From: Chiloscyllium plagiosum
Lineage: Eukaryota
Assembly (NCBI RefSeq): GCF_004010195.1
Contig: NC_057718.1
Location: 64,919,548 to 64,983,547 of the forward strand
Reading direction: 5' to 3'
Length of the DNA: 64,000 bases
Below the pieces are notes generated by a model. It saw only the letters and a list, made by a program, of their open reading frames with translations, was not told where the DNA came from and did not search any database. A program made the position numbers and the translations under genes. This document shows positions 1-64,000 of the stretch, piece by piece; within the stretch, counting starts at the first letter, position 1; each line of letters begins with the position of its first letter.

Positions 1-1619
1 AAGTGAATATTCTCCTTAGAATTTCCAGACTTTGTCTTACTCTTCTCACCATACAATGTATATAGCTAGACTGGTCAATGGTAAGCTGAGGAAGTTGATG
101 GTGCAGCGTACGGCAATGGTAATACAATGGAATGTCAAGTGAGGGTTGCTAAATTTCCCCTTTGTGGAAATAGTCATTGTTTCACACCTGTGTGGCGCCA
201 AAAGTACTTGCACATCAGCTCCAGGCTAAGTGCTGTGCAGATGTTGCTACATATGGACTACTTCAGCAACTGAGGAGTTGTGAATCTTACTGAAAGTTTT
301 ACAATTGTTTGCACATACTCCCACTACTGACCCAATGATGGGGCAAAGTGTATTGGCAAAGCAGTTGACAATATTTATGTTCAGGAAATCCATGTCTGTA
401 TTATTCTACAACTGCTGTGAGCCTATTCTCAATCAGCATCAGTTCGAGCAAGTTTCAATTTTACACTAATAACCTGTACACCATTACTCAACTTGGGCCA
501 TTTTTCAGGATAATACTGTCCAGAGCCCATTCGCTGAGGTCAAACATGGCCAAACATGGTCACACAAGTTGAATATCTGAGGTGAGAATGATCGTTCTTG
601 GCATCAAAGCAGTCTTTGACCAAGTTGGGACCAAGGAACTGCATTAAAATGAAACTCCAGCTAAACTCAGAGAAAACCTGGGATCAATGGCCTAACTCTG
701 TTCCTACATCTTATGATTCCTACATTAAATTGTGGCAACACTCCAAAATTGTTACTTTGCTAAAAAGCACTTCGAAACTGTAAAAAAAGTTTAATAAATG
801 AAAGATTTTATTTCTTCTTAAGATCACCATACCCGTACTGTCTCACAATAAATATCCATAATCAAATCCAGGTTAGCTACATACACATAATATTCTCCCA
901 ACCCATATAATTCCCTGGCGCAATCACATTTTTAAAGCTCTGATTGGAGGTGCCGAATTTGGACTGGGGTGGACAAGGTCAGAAGTCAGACAACACCAGG
1001 TTATAGTCCAACAGATTTCACTTTACCTGACAAAGGGCAATGCTCCGAAAACTACTTTGAACCCTATTCCTGTATTGACAATACAGTGACACGGAGTGTA
1101 TATGCCTCAATGCGTTGCAGCATGGAAATTGCCACAGCTTCCCATTCAGTGTATGAATGATATTATTCTGGGACACACTGCTCCGATGTCAAGAGTTTCA
1201 CAATGTGGAGCAAGCCTTTGGTGTCAGTTCTGCCTCATGCTACAGACTCACAGAAAACTAGAAAAAACGTTACAGTTGTCAGTGAAGCATGCTCACTGAA
1301 GCATGTGCAATATGTCGTTGCCATTTTGCAGTGATAAAATTCGGAGAAAAGGATAATAGTCGAATGACCAGCAGTCAATCTATGTTGATGTCCATGTCAC
1401 AGGTGTCTTCTGAGCACCACCTCTTAAATTGCATTAAGTCCCTTGGATATGTGAAAAAGACGTCTCAATTTATTTAAAGATCGTACTTGAAAAAATTAAC
1501 CAGGACCTGCTCAGATCAGTTTTTCAGATGTTATCCAATTAAGAAATCAATATAACATCAGGAGAAACAGGCTGTTAAGGACTTCAGGAGCTCAGGGTCA
1601 GAGTTACATAGAAAGGTAG

Positions 1620-3470
1620 GGGGAACGGCGTTAGCGAGTCTGGTTGCCCCTGAACAGAGCTGGGACTAATCTCCTTGTGGGAGCTTTTGCCAGTTCGATC
1701 AGTGAGGTTTTAAATTAGTTTGGCAGGGAGATGGGAGCCAAAGTGTAGGCTTAGATGGGTCAGATTCAGATCAGGAAATGGGAGGTAGAACTTTAGGGGA
1801 AGTGCTAAATGAATATTTTTTGTCAGTATTCACACTGGAAAAAGACAATGTTATCAAGGAGAATACTGAGATATACGCTACTAGATGGGATTGATGTTAG
1901 CAAGGAGGAGGTGATAGCAATTCGGGACAGTGTGAAAATAAATAAGTCCCCTGGGCTGGATGGGATTTATCCGAGGATTCTCTGGGAGTCAGGGAGGAGA
2001 TTGCTGAGTCTTTGGCTTTGATCTTAATACCGTCATTGTCTAGACTATTCTGGAATAGTGCCAGAAGACTGGAGGAAAACAAATGTTGTCCCCTTGTTCA
2101 AGAAAAAGAGAAGAGACAACCCTGGTAATTATAGACCGGTGAGCCTTACTCCAGTTGTTGGTAAAGTGTTGGAAAAGATTATTAGAGATAGGATTTATAA
2201 TCATCTAGAGGAATACATTCATTAGGGACAGTCAACAAGGTTTTGTGAAGGGTAGGTCATGTCTCACAAATCTTAATGAGTTCTTTGAGATGGTGATTGA
2301 ACAGGTGGATGAGAGAAAAGCGGTTGATGTGGTGTATATGGATTTCAGTAAGGTGTTTGATAAGGTTCCCCATGGTAGGCTATTGTACAAAATATGGGGC
2401 ATCGGATTGAGGATGATTTAGCGGTGTGGATCAGACATTGGCCATCTAAAAGAAGACGGTGTGGTGGTTGATGGGAAATGTTCATCCTGATGAAGGGCTT
2501 TTGCCTGAAACATTGATTCTCCTGCTCCTCAGATGCTGCCTGACTGCTGTGCTTTTCCAGCACCACACTCTCGACAATGTTCATTCTGGAGTTCAGTTAC
2601 TAGTGGTGTACTGCAGGGATCTGTTTTGAGGCCACTGCTATTTGCCATTTTTATAAGTGATCTAGATGAGGCCATAGAAGGATAGGTTAGTAAATTTGTG
2701 GACGGCACTAAGGTCAGTGGAGTTGTGGATATTGCTGAAAGATGTGACAGGTTTCAGAAGGACATAGATAAGCTGCAGAGCTGATCTGAGAGGTGGCAAA
2801 TGGAGTTTAATGCAGAAAAGTGGGAGGTGATTCACTTTGGAAGGAACAACAGGAATAAACAGTACTGGTTTAATGGTAAGATTCTTGGTAGTGTAGTGAA
2901 TCGGAGCCACGTGGTCACGCTGCAGCTGTACAAAACTCTGGTGCAGCCACATTTGGAGTATTGCATACAGTTCTGGTCATCACATTATAGGAAGGATGTG
3001 GAAGCTTTGGAAAGGGTTCAGAGGAGATTTACCAGGATGTTGCCTGATATGGAGAGAAGGCCTTCTGAGGAAAGGCTGAGGGACTGGAGTCTGTTTTTGT
3101 TAGAGAGAAGAAGGTTGAGAGGTGACTTAATTGAGACATACAAGATAATCAGAGGATTAGATAGGGTGGACAATGATAGCCTTTTTCCTCAGATGGCTAG
3201 CACAAGAGGACATAGCTTTAAATTGAGGGGTGATAGATAAAGGACAGAGGTGGTTTCTTTACTCAGAGAGTAGTAAGGGAGTGCAACGCACTGCCTGCAA
3301 CAGTAGTAGACTTGCCAACTTTAAGGGCATTTAAATGGTCGTTGGATAGACATATGGATGAAAATGGAATAGTGTAGGATAGGTGGGCTTCAGATTGTTG
3401 CACCGACCTGTGGAACCATCGAGGGCAAAGGGTCTGTACTCCACTGGAATGTTCTATATCCTACATTTTA
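1620..3470 (+). mobile_element. CR1 LINE, decayed ORF2 (RT) and 3' tail
   Basis: KSPGLDGIYPRIL, VVYMDFS, QFWSSHYRKDVEALERVQRRFTRM and RRLRGDLIETYKI motifs with frameshifts and stops. Confidence 0.9.
2485..2575 (+). mobile_element. solo PLE terminal-repeat fragment inserted in CR1
   Basis: CTGATGAAGGGCTTTTGCCTGAAACATTGATTCTCC...; flanked by AATGTTCAT(C/T)CTG at 2477-2489 and 2576-2588. Confidence 0.8.
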
Positions 3471-4243
3471 TGTTCTTGCAAGAACCCACATGGTTTTGGT
3501 CAATTCCATGAAATCTCCTTTCAACACTCTCTAAACCAACTCTACCCTATTCAATCTAGCCACAAAACTAAAGTCATATATCCCTGCAACCATTTTTACA
3601 CTCTCTCCAAAGTCTATGCATCCTTCCTCAAGTGTGCGCCTAGAACTAGGCATGCTATTGGAGCAAAGGCCATAACACTGTTATAAGGATACGTCATTCC
3701 TTCCTTGTTTTTTCATGTTGTGTCATTTTTTTTTTAAAGCCCAAAATCTTTTCAAACATTTATTTTGTCTTACTTGGAGGATGGGAAAAATTGTGGCTGT
3801 AAGAGCTGCTTCTTTTTTGAAGTATCTTAGGTGTTGGAGGTGATATCCTTAAATTCCAGGAGCAACAATTACTGTTTTACATGCTGTTGCATTGGTTTGG
3901 AAACTTAGGGAAAAAAGATCAAAACAATGGCACTTTTAAAAGGAGTAAGACAGACAAAAGGCAGTGACCACATGGTCAGTGAGGGAGAGAGAGAAAGCAA
4001 TCTACATTGATGGCTGACACAGCAGTGAGTCTGCACAGTTACTGCCTTTGCTGTTTGAGTTCATGTATCTCTGAACATCGGAGTGCGTCGAGGAAAAATG
4101 AACAAACAGTGAAATTCACAACTGAACTTGGAGGAACCAGTGTGGGAGAGCCCAAAGCACAGGAACAGATAAGTGCATGGTTTTTAGTGTGTAACCTTGC
4201 TCTAAGTCTACAGTACTGAGTAGAGTGGGTTCTTTCAAGATTA

Positions 4244-4416
4244 CAGAGGAACCTTGATTATCTGAAGGACATGAGTGGGGAGTATTTTGTTTGGTTGATC
4301 GAATGTTGGATAATCGATGCAGGATAATATGGTTAGCTATGCCTCGGGACCATGCGATCTTGTTCGGGTCATCCAAAATTCAGTTAATCGAATGCCGAAT
4401 AATCGAGGTTCCTCTG
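4244..4416. mobile_element. MITE, Tc1/mariner-pogo (Tigger-like)
   Basis: terminal inverted repeats CAGAGGAACCT(T/C)GATTAT; TA on both sides (4242-4243 and 4417-4418); no ORF. Confidence 0.8.
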
Positions 4417-6226
4417 TATATGTGTTATTGAGATCTGTCTCTTGACTAAATTTTAAAAATTTAAACTAGCTGGAGCACTTTCTTTTAGAGCAAAAAGATG
4501 GTGCTATTTTTTGGGTCTGTAGATTGTGAAGGAGCAAAGATGGCCATTAATACAGTGATGTGCTCTTCCTCTTGGATGTGGGAGTTTAGGGAGAGTTTAC
4601 ATGTTACTGATGATTATGTCTGCAGGTTGTGAATCCTATCAGATCACATGGATCAGTTGGAGCAGCAGTAATAGGCAATATGAAAGTTACAAGAGGTGAG
4701 GGGATGTGATGAATGGCAGTTATAGGAAGGGAGAAAAGCCACAGATACAGTCAGGTAGATGGATTAACTCCAGGAAAGGTAGGAGGGTAGGCAGGTAATG
4801 CAGGAGTTTTATGTGGCTATCCCCATTTCAAACAAGTATGCTGATTTGGAAAATGCAGGGGGTGATGGACTCTCAGAGGAATGTTGCATGAACAGCTAAG
4901 TTTCTGGTATAGGGACTAGCTCCAATGTAATGAGAGTTAAATCGGGTTCCAAGTGATTGGTTGCGATTGGGGGACTCCTAGTCAGAGGCACAGACAAACG
5001 TTTCTGCAGCCGGCAATGAGAAATCAGAATGGTGCGTTGCCTCCCTGGTCCCAAGATCAAGGATATCTCAGAGAGGGTGCAGAATGTTCTCAAAGGGGAC
5101 AGGGACCAGTAGGAGAAGGTGAGATTCTGAAAGGAGAATACAGAAAGTTAGGCAGGTATTTAAAAAGGTCAGCAAGTGTAGTAATATCTGGATTATTCCT
5201 GGTGATACAAGCAGTGAGGGTAGGAGTAGGAGGATAAAGCAGATGAATGCATGGCTGAGGAGCTGGTGGATGGGAGAAATGTTCACATTTTTGGATCATT
5301 GGAATCTCTTCTGGAGTAGAACTGACCTGTGAAAGAAGGACAGATATGGATTGCACCTGAATTGGAAGCGGACTAATATACTGGCAGGGAGATTTCATTG
5401 AGCTGTTTGGGAGGATTTAAATAAGTAAGGGGTGTTGGGGGAGGGCGGTATGGGGATCCAGGGAAATAGTGAGGAGAGAGATCAATTGGAGACTGGTACA
5501 GTTGGGAAAAGGAGCAAGTCAAACAGTCAGGGCAGGCAGGAACAAAGTAGAAAACAAGATAGGACTGATAAACTGCATTTATTTCAATGCAAGAGGCTTA
5601 ACAGGAAAGGCTGATGAATTCAGGGCATGATTAGGAACATGGGACTGGGATGTCATAGCAATTACAGAAACATGACTCAGGAATGGACAGGACTGGCAGC
5701 TTAATGTCCAGGATACAAATGCTATAGGAAGGATAGAAAGGGAGGTAAGAGAGGAGGGGGAGCGGCGTTTTTGATAAGGGGTAGCATTACTGCTATACTT
5801 AAGGAGGATATTCCTGGGGATACATCCAGAGAAGTTATTTGGGTGGAACTGAGAAATTAGAAAGGGATGATCACCTTGTTGACCCCTCCCAATAGTTAGC
5901 AGGAAATTGAGAAACAAATTTGTAAGGAGATTTCAGTAATCGGTAAGAATAACAGGGTGGTTATGGTAGGGGATTTTAACTTTCCAAACATAGACTGGTA
6001 CAGTCATAGTGTTTAGGGTTTAGATGGTGAGAAATTTATTAAGTACGTACAAGAAAATTTTCTGATTCAGCATGTGGATGTACCGAGTTGAGAAGGTGCA
6101 AAACTTGACCTACTCTTGGGAAATAAGGCAGGGCAGGTGACTTAGGTGTCAGTGGGAGGGAACTTTGGGGCCTGCGACCATAGTTCTATCTTTATTAAAA
6201 TAGTAATGGAAAAGGATAGACCAGAT

Positions 6227-6520
6227 GGGCGGCATGGTGGCACAGTGGTTAGCACTGCTGCCTCACAGCGCCAGAGACCCGGGTTCAATTCCCACCTCAG
6301 GCGACTGACTGTGTGGAGTTTGCATGTTCTCCCAGTGTCTGCGTGGGTTTCCTCCAGGTGCTCCGGTTTCCTCCCACAGTCCAAAGATGTGCAGGTGAAT
6401 TGGCCATGCTAAAATTGCCCGTAGTGTTAGATAAGGGGTAAATGTAGGGGTATGGGTGGGTGGCGGGTCGGTGTGGACTTGTTGGGCCGAAGGGCCTGTT
6501 TCCACATTGTAATGTAATCT
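6227..6520 (+). mobile_element. HE1-type tRNA-derived V-SINE inserted in CR1
   Basis: A box TGGCACAGTGG, B box GGTTCAATTCC, V domain TGTGTGGAGTTTGCA, CR1-like tail GGGCCGAAGGGCCTGTTTCC. Confidence 0.88.
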
Positions 6521-7711
6521 GATCTAAAAGTTAAAGTTCTAATTTGGAATTAGGCTAATTTTGACGGTGTTAGACAAGAACCTTCAAAAGCTGATTGGGG
6601 GCAGATGTTCGCAGGTAAAGGGACAGCTGGAAAATGGAAAACCTTCAAAAATGAGATAACGAAAGTCCAGAGACAGTATGTTCCCGTTAGGGTAAAAGAA
6701 AAAGCTGGTAGGTGGTGAAAATGCTGGATGATGAGAGAAATTTAGGTTTTGGTTATGAAAAAGAAGGAAGCATATGTCAGGTATAGACAGGAGAGATCGA
6801 GTGAATCCTTAGAAGGGTATAAAGCCAATAGGAGCATACTTAAGAGGGAAATCAGGAGGGCAAAAATGGGACATGAGATAGCTTTGGCAAATATGATTAA
6901 GGAGAATCCAAAGGGATTTGTAAATGCATTAAGGACAAAAGGGTAACTAGGGAGAAAATAGGGCCCCTCAAAGATCAGCATGACTGCCTATATGTTAAGC
7001 CGCAGGGGACATATTAAATGAGTATTTTGCATCAATGTTTACTGTGGAGCAGGCCATAGAAGATATAGAAAGTTGGGAAATAGATGGCGACATCTTGGAA
7101 AATGTCCATATTACAGAGGTGCTGGATGTCTTGAAACACATAGAAGTGGATAAATCTCCAGGACCTGATCAGGTGTATCCTAGAATTCTGTGGGAAGCTG
7201 GGGAAGTGATTGCTGGGCCCCTTGCTGAGATACTTGTATTACTGATAGTCACAGGTGAGGTGCCAGAAGACTGGAGATTGGCTGATGTAGTGCCATTATT
7301 TAAGAAAGGTGATAAGGATAAGCCAGGAAAGTATAGACCAGTGAGCCTGACCTCAGTGGTGGGCAATTTGTTGGAGGGAATCCTGAGGGACAGGATTTAC
7401 ATGTATTTGGAAAGGCAAGGACTGATTGGAGATAGTCTGCATGGCTTTGTGTGCAGGAAATCATGTCTCATGATTGAGTTTTTTGAAGAAGTAACAAAGA
7501 GGATTGATGAAGGCAGAGTAGTAGACGTGATATATATGGATTTCAGTAAGGCGTTCAACAAGGTTCCTCATGGGACATTGGTTAGCAAAGTTAGATCTCA
7601 GAATACAGGGAGAATTAGCCATTTGGATACAGACTGGTTCAAAGACAGACGGTGGTGGTGGAGGGTTGCTTTTCAGACTTGAGGCCTGTGACCCACAAGG
7701 ATCAGTGCTGT

Positions 7712-7838
7712 GATAAAGTGAGGACTGCAAATGCTGGAAATCAGAGGCGAGTGTATGGTGCTGGAAAAGCACAGCACATCAGGCAGCATCCGAGGAGCAG
7801 GAAAATTGACGTTTCAGGCAAAAGCCTTTCATGAGGAA
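7712..7838 (-). mobile_element. solo PLE terminal repeat inserted in CR1
   Basis: matches the other copies of the repeat; hammerhead core mutated to CTCATGA. Confidence 0.8.
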
Positions 7839-8771
7839 GGTTTTTCATCATTTATATAAATGATCTGGATGTGAACATAGAAGGTACAGTTAGTGAGTTT
7901 GCAGATTACATCAAAATTGGAGGTGTAGCGAACAATGAAGAAGGATACCTCAGAGTACAACTGGATCTTGATCAGATGGGCCAGGGGCTGAGAAGTGGCA
8001 GATGGAGTTTAATTCAGATAAATGCGAGGTTCTGCATTTTGGGAAAGCAAATCAGAGCAAGACTTAAACACTTAATGGTAAGGTCCTAGGAAGTGTTGCT
8101 AGACAAAGAAACCTGGGAGTGTAGGTTCATAACTCGTTGAAAGTAGAGTCGCAGGTAGATAAGATAGTGAAGAAGGCGTTTGGAATGCTTTCTTTTATTG
8201 GTCAGAATATTGAGTACAGGAGTTGGGAAGTCATGTTGCGGCATTGGTTAGGCCACTGTTGGAATATTGCATGCAATTCTGGTCTCCTTCCTATTCGAAA
8301 GATGTTGTGAAACTTTGAAGGGTTCAGAAAAGATTTACTAAGATGTTGCCAGGGTTGAAGGATATGAACTATGGGGAGAGGTTGAATAGACTGAGGCTGT
8401 TTTCCTTGGGGTGTCGGAGGCTGAGGGGTGACCTTATAGAGGTTTATAAAATCATGAAGGGCATGGACAGGATAAATAGACAAGGTCTTTTCCCTGGAGT
8501 TGGGGAATCCAGAACTAGAGGACATTGGTTTACGGTGAGAGGGGAAAGATATAAAAGAGACCTGAGGGGCAGCTTTTTTTTTTACACAGAGGGTGGTAAG
8601 TGTATAGAATAAGCTGCCAGAGGATGTGGTGGAGGCTGGTACAATTGCAACATTTAAAAGGCATTTGGATGGGTATATGAATAAGAAGGGTTTGGAGGGA
8701 TATGGGCCGGGTGCTGGCAGGTGGGACTCGATTGGGTTGGGATATCTGGTCGGCAATGCTGTACACCTTTA

Positions 8772-8852
8772 TGAGTGAGTGAGTGAGTGAGTGAGTGAGT
8801 GAGTGAGTGAGTGTGAGTGAGAGAGAGAAAAAGAGACACAGAGAGAGAGAGA
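8772..8852. repeat. (GAGT)n / (GA)n microsatellite
   Basis: directly visible. Confidence 0.95.
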
Positions 8853-9344
8853 ATCAGCCTGTGTTATCAAGTGTGGACTTTGAGTGGAATTCACCCCTCT
8901 TTGGTGTTTCATAGGCACTGATGAGAAAGTTGGAAGATCTGGCAAGAATTTAAAATGTCCAAATCTTAATATCAATACAATTTTTCACCATAAGCTTTAA
9001 ATGGTGATTTCACTCCTGTGTGGGCGATGTCCTTATTTTCATGCATTTGTATCTCATTATTTGTTCAACCTGCCTTATGGATACCTTCCAATTCTCCTTT
9101 CCTTCACTGAGAAAGTAGATGGTGCAAATGCCCAAGATGGAAGACAGAGTGGCTGCAGTTCATCACTTGCTTGCCCTCGACATCATTCAACTCAATCTTG
9201 AAACAACATTCTATGATCACCATTGTCCTTGATCTTTTATTCACTCAATTCAACACTGGCCAACCATCAGCCTTACCACTACTTCATGCCAGCTCTCTGT
9301 CTCAGACACAACTTCAGCCCTTCAACACTTTACTTTGGAGGTCA

Positions 9345-10631
9345 GGGACACTCAGGACATGCAGGAGAATCAATGTTTCCAGCATAAGCCCTTCATCAGG
9401 ACTGAGAATTGTGAGCCGGGGGCTGAAAGATAAATGGGAGGGAGGTAGGGTTGGGGAGGGAAGGTAGCTGAGAATGCAATAGGTAGATGAAAGTGAGGGA
9501 GAAGGTGATAGGTCGGAGAGGAGGGTGGAGCGGATAGATGGGAAAGGTGATGGACAGGTCAGGAGGGTGGTGTCGAGTTGGAGGCTTGCTACCGGGTTAA
9601 TGTGGGAGGAGGGGAAATGAGGAAACTGGTGAAATCCACATTGATCCCGTGTGGTTGTAGGGTCCCAAGATGGAATATGAGGCATTCTTCCTCCAGGCGT
9701 CGGATAATAAGGGTTTGGTGATGGAATAAGCCAGGACCTGCATGTCCTTAGCGAAGTGAGAGGGGAGTTGAAGTGTTCAGCCACAGGGCAGTGGGGTTGG
9801 TTGGTACGGCTGTCGCAGGTGCTTTCTGAAATGATCCGCAATTAGGCCTCCTGTCTCCCTGGTGTAAAGGAGACCACATTGGATGCAACGGATATAGTAG
9901 ACGTAAAGGTAATTTTCTGTTGGATCCTATTGGGCCTTGGATGGAGGCAAGGGGAGTGGTGTGGGCGCAGGATTTGCATTTCCTCTGGTTGCAGGGGAAG
10001 GTGCTGGGAGTGGGATGTGCATTGGAGGGGGGGCGGTTTGTAGATCTGATGAGTGTCATGGAGGGAATAGTCTCTCTGGAACGCTGATGGGGTGGGGAGG
10101 GAAAAATATATCTGGTGGTGGGGTCCATTTGTAGGTGGTGGAAGTGGCAGAGGATGATGCGAGATGTGTGGAGGTTAGTGGGATGGAAAGTGAGGACCAG
10201 GGGGTTCTGTCCTTGTTTGAAGGGGTGGGGTTTAAGGGTGGAGATGTGGGAAGTGGAGGAGATGCACTGTGGGGTACCATCAACCATGTGGGAAGGGGAA
10301 TTGCGATCTTGGAAGGAGGCATTCTGGGATTTAAGGTGGAATTGGTCATCCTAGGAGTAGATGTGGCACAGGCAATGGAATTGGGAATAAGGGATGGCTT
10401 TTTTTACAGGAGGTAGGGTGGGAGGAGGTGTCATCTAGGTAACTATGGGAGTCGATGGGCTTGTAGTAGATGTCTTTAGATAGTCCGTGGTTAGTCAATA
10501 AGCGTGGATGGGGGGGCTTATGCCCAAAACGCGATGCTCCTGTTCCTCGCATGATGCAATACCTGCTGTGCTTTTCCAGCACCATACTTTTGACTCTGAT
10601 CTCCAGCATCTGCAGTTCTCACTTTCTCCTA
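9345..10631 (-). mobile_element. Penelope-like element, 5'-truncated, with an inverted terminal repeat
   Basis: DIYYKPIDSHSYL RT C-terminal remnant; decayed GIY-YIG region; terminal repeat at 9345-9402 (-) and an inverted copy at about 10510-10631 (+). Confidence 0.85.
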
Positions 10632-11669
10632 ATAAGTTTGGATGACTTGGTTATTCTGGCCCTTTCCAGGAAGAAGGATCAAGACATTTAGGTTTGCAAA
10701 CAATGCAATGGTGAGAATGGTTAGACTATTAACCCCCAAGTTCGATGGAAGTATTTGAACTGTCAAGCTTTATAAATGATTGGACTTTAAACGTCCTAAT
10801 TAATTACAAAACTGAAGAAAGTTACAGGTCTAGAAGATAGCCAATGAGCCATTCTATACGGATACAAAACCCAAGTGATTTCATAATGCCATGGAGGTCG
10901 TCGTTGAGGGAGGAAGAGTCCATAGGAAGCCATTGTAGAATTGCAATAAAGTTTTTTCATAAAAATATCACTGAGCCAGTATAGCTCTGTCTTAATTCAT
11001 AATGAAATACTGCACAAGTCAGATTGTGTTCAGAAGTCATCCATTTGGACAAAGAAAACTGAGTTAAGAATCATTCCCAGAGAATGAGAGCAGATTAAAA
11101 TAACACTGTAGAGGAAGATTTTCAACAATTTTATATGATAAATAAGGGATGTTTTCTGTGGTTTAGAGTGTAAGTTGCCAATCGAAACACTGTTTAGTTA
11201 GTGTTGTATTTAAATCGGGTGTTACACTCAAGTCTCAAAATTGAAATCATGTTATGCATTCCTTTCATCCATTCATAGGATGTTTCAGTTTTTTTTTTAC
11301 AATGTTCGGTCTCCGCAGGGATCATCACTGCAATAGTCAGCTTTCATTTTGATGTAGAATTTAATTAAATATCAATTTAAATTCCTTCATAGCAGTACAG
11401 AGGTCTCAGATTGCAGAAAGATCTCGATTCTCAAGGATCATTGCTGCATGCTAATTCTATCTCATTCGTATTCATTTCAAGCCTCTAACACTCACTCAAA
11501 GGACTTCACTAGCAAAAAGCACAAGTTAATTGTTATCAACAACTTTATTAATAAGGTACCAAATATTATGAAATATAGGCTGCAACTTTGAAAAATAAGA
11601 TGGAAAAGACACATGCCAGCAAGTGATGTCCATTTCCCCATTGTTAAAAGAGGAAGGTAGTTCACTCAC

Positions 11670-11812
11670 CATTAAAACACCAAAGGACCACCAATCTGCA
11701 CTTTGTGCATGACCACGTCGATTAACTACTTCAGGAGCCATATATTCTATTGTCCCACAGAAGGAATAGGCTCGTTTGTCAAGGTCAACAGCCTCCTTGC
11801 TGAGTCCAAAGT
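11670..11812 (-). CDS. RPS6KA2: p90 RSK coding exon, DFG and activation loop
   Basis: 143 bp, ctcag|AC...ATG|gtgagt; (D)[59 protein letters not shown] is RSK3-type. Confidence 0.95.
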
Positions 11813-11947
11813 CTGAGTAACAAGAATGACTTTTAGGTATGGCTGAAATATTGTCAAACTATCAGAAAAAAATGCAATGAACTTAAATATTCTATTTCAA
11901 TGCTACTGGCTTTCATCCTCATTAACAATAAGATAAAATACACTCAC

Positions 11948-11985
11948 CTGTGATTTTAATGTGGCCATCTTCATCTAGAAGTACA
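11948..11985 (-). CDS. RPS6KA2: p90 RSK short coding exon
   Basis: 38 bp, ttcag|T...ACAG|gtgagt; (N)VLLDEDGHIKIT(D); HIKIT is RSK3-like; followed by a 135-bp intron. Confidence 0.93.
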
Positions 11986-12149
11986 CTGAAATTCAAGCAG
12001 CAGTACAAATTAAAAAATACTCAACATAAACAAATATTGAAGTCCACTCCATATTTGTAACTTAGTTTTACTACCAATGACAATGGTGTCTACTAGAATA
12101 CATAAGTAACTGTCAGTACTCAGTTCAAATTCTAGTCATCTTTCAAATA

Positions 12150-13329
12150 AGTCATAGAGTCATACAGCATGGAAACAACACTCCACCATCGCTCCCTGTC
12201 TCCTGTCATTAAGCTAATTTTGTATCCAATGTGATCTAATTCTATTACTTTAGTCTACCATGCGGAACCTTAGCAAAGGTTTTCCCAAAGTCCAAGTAAA
12301 CAGTGACTACCACTCTGCTCTCATCAATCCTCTTGATTACTTCCACAAAAAAAAACTCAAACAGGTTTGTGAGACATAGTTTCCATTGCACAAACTGTGC
12401 TGACTATCCCTCAACATGTCATGCCTCTCCAAATGCATATAAAGATTATCTTTCAGAATTACCTCCAACAATTTACCCACCACTGGTCAGACTCATAGGT
12501 CTATAGCTCCCAGGCTTTTTCTTACATCCCTTCTTAAACAAAGGCACACTAGTCCCTCTCCAGTCAGCCAGCACCTTGCCCATAGTTATAGATGGTACAA
12601 ATATTTTGGCAACGAGCTCTGCAATTTCCTCTTTAACTTCCCACAACATTGTGGGATACACTAGATCAGGCCCCGGAGATTTATCTAACTTTATATTTTC
12701 TAAGATCTCCAGCACTTCATCTTTTGTAGTGTGAACTGTTTTCAAAAGATCAGTATTTATTTCCCTGAGTTTTGTAGCCTCCATTTTCTTCTCCACAGTA
12801 TAAACTGAACAAGATATTAATTTAATGTCTCTCCCATTTTCTGAGGTTCAAACAAGATGACCTCTTTGTTCTTTAAGGGGCCCTGCCCTCTCTCTAGCTG
12901 CTCTCTTGCTCTTAATTTACTGATAGGATCTCTTTGGATTATCCTTAAACGTATCTGTCATATCTATCTCATATATCCTCTTTGTCTTTCTGATCTCTCC
13001 CTTAAGAATGTCCCTGGACTCTTTATACTGTTCAAGAGATTCATTTGAACCTTGTTGTCCATATCTAATATATGATTATTTTAACTCTTGACTAGAGCCT
13101 CAAGATCTATAGTCGTCTTTTGTTCTCTAATCCTACCAGTGTTTCCTTTCACTAACAGGAACATAATGAAACTGAACTCTCATTATCACATTTTTGAAAG
13201 CATCCAAGTTATCATCCCTTTACCTATGAACAGTCTACCCAAATCAACTTTTGAAAGTTCTAGTCTCATACAATTAAAGGGTGCCTTCCTCAATTAAAAA
13301 CTTCAACCTTTATGGAAGGCTTATCCTTT
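12150..13329 (-). mobile_element. CR1 LINE ORF2 fragments
   Basis: ORF 12473-12796 contains DKSPGPDLVYPTML and PLFKKG...YRPMSLTS. Confidence 0.85.
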
Positions 13330-13868
13330 TGTGGAAATGGTTAACAACAGGGCCAGAGCATAAAAAAGTATATCACCTGGGCTATTCAGGAATAGGGACA
13401 GTAAAATGTGCAGCTAAATACATTGACAAGGTAGGGTTAGTCAGAGCTGGTTCCACTTAAGAAAAGAAACAAAACATGTAGTCAGGCGCGTACCTGAGCT
13501 AAGCTAACTAATCACAACTTATCCCAGTTCAGCAAGCAAACTAGAAGCTGAACCACATTCACCCTGTGCTGCAGAAGTTTGAGGTAAATGATCAAATGCT
13601 AAGTGCAACGTACCCAAAGCTTAATGTGATAATTGATTATGTTACCAAGGCTGACAATCAATATGCAATTGGTTAATAGGAAAGAACTGATACATGATTG
13701 ATGTGGATTTCTATAAAAATACAATTGTAACAGTTGCAAGGTAGTCTCTCTGGGCAAGGGTGACTGTTGTCCATTTAAGCTTGATTCCCTTGCATTGTAA
13801 GTAATAAAGGCACTGTTTGTGAGAAACTGGAATACTTTTGTCCAGCTGAATGAATTGTTTCCTCAACA
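13330..13868 (+). mobile_element. probable solo LTR
   Basis: TGT...ACA ends; TATAAAA at 13712-13718; AATAAA at 13803-13808; CCTTT/CATTT flanks; interrupts a CR1. Confidence 0.55.
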
Positions 13869-14265
13869 CATTTCCATCAAATAGAACTATGATCACTGGA
13901 CACCAAGTGTTCCCTTACAATCACTTCAGTCATTTGCACTGACTTGTTACCCAAGAGGCTCAATGTTTGCTCCTTCTCTAGTAGGAACATTTATATAGTG
14001 ATAAAGAAAATTTTCTTGCAAATATTCACCAAATTCTTCACCATCCAAACCTTTAACTCAATAGTAGCCCCAGTCAATGTTTGGAAATTTAAATCATTCA
14101 CTATTATATTTATTACTCATATCTATTTGAGGTCTCTTTATACATTTGTTCCTCAATTTGCCACTGATTATTGGGGGGATCTACATTACAATCCCATCGA
14201 GGTGATTATTCATTTCTTGTTTCTAATTTCAACCAATATAGTTTCATTGGGCAATTTTTCAGAAA

Positions 14266-15384
14266 AGAGAGTGAGGTGCGGGATAACTACAGCAGATCAG
14301 GCAACATCCAAGGAGTAGGAGAATCGATGTTTCGGGCATATGCCCTTCATCAGAAATGAGACTGGTGAGCCAGGGGCTGAGAGATAAATGGGAGGGGGGG
14401 TGGGGCTGGGGGAAAGGCAACTGAGAATGTGATAGGTAAATGAAAGTGAAGGTAATGGTGATAGGTTGGAGAGGAGGATGAAGCAGATAGGTAAGAAGGA
14501 AGATGGACAGGTAGGAAAGATCAAGAGGTCAGTGCTGAGTCGGAAGGTTTGATCTGGGATAAGGTGGGGGGAGGGAAAATGAGGAAACTGGTCAAAAACA
14601 CATTAATCTCGAGTGATTGGAGGGTCCCAAGCATGCTTCCTCCAGGCGTCAGGTGGTTGGGGTTTGGCAGTGGAGGACGCCCAGGACTTGCATGTCTTTG
14701 ACGGAGTGGGAGGGAAATTAAAGTTCTGGATTAGTTGTGTTGGAAGAGCACAGCGGTTCAGGCAGCATCCGAGGAGCAGTAAAATCGATGTTTCGGGCAA
14801 AAGCCCTTCATCAGGAATAAAGGCAGAGAGCCTGAAGCTTGGAGAGATAAGCTAGAGGAGGGTGGGGGTGGGGACAAAGTAGCATCAAGTTTGTTTCAGG
14901 ACATGGTTGAAAAGCTCCAGGGCAGAGGAAATGACCTGGAAGTTGCAGTGGGAGAGGGACTCCCTGAGATTCTTGTAGACAGAGGAGGAAATCTTCAAGG
15001 CAGGCATCCTTGCAAGAGGATTCGCAGTAGGGTTAAAATCAACTAGGTAAAAACAATGACTGCAGATGCTGGAAACAAGATTCTGGATTAGTGGTTCTGG
15101 AAGAGTACAGCAGTTCAGGCAGCATCCGAGGAGCAGTAAAATCGACGTTTCTGTGCTTGGTCATCGGGCATTGGGGTTATTTCATGCGTGTGCCCCGGTG
15201 GTGATGTTCTCTGAAGCATTCTGCAAGTCGGCATCCTGTCTCCCCAATGTAGAAGAGACCGCATCAGGAGCAACGGAAACAGTAAATGACATGTGGAAGT
15301 GCAGATAAAACTCTGCTCCTTTGGGGCCTTGGACGGAGGTGAGAGGGGAGGTGTAGGCACAGGTTTCTTGAGGTGGCAAAAAAG
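14266..15384 (-). mobile_element. PLE 3' fragment containing a nested mini-PLE (14724-15151)
   Basis: 12-bp target duplication ATTTTTCAGAAA at 14254-14265 and 15385-15396; three terminal-repeat copies; GIY-YIG remnant. Confidence 0.85.
14783..14818 (-). ncRNA. hammerhead motif copy (GTC changed to ATC)
   Basis: ATTC-CTGATGA-A-GGGC-TTTT-GCCC-GAAAC-ATC-GAT. Confidence 0.55.
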
Positions 15385-17009
15385 ATTTTTCAGAAAGAAC
15401 TTCTCTAGCTACAGTAGTAATGTTTTCTTAACAAAAATGCCACTCCCCCTCCTCTTTTTCCTACCTTTCTAACCTTCCTATAGCATCTGAAACCTGGAAC
15501 ATTGAGCTGCCAGTTCTACCCATCCCTCAGCCAATTTCATGTAATGGCTATGACATCCTAACCCCAAGTTCTCAAACATGCCCTGAGTTCATCAGCCTTA
15601 CCTATAAGACTCCTTGCATTGAAGTAAATGCAACTTAATTCTTCAGAGTTACTTCATTCTCTGACTTGTTCGTGGCTGTCTTTTCTAATTACTTTGTTCA
15701 TTACAGATTCAGACCTGTCCTCATCTATCTTTCTGTTTAATCTGCCACTTCAGCTACCACCCTCCCCCACCCCAATACTTTACAGTCTCCCTTAATAGAA
15801 GTAGCAAATCTCTCCACTAGAATATTGGTCATTTTTCAGTACAAGTGAAACCCATTCTTTTTGAACAGGAATTTTCTGCCCCAGAAGGATCCCAATGATC
15901 CAAGAATCTGAATGTTTGAACATTACATCAACCCCTTGGTCATTGATTTATCTCCTTTCTCCTTTTATTCTTTCCTTCATTTGAGCTTGGCACCAGGAAT
16001 AAACCAGAGAAAACTACTTTTGAGGATCTGTTTTTTAGTCTTCTACCTCACCTCTTATATTTACTCCATGAAGTCATAATCTTTTCCTTAACCATGTCAT
16101 TCATACAAATGTGTATAATAACTTCTGGCTTCTCATACTCCCCTTCAACAGCGTGCTTCAAATATATTGAGATTTCCTTAATCCTGGTACCAGGAAAGCA
16201 ACATACTATCCTAGATTCTCACTCACTGCTGCAGAATCCCCTGACAGGAGAGTTTCGATACAATTGTTCTTTTAAATTTTGACAAATCCATCTAACTTAA
16301 GATTCATTCTTACAGTTCAAGATCTGACTGCCTCTTCTCTTTTCCTCTGAGAGGCCATCCTTTTCAACAGTGCCCAAAACTGAGTATCTGTCTGAGAGAG
16401 GATTAGCCACAAGTAACTTCTGAACTATCTTATTACCTTTCCTGCTGTGTAATCACTTCCCTAAATCCACCAATCATCTAGCTCTGTGTCTCTTGTATGC
16501 TCGCAATGACATTAAACCTAAAAAGAAGGGTTATGGTGAATTCTGGACTTCAAATTTAGGTAAAGTGTAATTGAATGTAACTCTAGACTAAAAATGTGCA
16601 GAAATCCTTCCAGACAAGATTAACTCTGTGTTCATTAGTGATGCTAGACAGAAGATGCCAAGAGTTATAATTAATATCTTCTTTCAATACATCCAATCAA
16701 ATGATGGTTCAGTGACTCTGAATTTTCAACATCTATCACACTTTTAAAATGTGGATAATTTACTACTGAGGGTGGATAAAGACATTTTAGATTATATGCT
16801 GTGATTGTGAGTAAGTTGAAACTTCAAATTCCTTCAATTTCTCAGGACAAAAATCATCCCAATTTGGCAAATGCTTATTTAATTGTTAGCTTGGCTCAGT
16901 GGGTGAGCTGTCAGCTCTAGTTTAGAAGTTTGTGGATGCAAACTCCTCTCCAGAATATGAACATGTATTTTAGACTGAACCCAACATGTAAAGGTTTAAA
17001 ACTTTAGTT

Positions 17010-17720
17010 TATTCATTCTCAGGATGTGGGTGTTTTTTTTTTGCACATTCCCAACTGTCATTGAGAAAATGATGCTGAGCCATTTTCTTGAACTATTAGG
17101 GTCCTTCGGGTGTAGATATAGCAATAGTGCCGTTAGGAAGGGAGTTTCATGATTTTAGCCCAGTGACAGTGAAAGAGTAGCGATATTGGACTGAGTCTTA
17201 CCAGAAATCAACCGAGTGTCATTTTTGACAAGTTTCATGGAGGGTTTTTCTCTGAAAAGCATCTCTATGAAACCCATAAGTTTTCTTATACTATCTTCCC
17301 AAAATCCACTCATTACCCAAACATCACATTCTGGCATCACCCCATTTGTGACATTCACTCATTGGCCACAGGCAGAGGAGTCTTGATGAGTTACTGCAGT
17401 ACATCTTATAGGTGGTATGTATTGCCCCTGTGCATTACTGATGAAAAGGGTGCTGTTGAAAGTGATGGATGGGGTGCCAATCAAGGAGATTGCTTTTTCC
17501 TTGAATGTACAGCTTCTTGAGTGCTGTTGGAGTTATACTCATCCAGGCAAGTGAGGAGTATTCAATAAAACTCCTGACTTGTGACTTGTAGATGCTGAAC
17601 AGGATTTGGGGAGAGTGGAGGGGAGTTACTCACTGCAGGATCCTTAGCCGCTCTCTTATTCTTGTACCAACAGTATTTAACTGGCTTGTTCTGTTTCTGA
17701 TCAATGGTAACTATCAAGAT
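17010..17720 (-). mobile_element. old L2/CR1-clade LINE 3' fragment
   Basis: reverse complement similar to 55300-55995; related pieces near 1-330, 24890-25170 and 29960-30390. Confidence 0.5.
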
Positions 17721-18192
17721 ATTGAACAAATTGTCAAAATTTGTCTTTTGGGCTAGTCATTAAACTGAAGTTTTGTCTGCCTTTTCAGATGGACATGATT
17801 ATATAAATAATTGGAGTACAGGGCTGTGGTTGTAACTTGTCATCACCCTGTTGGTATTATTGATTATTTGTTGTATCATCCTGCTGTGCATTTATTTTTT
17901 CTGTTTGCTTACAAATCAATAACCTCAAAACTAATTTCACCAGCCATGAAGAGTTTTGATATAACCTTCAGGAATGAAATACACATGCACTGATTTTAAC
18001 TCTGGGTCAGTTTTGGGCAGTAGCATTTTCATTTCAGTTTAACATTCATCACAGAACATAGACCAGTCCAGCACATGGATAGGCCCTTCTGCCATGTTGT
18101 CTGCACCAACTGTGATGACATTCTAAACTAATCCCATCTGCCTGCACATGGTTCATATTCCTCTATCTCCTGCCTACTCATCTATCTGTTTA

Positions 18193-20197
18193 CATAGAAC
18201 ATAGAACATAGAAGAATACAGCGCAGTACAGGCCCTTTGGCCCTCGATGTTGCGCCGATCCAAGCCCACCTAACCTATACTAACCCACTATCCTCCATAT
18301 ACCTATCCAATGCCCGCCTAAATGCCCATAAAGAGGGAGAGTCCACCACTGCTACAGGCAGGGCATTCCATGAACTTACGACACGCTGAGTGAAGAACCT
18401 ACCCCTAACTTCAATCCTATATCTACCCCCCCTTAATTTAAAGCTATGCCCCCTCGTAATAGCTGACTCCATACGTGGAAAAAGGTTCTCACGGTCAACC
18501 CTATCTAAACCCCTAATCATCTTGTACACCTCTATCAAGTCACCCCTAAACCTTCTTTTCTCCAATGAAAACAACCCCAAGTGCCTCAGCCTTTCCTAAT
18601 ACGATCTTTCTACCATACCAGGCAACATCCTGGTAAACCTCCTCTGCACCCGTTCCAGTACCTCCACATCCTTCCTATAGTATGGCAACCNNNNNNNNNN
18701 NNNNNNNNNNNNNNNNNNNNNNNNNNNNNNNNNNNNNNNNNNNNNNNNNNNNNNNNNNNNNNNNNNNNNNNNNNNNNNNNNNNNNNNNNNNNNNNNNNNN
18801 NNNNNNNNNNNNNNNNNNNNNNNNNNNNNNNNNNNNNNNNNNNNNNNNNNNNNNNNNNNNNNNNNNNNNNNNNNNNNNNNNNNNNNNNNNNNNNNNNNNN
18901 NNNNNNNNNNNNNNNNNNNNNNNNNNNNNNNNNNNNNNNNNNNNNNNNNNNNNNNNNNNNNNNNNNNNNNNNNNNNNNNNNNNNNNNNNNNNNNNNNNNN
19001 NNNNNNNNNNNNNNNNNNNNNNNNNNNNNNNNNNNNNNNNNNNNNNNNNNNNNNNNNNNNNNNNNNNNNNNNNNNNNNNNNNNNNNNNNNNNNNNNNNNN
19101 NNNNNNNNNNNNNNNNNNNNNNNNNNNNNNNNNNNNNNNNNNNNNNNNNNNNNNNNNNNNNNNNNNNNNNNNNNNNNNNNNNNNNNNNNNNNNNNNNNNN
19201 NNNNNNNNNNNNNNNNNNNNNNNNNNNNNNNNNNNNNNNNNNNNTTCTGTACATACCTCAAAGCCATCCATTCTACTTATTTGTGCCTCAGTATTTTCAT
19301 CGACAACAATGCCCTGTTCCTGAGTGAATACTGAAGAAAAGTATTCATTCAGTGTCTCCCCAATCTCTTCCGCCTCCACTCGCAACTTCCCACTACTATC
19401 CTTGACTGGACCTATTCCTACCCTCATTGTTTTATTCCTGACATACCTATAGAAAGCCTTAGGGTTTTCCCTAATCCTACCGACTAAGGACCTTTCATGT
19501 CCCCTCCTTGCTGCTCTTAGCTCTCTCTTCAGGTCCTTCCTGGCTACCCTATAACTCTCAATCGCCCCAATTGAACCTTCATGTCTCATCTTGAGATAGG
19601 CCGCCCTCTTCCATTTAACAAGGGATTCCAATTCCTTATTAAACCACGGCTCCCTCGCACGACCCTTTTCTCCCTGCCTGACAGGTACATAATTATCATG
19701 GACACTCAATAGTTGCTCCTTGAACAGGCTCCACATATCATTTACACTCTTGCCTTGGAGTCTACTTTTCCAAGCCACACATCCTAAGTCATGCCTCACC
19801 GCATCATACTTTCCCTGACCCCAGCTATAACTCTTGCCCTGTAGTACACACTTATCCCTCTCCATCACGAGAGTAAAAATCACCGAATTATGGTGCTCAC
19901 CTACCTCTAATTCTAACACCTGGCCTGGTTCGTTACCCAGAACCAAATCCAGTATGGCCTCACCTCTTGTTGGCCTGTCTACATATTGTGTCAGGAAACT
20001 CTCCTGCACACATTGAACAAACACTGACCCATCTAACGAACTTGAGCTATAGCTTTCCCAATCAATATCAGGAAAGTTAAAGTCCCCCATAACAACCACC
20101 CTATTACTGTCACTCATCTCCTGAATCACCTTCCCTATCCTTTCTTCAATGATTCTAGGACTATTAGGAGGCCTGTAAAAGACTCCTAACAGGGTCT
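18193..20197 (-). mobile_element. young CR1 LINE spanning an assembly gap
   Basis: uninterrupted ORF2 frame from about 20197 to 19246 (VVVMGDFNFPDIDW, LDLVLGNE); intact C-terminal ORF; (CATAGAA)n tail; CpGs retained. Confidence 0.92.
18691..19245. other. assembly gap (N run)
   Basis: N characters. Confidence 0.99.
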
Positions 20198-20199
20198 TA

Positions 20200-21020
20200 A
20201 ACATTGCCTAACATGCCTCTTAAACATTGTTATTGTACTTGATTTGACTACATGCACTGGTAGCACATTTCTGGCACCTACCATCCTCTCTGTAAAAGAC
20301 TTGCCTCACACATATCCTTTAAACTTTTCCAATGTCACATTAAATGTATGTCCCCTTGTATGTGACATCCGTGTCTCGCATAACTTTATACACCTCTGTC
20401 AGGTCACCCCTCAGCCTCTGGTGCTCCAGTGAAAACAAACCAAGTTTATCTCTAAAACACTCCAATCCAGGTAACATCTGGCAACCTCTTTTGCACCCTC
20501 TCCAAAGCCTTCACATCATTCCTATAGTTGGTGACCGGAACTGCACACAATACTCCAAATGTGGCCAAATTAAAATTTAAGGTAATTGCATCATGATTTT
20601 CCAATTATCATACTCAAGTCACTGAACAATGAAGGTAAGCATGCCGTATGCCTTCTTTACCAACTTACACACTTGTGTTGTCACTTTTAGGGAGCTATGG
20701 ACTTGAACCCAAAGAAGTCTCTGTATATCAAAGCTCCTAAAATTTATCACATCATATCCAGATTAACACCATCTGCCATTTCTCTGTGCAACTTTCCAAC
20801 TGATTTATATCCTGCTATATCCTTTGGAAAACTTCACTGTCTGCAACTCCACCAATTTTCATGTTATCTGTAAACTTACTAATTAGACCACCCGCTTTTA
20901 CATCCAAATCATTGATATATATTGTAAACACAGAGATCCCAGAATTGAACTTTGTGGAACACCACTGGTCACAGTCCTCCAGTCAGAAAAATACTCCCAC
21001 AATTACTCTCTGTCTTCTGT
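20200..21020 (-). mobile_element. older CR1 3' part (its tail continues at about 18050-18190)
   Basis: reverse complement of RT C-terminal and 3' motifs. Confidence 0.75.
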
Positions 21021-21025
21021 AACCA

Positions 21026-21212
21026 AGCTTCCATCTATCGCCATCCCAACTATCTTCCACCCCCAGTCCCACTCTCCTTTTTATTTCTCAGCCTGTTGCA
21101 TCCCAAATTCCTGATGAAGGGTTTATGCCCAAAACATTGACTTCCCTGCTCCTTGAGTGCTGCCTGACCTGCTGTGCTTTTCCAGCGCCATACTTTTCGA
21201 CTCTGACTCTTA
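21026..21212 (+). mobile_element. PLE 3' UTR and terminal repeat fragment
   Basis: CTGATGAAGGGTTTATGCCCAAAAC at 21111, followed by the shared repeat. Confidence 0.8.
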
Positions 21213-21734
21213 AATCTCCCACCCAGACCCTCTTTCAAAAGGCTACTACTTTGAAGCAAATTTAGTCAGTCCTCTTAACACTTTCTTTGACCTGGTGACA
21301 ATTTTTGTATGACTAATGTACAAAAGTATTCACAGAAGTGTAAAGGTACTATGTCATTGTAAGCTATGTTGCATATAGACCTAACTTTACAAATGTGGCC
21401 TGCCTGCAGTATTTTGAAATAGATTGAAGCAGTAATGGTTATGCACATTTAAAGTGATAAGCTAAGAGCTTTAAACAAGAAGATGCAGGAAGGATGTTTT
21501 CAATGACTGGGAACCCAGAACGAGGGATCACAGTGTAGGAATAATGGATAGGCCACCTAGGACAGAGATGAGGGGAAGCCATTCCATCCAGAGAGTAGTG
21601 AGACTGTTGAATTCCCACCACAAGAACTCTTGAGACCAAAACATTGAAAACTTTCAAGAAAGATGTAGGTACAGCTCCTAGGAATAATCTCATGAATGTT
21701 ATTTTGTCTTAATGAGTGAAAGAAACAGTTCTTA

Positions 21735-21884
<150 letters not shown>

Positions 21885-21989
21885 TTACACACGAAGGATT
21901 TCATGTTTCTCAAATGATCAAATGCTTTATAAAACCTGAGCACAGTGTAAGATATTTAACATGACAGACACTCAGAAAGAGAATGCAGT

Positions 21990-22605
21990 CCTTCAGATCA
22001 ATTAAAACATTGATGTTAAGAAGGAAGATGTGTTGAAAATTTTGAAAAACGTTCGAATATATATGTCCCCTGGGCCAGATGGGATATACCCAAAACTACT
22101 ACAGGAAGTGAGGGAAGAGATTGCTGCAAATTTGGCGATAATCTTTGCAATCTCACTGTCCAGCAGTGCCAGATGATTGGTGGGTGGAAAATGTTATTCT
22201 CTTGTTCGAGAAAGGTTGGGGGAGCTAATGCTTTTCTCATTGGAGCGAAGAAGGGTGAGAGGTGCCTTGATAGAGGTGTATAAAATGTTGAGAGGCATAG
22301 ATAGAGTGAATAGTCAGAGACCTTTTCCCAGGGTAGAAATGGCTATCACAGGGGGCATAATTTTAAGGTGTTTGGAGGAAGGTTTCGGGGGGTGGTTTTC
22401 AGAAGTTGGTTCTTTACAGAGTGTGGTTGGTGTGTGGAATGCACTGCCAGCAGTGGTAGTAGAGTCAGTGACATTAGGGAAATTTAAGTGACTCTTGGAT
22501 AGGCACATGGATGATAGTAAAATGAGGGGTATGTAAGGATAAAAGGTCAGCACAACATTGAGGACTGAAGGGTCTGTACTGTGCTGCACTGTTGTATGTT
22601 CTATC
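21990..22605 (+). mobile_element. internally deleted CR1 fragment
   Basis: SPGPDGIYPKLL followed directly by FSLERRRVRGALIEVYK and the 3' tail. Confidence 0.8.
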
Positions 22606-23116
22606 ATTGGAAGGGGAATAGGATGTTTTTACTAATCTGGCCCTCTCAATCAGCACAGCTCACTGTAGATTAATGGGAAAAATCAACCACATAATTGTTG
22701 AAAGTCAAATTCATGTGGCTTTAGATACCTCTCCATTTTAATTAACTCATTTATTTGTTGCGGATCTGATGCCCCTCTTTCTGATTTCCCACATGAGCAA
22801 TGTGACACTCAACATATATACCACATATATTGCTTTCAAATCAAGAAAGTGGTAAGACTGCATTATAATGGTCAAATGCAACAATTCTTTGCGGTTTAAG
22901 ACATTAGAGAAAATTCTATCAGGTTTCGAAGTTTCTAAATAACAATAATAGATTGCAACTTTCACAAAAGTAAGTAGCCATGTATCTCTAAACAAAACTG
23001 GATATTTGCTAGAATTTGGAAACCCTGCTAAATGACTAATGGACATTCAGCTTTCTGGACCTGAGATAGAATTGAGTCTTGACACTAATAAGGATTTTCT
23101 CTTGTAATAACAGTCA

Positions 23117-23239
<123 letters not shown>

Positions 23240-23429
23240 TCAAGTATCTTACCTGATTTCATAATTTGATTCATAAACTTTTAAAACATAGAAACAACTA
23301 CATGATAAAGCAATAAATTCAGGAAGAAATTAAGAAAACAGGCAAAAAAAATGTGGAGAGAATATAACCAAAGAAAAGAAATGGCTCATTTCCTTGGAAC
23401 TAAGGTGAGAAAAAATTCCACACAAAAAA

Positions 23430-24490
23430 AAAACACGGGAAATACCAGATGAATACATGGCTGGGGAAATGGTGTAGGAGGGAGAGATTCATATTTCTGC
23501 AGCATTGGCCCTGGTCCTGCCCAGATGCCACAAGCTTTGTTGCTGGTCCATTGTCTTTCACCATTTATACAAAAGATTTGGATGTGAGTATAGGAGGCAT
23601 GGTTAGTAAGTTTGCAGATGACACCAAAATAGTGCTGTAGTTGACAGTGTTATCTTAGAGTACAAGGTGATCTTGATCAGATGGGCCAATGGGCTGAGGA
23701 GTGGCAGATGGAGTTTAATTTAGAATACTGAGGTATTACATTTTGGTAAGGCAAACCAGGGCAGGACGTATACAGTTAATGATAGGGCCTGGGGAGTGTT
23801 GCTGAACAAAGAGACCGAGGGATGTAGATACATAGTTCCTTGAAAGTGAAGTTGCAGGCAGACAGGGTGGTGATGGTACCGATTGGCACACTCACTTTCA
23901 TTGATTAGAATATCGAGTCTAGGAGTTAGGATGTACGGACATTGATGAGGCCACTTTTAGAATACTGTGCACAATCTGATTGCCCTTCTCTGGAAAGATG
24001 TTGTTAAACTTGAGAGTGTGCAGAAAAGATTTACAAGGATGTTGCTGGAACGGGACAGTTTGAATTATAGGGAGAGGCTGAATAAACTGGGACTTTTTTC
24101 CTTGGAACATCAGAGGCTGAGGGGTGACCTTATAGAGATTTATAAAATCATGAGGCACAAGGATACGGTGAGTAGCCAAAGTCTTTTTCCAAAGGTGGGG
24201 GATTCCAAAGTTGGAGGATGTAGGTTTAAGGTGAGAGGGGAAAGATTTTAAAAGGACCAGAGGGGTAACTTCTTCATGCAGAAAGTGGTGTTCGAATGGA
24301 ATGAGCTGCCGGAGGACGTAGTGGAGGCAGATACAATTGTAACATTTAAAAAGTATCTGGATGGGTGTATGAATAGGAAAGGTTGAGTGTGATATGGGGT
24401 AAATGCTGGCAAATGGGATTAGGTCAGATTGGAATGTCTGTTCAGAGCGGACAAATTGGACAAAGGATTTGTTTCTGTGCTGAATGAAGC
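23430..24490 (+). mobile_element. CR1 fragment
   Basis: SKFADDTKI; FSLEHQRLRGDLIEIYKI. Confidence 0.85.
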
Positions 24491-25559
24491 TATGGCTATT
24501 GCAGCAGATAAATCTAAATAAAGGAAACTGTGAGGCCATGAAGTGCACATTGGCAAGGATGGAGTAGAGAAACTTACTGAAGGGGTTGATGGTGAGTAGG
24601 CAATAGTTAATATTTAAAGAATACATGCATAAATAATAATTATTCACCCCTATCTAGTGCAAAACTAAATAAGGAAATGCTTTTCAACAATGGTTTACAA
24701 ACAAAATTTATGATAGTCTTAGATGCAAATAGGAAATTTCAAGAAAAAAAGAGGCAAAGTGGGGGAATTGCTGGAGTCTATTATCAAAGCCATGGGTTTA
24801 TGAAAAGCAAACTATCGCTAACAAATCAACTGGTGTTGTTGAGAATCCACCAAACACCAACACCACTTTATCAAAGATCCTTAGATAGCACTTACAAATC
24901 CATGATTATCTAAAAGGACAAAAGCAGCAAATATATGTGATCCCCACCACCTCTACAAGCTATTCACCACCCTGAAATATATCACTACTTCTTCAGTGTT
25001 GTTAGGTCGAAATTCTGAAATTCCTTCCTCATGACATTGTGAGTCTACCGACACAACATGGACAGCAGCGGTTCAAGAAAGCAGCTCACCACCACTTTCT
25101 CTATGTCAATTAGGGATAAGCAATAAATACTGGCCCAGGCTGTGACACCCATATTCCACGAGTGGATTTTTTAAAATTCTAACTTGTGGAATACTGTACA
25201 TATTCGAGTAATAGTCGATCTCATGTAAGAATCAACCTCCTGTTTTTGGCCAAACAATCTGGAATTTTTCATTTATCGCATGTCAAGGATAACCCTAGTT
25301 CTTCACAGATAATAGATCAATAATTGTGAATCATTGTGCTGGCTGTTGCGCTCCACTCTGGGTCTTCTAGTGCGTCAGCTGTTGTGTGCCCCGCTCCTTT
25401 TCTTCCATTGAGCCACTGATGTGATCTGCTCCGGGTGTTCCAGTGTGTCTGCTGACACATTTCACTCCAGGCCTCCAGAATTACAGTAATTCGTTCTGTT
25501 TTCTTCAGTATGAATTTCAGCCCCATGTAATAGTCAAACCCATCAATTTAATCTTTAAA

Positions 25560-26730
25560 ACATTGTCTAAAAAATTCTATTACTCGAGTATAGACAGTAG
25601 ATAAGGGAGAACCAGTGAACATGATGTATTTAATTTTCAGAAGGCTTTTCAGAAGGTCTCTCACAAGCGGTAAGTGGGCAAAGTTAAAGCACATGAGATA
25701 GACAGTAATATACTGACTTGGATCAAGAATTGGCTGACAGATGGAAAACAGGATGTGGGAATACATGTGTTTTTTCCAAGTGCAGGCAGTAGCTAGTGGG
25801 CTATGGCAAGGACTAGTGCTTTTTACAATTTTTACAATATTTATTTACTATTTGCTATTTACAATGTGTATATAAATTTCCTTGAAGAGGGAACCCAATT
25901 AAACATTTCCAAGTTTGCTGATGACACAAAACTGGTAGGATTGTGAGTTGTGACGAGGAGGCAAGGAAGTTTCAAGGTGATTTGGACAAGTGGGATGAAT
26001 GTGCAAATACATGGCATACGCTGTACAATGTGGCTAAAACTGAAGTTATACATGCTAGAGCGAAAAACTGTAAAGAAGAATACTATTTAAATGGTCATAC
26101 ATTGGGAAGTGTGGATATCCAAAGGAATCTGGGTGTCCTTATGCAATCAAGCAATTAGGAAAGCAAACAGTATATTCGCCTTAATTACAAAAGGATTCAA
26201 ATTCAGAAATAGGGATGTCTTAGTGCAGTTATATCAGGCCTTAGTGGGACCATACTTTGGATAATGCATGCAGCTTTGGTCACCCTACCTAAGAAACTTA
26301 CCATTAAAGGGATTGCACTGGCAGTTTACCAGGCCATTACCAGAGATGGCAGGACTGTCCTATGAGGAGAGATTCGTTCAACTGAGCCTGCATTCAATAG
26401 AATTTAGAAGGGTGAGAGGTGATCTGATTGAAACATATAAAACCTTAACAAGTTGGACAGATTAAATAGTGGGAGGACTCCCTGATTGGGGAATCTTGAA
26501 ACCAAGTCATAGTCTCAGGATATGGTGTAGACCATTTTATATTGAGATGAGGAAATGTTTCTTCATTCAAAGGATAGTAAACCTGTGCAATTCTCTACAA
26601 CAAAAGACTGTGGAGGCCAAGTCACTGAATACATTCAGGAGATAGATACATTTCTAGATTTTAAAGATATCAAGGGGTATTGGGAGAAGGTGGGAGTATT
26701 GTATTGTGTTATAGGATCAGCCACAATCTT
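25560..26730 (+). mobile_element. older CR1 RT fragment
   Basis: SKFADDTKL; EFRRVRGDLIETYK. Confidence 0.8.
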
Positions 26731-27779
26731 ACTGCTTCGACATTTCCATGAAGGGTGGACAAAGAGGAAAATCTTTCTGTACATCAGTGATACAGTAAAA
26801 AGACAATAATATTAATCAGTGAGTATTTCAAAAAACTTGACATTCATTGATTGTAACAAAAGCTAAAAGATAAAGTAAGCATGTATGTTTCTGATTATGT
26901 TAAAATATAAACACAAACAGTTTTCTATTTATGACAACATCCATGAATGAATAAAATATGGTATAAAATGCTGAAAAGTCCTTCTTGTACAAATATTCCC
27001 TTCCAAACTCTATTTGAGTACTAACGCAAGACCAAGACAATTTTCTTTCATCCTCAGCAGAGCTGAGCTCCAGTCCACTGGTTCAAACTGATACTTGTGC
27101 CAATTTTTTGCAGAAGATAAGCCTGCCGAATCCTAATGAAGTCTGGAAGTTAAAACAGCTTGAGTTTCGTATTTAGTTTCTTGCAGTATTTACCTGGCAT
27201 CTTGCCTTCTCTGAAAATATGCTTAGTTAGGCAGTAATGCAGAGAAAGGAGCGTTGGAATTTCTGGTGAGTAGATTACTATATTCAATTCATCATCATAT
27301 GATGCAACATGTGTTCAATTAATGGATAAGGAATCAAGCTGAGTGCAAATTAGTCCCCAGTTCCCAATGTCAGCTCCCGTCATGAAAGCTCTGAACTCAG
27401 TTTAAAATTTTCATCTGGATCTTTTAGCTAAAGTGATGAATATGTAGAAAGTATAACTCAATGGTGAAAATTAATTTGTATAACATTCCAACAACTGGAA
27501 TTAATTAAATTTAACAATAATGCATTCAGCTGATGAAGAAGTGCAGTTTAGGAATTAAGGAGGTCAAATTGATGAAGGTATCACCTCAATGCATATTTGC
27601 AGTTGAAAGAAAGGTAAATAAAGGTAAATAAAATCTAGATCCAACAGTTTTTAAAAGAAAGCCTTTAGCTTACCCAACTTAGGCATTTTAAAAACCTATT
27701 TTCTCATTTTCACATTGATGTTGGGAATGCTGGAATCAGTTATACTGACAAATTTGAAAGGAAAGCTCAAATAACTTAC

Positions 27780-27860
27780 CATAGTGCAATTTTACTATGA
27801 AAGGATGATTGACTTCAGCCAATATGTCACGTTCCATTTTTGACCTGACTCGATCACGTA
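27780..27860 (-). CDS. RPS6KA2: p90 RSK coding exon
   Basis: 81 bp, ttcag|TA...TATG|gtaagt; (V)[26 protein letters not shown](A); [12 protein letters not shown] is the RSK3-type sequence. Confidence 0.95.
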
Positions 27861-29239
27861 CTGAAAAGAAAATTAAGAATCGAGTTAAGGCATTACTCTC
27901 TATTTTAACTTTATAATTTTAACTTTAACATTACAATGAATTCCAGTTTGACCACATCAAATGCTTTTTAAACATACAACAGCAATGTGGCACCCTAGGC
28001 TTTGTTAATGAATTTTAGTTATATTCAACTACGCAATATTGCAATGGCTTCAATCATTTCAGTGAGAGGTGCTTGCTAAGGAAGTCAGTTTCTTAATCTT
28101 ATCCAGCCAGTTCTTAAAATATAGGTGTAGAAGGTCAGAGGTCAATTTTTTTCACTTCCTGAGCCAGCTGAAAAAAACCATGAAATAGCCTGCCTTGTTA
28201 CTCAACCCAGTGAACACGGATTTGTAAAACTGAAGCTTAGCATGTTGCAACAACTGAGTATAGAAAAATATTGAATATTATATTATTTTCTGTCAAATAG
28301 TATGAACATGCTCTACCAGTTTACTGGTTTATAATTGGCTCCATGGCAATATTAATCAGTCCATCTTCTGGAAGGTAAGTAGGTTCAAGTACAATGTTGC
28401 AATACAATCAAAACATAACAAAGGACTTCAGTGAGAGTAAAAACCTCCATCATGAGGTAGAAAATCTGCAAGTGGGGTCACTATATCTCAAGCAACTCAA
28501 ATATTTAATACACATTCCAAATCTGGGCCTCTGACGTAGCCTATGCAAAAATACAGATAGCTCACAAATTACACCATACCTAAATTTTCAATACAGGAAG
28601 ACAAAGAATTAAAAAGAAAGTGCAATGTGACACAGTTCTAGTATAACCTAAAGAGAAGCTTTGTTGAAATGTAATCAAATATTATTCTGTACACAAAAGC
28701 ATAGTTAGTACGAGGGAAATAAAAGCATGAGATTTCTGAAGGAGCATGTGAGTAGAGCAAAGCTTTGAGATCCTTCCTCCTACATCATGTGCTGATACAT
28801 ACATTGGCTGCTTAATCTGACTATCTCAGATCCAGGCCATGGGAATGCTACAGCAAAACTCCTGGTCATTCATCTTTTCATTGACACCTGAAACTTATTC
28901 TTCACTTCATTATATAATTGGTTCCAAGTGAACTGTGGCTCTTGATTCACATCACATGAAAACTCATCACATGATCATCATTGCAGAATCCGTGTGGTTT
29001 TACAAATAATGTGCAATTTCTTTTAAATCTTTCCATAATGCTCTGCATTTGTGACTGCACAAGGGAAGGAACTGTTCCATCTTAATCTGATAGATCATCA
29101 GAACAGTCCATAATTAATCTATACTGTGTGGGTGAGAATTTCATATTCAATCCCCAGTTTATGCTCACTGTGCAAATTTCAGAAAGATAAAAATAGAACA
29201 TTGAAATTAGCCTCAGTGCCCTTGGGGGGAGAGACAGAG

Positions 29240-29923
29240 GTGTTAGCAGCGTGGGCTGTTGGATACAGATGCAGGCTGTGTGGAGGGTCAGCCTTGGTGA
29301 TCTTAGACTTATAAAGAAAAAGACCTAAAATCAGATAAAAGATCTAAAAGCAGATAAAAGGTGGATATTCCAGGAGTGATGAAGCTAGTCAAACCACTTA
29401 GTTTTAAACAAAACAGAATTTATTTACAGACTACCAAACGAAACGCAAGCAAAAGAAAACAGATTTTTAGAATAACAGTTATTTAAAAACTGGGCCAACA
29501 CGATCTTCCCCGCAACTTAACAAAGAGCCGATTTCCCGCAACATCCCATAAACACACCCCGTGACAAAAAGGTAAATTCAAATACAGGTTCTTACAGGAG
29601 AGAGATACTGCAGAGAGGATCAGCCAGGGATCATTGGCTGAAATTGGAACCACTTTTTTCCCAGCACCTTCTTGGGGGTCCCAGCTAAAATTAAACCAAA
29701 CCAGAAAAATCCCTGAACTGGATACTCACCTTTCGTTGTACAAGTGTTTTAAAGTATAAACCAAACCTAAAAGTCCTTTTTCCTGATTGTTATCATGAGC
29801 AATATCTGTTAGCCATAATCGAAGTGGCCTAATCCCAGACAAATCAGAACCTCTGATTTTTACAACCGCTTTTGAAAAAGACCAAGGACAACATAACCTT
29901 GTTGAAGGAGCAGCATTGCCACA
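29240..29923 (-). mobile_element. possible solo LTR
   Basis: minus strand begins TGTGGCAATG; AATAAA at about 29420; left end and TSD not resolved. Confidence 0.3.
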
Positions 29924-31004
29924 TACCCTTCTTACATGCCATACGAACCTTTGTTCCCTACCAACCCTAAAGTTCCTCATCCCCTCCTGGAGAAGATCAT
30001 CATGAGATGCCTCCTTGAATCACTGCCATCCTTGGGGTGTAGATGCATTCACAGTACTATTAGTTTGGGAAATCCAGAATGTTAGTCCAGTGACAGTGAA
30101 GGACTAGTTCCAAGGACTAATAACGTAGTTCTAAGTTAGAATGGTATGTAGCTTGGAGAACTTGCAAATGTTGCATTCCCATGCATCTGTCTCCCTGTCC
30201 TTCTAGGTGGTGGAGGATAAGGATTGGAGGTTGCTGTTTGAAAAAGATTTTATAAGGTACTAGAGTGCATCTTGTAGATGGCACGCTGTGCTGTAATGTG
30301 CATCAATGGTGAAGGGACTGAGTGTTGGATGTGATGGAGTGGTGCCAATCAAGTGGAATGTTTTGTTCTAGATAGTGTTGAGCTGCTTAACTGAACTTTA
30401 ATCATTGTCCGTCTATGTATTCTCTTGGTATTTTATAACCCTGTGACAACTTAGTGCCAACTTTTGTCAAAGTTTCCATCATGAGTAGACCTCAGAATCC
30501 ATGGTGAAATTCAATAAAGTTCTTACCTGTCTATTGATTAATACCCAATTCAGAAGGCAACATCTGTGATTAAAAAGCAAATCATTACATTTAACTTCCT
30601 TTGAGTACTTAATCTCTTGTAGTCCCTTTTCAGATCAACTTTAGAAGCATTTGGAGTTATCAATCAAATTGTGTACTGTCATGAATCCACAATGACAAAG
30701 ATAAGTTGTGAAGTCAGTCATACTGAACCAATTATACAATGATGACCTTCAGGTTTTAACAATGCAGACAGTCTTTGTGAAGGACACTTGACCTCCCCTA
30801 AAGGACACCTTTCAATTGAGAACTGACTTAGACCAATGACCACATCCAAAAGGGCACTTTGCCTCTCTAAAAAAGCCTTCGAAATTTCGATTGTCTCCTA
30901 TAAAGTTCAAAGTACACAAATTGAGTTCTAGAAATTATATGAGCAAATATTAGTCCCAACTGAAGGGAACTGTAATTTTACATGTAGCAGGTACTGGCCA
31001 TTTG

Positions 31005-31358
31005 GGGAGGCATGGTGGCATAATGACTGGCACTGCTGTCTCACAGTGCTAGGGACCCAAGTTCAATTCCAGGTTCGGAGGCTGTCTGTGTGAAGCTTGT
31101 ACGTTCTCTCTGTGTCTCAGTGGGTTTTCACCAAATGCTCTGGCTTCCTCCCACAGTCCAAAGATGTGCAGGTTAAGTGGATTGGCCATGGTAAATAGTC
31201 CTGTAGTGTCCAGGGATGTGCAGGCTAGGTGGGTTAGCCATGTAAATGTGGTATTACAGGGAATGGGCTAGGTCTAGGTGGAATACTCTTCAAGGGGGGT
31301 CAGTGCAGACTTGATGGGCTGGATAGCATCTATCCACACTGCAGGGGTTCTATGATTG
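31005..31358 (+). mobile_element. HE1-type V-SINE (diverged)
   Basis: tRNA-like head, V domain and CR1-like tail. Confidence 0.8.
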
Positions 31359-32891
31359 TACTGGGTTCAGGGAAGGACTTTTGAATTCATGTTTTCAGGG
31401 CATTTTCACCACACAAAAATCAGGCATGGTTCAGTCCCCAACTGAATCCCTAAGTATTGGATTCATCTATTTTTCTACAAAGATTAAATGGTTCAACTTA
31501 TTTTATTCTTTGTTTTCACATGCAAGTATTGCAACTTTGAGAAGACCAAGTCAAATTTATCTTGGCAGCTGCCAGTACTGCAAATCTGCAGTGAATATTT
31601 TAAGCAGAAGAGATAATTACATTCCGTAATCAAGCAGTCTGTCACAGCTTCTAGTACTCGGAAGTGGATGGCAATTACCCAAAGTAAAAGTATTAACATT
31701 TTACCATGCTGCAGAGCAAATCTTAAACAAATTTTGAATACTGAATCCTGAAGAATTACTTTTACACCCTGCATTGAATGAAACTGATATTGTAAGAACA
31801 CACTACAGGGAACAACTTTGTCTAATCCATTCTTGATGTCACATAATCTTGTTGTGACAGCTCGCTGTACTTGACTTTCAATTACAATATCTATATACAA
31901 CAATGAAAGAAACTAAGCAAAATACAAAACTTGATGGAGACAGTAACAAAAAGATATGGGAATAATAAGGTAATATATTATATCAGCCAAACAAGGTACG
32001 CTAATACCAAAATTATACTGTAATCCACGTGTTAAATTCTATTGTGTTTCCACACCTTTAGGCAGAGTACATTTAAATGGTGACTCAATTGGTGATGATA
32101 GATATTTTAGATATAATTTTAAACTCCTGATTCTGAAGTGTGGAGAATGGAGTGCAGTGGGTCACTAAACAGATCAATGAAGGGCAAAACTACTTTATAT
32201 TGATCTAATTGGTCAGGAATTGCAATGGGTGGAGAGTTGAAGTGAACTGGAAGCAGTGGAAATCAGTACATCTTAAAAGGCATTGCGTAGCATAATTAAA
32301 AGAATGTGTTACTTAAAAGGTAAATGACCATATGAATGGATAAAACAATAGTTGAATTTCTGTCCTTAAGGTCAGCTAAATGCTGAAGAAAGAATCTGGG
32401 ATTCATCTTCTGGACATTGGAAAAATAATTTCTAGCCAAAGACCTCAGAGGGAATTTCATGGCCATTTCCAAACTGCTGGTGTGAAGATAAAAGTTAATG
32501 CCACCTTCTGATGGGCCATACACGATCACACATTCAGGCTGCTGAAGAAGATTCTGTACCCCTCTGCCTCTCTTAATATACTGGATGCTTTGGACCTGAC
32601 CAGTAATCCCCGCCTCCACATTCTGTAGAAGTAAATTGAATAAAATGTTCTGAGGAATCTACTTCCCCCATTTCCACAAGTTTAATGTAAGCCTCCCTAA
32701 ATGAGGATTGATGTATTCTGTACCAATTCAGTAGACCATAAGGGGAGAAGACAGGCACAGCAAAGTTGGGATGCAGTAGAGATGTACCAAACAATTCTAC
32801 TTCCCTCATATGCTGGAAAACAAGTGCCAGGGTACCAGGAACTCTGAAACAGGAAGATATTCATAACCTTAGAAAATTCTAAAGAACCTTT

Positions 32892-33332
32892 GGGTGGCAC
32901 GGTGGCTCAGTGGTTAGCACTGTAGCCTCACAGCACCAGGGACCCGGGTTCAATTCCTGCCTCGGGTGACAGTACATGTGGAGTTTGCACATTCTCCCTG
33001 TGTCTGTGTGGGTTTCCTCCCATGGGTGGCACGGTGGCTCAGTGGTTAGCACTGTTGCCTCACAGCACCAGGGACCTGGGTTCAATTCCTGCCTGGGTGA
33101 CAGTACATGTGGAGTTTGCACATTCTCCCTGTGTCTGTGTGGGTTTCCTCCCACCATCCAAAGATTTGCAGATCAGGTGAATTGGCAATGCTTAATTGCC
33201 CAGAGTATTTGGTGCATGAGTCAGGGGTAAATATAGAGTAGGGGAATGGGTCTGGGTGGGCTACTCTTCAGAGGGTTGGTGTGGACTTGTTGGGCCAGAG
33301 GGCCTGTTTCCATTCTATAGGGAATCTAATCT
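32892..33332 (+). mobile_element. HE1-type V-SINE with a tandemly duplicated 5' part
   Basis: 132-bp period; heads start at 32892 and 33024. Confidence 0.88.
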
Positions 33333-33699
33333 TTCAGCTAATGAAGCAGTTAAAAGGTATCATCTCTGTACCAGGTAGGAAACAGCAGCTAATGTGCATA
33401 AAGCCAAATAAAATGCAATGTAATAATGACCTGGAGTGAGGTAGTGAATGACTTTGTGAGTGAGTGAGTGACCAAGTAAACATGTCTGTGAGCGAGTGAT
33501 TCCATGAAGAAAGAGTTAAGAATAAGAAGGTGATAACAATCTTGAACTGCATGGTACTGCTACTACTATTGCTGCTTTTGCCACAACAACCTAATCTTCC
33601 TGACACCCACCTACTCAATAGTGCTAATAGCTCTCATTCAACATAAAAATCAACACCACATTTTGGTCTAATGCGACAGTGAGCCAATTAGTTTCTATA

Positions 33700-33960
33700 A
33701 AATAACGCCATGGGGTCTTTAATGTTCACCTAAGAAGAAAATTTGACTTATGACTAATTCAAAAGGTAGAAAGAAAGACTTCCATTTATATAATTTATTA
33801 TTTTTATTACCACCGAAGATTTCAGAATTCTTTACAGTCAAACAAATGACTTTGAAGTGCTGTAATATCGGAAAGACAGTACTTCCAATAGGTGTGATAC
33901 TCCTTCAACACTGTACAGAGGTGTCATCCTCCTACTTCACACTTTTGATACTAGATGCTG
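33700..33960 (-). mobile_element. DeuSINE remnants
   Basis: reverse complement resembles Deu-domain segments (AAAGA(T/C)CCCATGGC) and the TATATAAATG-type tail. Confidence 0.45.
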
Positions 33961-34349
33961 CCTTTCAGTTTTTTTCTGAAGTACCTATAGGGCTTTCTGA
34001 AGTACCTCTGGCCCAACATGTCCACACCGACCCTCTGAAGAGTAGCCCACCCAGACCCGTCCAATTGTAAGAGCGGGATGTATTACAAAATTGAATCCCT
34101 GGTCGGGGTACTGTATAATTTGTGCACCTATTTCTCCAACATTTATGGAACAATCTAGGTGGAATTTGATAGACATAAAAGTGAAATATTGCATGGAATG
34201 AAAGATAATTACTCCATACAGAATGCAGAATTTGCTAAGAATGAAGTTGAAAGACATGCAGAGGTTTTAGTGAATTCGGTGTTCAATATATCCAATTGTT
34301 GCTCATCAGCAATTAACCAAGCAAACTGAGAGCTAAACAATGTGACCTA

Positions 34350-35290
34350 AATAAACAGATGATATGTACAAGGTGTGATCAGTAACTTCACAGATGATAC
34401 CAAAATTGATTGTGTGACAAATAGCAAGGGGGAAATCCTTTGATGACAGAACGATACAGACAGGTTAATCAGATAGGCTGTATAGTGGCAAATGAAACAT
34501 AACCCTGAAAAGTTTGAGGTGATGTGTTTGGGAGAACCAACAAGGCAAGAGAACATATGTTGAGTGGCAGGATCCTAGGTAAAACAGTGAATCAGTGGGA
34601 TCTCAGTGTGCATGTCCATAGATTCTGGGAAGCAACAGGACAGGTAGATAAGGTGTTAAGAAAGTGTATGGATTTCTTGCCTTTATTAGTCAAGGCATTG
34701 AATACACAAGTAAGATGGAATTGATGGAATTGTATACATTGTTAGTTAGGCCACAGCTGGAGTATTGTGTGCATTTCTGGTCACCACACTATCGGAAGGA
34801 TATTAGAGTCATAGAGTCATAGAGATGTACAGCATGGAAACAGACCCTTCTGTCCATGCCGACCAGATATCGGGTGCAGAGCAGATGAACCAGGATGTTT
34901 CCTAGTCCGGAAAGCTACAGTCTTCTTCTTTACAGCAGAGAAGACTGAGGGAGGATCTGGTTAAGGTGTACAATGTTCTGAGGGGTATGGACAGGGTAGA
35001 TAGGGAGTAATGTTTTCCCTTAGTAGAGCAGTCAATAACTGAAAAGGTGGGGACCATTCGAGGAAATTTAAAAAGGTTTTTCATCTAGAGGGTGCTGAGT
35101 ATTTGGAACTTAAAAGGGAGGAACCCTGAAGACATTTAAGTATTCAGATGAGCACTTGAAATGGCATAGCATATAAGGCTATAGGCCAAATGCTAGAAAT
35201 GAGATCAGAATAGGTCAAGTCTTGACGATCAATGCAGACATAATAGGCTAAAGAGTCTCTATTCAGTGCTATGAAAGCCCTATGACTCTG
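34350..35290 (+). mobile_element. CR1 3' fragment
   Basis: TDDTKI, FWSPHYRKDI and RRLREDLVKVY motifs. Confidence 0.8.
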
Positions 35291-35934
35291 TGAGTGTGTG
35301 CTGAAAGAAGCAATGTCCAAATTAATACTGATTTTGAGATGTTGTGTGTTCCACAGTTGTTTTAAACAATTATCATCTTCATTACACACTTCTAAAATCT
35401 AATTTAAAATCATTCAGATGTTTTTAAAATAAAATCATCAAGATTTATAACCTTTTCTTTTACAACATTACAACTTACAATAAATATATAATAATCTGAA
35501 AGCATTAAGTGTCTTATAAACATCATTCAGCTTTCTCATGAGCCAATCTCTAAAGCAATGTAACATCAATATGATCACTGAGTATTTAAAAAGCTAATAA
35601 AATAATTTGCAAAAGGATATTGCATCTGTGTATACAAAACATAATACACAAAAGGTATATCAGAAATGATTTTGTACTTGGGCCAGGCTCCCTTCAGTGT
35701 TGTCCGTTCTTTCTCTAATTTCCAGTCATACTACTCAGAACAGGACATGCAAGCAGAGCATCAAACAGTGCAGCTGAAGTTAGAGGGCAGTTCTCTCATG
35801 ATTAGTCAGATCCTGGATTCTGCATTTATTTGTACTTGGCACATTATTTAAATACAAAATTGATGCATGATGTGAATGGGTCAAGACAAAAACATCTGAA
35901 TTTTATCTGAGACAAGTAATCACGTATAGGAAAA

Positions 35935-36135
35935 GTAAAGTCACTATAGTCCAACACTCTCATCAGAGAGAGATGACTGGTAGTGAGATTGAATTGAGTC
36001 ACCATCCCTCAGGAGAAAGCCAACATTGAGATGGCAGGACCTTCATGGTAACCTCAGCCTGTGCAAGAATTGAATCTGCATTGTTACCATCATTCAACAT
36101 CACAAACTTGTCATCCAACCAATTGAGCTAAACAG
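35935..36135 (-). mobile_element. diverged tRNA-derived SINE
   Basis: minus strand has TAGCTCAATTGG (A box) and GATTCAATTC (B-box-like). Confidence 0.5.
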
Positions 36136-37599
36136 CCCGAAATCAATTAGATAGAATAGCACAAAAGAGCAAAGTCGTTAAAGCAGATGGGACCTTCATA
36201 TTACGGCAGTTATTATGATCTGAATTGAAATGCAAATGCTTCCAGCCCACTTCAATGGATTGATCTTTAATTGGGTAAATGTATTGGGCTGGTTTTTCCA
36301 AGGAAGGCAATAGCAGGCATATTGACACTCAGTTTCTACTTTACACTGTTCAGAAAGTCCTCCATATTTCTGACAGCAGATTCCTTCAGAAATGTGGAGT
36401 ATCTTGAATTTAATAGGTCCCTTGGAGTGCAAGATAGTTGGAAAGTGTTAAACCATGCCCTCTTTTGCATTGCAGTGTTGGATGGGAGATATCAAGAATC
36501 TATAAAAATGAGAAAATAGTCCCTGTCATCTCCTCATATGCCCAAGTATCTAAACAAGCATTATATTCTTTATGCAAGTTGTGTCATGTCTGCTTTGTGT
36601 TTTCCTGGGACCACAAGAAATTTGCTTTCCTTTTAGTAAGCAATTATAAAGTGATTACACTGTTTAATCAATGCATTAACAGACAAAACAACCCCCTTGC
36701 TATATGCTGTATTATCAACTTAAACTTTATGTGTAAGATCTGTGGTGCATTCAGATACATATTACGATATTATTAATGCTGACAGAAGTTTCCATTTTAT
36801 GTGCTGGTTGTATTAGCTAAAAATAAGAGAGCATGATGTTCACTATTCTGACACAGGAAGAGACAATCTCCTGCATTGCACCTGTTATGGAATAAATCCA
36901 GTCTTAAATAAATAAGTGGAGGAGCAAATTACTCACTCTGAATGTTACATGCAGAAAGTAAATGCACCACTTGGAATCTGTGACAACAAAATCAATCAAA
37001 TTTCACAAAAGAATTGATTGATAGCAGTAACAACTGTGTTGTTATGATATTTTTCATCATGATCCCTCAATAGATGTCACAAACCCTCCAAAATAAAATC
37101 ACACCCGATGCATGCCTGCAGCTTCTACACTTACTATGTTGGGGCCATTGAACGACCATATCAAAGTCCTTCCGAAAACGTCTCAACACAAAATGCGAAT
37201 ACAGATATTTTGTAACTTTTAAAAAAAAAATTAGCATCAGTAACCAAGATAAGTAGGTGAAGTGAAATGGTTACAGAGTTTTCAAGTTAACCAATAAGAA
37301 TCAGTCACTGAAAAGGGAGTCTCATATCCAAACATTCCTTCAAAGTGTGGGAAATGGACGCCATGCCCCTATGTCTCATCCTTATCTCCACGCCCCCATC
37401 ACATCAAGTCTCTGTGCCCCATTTCTCCTCATCCCCTTCAACCCTCAGTCTACTTACACCACCTGCTTACTCTATACCTGCTCCCCACATCTCTTTCCTG
37501 CAAGTTCACTTACTCACCACATACCCCTCATCACATGTCTACTATCCCATCTCTTATATCCCTGAACTTGCCAGGCCCCTTCACTAACCCCATGCTCAC

Positions 37600-39470
37600 T
37601 TGAATCGAATTGAATTGAATTGAATCGAATTTATTGTCACATATACCGAGGCACAGTAAAAAGCTTTTGTCTTGTGAGCAATACAGGCTTAAATAGAGTT
37701 AAATAGCATAGATAAGTAAATAATAGGTAAACAGCGGCAAAACAAAACACAAGGAGAGGCAAATGCTAAGAGTTTGTGATTCCATTCAGTGTTCTAATAA
37801 CAGTAGGGTAGAAATTGTTTTGAAACCAGCTGGTGCATGTGTTCAAGCTTCTGTACCTTCTCCCCTATCGTAGAGGTTGTTGAAAAGCATTGCCAGAGTG
37901 GGATGGATCTTTAAGAAAGACCACCAGCATTCTTAAAGATCCATCCCATTCTGGCAATGCTTTTCTATAAACTCTACCATCAGGGAGAAGCCTGAACATA
38001 CGCACCAGCCGGTTTCGAAACAGGGTCCGGTAGATGGATTCTATAGATGGGAGGTTGGTCTTTATGATTGTCCAGACCAAGTTCACCACTCTCTGTAACC
38101 ATTTCCGATCTTGAATGGTACACTTGCCGTACCAGGTAGTGATACATCCAGACAGAATGTTCTCGATGGTACATCTATAAAAGTTGGTAAGGGTATTCGC
38201 CGCCATGCCAAATTTTCTCAGCTGCCTGAGGAAGGAGAGACATTGTTGGGCCTTTGTAACCAGCGCATCCACATAAAAGGTTCAAGAAAGCTTGTTGTGG
38301 ATGACCACTGCCAGGAGCTTAACACTCCCCACTTGTTCCACCCCTGTGCTATTATCGTGTAAGGGGGCATGAGTAACATTCCGCTGAAAGTCGATAATGA
38401 GTTCCTTGGTTTTGCCGGCATTGACAGCTAGGTTGGTATCAGTGCACCATTTTTTCAGGTCTTCCACCTCCTGTTTGTAGTCTATTTCGTCACCATCTGA
38501 GATTTGACCAACTGTGGTGGTGTCATCAGCGAACTTGTAAATGGCATTAGTCTGGTATTTGACAACGCAATCATGGGTATACAGTGAGTACAGTAGATGG
38601 CTGAGTACACACCCGTGGGGGGCTCCATTGTCGAGTGTTAGTGAGGATGAAATATTGTCCTCAATCTTCACTGATTGTGGCCTGCGGGTCAGGAAACTGA
38701 GGATCCAGTTGCAGAGAGTGGGGCTTAGTCCAAGGTCAGTAAGTTTAGTAATCAGTCTCAAGGGAATAATAGTGTTGAAGGCTGAACTGTAATCAATGAG
38801 TAGGATTCTTACGTAGCTGTTCTTGGTGTCAAGATGTTCTTGGGAGAGCTAAAGGACAAGTGATATAGTATCTGACGTCGATCTGTTGGTCCAATAGGTA
38901 AATTGGAGTGGGTCAAGAGTAGTGGGGAGGCTAGAGTTGATTAATGTCATGACCAGCCTTTCAAAGCACTTCATGACCACCAAAGTTAGGGCCACTGGGC
39001 GGTAATCATTGAGACATGCTGAATGAGCCTTCTTAGGCACAGGGATGATGTTGGCCCTCTTTAAACAGGCAGGGACAGTGGCCTGCTGCAGGGAGAGTTT
39101 GAAGATGTCTGAGAAGACCTGTGCCAGTTGATCTACGCATGCTCTGAGTGCACGACCTGGTACTCCATCTGGTCCCATCGCTTTCCTTAGATTCACACGA
39201 AGGAAAACTGATCTGACCTCTGATGCAGTGATGGTTGGGATTGGTTCACCAGGACTTGTTGGAATAAATGTTACCTCTCCACCAAAATTCTGCTCAAAGC
39301 GAGCATAGAAAGCATTGAGATAATCTGGGAGGGATATGCCATTGTCTGCTGTCTCTTTTTAAAACCTGTGATGTCATTCAGTCATTGCCATAGTTGCTGA
39401 GTGTCTGTCTGGATCGCTAGTTTGGATCGGTAATGGTCCTTGGCTATCTTAATGGCTCTGTGAAGGTCAT
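37600..39470 (-). mobile_element. Rex1/Babar-like LINE, 5'-truncated
   Basis: [49 protein letters not shown] and FYRCTIENILSGCITTWYG motifs; (ATTCA/ATTCG)n tail. Confidence 0.9.
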
Positions 39471-41319
39471 ACTTACCCAGAAATCCTGAGCATATAATAA
39501 CCTTGCAAACTTTCTGAGATGTTCATGAAATTATCAATATAAATGGTCAGACTATTTTCTTAGAAAGTTAAAACATAATTCTGTTAAATGGACGTAAAAC
39601 TGTCAGGGCAAATGAAAACAGCTCTTTTACCAGTTGCATCAACAGGCCCTGCTGCGCTAAGTCCATTGTTGAGACTTGGAGCTCGGCCTATATAAGATTC
39701 TGCTGAATGACAATACCAATAGTCACTGCTGAACAGAATCCATCTGTGGAACTGAAACCTCAGATAACCATTCAAAATAGGATTCTATGGCTTCATTGCA
39801 CTACTATGGAAACAGCATTTCAACAGCTACTTTACACCCTTTGTAGTTAACAAAGAAGGTCAGCCATCAGCTCAAGCTTTAAAGAAGGGGAATCAATTCT
39901 AAGCCATCCATCAACAAAAATATTAAATTATAGGAGCAATTGATGTGGTGTAATTTAAATATTAATATCGTTCAATGCAGGTGAGCATTATACCTAGCGG
40001 ACAATTTAATCTAATGCACTGAAGCACTTTTCTACTTGCATAAAGCTAGAAAAGTTAATGGTCACTTACCTCTTAAGAACAAAACCCTGTCATTCACTGC
40101 ATTAAAAACATAATTAATTTATCATATAGCATTCAGAGATAAAAGTTGCTAACCCCTTTTGAACTTACCTGGTAAAGTTCCTAACTCCAGACCAGAGATA
40201 CCCAAACTCACAACAACTCTGAGCTGCTGTGAACAATGGCACCTTCAGAAACTTGCTTAACTCTAGTAAAATTGTGGCATCCCTGAAATGCCAACTCCCG
40301 CCAGAACTGAGCCAGAAATGTTGGGAGGATTTCATTCAGGCTCATGAATTGCCTTACTTCTCGTACTGTTAAAGGTTGCCAGCGATGGGAATGAGAATGG
40401 GATGTCTGCCTGTGATATCTGGTCATTTCTTTTTCTGCTCAATTGAGTCTGGTCAAATTCCCATCAATGCTAGAAAATCCTACCTTTTGTGTTCAACCCC
40501 ACTGATGGTTAACACCTCTCTAAAATCGTAAACTGCCTGTTACACAAAGTCCCACAATGTTCTCTATATTTTACAATGCACTTTGTATTGTTTTTAATTA
40601 ACTTTACAAGTGTGTTGTATCACTATTTCCCTTCTCGAAGGAATAAAACATGGGAACAATATGTGGGAGCACTGTGTCATTGTTTAAACTTTGAAATAAG
40701 GCTCTATTACAAGAGATCAAACAGTTTTAGCAATAGTTCTGTATAAATAAATCATCCTAAAAGATTGCACGAATGACAACATGATACTCAGCCATAATTC
40801 TGGTGAGTAAGTGCCACAATATGAGAAGAATCCAAATGCTTCAGATTTTCCAGCAAACTGCACAAAGGGAGGGAATGAGAAATAATAAGATGAAGTCAGC
40901 AGTGAGGCAAAACAACTACCACAAGTTTGTCCAAGTGATCTTCTGCTTGCACAGCCACTCCAAGTAATACATGCCCAAAGGAATGCTGATGTTGAACTAT
41001 TTGCCAAAGAATGAAAGATACAAACAAGAAGGGGGGAATCTAAATTTGCACATATTTCTGAGCTTTCAATGTAAATATCTACAGCCTAAATGATGAATAA
41101 TGCACAATTACTTACATAATTCATGAATATTTATTAGAGATCTTTTGTTTTTAATTTGTTTTTTGGACACAGTCAACTTAAGAAGTCAGAAATTCTATCA
41201 GATTCCTTTAGTCCATGTAGACATGAAATGAGGAGTTTCACATCTCTTTCTTGAGGATTTTAGTGAACCAGTTGTATTTTTAAGATAAGCCAATGGTTTT
41301 CACAGTCATTTTTCTCCTG

Positions 41320-42590
41320 CCATAGAGTCATAGAGTCCTACAGCACAGAGACCCTTTGGCCCAAATTGGTCCATGCCAACCAAAATGTCCATCCACGCTA
41401 ACCCCATTTCCCTGCACTTGGCCCATATCCTTTTAATCCTTTCCTATCCATGTATTTGTCCAAATGCCTTCTAAATATTGTTAATGTATCTGCCTCAACA
41501 ACTCATTCCATATATGTACCACCCTCTGTGTAAAAAAGTTGTCCCTCAGGTTCCCTTTTATTCTTTCCCCTCTAACATTAAACTGATGCCCTCTCATCCT
41601 CAGTTCTCCAAACCTGGAAAAAAGATGAAGTGCATTCACCTGATCCATGCCTCTCATGATCTTATACAACTCCATAAGGTACCCTCTCAGTCTCCTACTC
41701 TCTAAAGAAAAATATCCTAGCTTGTCCAACCTCTCCCTATAATCAGATCCTTGAGTCCAGACAACAAACTTGTAAACTTCTTCTGCACTTTTTCCAATTT
41801 AATACCATCCTTCCTATAGCAAGGTGATCAAAACTGAGCACAACACTCCAAATGTGGCCTCATTGATGTCCTGTATAACTGCTACATAACTTTCCGGCTT
41901 CGATACTCAGTGCCCTGACTGATGAAGGCCAGTGTGCCAAAAGCCTTCATCACTGCCCTTTCTACCTGTGGCTCCACTTTCAGAGAACTGTAAACCTGAA
42001 CTCCACAGTCACTTTGTTCCACTACACTCCTTAAGGCCCTATCATTCACCATGAAACTCCTACCTTGATTTGACTTTCCAAAATGCAAGCCCTCACACTT
42101 AACTATATTAAACTCCATTTGATATTTCTTGGCCTACTTCCCCAGCTAATTAAGATTCTGCTACAATTTCTGATAATCTTCCTCATTGTCCACAATACCG
42201 CCTATTTTGGTGTTATCAGCAAATTTACTAATTATGCCTTGTACATTCTCATCCAAATCATTGATACAGACAACAAACAATAATGGGCCCAGCACTGACC
42301 CTTGAGGTACTCCACTGGTCACAGCCTCCAGTCCAACAAGCATTCTTCCACTATTATCCTCTGCTTCCTACCATCAGGCCAATTTTGTATGCAATTTGCC
42401 AACTCGCCCTGGATTCCATGTGATGTAACCTTCCGGAGCAGCCTACTATGTGGAACCTTATCAAAGGCCTTACTGAAATCCATATAAACTACGTCTACCG
42501 CCCTGCTCTCATCAATCTTCCTGGTCACTTCATCAAAGAATTCTAACAAATTTGCAAGGCATGATCTCCCACTTACAAAGCCATATATTT
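41320..42590 (-). mobile_element. CR1 RT and 3' fragment
   Basis: VVYMDFSKAFDKVPH, SGVPQGSVLGPLLF and SKFADNTK motifs. Confidence 0.9.
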
Positions 42591-42649
42591 TCAGACTTGT
42601 CTCTGTTTCACAACTTGATAAATTGTCTTAAAACTCCCAATGTTGTTTT

Positions 42650-42957
42650 AAATTCATTCATGGGATGAGGACATCACTGGCCAGCATTTATTGCTCAACC
42701 CAATTGGGCATTTAAGAGTCACTTGTAGGTCAGATCAGGTAAGGATGGTCATTTTCTTTCCTAAAGGACATTAGTGAACCAGATGGATTTTTCCCCAACA
42801 ATGGATTCATGGTCAATAGACTCTTAATTCCAGATATTTTTTATTGAAATCAAATTCCACTATCTGCCGTGGCAGGATTTGAACCCAGGTCCCAGAACAT
42901 TACCTGGGTCTCTGGATTAATAATCCAGTGATAATACCACTAGGCTATCACCTCCCT
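42650..42957 (-). mobile_element. tRNA-derived SINE with a LINE-like tail
   Basis: minus strand has TAGCCTAGTGG (A box) and GGTTCAAATCC (B box); tail AATAAATGCTGGCC resembles the 55940-55995 LINE end. Confidence 0.7.
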
Positions 42958-43369
42958 TGACTTCTTGTTGTTAGTTTAGTACAGTAGCTACTTCACTTAC
43001 TGAGCAATTAATTGACATACAGTGGGTAATAGAAAATATATTTTTAAAACAAAAATCAATAAAAACCTATATTTTACTCCACTTCCCAAATTCTTTCATT
43101 GCAGACTGAATTGCACTTACAAACTTTCAATCCCCCAACCTAGTGCTCCCTATCTAACTGACATTCAATGGTTTGTCTTCAGCAACATGATTAAAGAATT
43201 GCTAATATATGTATAAATTATTGTCATCTGCTACATGTCACACTTTAAACATCACACATCAGATATAAAAATTAAACAGTGGATTTCTCTCATGCTTTTA
43301 CCTAGCTCTTCAAATTCAAATTTTATTTTGCATGTAATAACACCTATGTCCTTATTAAGTAGTGTACGA

Positions 43370-44585
43370 TTTGACTAAAAAAAGTCTGGTTGAATTTTTC
43401 ATGAAGGTGACCAAGAGTGTAGATGAGTGTAGGGAAGTTGATGTAGTTTACATGAATTTCAGCAAGACCTTTGACAATGCCCCATATGGGAGATTTATGA
43501 AGGTAGAAGCACTTGGAATCCACGGTAATGTGGTACATTGGATCCAAAACTGGCTTAAGTGACGGGTGACAGAGGATAGTGGTAGAAGACTGTTTGTATG
43601 ACTGGAGGCCAGTATCCAGTAGTATACCCCATGGATCGGAGCTGGGTCCCTTATTGTTTCTATGATACACAAATGATGTCGATGAGAATGTGGGAGAATG
43701 CTAAGTACATTTGAAGATGACATGAAGATTGTCTGGCTTGTTGACAGTGAGGAGGAAGGTCTTAGGTTACAAGAGGATATAAACAGATTGGTCAGATGGG
43801 TAGATCAGTGGTTGATAGACTTTAACCAAGGTAAGTGTGAGTGAAGCATATTGGAAGATGTAACAAGACAGGGGAGTACTCAATGAATGGCATGACACTA
43901 GGAAGCTCAGAGAAACAGAGGGATCTTGGAGTGCTTGTCCACACATTTCTGAAAGTGATAGAGCAGGTTAATAGGTAGTTAAGAAAGCACATGGGACATT
44001 TGCTTTTATTAGTCAAGGCATAGATTACAAGAGCAGGTAGGTTATGTTGAAGCTGTACAGAACTTTGATTGTGCCACAGCTGAAGTACTATGTGCAGTCC
44101 TGGTCACCACACTAAAGGAGGCACGCAGAGGAGATCACCACAATGTTGCCTGGGATAGAGCAGTCTAGTTATGAAGCAAGGTTAGATAAGCTCGGGTTGT
44201 TTTCACTGGACTTGAGAGATGTGTATAAGCTTATGAGGGCCATGGACAGGGTGGATAGCAAGCAGCTGTTCCCCTGAGTTCAAGGGTCAAACACAGGGGG
44301 CACATATCTAAAGTGAAAGGGAGGAGATTGAGAGAGGATTTGATAGAATCTTCTTTCACCCAGAGGGTGATGGGAGTCTGGAATGCACTGCCTCGGGAGA
44401 TAGTTGAGGCAGGTACCCTCACGACCTTTAAAAAACACTTGGATGAACATTCAGATGTGTGTGTCATATCTTTAAGGTCTGGTGCAGCAAGTGAGACTAG
44501 TATAGGTTTAGAATAGCTTTGGCAGTACAGACTCAATGGATTGAACAGCCTCTTCTGTGCAGAATATTTCTTTGATTCTATAATG
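43370..44585 (+). mobile_element. CR1 RT and 3' fragment
   Basis: VDVVYMNFSKTFD; FTQRVMGVWNALP. Confidence 0.85.
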
Positions 44586-45099
44586 AAGTTTTTTTTTCTT
44601 GTAGTTCAACCTAGTTCTGTAATTACAGTTATCAGCACAGTTGACATTCTTCACTCTCTCAGATTTCAAGAACTTCAGAAAATTGCAGAAAATGTCATGA
44701 TTCATCTTATTAATACAGCAATCGCAATTCTTCAAAACCACAGGGGACATTTTTGTAATCTTCTGACAGACCTAACAGGAGTTAAGGCTTTCACTCTGCT
44801 ATGAACTAAGGACACATTAATGATCTGCAGATTTCTTTTAGATTAATTGCTTTGTATTCATTAATAACTTGTTTGAGAAACTGAGTTGTATCTAAAGTAT
44901 AATATAGAATCATTTTCAATTAAAAAGCAAATTCGCAGATTTTTTTGTGGAAAAAAAGTGACTTTAGATCTAATAATTGGGCGAACCTGACCGCAAAAGA
45001 TGACGAGGTAAAAACAATGATTGCAGATGCTGGAAACCAGATTCTGGATTAGTGGTGCTGGAAGAGCACAGCAGTTCAGGCAGCATCCAAGGAGCTTTG

Positions 45100-45137
45100 A
45101 AATCGACGTTTCGGGCAAAAGCCCTTCATCAGGAATA
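45100..45137 (-). ncRNA. minimal type I hammerhead ribozyme motif in a PLE terminal repeat (intact core)
   Basis: minus strand reads ATTC-CTGATGA-A-GGGC-TTTT-GCCC-GAAAC-GTC-GATT; predicted cleavage between 45105 and 45104; stem I is weak. Confidence 0.7.
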
Positions 45138-45362
45138 AAGGCAGTGAGCCTGGAGCATGGAGAGATAAGCTCATCATGCTGCAATGGTTTTCTTTTATTT
45201 ATCCAGTTGTGGTATAGCCCATAACTAAAAAAAATATTAAATTTTTAAGACGTTTTTCTTTAAAATGAATCCAAATGAAAAATAATTATTGAAACTGTAA
45301 TGAATCAACAAAATAATCACCAATTTTTGCATAGTAAAATCAACAAAGGCCAACAGTATTAC

Positions 45363-45505
45363 CTCAGCAGCATACTGGGTACCATCCACTGTGTGCTCAG
45401 ATCCTGGAGTGCTCTCTGATCCCCAATGAAAATGCAGCTGAGATGCGAGATATTTCTGTGTGAAACCACCGCTTATGCTCATTGAATCTGGGAGTGAAAG
45501 TTGAA
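45363..45505 (-). CDS. isolated alpha-carbonic anhydrase exon (CA9/CA12/CA14-like exon 4); no partner exons found in the window
   Basis: 143 bp, polypyrimidine tract-tcaag|TT...GAG|gtaat; (V)QLSLPDSMSISGGFTQKYLASQLHFHWGSESTPGSEHTVDGTQYAAE; contains the Zn-ligand HxH, GSEH and AE motifs; no stop codons. Confidence 0.88.
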
Positions 45506-46775
45506 CTTGAGAAAAAAACAAAAAGTGCAACAATGTTACTGTCCTTTTATATTAAACCAGATGGAATCACGTGAATGTTCTCTTACAATTTCAATCAACA
45601 TTACTAAGCAGCACAAACCGGTGCCGCACGTTATATTCCACACAGGTCCACCTTAGTATCACAGGTATTTTGGGATGGTGAGTCTTTGTAATCAGAAAAA
45701 AAAAATCGGTGGGCACCAGGGGCGTTCTGTCCTTGTTGCGGTTGGAGGGGTTGGGTCTGAGGGCGGGGGTGCGGGATGTGGATGAGATGCGTTGGAGGGC
45801 ATCTTTGACCACGTGGGAAGGGAAATTGCGGTCTCTAGAGAAGGAGGCCATCTGGTGTGTTCTATGGTGGAACCGCTCCTCCTGGGAGCAGATACGGCGG
45901 AGGAATTGGGAATACGGGATGGCATTTTTGCAAGAGGTAGGGTGGGAAGAGGTGTGTAATCCAGGTAGCTGTGGGAGTCGGTGGGTTTGTAGAAAATGTC
46001 AGTGTCAAGTCTGTCGTCACTGATGGAGATGGAGAGGTCCAGGAAGGGGAGGGAGGTGTCAGAGATGGTCCAGTTAAATTTAAGGTCAGGGTGGAATGTG
46101 TTGGTGAAGTTGATGAATTGCTCAACCTCCTCGCGGGAGCATGAGGTGGCGCCAATGCAGTCATCAATGTAGCGGAGGAAGAGGTGGGGTGTGGTGTCGG
46201 TGTAATTACGGAAGATCAACTGCTCTACGTAGCCAACAAAGAGACAGGCATAGCTGGGGCCCATACGTGTGCCCATGGCTACCCCTTTGGTCTGGAGGAA
46301 GTGGGAGGATTCAAAGGAGAAATGACAACTAGATGGAATTTATAGCATGAACTAAGTGAAAATGTGATGGAGCAGGAATTTGCTCACCAGAATAACAAAT
46401 GGGTTCGCCCTGCCTGAGTTACGAGAGTCAATCAATATTGCATGCTGTGAGCCAACACTACATGGTAGTTTGCCTGTTTGGGAATAGACACTCACAGGAT
46501 GCTGTAGGATTTCAAAAGCCAAGGTGAAAACTTAACGAAGCAAATTTCAAGCTGCCTGTAAGCCTTGGATTTACTCATTGCTGTCTCCAGTTGAGATGGT
46601 TGAAGAGTTTTCTTATTCAAACTTAAATGGAGAAAGACATCCTTCCTTGCGAACTTGCAATGTCATCAAGCAGGGGAGGTCAATGTCACTCTATTATCCT
46701 TTACATAACAATGTGGTACTCAAAATGTTTAAAAATTCCAGTAGGTCTGCCACGTCTCATAACATGAATCCAAAT

Positions 46776-47095
46776 GGGCAACATCGTGGCATAGCAGTTA
46801 GCACTGCTGCCTCACAGCTCCAGGGACCCGGGTTCGAATCCAGTCTTGGGCAACTGTCTGTGTGGAGTTTGCATGTTTGCCCTGTGTCTGTGTGGGTTTC
46901 CTCCCACAGTGTAAATATGTGCAGATTAGGTGAATTGGCCTTGCCAAATTGTGCATAGTGTTCAGGGATGTGTAGGTTAGGTGCCTTAATCAGGGGTAAA
47001 TGTAGGGGAATGGCTTTGGGTGGGGTGCTCTATGGAGGGTTGGTTTGAAATTATTGGGCCTAAAGGCCTGTTTCCACACTGTGGGGATTCTCAAA
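46776..47095 (+). mobile_element. HE1-type V-SINE
   Basis: GGTTCGAATCC B box, V domain and CR1-like tail. Confidence 0.85.
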
Positions 47096-48949
47096 TCTTT
47101 CAGGAATGTACTAAACTACCAATTGGTACACAATTACTTTCCCCCATTTTATTAAAACACTACATTGTGAAACCTCAGGAGGTAATGTGAAACCTCTTCC
47201 ACCTCAAACCTTTCTCTAGGAGGTACGTTTTTACACATTTCCTCCTGAACACTCCATTGGTAAATTCATTTGCATGTGGTATCTCTCCCATAATGCTCTG
47301 CTTGCTCAATGTATTGGATTGGGCTTCCTCTTCTACCACCTAAACCTCATTGTTATTTTTTTAAGAGTAGCTCATAATACCAGTAAGGGATTGACCATAA
47401 GTGATGAGTCTGAAAACCTTCATCCACATCACACAGCTCAATAAAGAAGATTTGTACCTCCTTAGAAAGCAAAAAAAGGCAAGTTCTTCAGGGAATTATG
47501 GGCCAGGGTTTCTGAGGAGTGATTATGCCACTCAGGCCCTTTCTTCCTTTTCACAAAAGAAGGGGGCTCCACATTTTGGAGAGGAAATTCTGCTCAGGGC
47601 TCACCCAGAAATGTAGAGTTGTACTTGAATTTTGCCAGTTCTTTCGTTATACAGAATTATCAGAGGAAGACAAACCATTCCCCTTTTCCCAATACTCAGC
47701 TGTTGTATTCTGAAGCCACTTTGGCAGCCACTGTTTAATTGTAAGTAATTAGGGCAAGTGTGATATTAGGATGCTGGCAGGGCAGGGTGCCAAGATATGT
47801 GGGATAGATAAGCAGGATGCCAGCTGGGAGGGGAGGGTGCAGGGTGCCAGGGGTAAAATGCCAGATAGGTAGAGGAGAGGGTAGCAGGTAAGTACCATAT
47901 GGGGGTGCCAGGGTGCCCAGTAAATATGAGGGCCAGGTGAGAAAGGGGTTGAGTGGTAGGGCATAGAGTTCTAGGCAAATAAGATGCCAGCTGAGTAGGA
48001 TGGGGTAGGGTTCTATTTGGTTTGTGTGCCATCTGGGCCAGGGGTTGGGTTAGATGGAAGAAATTGGGTCCACCAGGGGTTGCTGAAAATGGGTGCATAA
48101 TCTAGGGGTTTGAGTCCTGCAAAGGGAAGGTGTCAGGTTAGGTATTGGTGAGATGGGGGGAGGGTCTGGTCCAGAGGCAAGAAACTTGGGCCAGGTTGAT
48201 CTGGTCTGAGCCAATGGTTGAAGATGGGTTACGTTCCCTCTCATGTTTCCTGAGTAACTTTTTATGCAACTTCACCGAAAACCTCTGAAATCTCTGACTT
48301 AAATGGAGACTTTCAGAGGATTCCAGATGTAGAAGAATTACCAACAAAAAAAAAATTCAATTTCTGATCTATGTTCACATAACAGCTATCTGACCATTAG
48401 AAAATCTGGGCCTATATGATTCTCTTCTAGCTCAGTGTCTGAAATTTGTTCACAATTTAACTTAAATAATCCTCCTTTTTCAATGAATGGAGACATATTA
48501 ATTAAGTTTCAGGACAATGCCTTCTAGCCTCTGATCGACCTGATTCACTTCATGAAGCAAGTTTACCTGCAGCTTCGAGAGCAGAGACATCCACAACCAA
48601 CAATGCATTCGTCATCATTCACTCCTTTTTCTCCACGTCTTGAATATTGCAGTTGTGCAATATGATAGTGATGACGACAAGATTACACAAGGTTAGTAAG
48701 AGAGAATGATAGGACAGGAAGATCTGAATTTGGACTTTGAGATGGCAAGTAACGTTGAAAAGTTGTGTTACGTCTTGATTGAGTAGAACATGTGTGTAAA
48801 AAAGAATGTTTGCTAAATATTAATCTATTAATCTATGTCCAAGTACTGATGATTAGCTCTGAGAAACGCCAGCTGATGGGGAAATTAGCAGAGTTCATGA
48901 TAAGGTTGCAATATTGTAATGGATCATCTTCACAGCAGTGCATTGAGAA

Positions 48950-49905
48950 CATCACAGAATCATAGAACCGTTACAGCAAGGTAGTGGGACATTTGTCCCA
49001 TTGTGCCTGCACCAGTTCTATTACCTAGTGCCAATTTTTTGCCTTTTCCCTATATCCCTCTATACTATTTCAAGCCAAATGATCACCCAATGTCCTCTTG
49101 AGTGCATCTAGTGTACCTGCTTCCACCACATTTCCTGACAGTGCATTTCATACCCTAACTACCCAGTGTGTGAAAATCATTTTTCTCACATCACTCTTGC
49201 TTCCTTTGCAGATCACTTTTAATCAATGCCCTCTTGTACTATTTTCTTTTATGAATTGGAATAGCTTCTCTCTATCTACTCTGTCAGCTCGCTCATAATA
49301 ATGAAAGCTTCTATCAAATCTCTTTTCAAACTTCACTCCAAGGAGGACAGTCCCAACATTTTCAATCTATCTTCATAACTGGAGTTTCTCATTCCCAGAA
49401 TCATTCTTGTAAATTGCTTCTGCATTCTCTCCAATGCATTCACATCTTTTCTATACTGTGAAAATACGACATAATACGACGGCTGAGGTTTAAAAAGTTT
49501 CTCAAACATGATCGACGTCACACCCTTGCTCTTGTACTCTATGCCCCTATTAAAACGGCCAAGAACATTATGTTTTATTAACTTAATAACACAGAGAACT
49601 GCAGATGCTGGAGATCTGAAAGAAGAATTGAACTTGCTTGAGAAACTCAACAGGTCTGGCAACATCTGTGGGAAGAACGTTTTGAAGCTAGTGACAATTC
49701 ATCAAACATTATTAACTGCTCTCCTCACCTCTCCTGCAATCTTTGGTGGTCTGTGCACACATACATCCAGATCCCTCTGCTGCTGTACCTCTTTAGAATT
49801 GTATCCCCTAATTTGTATTGTCTTTCAATGTTCTTCTGACCAAAATGTATCATCTCACAATTCTCTACAGTGAAGCTCATCGGCCACCTCTCCACCCATT
49901 CCATC
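48950..49905 (-). mobile_element. CR1 3' fragment with a short insert (about 49585-49705)
   Basis: YRKDVNALERMQKQFTRM; the insert contains ACTGCAGATGCTGGAGATC, shared with the PLE repeats. Confidence 0.75.
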
Positions 49906-51294
49906 AACATGTAATCATGACAACAGGGCAAATAATGGCAGCACAATACATAACATCTGCTCAGTCTAATTTTATGAATGGGTTCATGTGGGGCATCTGT
50001 CTTTTCCACCCTCAATAAGCATTACTCAGAATTTTGGCAATATAATTAGGACCACTGTGTTCGCTATGTAAAGAGATCCTAGCAATTTTTATACAAACTG
50101 GAGTTGCTATGTTAATCACTCACAAAAAGGCCTTTGTAATATTACAAATGTCTGATGTACAAAATAATTTAAAAGGTACTGTGTCTAGTTCACAAATAGC
50201 AAAAAAATCATTGGGTTATAGGTCCAAGGTCTCCAAAACTGCCTGATCTGGGATGTACTCTATGTCCGATTTTGGATCATGCTGATTTTCGGGAGGAGCA
50301 GTGTAGGTGAGACAGATTTGGTCAGATTGGGTCAAATTGTTCAGATTACTCAGACCATGGGGAAATGACTAGTGTTTGAAGCAATTAATTAGGAGGCATA
50401 CCATTACACCACTTAGTTCAACAAGCCAGTATATTGTTTTACTTATCTCATGATAATAAAAAAAAAAGCAACTTTTAAAAAAGTCTGTATTTCAAGCATT
50501 GTTAGTTTTCAGATTGCTGGATTTGAGGTAGTGTATCTGATAGCAAATACAGCTAGCCTTGCTCAGGATAACAATTTCTGGCACCGTACAGTTAGATCTT
50601 CAGACACTAAGAGGACTAGCAGAAAAGAGGTATGGCCAGAAGGTCATGTAACAACACAATTAACATAGGCCAGCATTAGTTTCACCTCAGCAATTATTTT
50701 TCATGAGATAATAATTGTCAATCTCAAAGCTATTTGGACTGAGGAGGTTGGTCTAATCAAGAGTAGATTAAATAAGGAAAACAAGTTAACATTGTTAAAG
50801 AAAAATCACATTTCACTAATTTGGTACACAAAGAAAAAATGCTAATTTGTTTAAATTCTTGATGAGGTAATAGAAATAGTTGATAAGGGCAGTTGACGTG
50901 GTATACATACACTTCCAAAAGGCTGTCGATAGAATTGCCACATAACAAGTTTGCTAGTAAAGTTTAAGTCCGCGGAACAAAAGGAAATAGCATGGATATA
51001 AAGTTGGTTGAGTGAGAATAAATACAAAGTGGTTTTTCAAACTGGAGCAATGCGGTTCCATAGGGACTGAAAACAGTCTCTATGGGCTGTTTGTTTTTCT
51101 CAAATTTAATGAATTGTAATTGGTAGTTTGGGCAAAATTTCAATATCTGTAAATATTACAACGTTAGAAGCAATATTGAATAGTCACAAGGATTGTCATA
51201 CATTTCAAAAGGACATTGAAAGACAGCTGGACTTGCCAGATGCATGGCAGAGCAAATTTAATGCACAGAAGTCTGAATGAAACCAAAATTGGAG

Positions 51295-51708
51295 TTAGGC
51301 AAAAGTCAGGAGTGCAGATGCTGGAAATCAGAGTCTTCTGCCTCGGAACACATCAATCTCAGGGCATCAATGTGGACTTCACCAGTTTCCTCATTTCCCC
51401 TCCCCCCACCTTACCCCAGTTCCAACCTTCCAGCTCAGGACCATCCTCATGACCTGTCCTACCTGCCTATCTTCCTTCCCACTATCCGCTCCAAACTCCT
51501 CTCTGACCTATCACCTTCATCCCCATCCCCATCTACCTATTGTACTTTTTTCTACCTTCTCCCCAGCCCACCCCGCTCCCATTTATCTCTCCACCCTGGA
51601 AGCTCCCTGCCTTCATTCCTGATGAAGGGCTTTTGCCAGAAAGGTCGATTTCCTGCTCCTCGGATGCTGCCTGACCTGCTGTGCTTTTCCAGCACCACTC
51701 TAATCTAG
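51295..51708 (+). mobile_element. PLE 3' fragment with an inverted 5' repeat piece
   Basis: 13-bp duplication ACCAAAATTGGAG at 51282-51294 and 51709-51721; hammerhead-like motif at 51619-51650. Confidence 0.85.
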
Positions 51709-52565
51709 ACCAAAATTGGAGGTGTAGTGGAAAATGAAGGAGGTTATCTCAGAGTACAATGGGATCTCGATCAGATGGGCCAATGGTCCGAGGAATGGCA
51801 GATGGAGTTTAATTTAGATAAATGTGAGGTGCTGCATTTTGGAAAGGCAAATCAAGGCAGGATTTGTACACTTAATGGTAAGGCCCTGGGGAGTGTTGCT
51901 AAACAAAGAGACCTTGGAGTGCAGGTTAATAGTTCCTTGAAAGTGGAGTCACAGATAGACAGGATAGTGAAAAAAGTGTTTGGTATGCTTTGCTTTGTTG
52001 GTTGGTGCAGGAGGTCATGTTCTGCTGTACAGGACATTGGGGTTAGGCCACTTTGGAATACTGCATGTAATTCTGATCTGTCTGCTATAGGAAGGACGTT
52101 GTGAAACTTGAATTGGTTTGGAAAAGATTTACGAGGATGTTGCCAGGGTTGGAGGTTTTGAGCAATAGGGAGAGGCTGAATAGGCTGAGGGGTGACCTGA
52201 TAGAAGTTTATAAAATAATGAGGGCGCATGGATAGGGTGAATAGACAAGGTCTTTTCCCCAGGGTGGGACAGTCCAAAACTAGAGGGCATAGGTTTAAGA
52301 TGAAAGGGGAAATATTTAAAAGGCAATTTTTCAATGCAGAGGGTGGTGCGTGTACTAAATGAGCTGCGGCAGAAAGTGGTGGAAGCTGGTGCAATTACAA
52401 TGTTTAAAAGGCATCTGGATGAATATATGAATAGGAAGGGTTTAGAGGAATAATGGGCCAAGTGCTGGCAAATGGGACTAGATTGATTTAGGATACCTGG
52501 TTGGCATGGACGATTTGGATCAATGGGTCTGTTTCCGTGCTATAATCTCTATGACTCTATGACTC
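51709..52565 (+). mobile_element. CR1 3' fragment
   Basis: WQMEFNLDKCEVLHFGK; (CTATGACT)n tail. Confidence 0.88.
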
Positions 52566-53227
52566 TAATGTATTTTGGTAGGAAAGACAAGGAAGTGCAA
52601 GATAAAAGAAAGAATATAATTCTAAAGGAGTTGCCAAAACAGTTAACTTGCAAGTGTTTCAATAAAACTAAGTTTGAACCACAGTCCTATGTTTGTCTCA
52701 TACAGTAACAAGTATCTGAATAAACACATTTATTTCCGCTCCTATGTCTTATAGTCTTATTTTATGAGCAATAAACTGGTCAAAGTATCTGCATGGAACA
52801 TTTCACAAGCAATGGGTTTAATGGCCTCTTTCTTTGCAGTAACCATTCTATGACATACAAGGGTTGAAAATGTTACACCAACGAAGAATGAATAATGGTG
52901 AGAATGACACAGCATTTCGGAGCATAAGGATTAAGAGTGGGAAAAGATAATTCAGTCCTTCAAACCTGCAATTTGAAATACAATCATGGCTGATCTCATC
53001 TCAGCCTAACTCCACTTTCCTGCCTGCGCTCCATAACCTTACAACCCATCACTAATTGAAATCTGTCTATCTCCTCCTTAAAATGTACTTAATGTTCCAG
53101 AGTCTACCAAACTCTGCTGTAGCAAATACCACAGATTTTATGACTTTTTGAAAGAAGTAATTTTTCCTCATCTGTGTTTTAAATTTTCTCCCCTTTCTCC
53201 TAAAACTTTAACCTCTTACGATTGACA

Positions 53228-54840
53228 CTCTCATTTGTTTTGCTGAACTGGTTCTCACTCTCAATAATTTCTCCTTTGAATCCTCCTACTTCCTTCAGAC
53301 CAAAGGGGTAGTAAAGAGCACCCGCATGGGCCCCAGCTATGCCTGTCTCTTTGTCAGATACATTGAACAGTCCAGCTTCTGCAGCTGCACTGGCACCATT
53401 CACCACCTTTTCCTCTGCTACATCAATGACTGTATCAATGCCACTTTGTGCTCCCACGAGGAGGTTGGACATTTCATCAACTTCACTAACACTTTTCACC
53501 CCGATCTTAAGTTCATCTGGATCATCTCGACATATCCCTCCCCTTCCTGGGCTTCTCCATCTCCATTACCAGTGACTGACTCAACATGGACATCTACTAC
53601 GAACCCACTGACCCCCACAACTACCTGGAATACACCTCCTCCCACCCTGTCCCCTGTAAAAAATCTATCCTTTATTCCCAATTCCTCTGCCTCTGCCACA
53701 TCTGCTCCCAGAGGGAACAATTCCACCACAGGACACACCAGATAGCTTCCTTCTTCAAAGACTGCAATTTCTCCTCCCATATGATTGATGATGCTCTCCA
53801 GCACATCTCATCCACTTCCTACATCTCTGCCCTCAAACCCCAGACTTCCAATCGCAAAAGGGACAGAACCCCCCACCCCCACCCCCACCGATGCTCACCT
53901 TCTACCCCACTAAGCTCTAGACACATCACATCATCCTCTGCCATTTCTGCCACTTACAAACAAACCCCACCATCAGGGTTAATTTCCCTCCCCACCCATA
54001 TCCACATTCCATAAAGACCATTCCCTCTGCGAATCTCTTGTCAGATCCACGGCCTCCACCAACCCACCCTCCCCTCCCAGCACCTTCCCACGCCACTGCA
54101 GGAATTGCAAAACCAGCGCTCACACCTCCCCCCTCACCTCCGTCCAAGACCCCAAAGAAGCCTTCTACATCCATCAGAGATTTACCTGTATTTCCATACA
54201 TCATTTACTGTGTCCAATGCTCCTGATGTGGTCTCCTCTACATTGGGGAGACAGGATGCCTACTTGCGGAACGCTTCAGAGAACATCTCTGGGATACATG
54301 CATGAAACAACTCCGCTGCCCCATGGTGGAACACTTAAACTTCCCCTCCCAATCCACCAAGGACATGCAGGTCCTGGGCCTCCTCCATCGCCAAACCCTA
54401 ACCACCCAATGCCTGGAAGAAGAATACCTCATATTCCGCCTTGGGACCCTCCAACCACATGGGATCAATGTGAATTTCACCAGTTTCCTCATTTCCCCTT
54501 CCCCCCACCTTATCCAAGATCCAGCCTTCCAACTTGGCACCGCCCTCTTGACCTGACCATCATCTTTCCCATCTATTTGTTCCACCCTCCTCTCTGACCT
54601 ACCACCTTTACCCTCACCTTCATCTACCTATTGCATTCTCAGTTACCTTCCCTCCAGCCTTACCCACTTCTTCCATTTATCTCTCAGCCTCCTTAGCCCA
54701 CAAGCCTCATTCCTGATGAAGGACTTAAGCTTGAAACATTGATTCTCCTGCTCCTCAGATGCTGGTTGACCATCTTGCTTTTCCAGTGCCACACATTTTG
54801 ACTCTGATCTCCAGCATCTGCAGTCCTCACTTTCTCCTAG
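53228..54840 (+). mobile_element. Penelope-like element: RT, GIY-YIG endonuclease and terminal repeat
   Basis: MGPSYACLF...CYINDC (RT motif C); YIIYCVQCS*CGLLYIGETG...ERFREH (GIY-YIG) at about 54196-54290; degenerate hammerhead at about 54712. Confidence 0.9.
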
Positions 54841-55995
54841 TGTCATCAAGCCACTTCCTCAGCAACAACCTGCTCACTGACACCCAGTTTCAATTCTGCT
54901 AGGGCCATTCAACTCCTGACCTCATTACAGCTTTGGACAAAAGAGATGAAATGCAGAGGTGAGGTAAAATGACAACTCTTGACATTAAGGCCACATTAAC
55001 GGATTGTGACATCAAGGAGCTTTAGCAAATCTGGAGATGATTGTGGTAGTCGTAGGTCAGTCATCTCATCTCCAGGAGTTCCTCAGGGTAGTGTCCTAGG
55101 CTGAACCATCTTCAGTTGCTTCATCAATGATCTTCCCTTCATCAAAAGGTCAGAAGTGGGGATGTTCACCAATGATTATGTAATGTTCAGCATAATTTGT
55201 GACTCCTCAGATGCTGAAGCAGTCCATGTTCAAATGCACCAAGATCTGGAAAGTATCCAGGCTTGGGCTGACAAGTGGCAAGTAACATCCATGCCACACA
55301 AATGCTAGGCAGTGTTGGTTTCCAATAAGAGACAAACTCTCCACTGCCCCTTGAAAGTCAATCTGTTACCATCATTAAAAGTCCTATTAACAACATCCCA
55401 TCTTGCCATTGACCAGAAGCTCAACTGGACTAGCCATATAAATATAGTGGCTTTAGGATCAGGTCAGAGACTAGGAATGCTGCCACAAGTAACTCACCTC
55501 CTAACTCCCCAAAGTCTGTCCATCATTTGCAAGGCACAAGGCAGGAGAGTGATGGATGAGTGCACTCCAACAACACTCAAAAATCTTGATACCATCCAGG
55601 ACAAAACAGCCTGCTTGATTGGCACCACATTCTCGAACATCCACTCTCTCCATCACTGATACTCAATGGCAGCAATGTGTACGATCCACAAGGTGCACTG
55701 CAGAAATTCACCAAAATCCTTAGACAGCACCTTCATCTGGAAGGGCAAAGGGAGTAGAAACATGGAATTTCCCTCCAAAACATTAACCATCCTGATTTGG
55801 AAATATATCACCAAGCCTTCTGTGTTGTTGGGTCAAAATCCTAGAATTTCTTCCCCAGTGGCATTGTGGGTCCACACAAAGCACATGGACTGCAGAAATT
55901 CAGAGGTAGCTCACCACCCCCTTCTCAAAGGCAGAGATGAACAGGCAACAAATGCTGGCTGAGCTGGCAATGTCCATGTCCCATGAGTAAATAAC
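54841..55995 (+). mobile_element. old L2/CR1-clade LINE RT and 3' end
   Basis: GVPQGSVLG-like motif near 55075, WADKWQV, DQKLNWTSHI; tail GCTCACCACC...AATGCTGGC. Confidence 0.65.
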
Positions 55996-56087
55996 AAACA
56001 AGTGCAAAATCCTGCAGGGAAACTGCACATATATGAATATTGTGAATCCACAGTAGAAATGTTTAGAAACTTGGCCATTCATATAAA

Positions 56088-56598
56088 ATCATAGAATCAT
56101 CTGTCATGGAAAGAGACTCTTCAGTCCAAACCGTCTATGTCAACCAGGTTTTCCAAACTAAACTAGTCTCACTTTGGTCCATATCTCTCTAAACCTTTCC
56201 TATCCAAATGTCTTTTAAATGTTGTAACTATACCTGCATTTACCACTTCCTCTGGCAGTTCATTCAACATATGAACCAACCTCTGTGTGAAAAACGTTGT
56301 CCCTCAGGTCTCTTTTAAGTCTTTCTCCTCTCACCTGAAAAATATGCCTCCTAGTTTTGAACTGCCCTACCCTAGGGAAAAGACCTTTGCTATTCACCTT
56401 AACTATGCCCCTCGTAATTTTATAAATGTCCATATGAGCACAACTCAACTTCCTACATTCCAGTGAAAAACATTCTAGCCTATCCAGCGTCTGCATATAA
56501 CTCAAACCTTATGGTCAAGCAACAACTTTGTCAATCTTTTGTGATCTTTCTGCAATGTAATAATATCCTTCCTATTGTCGGGTGACCAGAACTGTATT
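56088..56598 (-). mobile_element. CR1 3' fragment
   Basis: FSLECRKL, GLFPRVG and QFWSP motifs. Confidence 0.8.
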
Positions 56599-56599
56599 G

Positions 56600-57430
56600 A
56601 AAACTGTGGTGCTGGAAAAGCAGTCAGGCAGCATCCGAGGAGCAAGAGAGTCAACGTTTCGAGCAAAAGCTCTTCATCAGGAATGTGGGGTGGCCCAAAG
56701 GAGCTGAGAGGTAAATAGGGGGGTGGGGCTGGGGGAAAGGTAGCTGGGAATATGACAGGTAGATGGAGGTGGAGGGTGATGGTGATAGGTTGGAGAGAAG
56801 GGTGGAGCAGATAGGTGGGAAGAAATATGGACAAATAGGACAGGTCAAGAGGGCAATGCCAAGTTGGAAGGTTGGATTTAGGATAAGGTGGTGGAGGGGA
56901 AATGAAGAAACTAGTGAAATCGACATTGATCCCATGTGGTTGGGAGATCCCAAGGCNNNNNNNNNNNNNNNNNNNNNNNNNNNNNNNNNNNNNNNNNNNN
57001 NNNNNNNNNNNNNNNNNNNNNNNNNNNNNNNNNNNNNNNNNNNNNNNNNNNNNNNNNNNNNNNNNNNNNNNNNNNNNNNNNNNNNNNNNNNNNNNNNNNN
57101 NNNNNNNNNNNNNNNNNNNNNNNNNNNNNNNNNNNNNNNNNNNNNNNNNNNNNNNNNNNNGACAGGGGATTTGCAGCGGGAATGGTCTCTATGTTGTATC
57201 CAGAGGTTGGTGGCATGGGAGATGAGGACCGTGGGGGGTTCTATCCTTGTTGTGATAGGAGGGGTGGGGTTCAAGGGTGGTGTTGTGGGAAGTGAGGAGG
57301 TATGCTCAAGGGCATCGTCGACCATGTGGGAGGGGAAATTGCAGTCCTTGAAAAAGGGGGGTCCATCTGGAATGTTCTGTGGTGGAATTGGACCACCTGG
57401 GAGCAGATGCAACGGAAGTGGAGGTAATTC
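56600..57430 (-). mobile_element. PLE fragment spanning an assembly gap (56957-57160)
   Basis: colinear with the copies at 9345-10490 and 53228-54840. Confidence 0.85.
56650..56684 (-). ncRNA. hammerhead motif copy with compensatory stem II
   Basis: ATTC-CTGATGA-A-GAGC-TTTT-GCTC-GAAAC-GTT-GAC. Confidence 0.6.
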
Positions 57431-57747
57431 AAGATTTCAAGATTGCAATCTTGAAAATAAAGATGCATTTTATGTCCTAATATTGCTTTAGAATGTGCAA
57501 TGCAATAATAATTCATAAAACATCATGGACGAGAATATTTTAAAATTTAAACCTTTGAAATGGGTTTGATGATGAAGTAATTTTATTTTTCCTACTGGCA
57601 AAACTACATACCAGTTCTTCTGACAGAACTAGTAACTTTACATAATTCAGTCCAATATAACTGGTCTCTTCAGTTATCACAGATAGGTTTACTGATCCAG
57701 GCATTGGCAGATTGCCATGTTTGATCGCTGTGAGAGTTCTCTCGTTT

Positions 57748-58040
57748 ACTCTGAGGGAGTGTTGCACTGTTGCAGGCTCCATGTTTTCAATCAGATATTA
57801 AATCTACCTTCTAAGTTGAACGTTAACAATTCCCTGCCACTTTTTGAATTCTCACTCTCGTTGTGAACAACATTTACCCCTCAACATGCATCACTAAATA
57901 CAGATTATCTGGTCATTTCAACTTTACTATTTGTATCACGGTGCTGTGCATATATTGATTGGTGTGTTCAAAGGTATCTTTGAAGCACTTCAGGGCATTT
58001 TGAGGTCATGAAAGGCATTGCATAAATGTAACTTTTTTGT
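57748..58040 (+). mobile_element. DeuSINE remnant (AmnSINE1/SacSINE1-related)
   Basis: CTGAGGGAGTGTTGCACTGT...CATTTACCCCTCAAC...CAGATTATCTGGTCATT...TGAGGTCATGAAAGGC...ATAAATGTA matches the Deu-domain pattern as I recall it. Confidence 0.6.
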
Positions 58041-58689
58041 TCATTCATTCCACCAGTGCAATTTTGGTTATAGAACAACAAAAACACAATTTTACAAAAG
58101 TTGGGATTCCTGTTGCAGTCTTGCTGAAAGTGACTGTGGGGGCGTGACTCATCAGAAAATCATCCCAGAAAGGTCCACAGTTCAGTTCCCAATCTGTGCT
58201 GAAGGAGGTTATCTTGGCGAGAGTGATGTTAAATGTTCTCAAATTGACCATAGGGAAACAAAACTGTCCATGACACAGGCCTGCAGTTTTCCAGCTGTTT
58301 TACCTGTTTGCAACATCAGTTATCTAATTGTCATGACTACATCATAAGTTTTGGTTTGTTTTTAAACCAAGGAGGTCTCTGGCGAGGTTCATTGAAAGAA
58401 GAAGCTTTCCCCCATCCCTGTTCAATAGGTGACAAATGTATCAGGGTGAAAGGTCCTTGAAGTAATCTGAGTCCATGAAGAGGCAGGTGGCAGAAATAAT
58501 CTAAATCCAGTATAAAACTGGTTGGAGTATTCAAATAAGGGAGGTACTGCATTTCACCATGCATTCTAATGGTGGGGGGCATTGGAAGAAAGACTGTGTT
58601 CAAGACTTTAATGTATTATGTAATGTTGCCAGTGTCCTACAAAATAATCTGTTGACAAATGTTTGGTTTCCCGCCTATCTTTCTTAATC

Positions 58690-59510
58690 GATGTTCTGCT
58701 GCCTCTGATTTATCTAAGTGCTTGTCTGACATCCAGCATTAAATGGGCAGAGATTTCTATGAAATAAATATTGGGAAGGCTGAAGTGATTATCTTTGGTC
58801 TGTACTACAAACCTAATGCCAGGACCACTGACTTTAACCTTATTCTTGGTCAGTCTTTAAGAGTGAACCAAACTGTTCCCAACCTTATGCATCTCATTTA
58901 AACCTGAACTAAGCATTCAACCCTTCATCTTCTCCATTATTAAGGTCTCTTACTCTCTCCTCGATAACACCCCATCTCCAGCCAGGCTTCATCCTGTCTC
59001 TTGTGGAGACCAGAGACTCGACTGCATTCTACGCTGGTTGGCCTCATTTTTCTAACCCATTAGAAGTTTGAGCTCGTCTGTTCAAGTCACATTCAAGTCT
59101 TGTTCACTGCTTACCTCTGTGCTTATTGATAAACATTAGCTTCAAGGCTGGCAAACCTCATTTTTTATCTTTCATCCTTGTGTTGAAACTCCTCCATGGG
59201 CTCCCTGTACTCTATCTCTGTAACCTTCTCCGATCCTATAACCTTCTGGGTAGCTTCTTGTTGCTCCAATTGTGGTCTCTTTCACATTCTTGATTTCTTT
59301 CACCACAATTTAGTGGCATTCCACACAGATGTCTAGACACTAAGATCTCCATCCCTCTGTCATTTAAGTTACTCCTTAAAAGCAGACATTTTGACCACAG
59401 GTTTTAAAACTTTCTTTGCCTGGTTTGACATCAAATGTTTTCCGATAATGCTTTTGTACAATGCCATGGATTATTTTACCATGTTCGCAGCACCAAATAA
59501 ATGAAAATTG
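58690..59510 (+). mobile_element. old L2 LINE 3' remnant
   Basis: decayed CLSDIQ..INIGKAEVIIFG RT C-terminal motif at about 58720-58800. Confidence 0.5.
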
Positions 59511-59968
59511 CAGTAATTCCTATAAAATGCCATTATTTTTGAGCTTTTGGGGTATTGAATCTCATTGATACATTTCCTCAATTAACATGGCGAAGAACAG
59601 TTTCAAGGATAGGTTTTCGAACTTCATTTTTAAAGGAACTGTAACTAAGATTGCTGACCTTTGTAAGGGAATTAGATGCATTGGATGGAGCCCACGATGG
59701 TGTAAATTGCTGTTTGAAGAAGAAAATTGGCCTCCTTTTACTCTGTTTTACTGTCTTTCTGTCTATATTTGCATCTGTTACAATATATAAATACCTTTTG
59801 AAGAAAGCTGGAAGTAACAGAATTAAGCAGTACATTCTTAATTTTAGGAAATATTGGTCAGGCTCAACATAGTTGTAAGCACAATAAGAGAATATTTCAC
59901 CTTTGATTAATCATATGGATTTATTAAAAAATTAATAACTCAGCATGTGTCAACTCTTTCGCACTTAC

Positions 59969-60050
59969 CTTTCAGTGTTGCCTTCTTTAGTACCTTCATA
60001 GCATAGAGCTGCCCTGCATCAGAGCCCTTTATTTTCTTAACAAGAAATAC
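59969..60050 (-). CDS. RPS6KA2: p90 RSK (RSK3-like) coding exon, NTKD subdomains I-II
   Basis: 82 bp, ccaag|GTA...AAAG|gtaagt; translates [27 protein letters not shown](V) with the catalytic Lys; phase 0 to 1. Confidence 0.93.
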
Positions 60051-60137
60051 CTTGGAAGAAAATAGAAGAAAGTGTTACTTATCTGAGCAGCTTAATAACG
60101 AATTAACTGTCTTTGAAGTGGGCTCTGAATAGAAGCT

Positions 60138-60270
60138 TGGAGATCGTAAAGACTGCAGATGCTGGAAGTCAGAGTCAATAAAATGTGGAACTGGAAAGAC
60201 ACAGCAGGTCAGGCAGCATCGGAAGAGCAGGAAAATCGATGTTTCGGGTTGGCACCCTTCATCGGGACTG
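60138..60270 (-). mobile_element. solo PLE terminal repeat about 90 bp upstream of an RSK splice acceptor
   Basis: CCGATGA-A-GGGT-GCCA-ACCC-GAAAC-ATC on the minus strand plus the shared repeat. Confidence 0.8.
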
Positions 60271-63200
60271 GTAAATATTGATTTACCTTTCTTGGATCCA
60301 TGACGGACCACCTCATATTTCTCCACATTGAACTAATCTATCATAATTTTATCCATGCATTCCATCAATGGAACTTTGAATTTTCATGCGCCATCTGCAC
60401 TGTGTTTGTCTCTCCCAAATCATCGTTATCTGTAATATTGAATATATAAGTCATTATTCTTTCATCTAAGGCACTGGCATATATGGCCAGGACCTCCCAC
60501 AGTTGTCTTCTGCAGCAAGAAATCAGGAAGCAAGATTCACTACATGGTTAAAAAAAAAACTGCCTTACTGGAAAACAACATGATGTAAAAGAATCACATA
60601 TTCGGGAAGCAGATCCTGGACTCTCCCTCTTCTGCACTAACAAAGTAGTAATCTGTTATTGACAATTTACTGAGAACTGATATGTTAATAAAGTTTGTGA
60701 CCACTTTAATCAACTCGCTCAGATCAACCAGTCTTCTGTGAATCCTGCCTGAAGTTCTTTTGTTCAATTTATTCTTTCTTTAAGATTAATTAAATTGCAC
60801 TATGGCAGAACCAAGGCTAGGCAATCGTCAATTCGAAAAGAGCCCAAGCAAGCAAAAGAGATTCATATTTACATTCTACAGAAGTCAGATAGTAAGCTGG
60901 AGGCCTGAAAGTGAAGGCAATTGGAACCCTGCATGACATGGTTTCTTGTGTCACACAGTGTCAGGCAGGTCAGCGGCAGGGCACATTATTACTGTCAGAA
61001 TAACAGACCTGCAAAATAGTCAATTTCTCAGGAAAGCACTCACTTACTAAAATACGATCCTTTTGTATCCCTAATTACATTAATGTACTGAGAAGGATAC
61101 TGTCTTTTCATTCTTTTCCTTACAACTCTTAATTGGGTCTCTTCTCACCTTTATATCACCTCCTTTATTTATTTCAATTTCATCAAGCAACTTGAAATGC
61201 TTTCTAGTTAAAGACATTTGATGAAGGCAATTTGTTGCTGTCACGACTGCTATTATTGTAAAAATGGCCCAGATTTTGGGCGGTAATGATAGCTAAATTC
61301 TTTGGATTTGTCACCTGGGACTGGATTTTCATCACTTGATGGCATTGAAAAAGTGAAAAAATGATATGAATCTTGGCTTCATATTCCGAATTGCTATGCC
61401 TTCCTGGCCTCACGATCTTGACATGACCTTTCTGTGGGTCTTGATGACTTTGAATATGAATCCCACGCACACCTCCTCTGAGATTATGCTTGTCATTATG
61501 TGGACCCCACCGAAAGTTTTAATATTTTCCGCCATGATATTCTTGTGAGCTGGTGCAAGCTTTGAAACATCTAAAAGAACTTATCAGGCTTGAGTTTATG
61601 AACTTATAAAAGTCCAAGCCTGAAACATTATTGTGTGTAAATATTAAGTATTAAATTCTTATTTGTTTCTCTGCAAACTTCATAAATGTGGAAAAAGCTT
61701 CAAGGGTCTGATGGCCTATCCTGATCCTAACATACAGCTAGTTTATACATCATGGATGGAACTTTGTGTCTTTCACCATGGTGAGTTCAGTTGCGGGATT
61801 GCTGCATTTAATCAGGCACTACAGTGACAAACAGGTCCCTACCACTACCCCAAATACATCTTGGGCTAGGAAGACAGTCCTAATGCCCTCCTATCAGTTG
61901 AATCCGTTAAGAGGGCAATTAATGGCCGAATAAGGTCTACATCCCAAGCACTGTTTGTAGTAACCTTGTGGCCGTTAGGAGGCTCACCAAGTTTTATACA
62001 TGACATGAAAATTGTGGTGCGTTTGCTTGCCAGTTCCCAGCAGAGATAGGAGAGTGTGGGGTTGGGGTGAGGATGCTCCAGCAACCAGTTCAAAAGGAAA
62101 ATCAGCACTTAAAAAGACAGGGCTGAATTATACAAGACTCTAGATTCCCCACGACCTCTCATGGGGTAGAATATCAGATATGAGGTGCCCGCCGAGGAGG
62201 TACATTAAGGATGTTTAACCCCCACCACCCCATTACCATCTCAGGCCCAGCAACCCAAACTTGAAATCCTGTCAGGCTGGCTGCTCAGCATGGACCTCTC
62301 CCATTGGCAGTTTAATTTTAGTGGCAGAATAATACCTTTACATGAGCGTTAATTGTCTGCCCAAGAGCCTCAGTTAACCCACTGACTGGTGGAATATTTA
62401 TAGTGGAGACTGATCACTCACTGGATTCATGAACCCCTCCCTTTTCAGTCCTACCAGCAGGCAAGTGTTCAATCCCAACTAACTTGTTTCTTTTCACTGG
62501 TTTTAACACTTTTGTTCATGATTCATAATGATAATTGAAATGTATAATTTACATGTAGTAGAAGATCATGGAATGAAACAACCAGGAGTATGGGCAACTA
62601 GAATTGACAACCTTATAATTGAGTTGCGGGCGGTGCATGGAAACATTGTCACCATCAGATCAGCTGACTGTTGCTTTAACAAAAGAGTTTGGGGTAGTGA
62701 GAGCTTGGCCACTTTTATCAAGGCAGTATCAATTTGCACATTTCCTAATTTCTTTGGTGTTCATTGTTCATTAACTTGAAATAAATCACTTTTTCATTAG
62801 AACTGAAGCCATATTGAAACATTGGTCAAGGGTAGTTGTACAAAATGGCCAATTGTAAATCAGTAACCTGCTGAACTCTTTTTTTTAAACTGATCTACAG
62901 AAAACAAGATTTGGGGACCACTATATAAGGGGGTAAGCACACTCTGTTAATGTTTTTTCATAAGATAGAACTTCCATACCAGTATTGATTCCAAAGGGAC
63001 TGTCTCTTAACTGCTTCTGTTGTAATTATATCCTTCTTAAACTGAATGTAAAAATGTATATAGTACACCAGGGTTGGTCTTGCCAAGCGTCTGTAAAGAG
63101 CTGCAAGGAGCTGCAGTAACACTTCCCTATTTTCATACTAGTCCATCCAATTTGCATTAAATTTGCCTTCCTAATTGCTTACTGTACGTTGTTAGCAAAT

Positions 63201-63721
63201 ATTATACAGTAGGAAAACTTGACAATGTCTGGATGCAGAGAGTTTACCATATGTCTTTTTGGAACTGAAAGGTCAAAAGTGGAATTGTGTTGTATTTCTC
63301 AATGTTTACAAAGAGTTAAGTAGATTGGAAAAGGAGATGAATTTGTTCCTTTTGCTGGACAAACCAGTGGAAGGAACATTGGGCTGCAGCGTTGGTGAGC
63401 AACAGCCTTTCGATTGTTATTTTCTGTTTTGCCACAGACTGGGAGTGGTGCAGTTGAAAAGAGACCTCCAAGAAGCCAACAATAAAAAGCAGTCTCTCTC
63501 TCTCCCTGTCCTGGAAAAGAAAATAATCTTTCCAGCTGTCGAGAGGTTTGCAAAGCAATAATGCTCTCTCTTCCACTTTGTCTTTCTCTTTCTCACTGTC
63601 TGAGTAAAAGACAACATTCCAAGATTCTGCACATTAAACTGTTAACTCAATAAAAGACTTGAGTCTGAGAGACTGAACTGAGGAGCTTTCATTCCGCTGT
63701 GACCAACAGCAACATGATCTC

Positions 63722-64000
63722 ATCAACACCTGACGCCTGGAGGAAGAATGCCTCATCTTCTGCCTTGGGACCCTGCAACCGCATGGGATTGATGTGGATT
63801 AAACCAGTTTACTCATTTCCTCCCCCCCCCTTATCCCAGTCCCAAGCCTCCAACCGCCCTCTTGACCTGTCTATCATCTTTCTCATCTATCCGCTCCACC
63901 CTCCTCTCCAACCTATCATTTTCTCCCCCACCTTCATCTACCTATTGCATTCCCAGCTACATTCCCCCCACTCCACCACATCCCCCTCCCACGGCCCCAT
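63722..64000 (+). mobile_element. PLE 3' fragment cut by the window end
   Basis: colinear with 54400-54660. Confidence 0.8.

Follow-up and report, generated by a model that had tools for sequence, protein, structure and literature searches.

The window analysed here is a 64-kb stretch of the Chiloscyllium plagiosum genome (GCF_004010195.1, NC_057718.1:64,919,548-64,983,547; contig labelled C9). Within it lies a composite that is read along the minus strand and whose coordinates are given as window positions (Table 1): a fragment of a Penelope-like element (PLE) reverse transcriptase (RT) is followed by 536 bp of host sequence with one carbonic anhydrase (CA) exon, referred to below as the cargo, and then by a PLE 3' end (45171-45005). 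Eleven exon-level matches to an RPS6KA2 protein were found on the minus strand of the contig, on both sides of the composite, and place the insertion in sense orientation within an intron of an RPS6KA2-like (RSK) gene, in line with what had been proposed from the sequence alone. An upstream RSK exon was found by the protein search just past the window edge, and exons for residues 79-150 were not detected in that search at the stricter settings of a first look; Pfam gave no kinase match among the 150 minus-strand open reading frames of at least 38 aa between 40 and 64 kb.

Table 1. Features of the composite, in window positions
Feature	Position	Strand	Basis or remark
Putative target-site duplication GTCAT, 5' copy	46322..46326	-	final AT overlaps the first two PLE-fragment bases
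PLE RT fragment, "B-type", 616 bp, 5'- and 3'-truncated	45708..46323	-	11 other loci at 96-97% identity
Host cargo, 536 bp of CA gene	45172..45707	-	copied from C1:57657989-57658524
Alpha-CA exon, intact, 143 bp (QLHFHWG...GSEH)	45363..45505	-	identical to the C1 exon
22-nt "patch"	45150..45171	-	PLE-type in C9, C24 and C15; SINE-type at C1
PLE 3' terminal region, "A-type" tail core	45043..45149	-	contains minimal hammerhead motif
Putative hammerhead core CUGAUGA-A-GGGC-UUUU-GCCC-GAAA-C-GUC	45132-45105	-	motif level
38-nt 3' extension, PLE "tail" in the strict sense	45005..45042	-	present in some copies, absent in short-form
GTCAT, 3' copy	45000..45004	-	outer end beyond the tail

The RT fragment keeps an open frame of 215 aa with the YIDD motif intact at 46171-46160, as the sequence-only reading had described, and gives a weak Pfam RVT_1 match (E=0.0073, under the cut-off); a PDB sequence search with the fragment as query returned 0 matches. 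Eleven further genomic copies were compared and share 96-97% identity with it; at E<=1e-5 it also matches 237 longer proteins, the closest of the named ones coming from sharks. One relative (P0090, 57% identity) carries RVT_1 at 414-603 and GIY-YIG at 839-919, and this combination of RVT_1 with a C-terminal GIY-YIG in full-length relatives identifies the fragment as part of an EN+ Penelope-like element. The window copy itself stops at 45708, ahead of the EN region, and with GIY-YIG absent it is a dead fragment. No GIY-YIG match was obtained by Pfam from single open reading frames of the unmasked sister copy L031, and the GIY-YIG region reads N in most sister loci.

Downstream of the cargo, tail copies end at ...ccactaatccaga or 38 nt beyond, a 3' extension known as the PLE "tail" (PMC8557442, PMC11167929), and 2,479 first-look tail candidates were counted genome-wide. 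The hammerhead core that had been noticed in this region is supported as a motif: the window holds 7 occurrences of its 28-mer (<=3 mismatches), where shuffles give an expectation of 0, and it has the features listed for minimal type-I hammerheads (PMC4209133), namely CUGAUGA, a helix II of 4 bp preceded by an additional A, the G10.1-C11.1 pair, GAAA and a palindromic C-G at 15.2/16.2 before UC. An Rfam match was not obtained, with 0 matches to the hammerhead or any other family at the gathering score over the whole 64-kb window, and 6 weak unrelated matches, none of them a hammerhead, at E<=10 over 44800-45400. Since the Rfam models expect helix III, we take this silence as a limit of the models and not as counter-evidence, and refer to a putative ribozyme.

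The composite is bounded by GTCAT at both outer ends, the 5-bp repeat already pointed out from the sequence alone. At the 5' edge intact PLE copies read ...cttaaca/atttctcc and the window reads ...ctagttgtc/atttctcc, so that the terminal AT of the 5' GTCAT can equally be assigned to the start of the PLE fragment and 2 of the 5 bp are ambiguous. The 3' GTCAT is followed by CTTTT, which agrees with the (G/C)ATCTTT-like sequence behind several other tails. The flank 46324-46700 is single-copy in the genome, and a genome search with it found no alternative haplotig with an empty site.

The two PLE parts of the composite differ in their relatives. Among 10 close copies of the RT fragment with a downstream tail, the distance from the RT-fragment end to the tail is ~453-604 bp, short of the roughly 750 bp of PLE that the cargo had been thought to replace. 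At 10 of 11 loci the own tails of these relatives are only 89-93% like the window tail, and tails of the window type show 97.6-98.8% identity at 5 of 5 tail-selected loci. By these identities the RT fragment and the tail are assigned to different PLE subfamilies, a mismatch which argues that the cargo was not swallowed inside one element.

The carbonic anhydrase cargo, its source gene and its copies

The cargo is made up of 202 bp of intron, the 143-bp exon and 191 bp of intron, and both splice sites of the exon are intact, with a polypyrimidine tract and AG acceptor on one side and a GT donor on the other. The exon matches the alpha-CA family (Pfam PF00194, E=1.8e-14) at profile positions 57-112, with CA9 and CA12 as the best solved structures. 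A complete alpha-CA spans ~254 profile positions and has three zinc histidines; positions 57-112 alone are present in the window, where HFH lies within QLHFHWG and the third histidine falls outside the exon, and the window CA segment is an exon copy, not a gene. Among 44 CA matches genome-wide, the window exon is the sole one on contig C9, which extends to the whole contig the earlier observation that the 64 kb hold no other CA exon.

A near-identical counterpart of the cargo (535/536 positions) lies on contig C1, where window positions 45707-45002 align at 97.6% over 707 bp, cargo and tail together. CA exon matches follow one another in order on the + strand of C1 (Pfam positions 4-62, 57-112, 107-144 and 164-217), and C1 holds the source, a complete CA gene. 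In its intron, 191 bp past the exon, an antisense SINE holds a nested, 5'-truncated PLE 3' tail in sense orientation relative to the CA gene, and the cargo is already contiguous with a PLE tail at the source locus. An 11-bp SINE target duplication (GCAGCATGATG) brackets the SINE plus the nested tail; SINE positions ~20-240 are missing around the tail, indicating that tail insertion can delete ~220 bp of target.

The cargo occurs at exactly four places in the genome (all 4 of 4 candidates scored), and a 101-nt probe spanning the cargo/tail junction found the same four. Query positions 1-536 are covered in C9 and C1, 180-536 in C24 and 442-536 in C15, which leaves 536 bp in the window, 357 bp with the exon in C24 and 95 bp in C15. 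All four copies have the junction ...gcagcatgatg/ in common, and the daughters form a 5'-truncation series that varies in 5' extent only, which is the pattern of 5'-flank transduction, with a common 3' end and a variable upstream flank. The sequence-only reading had held that capture would be supported by a second near-identical copy with the same intron flanks inside a complete CA gene, and by further PLE copies with the same cargo, and both are present; its converse possibility, a true CA gene lacking this exon, fails at C1, where the gene retains it. Outside the 22-nt patch at the cargo/tail boundary, which is left out of these counts, C1 differs from C9 at 3/681 positions, from C24 at 8/498 (2 of them in the two final tail columns, as C24 stops short there) and from C15 at 4/240, each variant being private to one copy. 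Given the 3/681 differences from its source, the window copy may still be polymorphic, in which case the event could be followed in populations.

At C24 the cargo lies between a short-form PLE arm in inverted orientation and a long-form tail, the whole enclosed by a 12-bp target duplication (ATTACAGAATCA), and at C15 an 11-bp duplication (GGTAAATACTG) encloses the same series of parts. This is the architecture of PLE insertions, in which an inverted 5'-truncated copy occurs together with a 30-40-bp tail at one end, and in which both strands are cleaved and extended with internal RT initiation (PMC11167929, PMC8557442). In the window copy the long tail and the 5-bp duplication with its 2 ambiguous bases are present, and the inverted arm of C24 and C15 is absent. 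No direct terminal repeat was found upstream of the cargo in any daughter, that position being taken by the inverted arm (C24, C15) or the RT fragment (C9). The cargo-plus-tail unit of C1 stands again at C24 and C15 without an RT fragment. Together with the subfamily mismatch, this speaks against the earlier picture of a foreign segment replacing the interior of one PLE, and upholds the other half of that proposal, the movement of a host exon with its unspliced flanks. We accordingly describe the window copy as a three-part chimera, whose capture step, as the four loci read, was anchored on the resident intronic PLE tail.

Origin of the copies and competing explanations

At C1 the patch is the start of the SINE where it belongs, and 11 nt of it match three other SINE copies exactly; in the three daughters it is PLE-type, which does not agree with colinear copying of one read-through transcript of the source. 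The daughters carry 13-20 more PLE bases at the cargo boundary than the C1 tail, and host-specific letters reach 0, 2 and 7 nt beyond the intron/SINE boundary in C9, C24 and C15, respectively, always in register. The patches of C9 and C24 differ from that of C15 by 6 and 3 letters, and the changes are mostly (C9) or in two of three cases (C24) towards the common PLE form. PLE copies showed no tendency to begin at the patch, 5 of 5 tail-selected loci continuing upstream into PLE. Both arms of C24 carry one minority variant, in favour of the reading preferred below; the genome holds its 21-mer 159 times, compared with 1,259 and 407 exact 40-mers of the two common tail forms. The arms of C15 have no patch variants in common, which counts against that reading. 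Tail cores are not informative in this way, as A-type tails are ~98-99% alike genome-wide and the origins of the daughters' cores are not assignable. The letters "gcttcag", found in C24 and C15, were considered as a mark of a common source and rejected, being the commoner form genome-wide (the 1,259 of the above 40-mers).

The extra PLE bases at the daughters' boundary point to a cDNA begun on an ordinary PLE RNA and continued, in register, on the CA transcript. The reading we prefer, with a probability of about 0.78, is PLE-driven, recurrent copying of a piece of the CA gene, anchored on the resident intronic tail and involving a crossover from PLE RNA. At least three times, PLE RT machinery would have made a cDNA ending with a PLE tail; after its start on ordinary PLE RNA this cDNA would have used the C1 resident tail as a homology landing pad for the crossing, continued past the 5' limit of that tail into the CA intron and exon lying upstream, and stopped after 536, 357 or 95 host bases. 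Integration would have taken place by PLE-type target-primed insertion, with an inverted second arm and 11-12-bp duplications at C24 and C15. For the window product, one more template switch is the simplest account of its head-to-tail joining to the 616-bp RT fragment, which comes from another subfamily. What is seen directly is the source and its daughters with their common 3' junction, the 5'-truncation series, the target duplications, the subfamily mismatch and the sense position in the RSK intron; that the template was RNA and not DNA, that the switches came in this order and that the window composite arose in one event are inferences. Against the proposal, the present C1 sequence alone could not template the 22-nt patch of any daughter, so that it needs either a second PLE template or a C1 allele that is older or otherwise different; the presumed crossovers of C24 and C9 end on letters that mismatch C1, which a simple homology-guided switch leaves unexplained; and the window copy has a duplication of just 5 bp, 2 of them ambiguous, and lacks the inverted arm of C24 and C15.

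The single-event origin of the window composite has a possible but unlikely rival in two steps, by which a truncated B-type PLE already stood at C9 and a later cargo-plus-tail cDNA was inserted with a target deletion that removed the old 3' part. Target loss on such a scale (~220 bp) did accompany the tail insertion at C1, the window copy is without an inverted arm of the C24/C15 kind, and the RT/cargo junction is blunt, with microhomology absent. Yet GTCAT sits exactly at both outer ends of the composite, an agreement of 5 nt at fixed positions that chance would give about 1 time in 1,000; the B-type 3' part has left no remnant downstream of 45005; and no target duplication bounding the cargo-plus-tail sub-unit alone was seen in the window.

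The template could in principle have been DNA, which we consider improbable. At a broken target site, a PLE cDNA or the end of a tail would then have invaded the homologous tail in C1 DNA; synthesis-dependent strand annealing or break-induced copying by a DNA polymerase would have extended it into the intron and exon, followed by end-joining. This would suit the unspliced state of the copied segment, and strand invasion fits a crossover at the edge of the resident-tail homology equally well; a genomic template had also been allowed for in the sequence-only reading. It sits less easily with the use of one locus three times when thousands of donor tails are available, a bias that an abundant transcript explains more readily, and with the in vitro behaviour of PLE RT, which initiates within RNAs and accepts templates truncated at the 5' end (PMC11167929). 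The sense orientation of the resident tail in a transcribed gene also favours RNA, but with a single source locus this orientation cannot separate an RNA from a DNA template.

We give still less credence to direct templating, in which the pre-mRNA of an older or other C1 allele, with a PLE tail reaching 15-20 nt further 5', was reverse-transcribed internally and the patch of the assembled C1 allele changed later. Copying from one template would be expected to yield daughters in register, the C15 patch does consist of 7 C1-specific letters followed by PLE-type letters, and PLE RT is capable of internal initiation on RNA (PMC11167929). The later change at C1, however, would have to restore the SINE sequence in place, and the C9 and C24 patches depart from that of C15 by the 6 and 3 letters given above when other regions differ by <2%; a second C1-like locus or haplotig was not found in the assembly.

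That the CA segment was mis-joined into C9 is very improbable: assemblers are known to have difficulty with the tandem and inverted structures of PLEs (PMC8557442), but the three daughters lie on three contigs with different 5' ends, private substitutions and two clean 11-12-bp duplications, the C1 gene retains its own copy and the flank 46324-46700 is single-copy, and it is solely through this internal consistency of the four loci that we regard an assembly error as excluded. A true nested or interleaved CA gene with further exons beyond the window, to which the intact exon and splice sites might have pointed, can be dismissed for practical purposes, as this is the sole CA match on C9 out of 44, its flanks are 535/536 identical to C1 and PLE sequence begins abruptly on both sides.

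Implications of the copied exon

As far as the four loci can be read, a CA exon with its intron flanks has been copied from its own gene to three other genomic places by Penelope-type machinery, and a resident PLE 3' fragment of ~150 nt (putative hammerhead plus 38-nt tail) would have been enough to draw host sequence in repeatedly. How PLEs transpose is still poorly known, and the locus offers a natural experiment on these elements; the 5'-edge crossover and the subfamily mismatch suggest that one insertion can draw on more than one template. With both splice sites intact and its orientation matching that of the RSK gene in whose intron it lies, the copied exon is raw material for exon shuffling; at 143 nt, its inclusion in the RSK transcript would shift the frame. 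Counts of retro-copies that demand intron loss miss copies made by PLEs, as was argued from rotifers (PMC3846280). A wider reading, which we offer tentatively and hold to be the less likely case, is that intronic resident PLE 3' fragments act genome-wide as landing pads for crossing from PLE RNA to unspliced host transcripts. If so, PLE-rich vertebrate genomes would keep scattering splice-competent exons with their flanks into the introns of other genes, a standing route of exon shuffling that is invisible to screens for intron-free retrocopies, and the three CA-intron daughters would be its first caught examples.

Comparison with known systems

Among the open-access papers listed in literature searches, no title or abstract dealt with PLE capture of exons or flanks in vertebrates. 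Primate LINE-1 and SVA elements are known for 5' transduction and exon trapping, in which upstream sequence is co-mobilised, daughters have the 3' end in common and host exons can be carried along. The shark resident element, by contrast, is a ~150-nt 3' fragment without a promoter role and without poly(A), and the daughters hold more PLE than this resident fragment, which points to a two-template switch and not to read-through of one transcript. LINE-1 template-switch chimeras (e.g. U6-L1) combine two or three unrelated RNAs in one cDNA with a single target duplication, whereas in the shark the first switch would have been guided to one site, three times, by the element's own 3'-end copy.

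Animal non-LTR retrozymes are described as non-autonomous pLTR derivatives of PLEs in a preprint (bioRxiv 10.64898/2026.07.22.740005), and like them the shark copies have a PLE terminal region, with a putative hammerhead, and would need PLE enzymes in trans. Retrozymes consist of tandem hammerhead repeats and are reported there to be excluded from introns and exons; the shark copies, unlike these, have a single tail carrying unique host sequence and lie in introns.

The Anolis PLE PAc has two internal sites of RT initiation in vitro, separated by the length of a "tail" (Frangieh et al. 2024, PMC11167929), which matches the short and long 3' ends in the shark. PAc also cuts and extends both DNA strands, matching the inverted arms at C24 and C15, and 5' truncation of its template shortens the product. 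These assays used the element's own RNA, and neither the use of host transcripts nor a switch onto them is described in the main text of that paper.

Mobilisation of intron-containing host genes by PLEs is already known from the rotifer Adineta vaga (Arkhipova, Yushenova and Rodriguez 2013, PMC3846280). The shark copies resemble the rotifer ones in that introns are kept, PLE terminal repeats including an inverted copy and a target-site duplication are present, and the host sequence has no internal PLE sequence in common with the element. In A. vaga whole genes lie between two direct pLTRs with one inverted pLTR, whereas in the shark one exon with pieces of intron is followed by only a 3' tail downstream, and direct pLTRs do not frame the daughters on both sides. 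Unlike in the rotifer account, the shark case comes with an identified source that has a resident solo tail, a 5'-truncation series of three daughters, one daughter fused to an RT fragment of another subfamily, and a vertebrate host.

Anatomy of the composite and its host gene

The composite in the window joins a Penelope-like element (PLE) RT fragment, a non-PLE segment (the cargo) with an intact carbonic anhydrase (CA) exon and its splice sites, and a PLE 3' terminal region (the tail) with a hammerhead motif, so that the observation made in the sequence-only reading is confirmed. The translated exon (QLHFHWGSESTPGSEH...) matched Pfam Carb_anhydrase at E=1.8e-14 over profile positions 57-112, and its nearest solved structures were CA9 and CA12. 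The RT fragment matched RVT_1 weakly (E=0.0073); it had 237 relatives among longer proteins at E<=1e-5, many with RVT_1 and some also with GIY-YIG, and one of these on rescanning (P0090) showed RVT_1 followed by a C-terminal GIY-YIG, a domain order that is canonical for endonuclease-bearing PLEs.

Features of the composite, its host gene (RSK, an RPS6KA2-like kinase gene) and the source intron (window positions unless a locus is named)
Feature	Position	Strand	Remarks
PLE RT fragment	46323-45708	minus	open 215-aa frame with YIDD
Non-PLE segment (cargo), 536 bases	45707-45172	minus	carries CA exon
143-bp CA exon	45505-45363	minus	pyrimidine tract and AG acceptor, GT donor
PLE repeat end (tail)	45171-45005	minus	holds hammerhead motif
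Kinase exon	11649-11837	minus	nearest: RPS6KA2 proteins
RSK exon, residues 151-190	21732-21851	minus	RPS6KA2 protein match
RSK exon, residues 33-78	starts 425 bp past the window's right end	minus	RPS6KA2 protein match
Antisense tRNA-type SINE, CA intron on C1 (source contig)	L022 2026-2335		perfect 11-bp target duplication (GCAGCATGATG)

The RT/cargo join is blunt: intact copies read ...ggtgcccacc/ttccaccc, the window ...ggtgcccacc/gatttttt, and the source locus on C1 ...ccttgttcat/gatttttt. This junction is unique to the window genome-wide, because the full-length cargo occurs only on C1 and on C9, the window's own contig. In 10 close copies, those followed by a tail, 453-604 bp separate the RT-fragment end from that tail, and the cargo thus takes the place of element sequence of roughly this length, the endonuclease region (N in most sister copies compared) among it. 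The window RT fragment was 96-97% identical to 11 other genomic copies (12 loci were fetched, the twelfth being the window itself), while the downstream tail was only 89-93% identical to the window tail in 10 of these 11; the remaining locus (L036) had a 97.7% identical tail unusually near the RT end, and all five loci selected by their tails reached 97.6-98.8%. Eight of the 11 RT-locus tails were aligned, the other three being left out because their slices contained masked bases or lacked the alignment anchor. All eight carried one set of diagnostic letters (B-type), the other set (A-type) being found in the tail-selected loci, the window, C1, and the two other contigs with copies (C24 and C15). 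Two different subfamilies thus contributed the RT part and the tail, and the window copy is a three-part chimera.

At the outer ends, PLE similarity begins at 46323 ('atttctcc') after a flank reading '...ctagttgtc', and the sequence after the last tail base (45005) is 'gtcatcttttgcgg'. GTCAT is found at both ends, its AT being common to the PLE start; this duplication is short, yet its position is precisely that predicted by integration in one event. Whether the composite arose in one step or two is a matter of inference. The tail is followed by gatctttg, gattttta, and gatctttt at three tail-selected loci (L038, L039, and L040) and by atcttta at C1 (L022). Together with window positions 44991-45004, these 3' flanks are often (G/C)AT(C/T)TTT-like, a likeness at a handful of loci that suggests a possible target preference of this family's endonuclease.

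Three features of the hammerhead motif (CUGAUGA-A-GGGC-UUUU-GCCC-GAAA-C-GUC, 45132-45105) match the description by Cervera and de la Pena (PMC4209133) of minimal, dimer-dependent hammerheads in metazoan PLEs: helix II is preceded by an extra base and opened by a G-C pair, and a palindromic C-G takes the place of helix III. Its 28-mer was found seven times in the window with up to three mismatches and never in 100 shuffles; an Rfam search of the window gave no hammerhead match, and support for the putative ribozyme is confined to motif and conservation. In the four-copy alignment, C9 and C24 have an intact core; at C1 (GAAAC to GAAAT) and C15 (GUC to AUC) it carries CpG-type changes, which would be expected of a ribozyme that is not preserved once inserted.

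With one RPS6KA2 protein as query, the C9 minus strand gave 11 exon-level matches; the RSK gene spans at least C9:64814030-64984109, and its introns, packed with repeats, are tens of kb long. The exons for residues 151-190 and 33-78 enclose the insertion (C9:64964552-64965870), which has the orientation of the gene, and the 'RSK intron' assigned from sequence alone was right; a stricter-mode search with the RPS6KA2 protein found no match on C9 for residues 79-150. If included, the 143-nt exon would shift the RSK reading frame. The RSK introns hold many further PLE tail fragments (2485-2566, 7723-7838, 14724-14853, 15042-15151, 21107-21190, 51583-51709, and 56606-56684), 73-92% identical to the studied tail, two of them, near 14.7-15.2 kb, facing the same way with ~190 bp between them. 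Another retroelement, by position unrelated to the PLE fragment, is represented by minus-strand ORFs at 42164-42627, some 2.5 kb downstream of the insertion, which matched RVT_1 clearly (E=4.4e-9 and 5.6e-6).

The source gene and its daughter copies

Scanning the complete 3.56-Gb assembly with Pfam found 44 CA exon-level matches, the window exon being the sole one on C9. A match on C1 scored identically and stands among CA exon matches on one strand in the correct order (profile positions 4-62, 57-112, 107-144, and 164-217). Here lies the second cargo copy within a CA gene that the sequence-only reading had named as support for capture. The C1 locus is 97.6% identical to window 45707-45002 over 707 bp, so that the similarity is not confined to the 'foreign' segment and extends over the PLE 3' end: a 5'-truncated PLE tail, oriented as the gene, is already present in the CA intron. 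The host intron ends in ...gcagcatgatg, an 11-mer that recurs 288 bp downstream directly past the far end of an antisense SINE and is thus the SINE's target duplication, with the PLE tail nested in the SINE in place of ~220 bp of it. Immediately after it comes the head of this SINE again, in sense orientation, so that the CA pre-mRNA could fold into a long hairpin right 3' of the tail. The gene also has a second, antisense PLE tail (C1:57652125-57652164, minus) ~6 kb upstream of the captured exon.

A genome-wide search with the 536-base cargo returned four places only, namely C9 and C1 (1-536), C24 (180-536), and C15 (442-536), and a 101-nt probe over the cargo/tail junction returned the same four. 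In their alignment, the 3' junction (...gcagcatgatg, then PLE tail) is common to all and only the start of the host sequence varies. Leaving out a 22-nt patch at the cargo/tail boundary, C1 differs from C9 at 3/681 positions, from C24 at 8/498 (two being the last tail columns, as the C24 tail ends early), and from C15 at 4/240. Each variant is private to a single copy, as expected for independent copies from one source. The exon has the same sequence at C9 and C1, and at C24 it has two amino-acid changes.

On C24, a 12-bp direct repeat (ATTACAGAATCA) surrounds a 766-bp unit made of an inverted 5'-truncated PLE 3' part (243 bp), 357 bp of cargo, and the direct tail; on C15, an 11-bp repeat (GGTAAATACTG; 16 bp with one mismatch allowed) surrounds the same arrangement with 95 bp of cargo. 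Both inverted arms stop at the short-form 3' end, and the direct arms are 38 bases longer. The PLE architecture described in PMC8557442 has an inverted 5'-truncated copy adjoining the main copy and a 30-40-bp 'tail' at one end only; in vitro, both DNA strands are cleaved and extended, and RT starts at two internal sites separated by one tail length (PMC11167929). The arrangement at C24 and C15 matches this, and these daughters are PLE insertions. The agreement of the four loci argues for a correct assembly.

The cargo/tail boundary and the template

At C1, the patch is the start of the SINE, with an 11-nt exact match to three other SINE copies in the expected position; in all three daughters, it is PLE sequence in register. 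Letters specific to host or SINE run past the boundary by 0 (C9), 2 (C24), and 7 (C15) bases, and PLE sequence in the daughters exceeds the resident C1 tail by 13-20 bases. We favor a crossover, in which cDNA would have started on ordinary PLE RNA and then crossed onto the CA transcript, kept in register by ~147 nt of identity with the resident tail. This reading is preferred because the C1 patch is proper, properly placed SINE sequence, because the C9 patch is the common A-type form, and because a minority variant is common to both arms of the C24 insertion. The variant's 21-mer has 159 copies genome-wide, often in inverted pairs within a few kb, so that the two arms of an insertion seemingly come, as a rule, from one template lineage. 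Among the first 100 of these places, at least six opposite-strand pairs lay 0.6-4.5 kb apart. A 40-mer over the last 17 bases of the patch and the tail start has two common forms (1,259 and 407 copies). Against a crossover, its ends at C24 and C9 mismatch C1, and the two arms of C15 have no common variants. A C1 allele with a longer tail as template, the assembled allele having changed afterwards, is the less favored alternative. Plain read-through copying of the assembled C1 allele is ruled out by the PLE-type patch in the daughters. Between RNA and DNA as template, the choice is inferential.

Relation to known PLE captures

Overall, the sequence-only interpretation holds as regards PLE-mediated capture of a host exon into the RSK intron, but its anatomy needs revision, as the cargo was contiguous with a PLE tail already at C1. 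We regard the case as real, young, and well documented, an example of a PLE behavior that is known but has seldom been seen; the daughters' cargo/tail boundary in it is unexplained and mechanistically informative. A full-text literature search, judged by titles and abstracts, found no vertebrate PLE flank or exon capture. PLE mobilization of host sequence is of a kind already known from Adineta vaga, where, according to PMC3846280, pLTRs enclose host genes, an 8-bp target duplication is present, and non-coding sequence was captured in a few cases; PMC8557442 likewise notes host-gene capture in this species. The present case differs from A. vaga in its vertebrate host, in having an identified source locus whose cis element is a solo 3' fragment, in a truncation series of three daughters, in signs that templates were crossed where the resident fragment lies, and in its cargo, a splice-competent exon that is now inside another gene.
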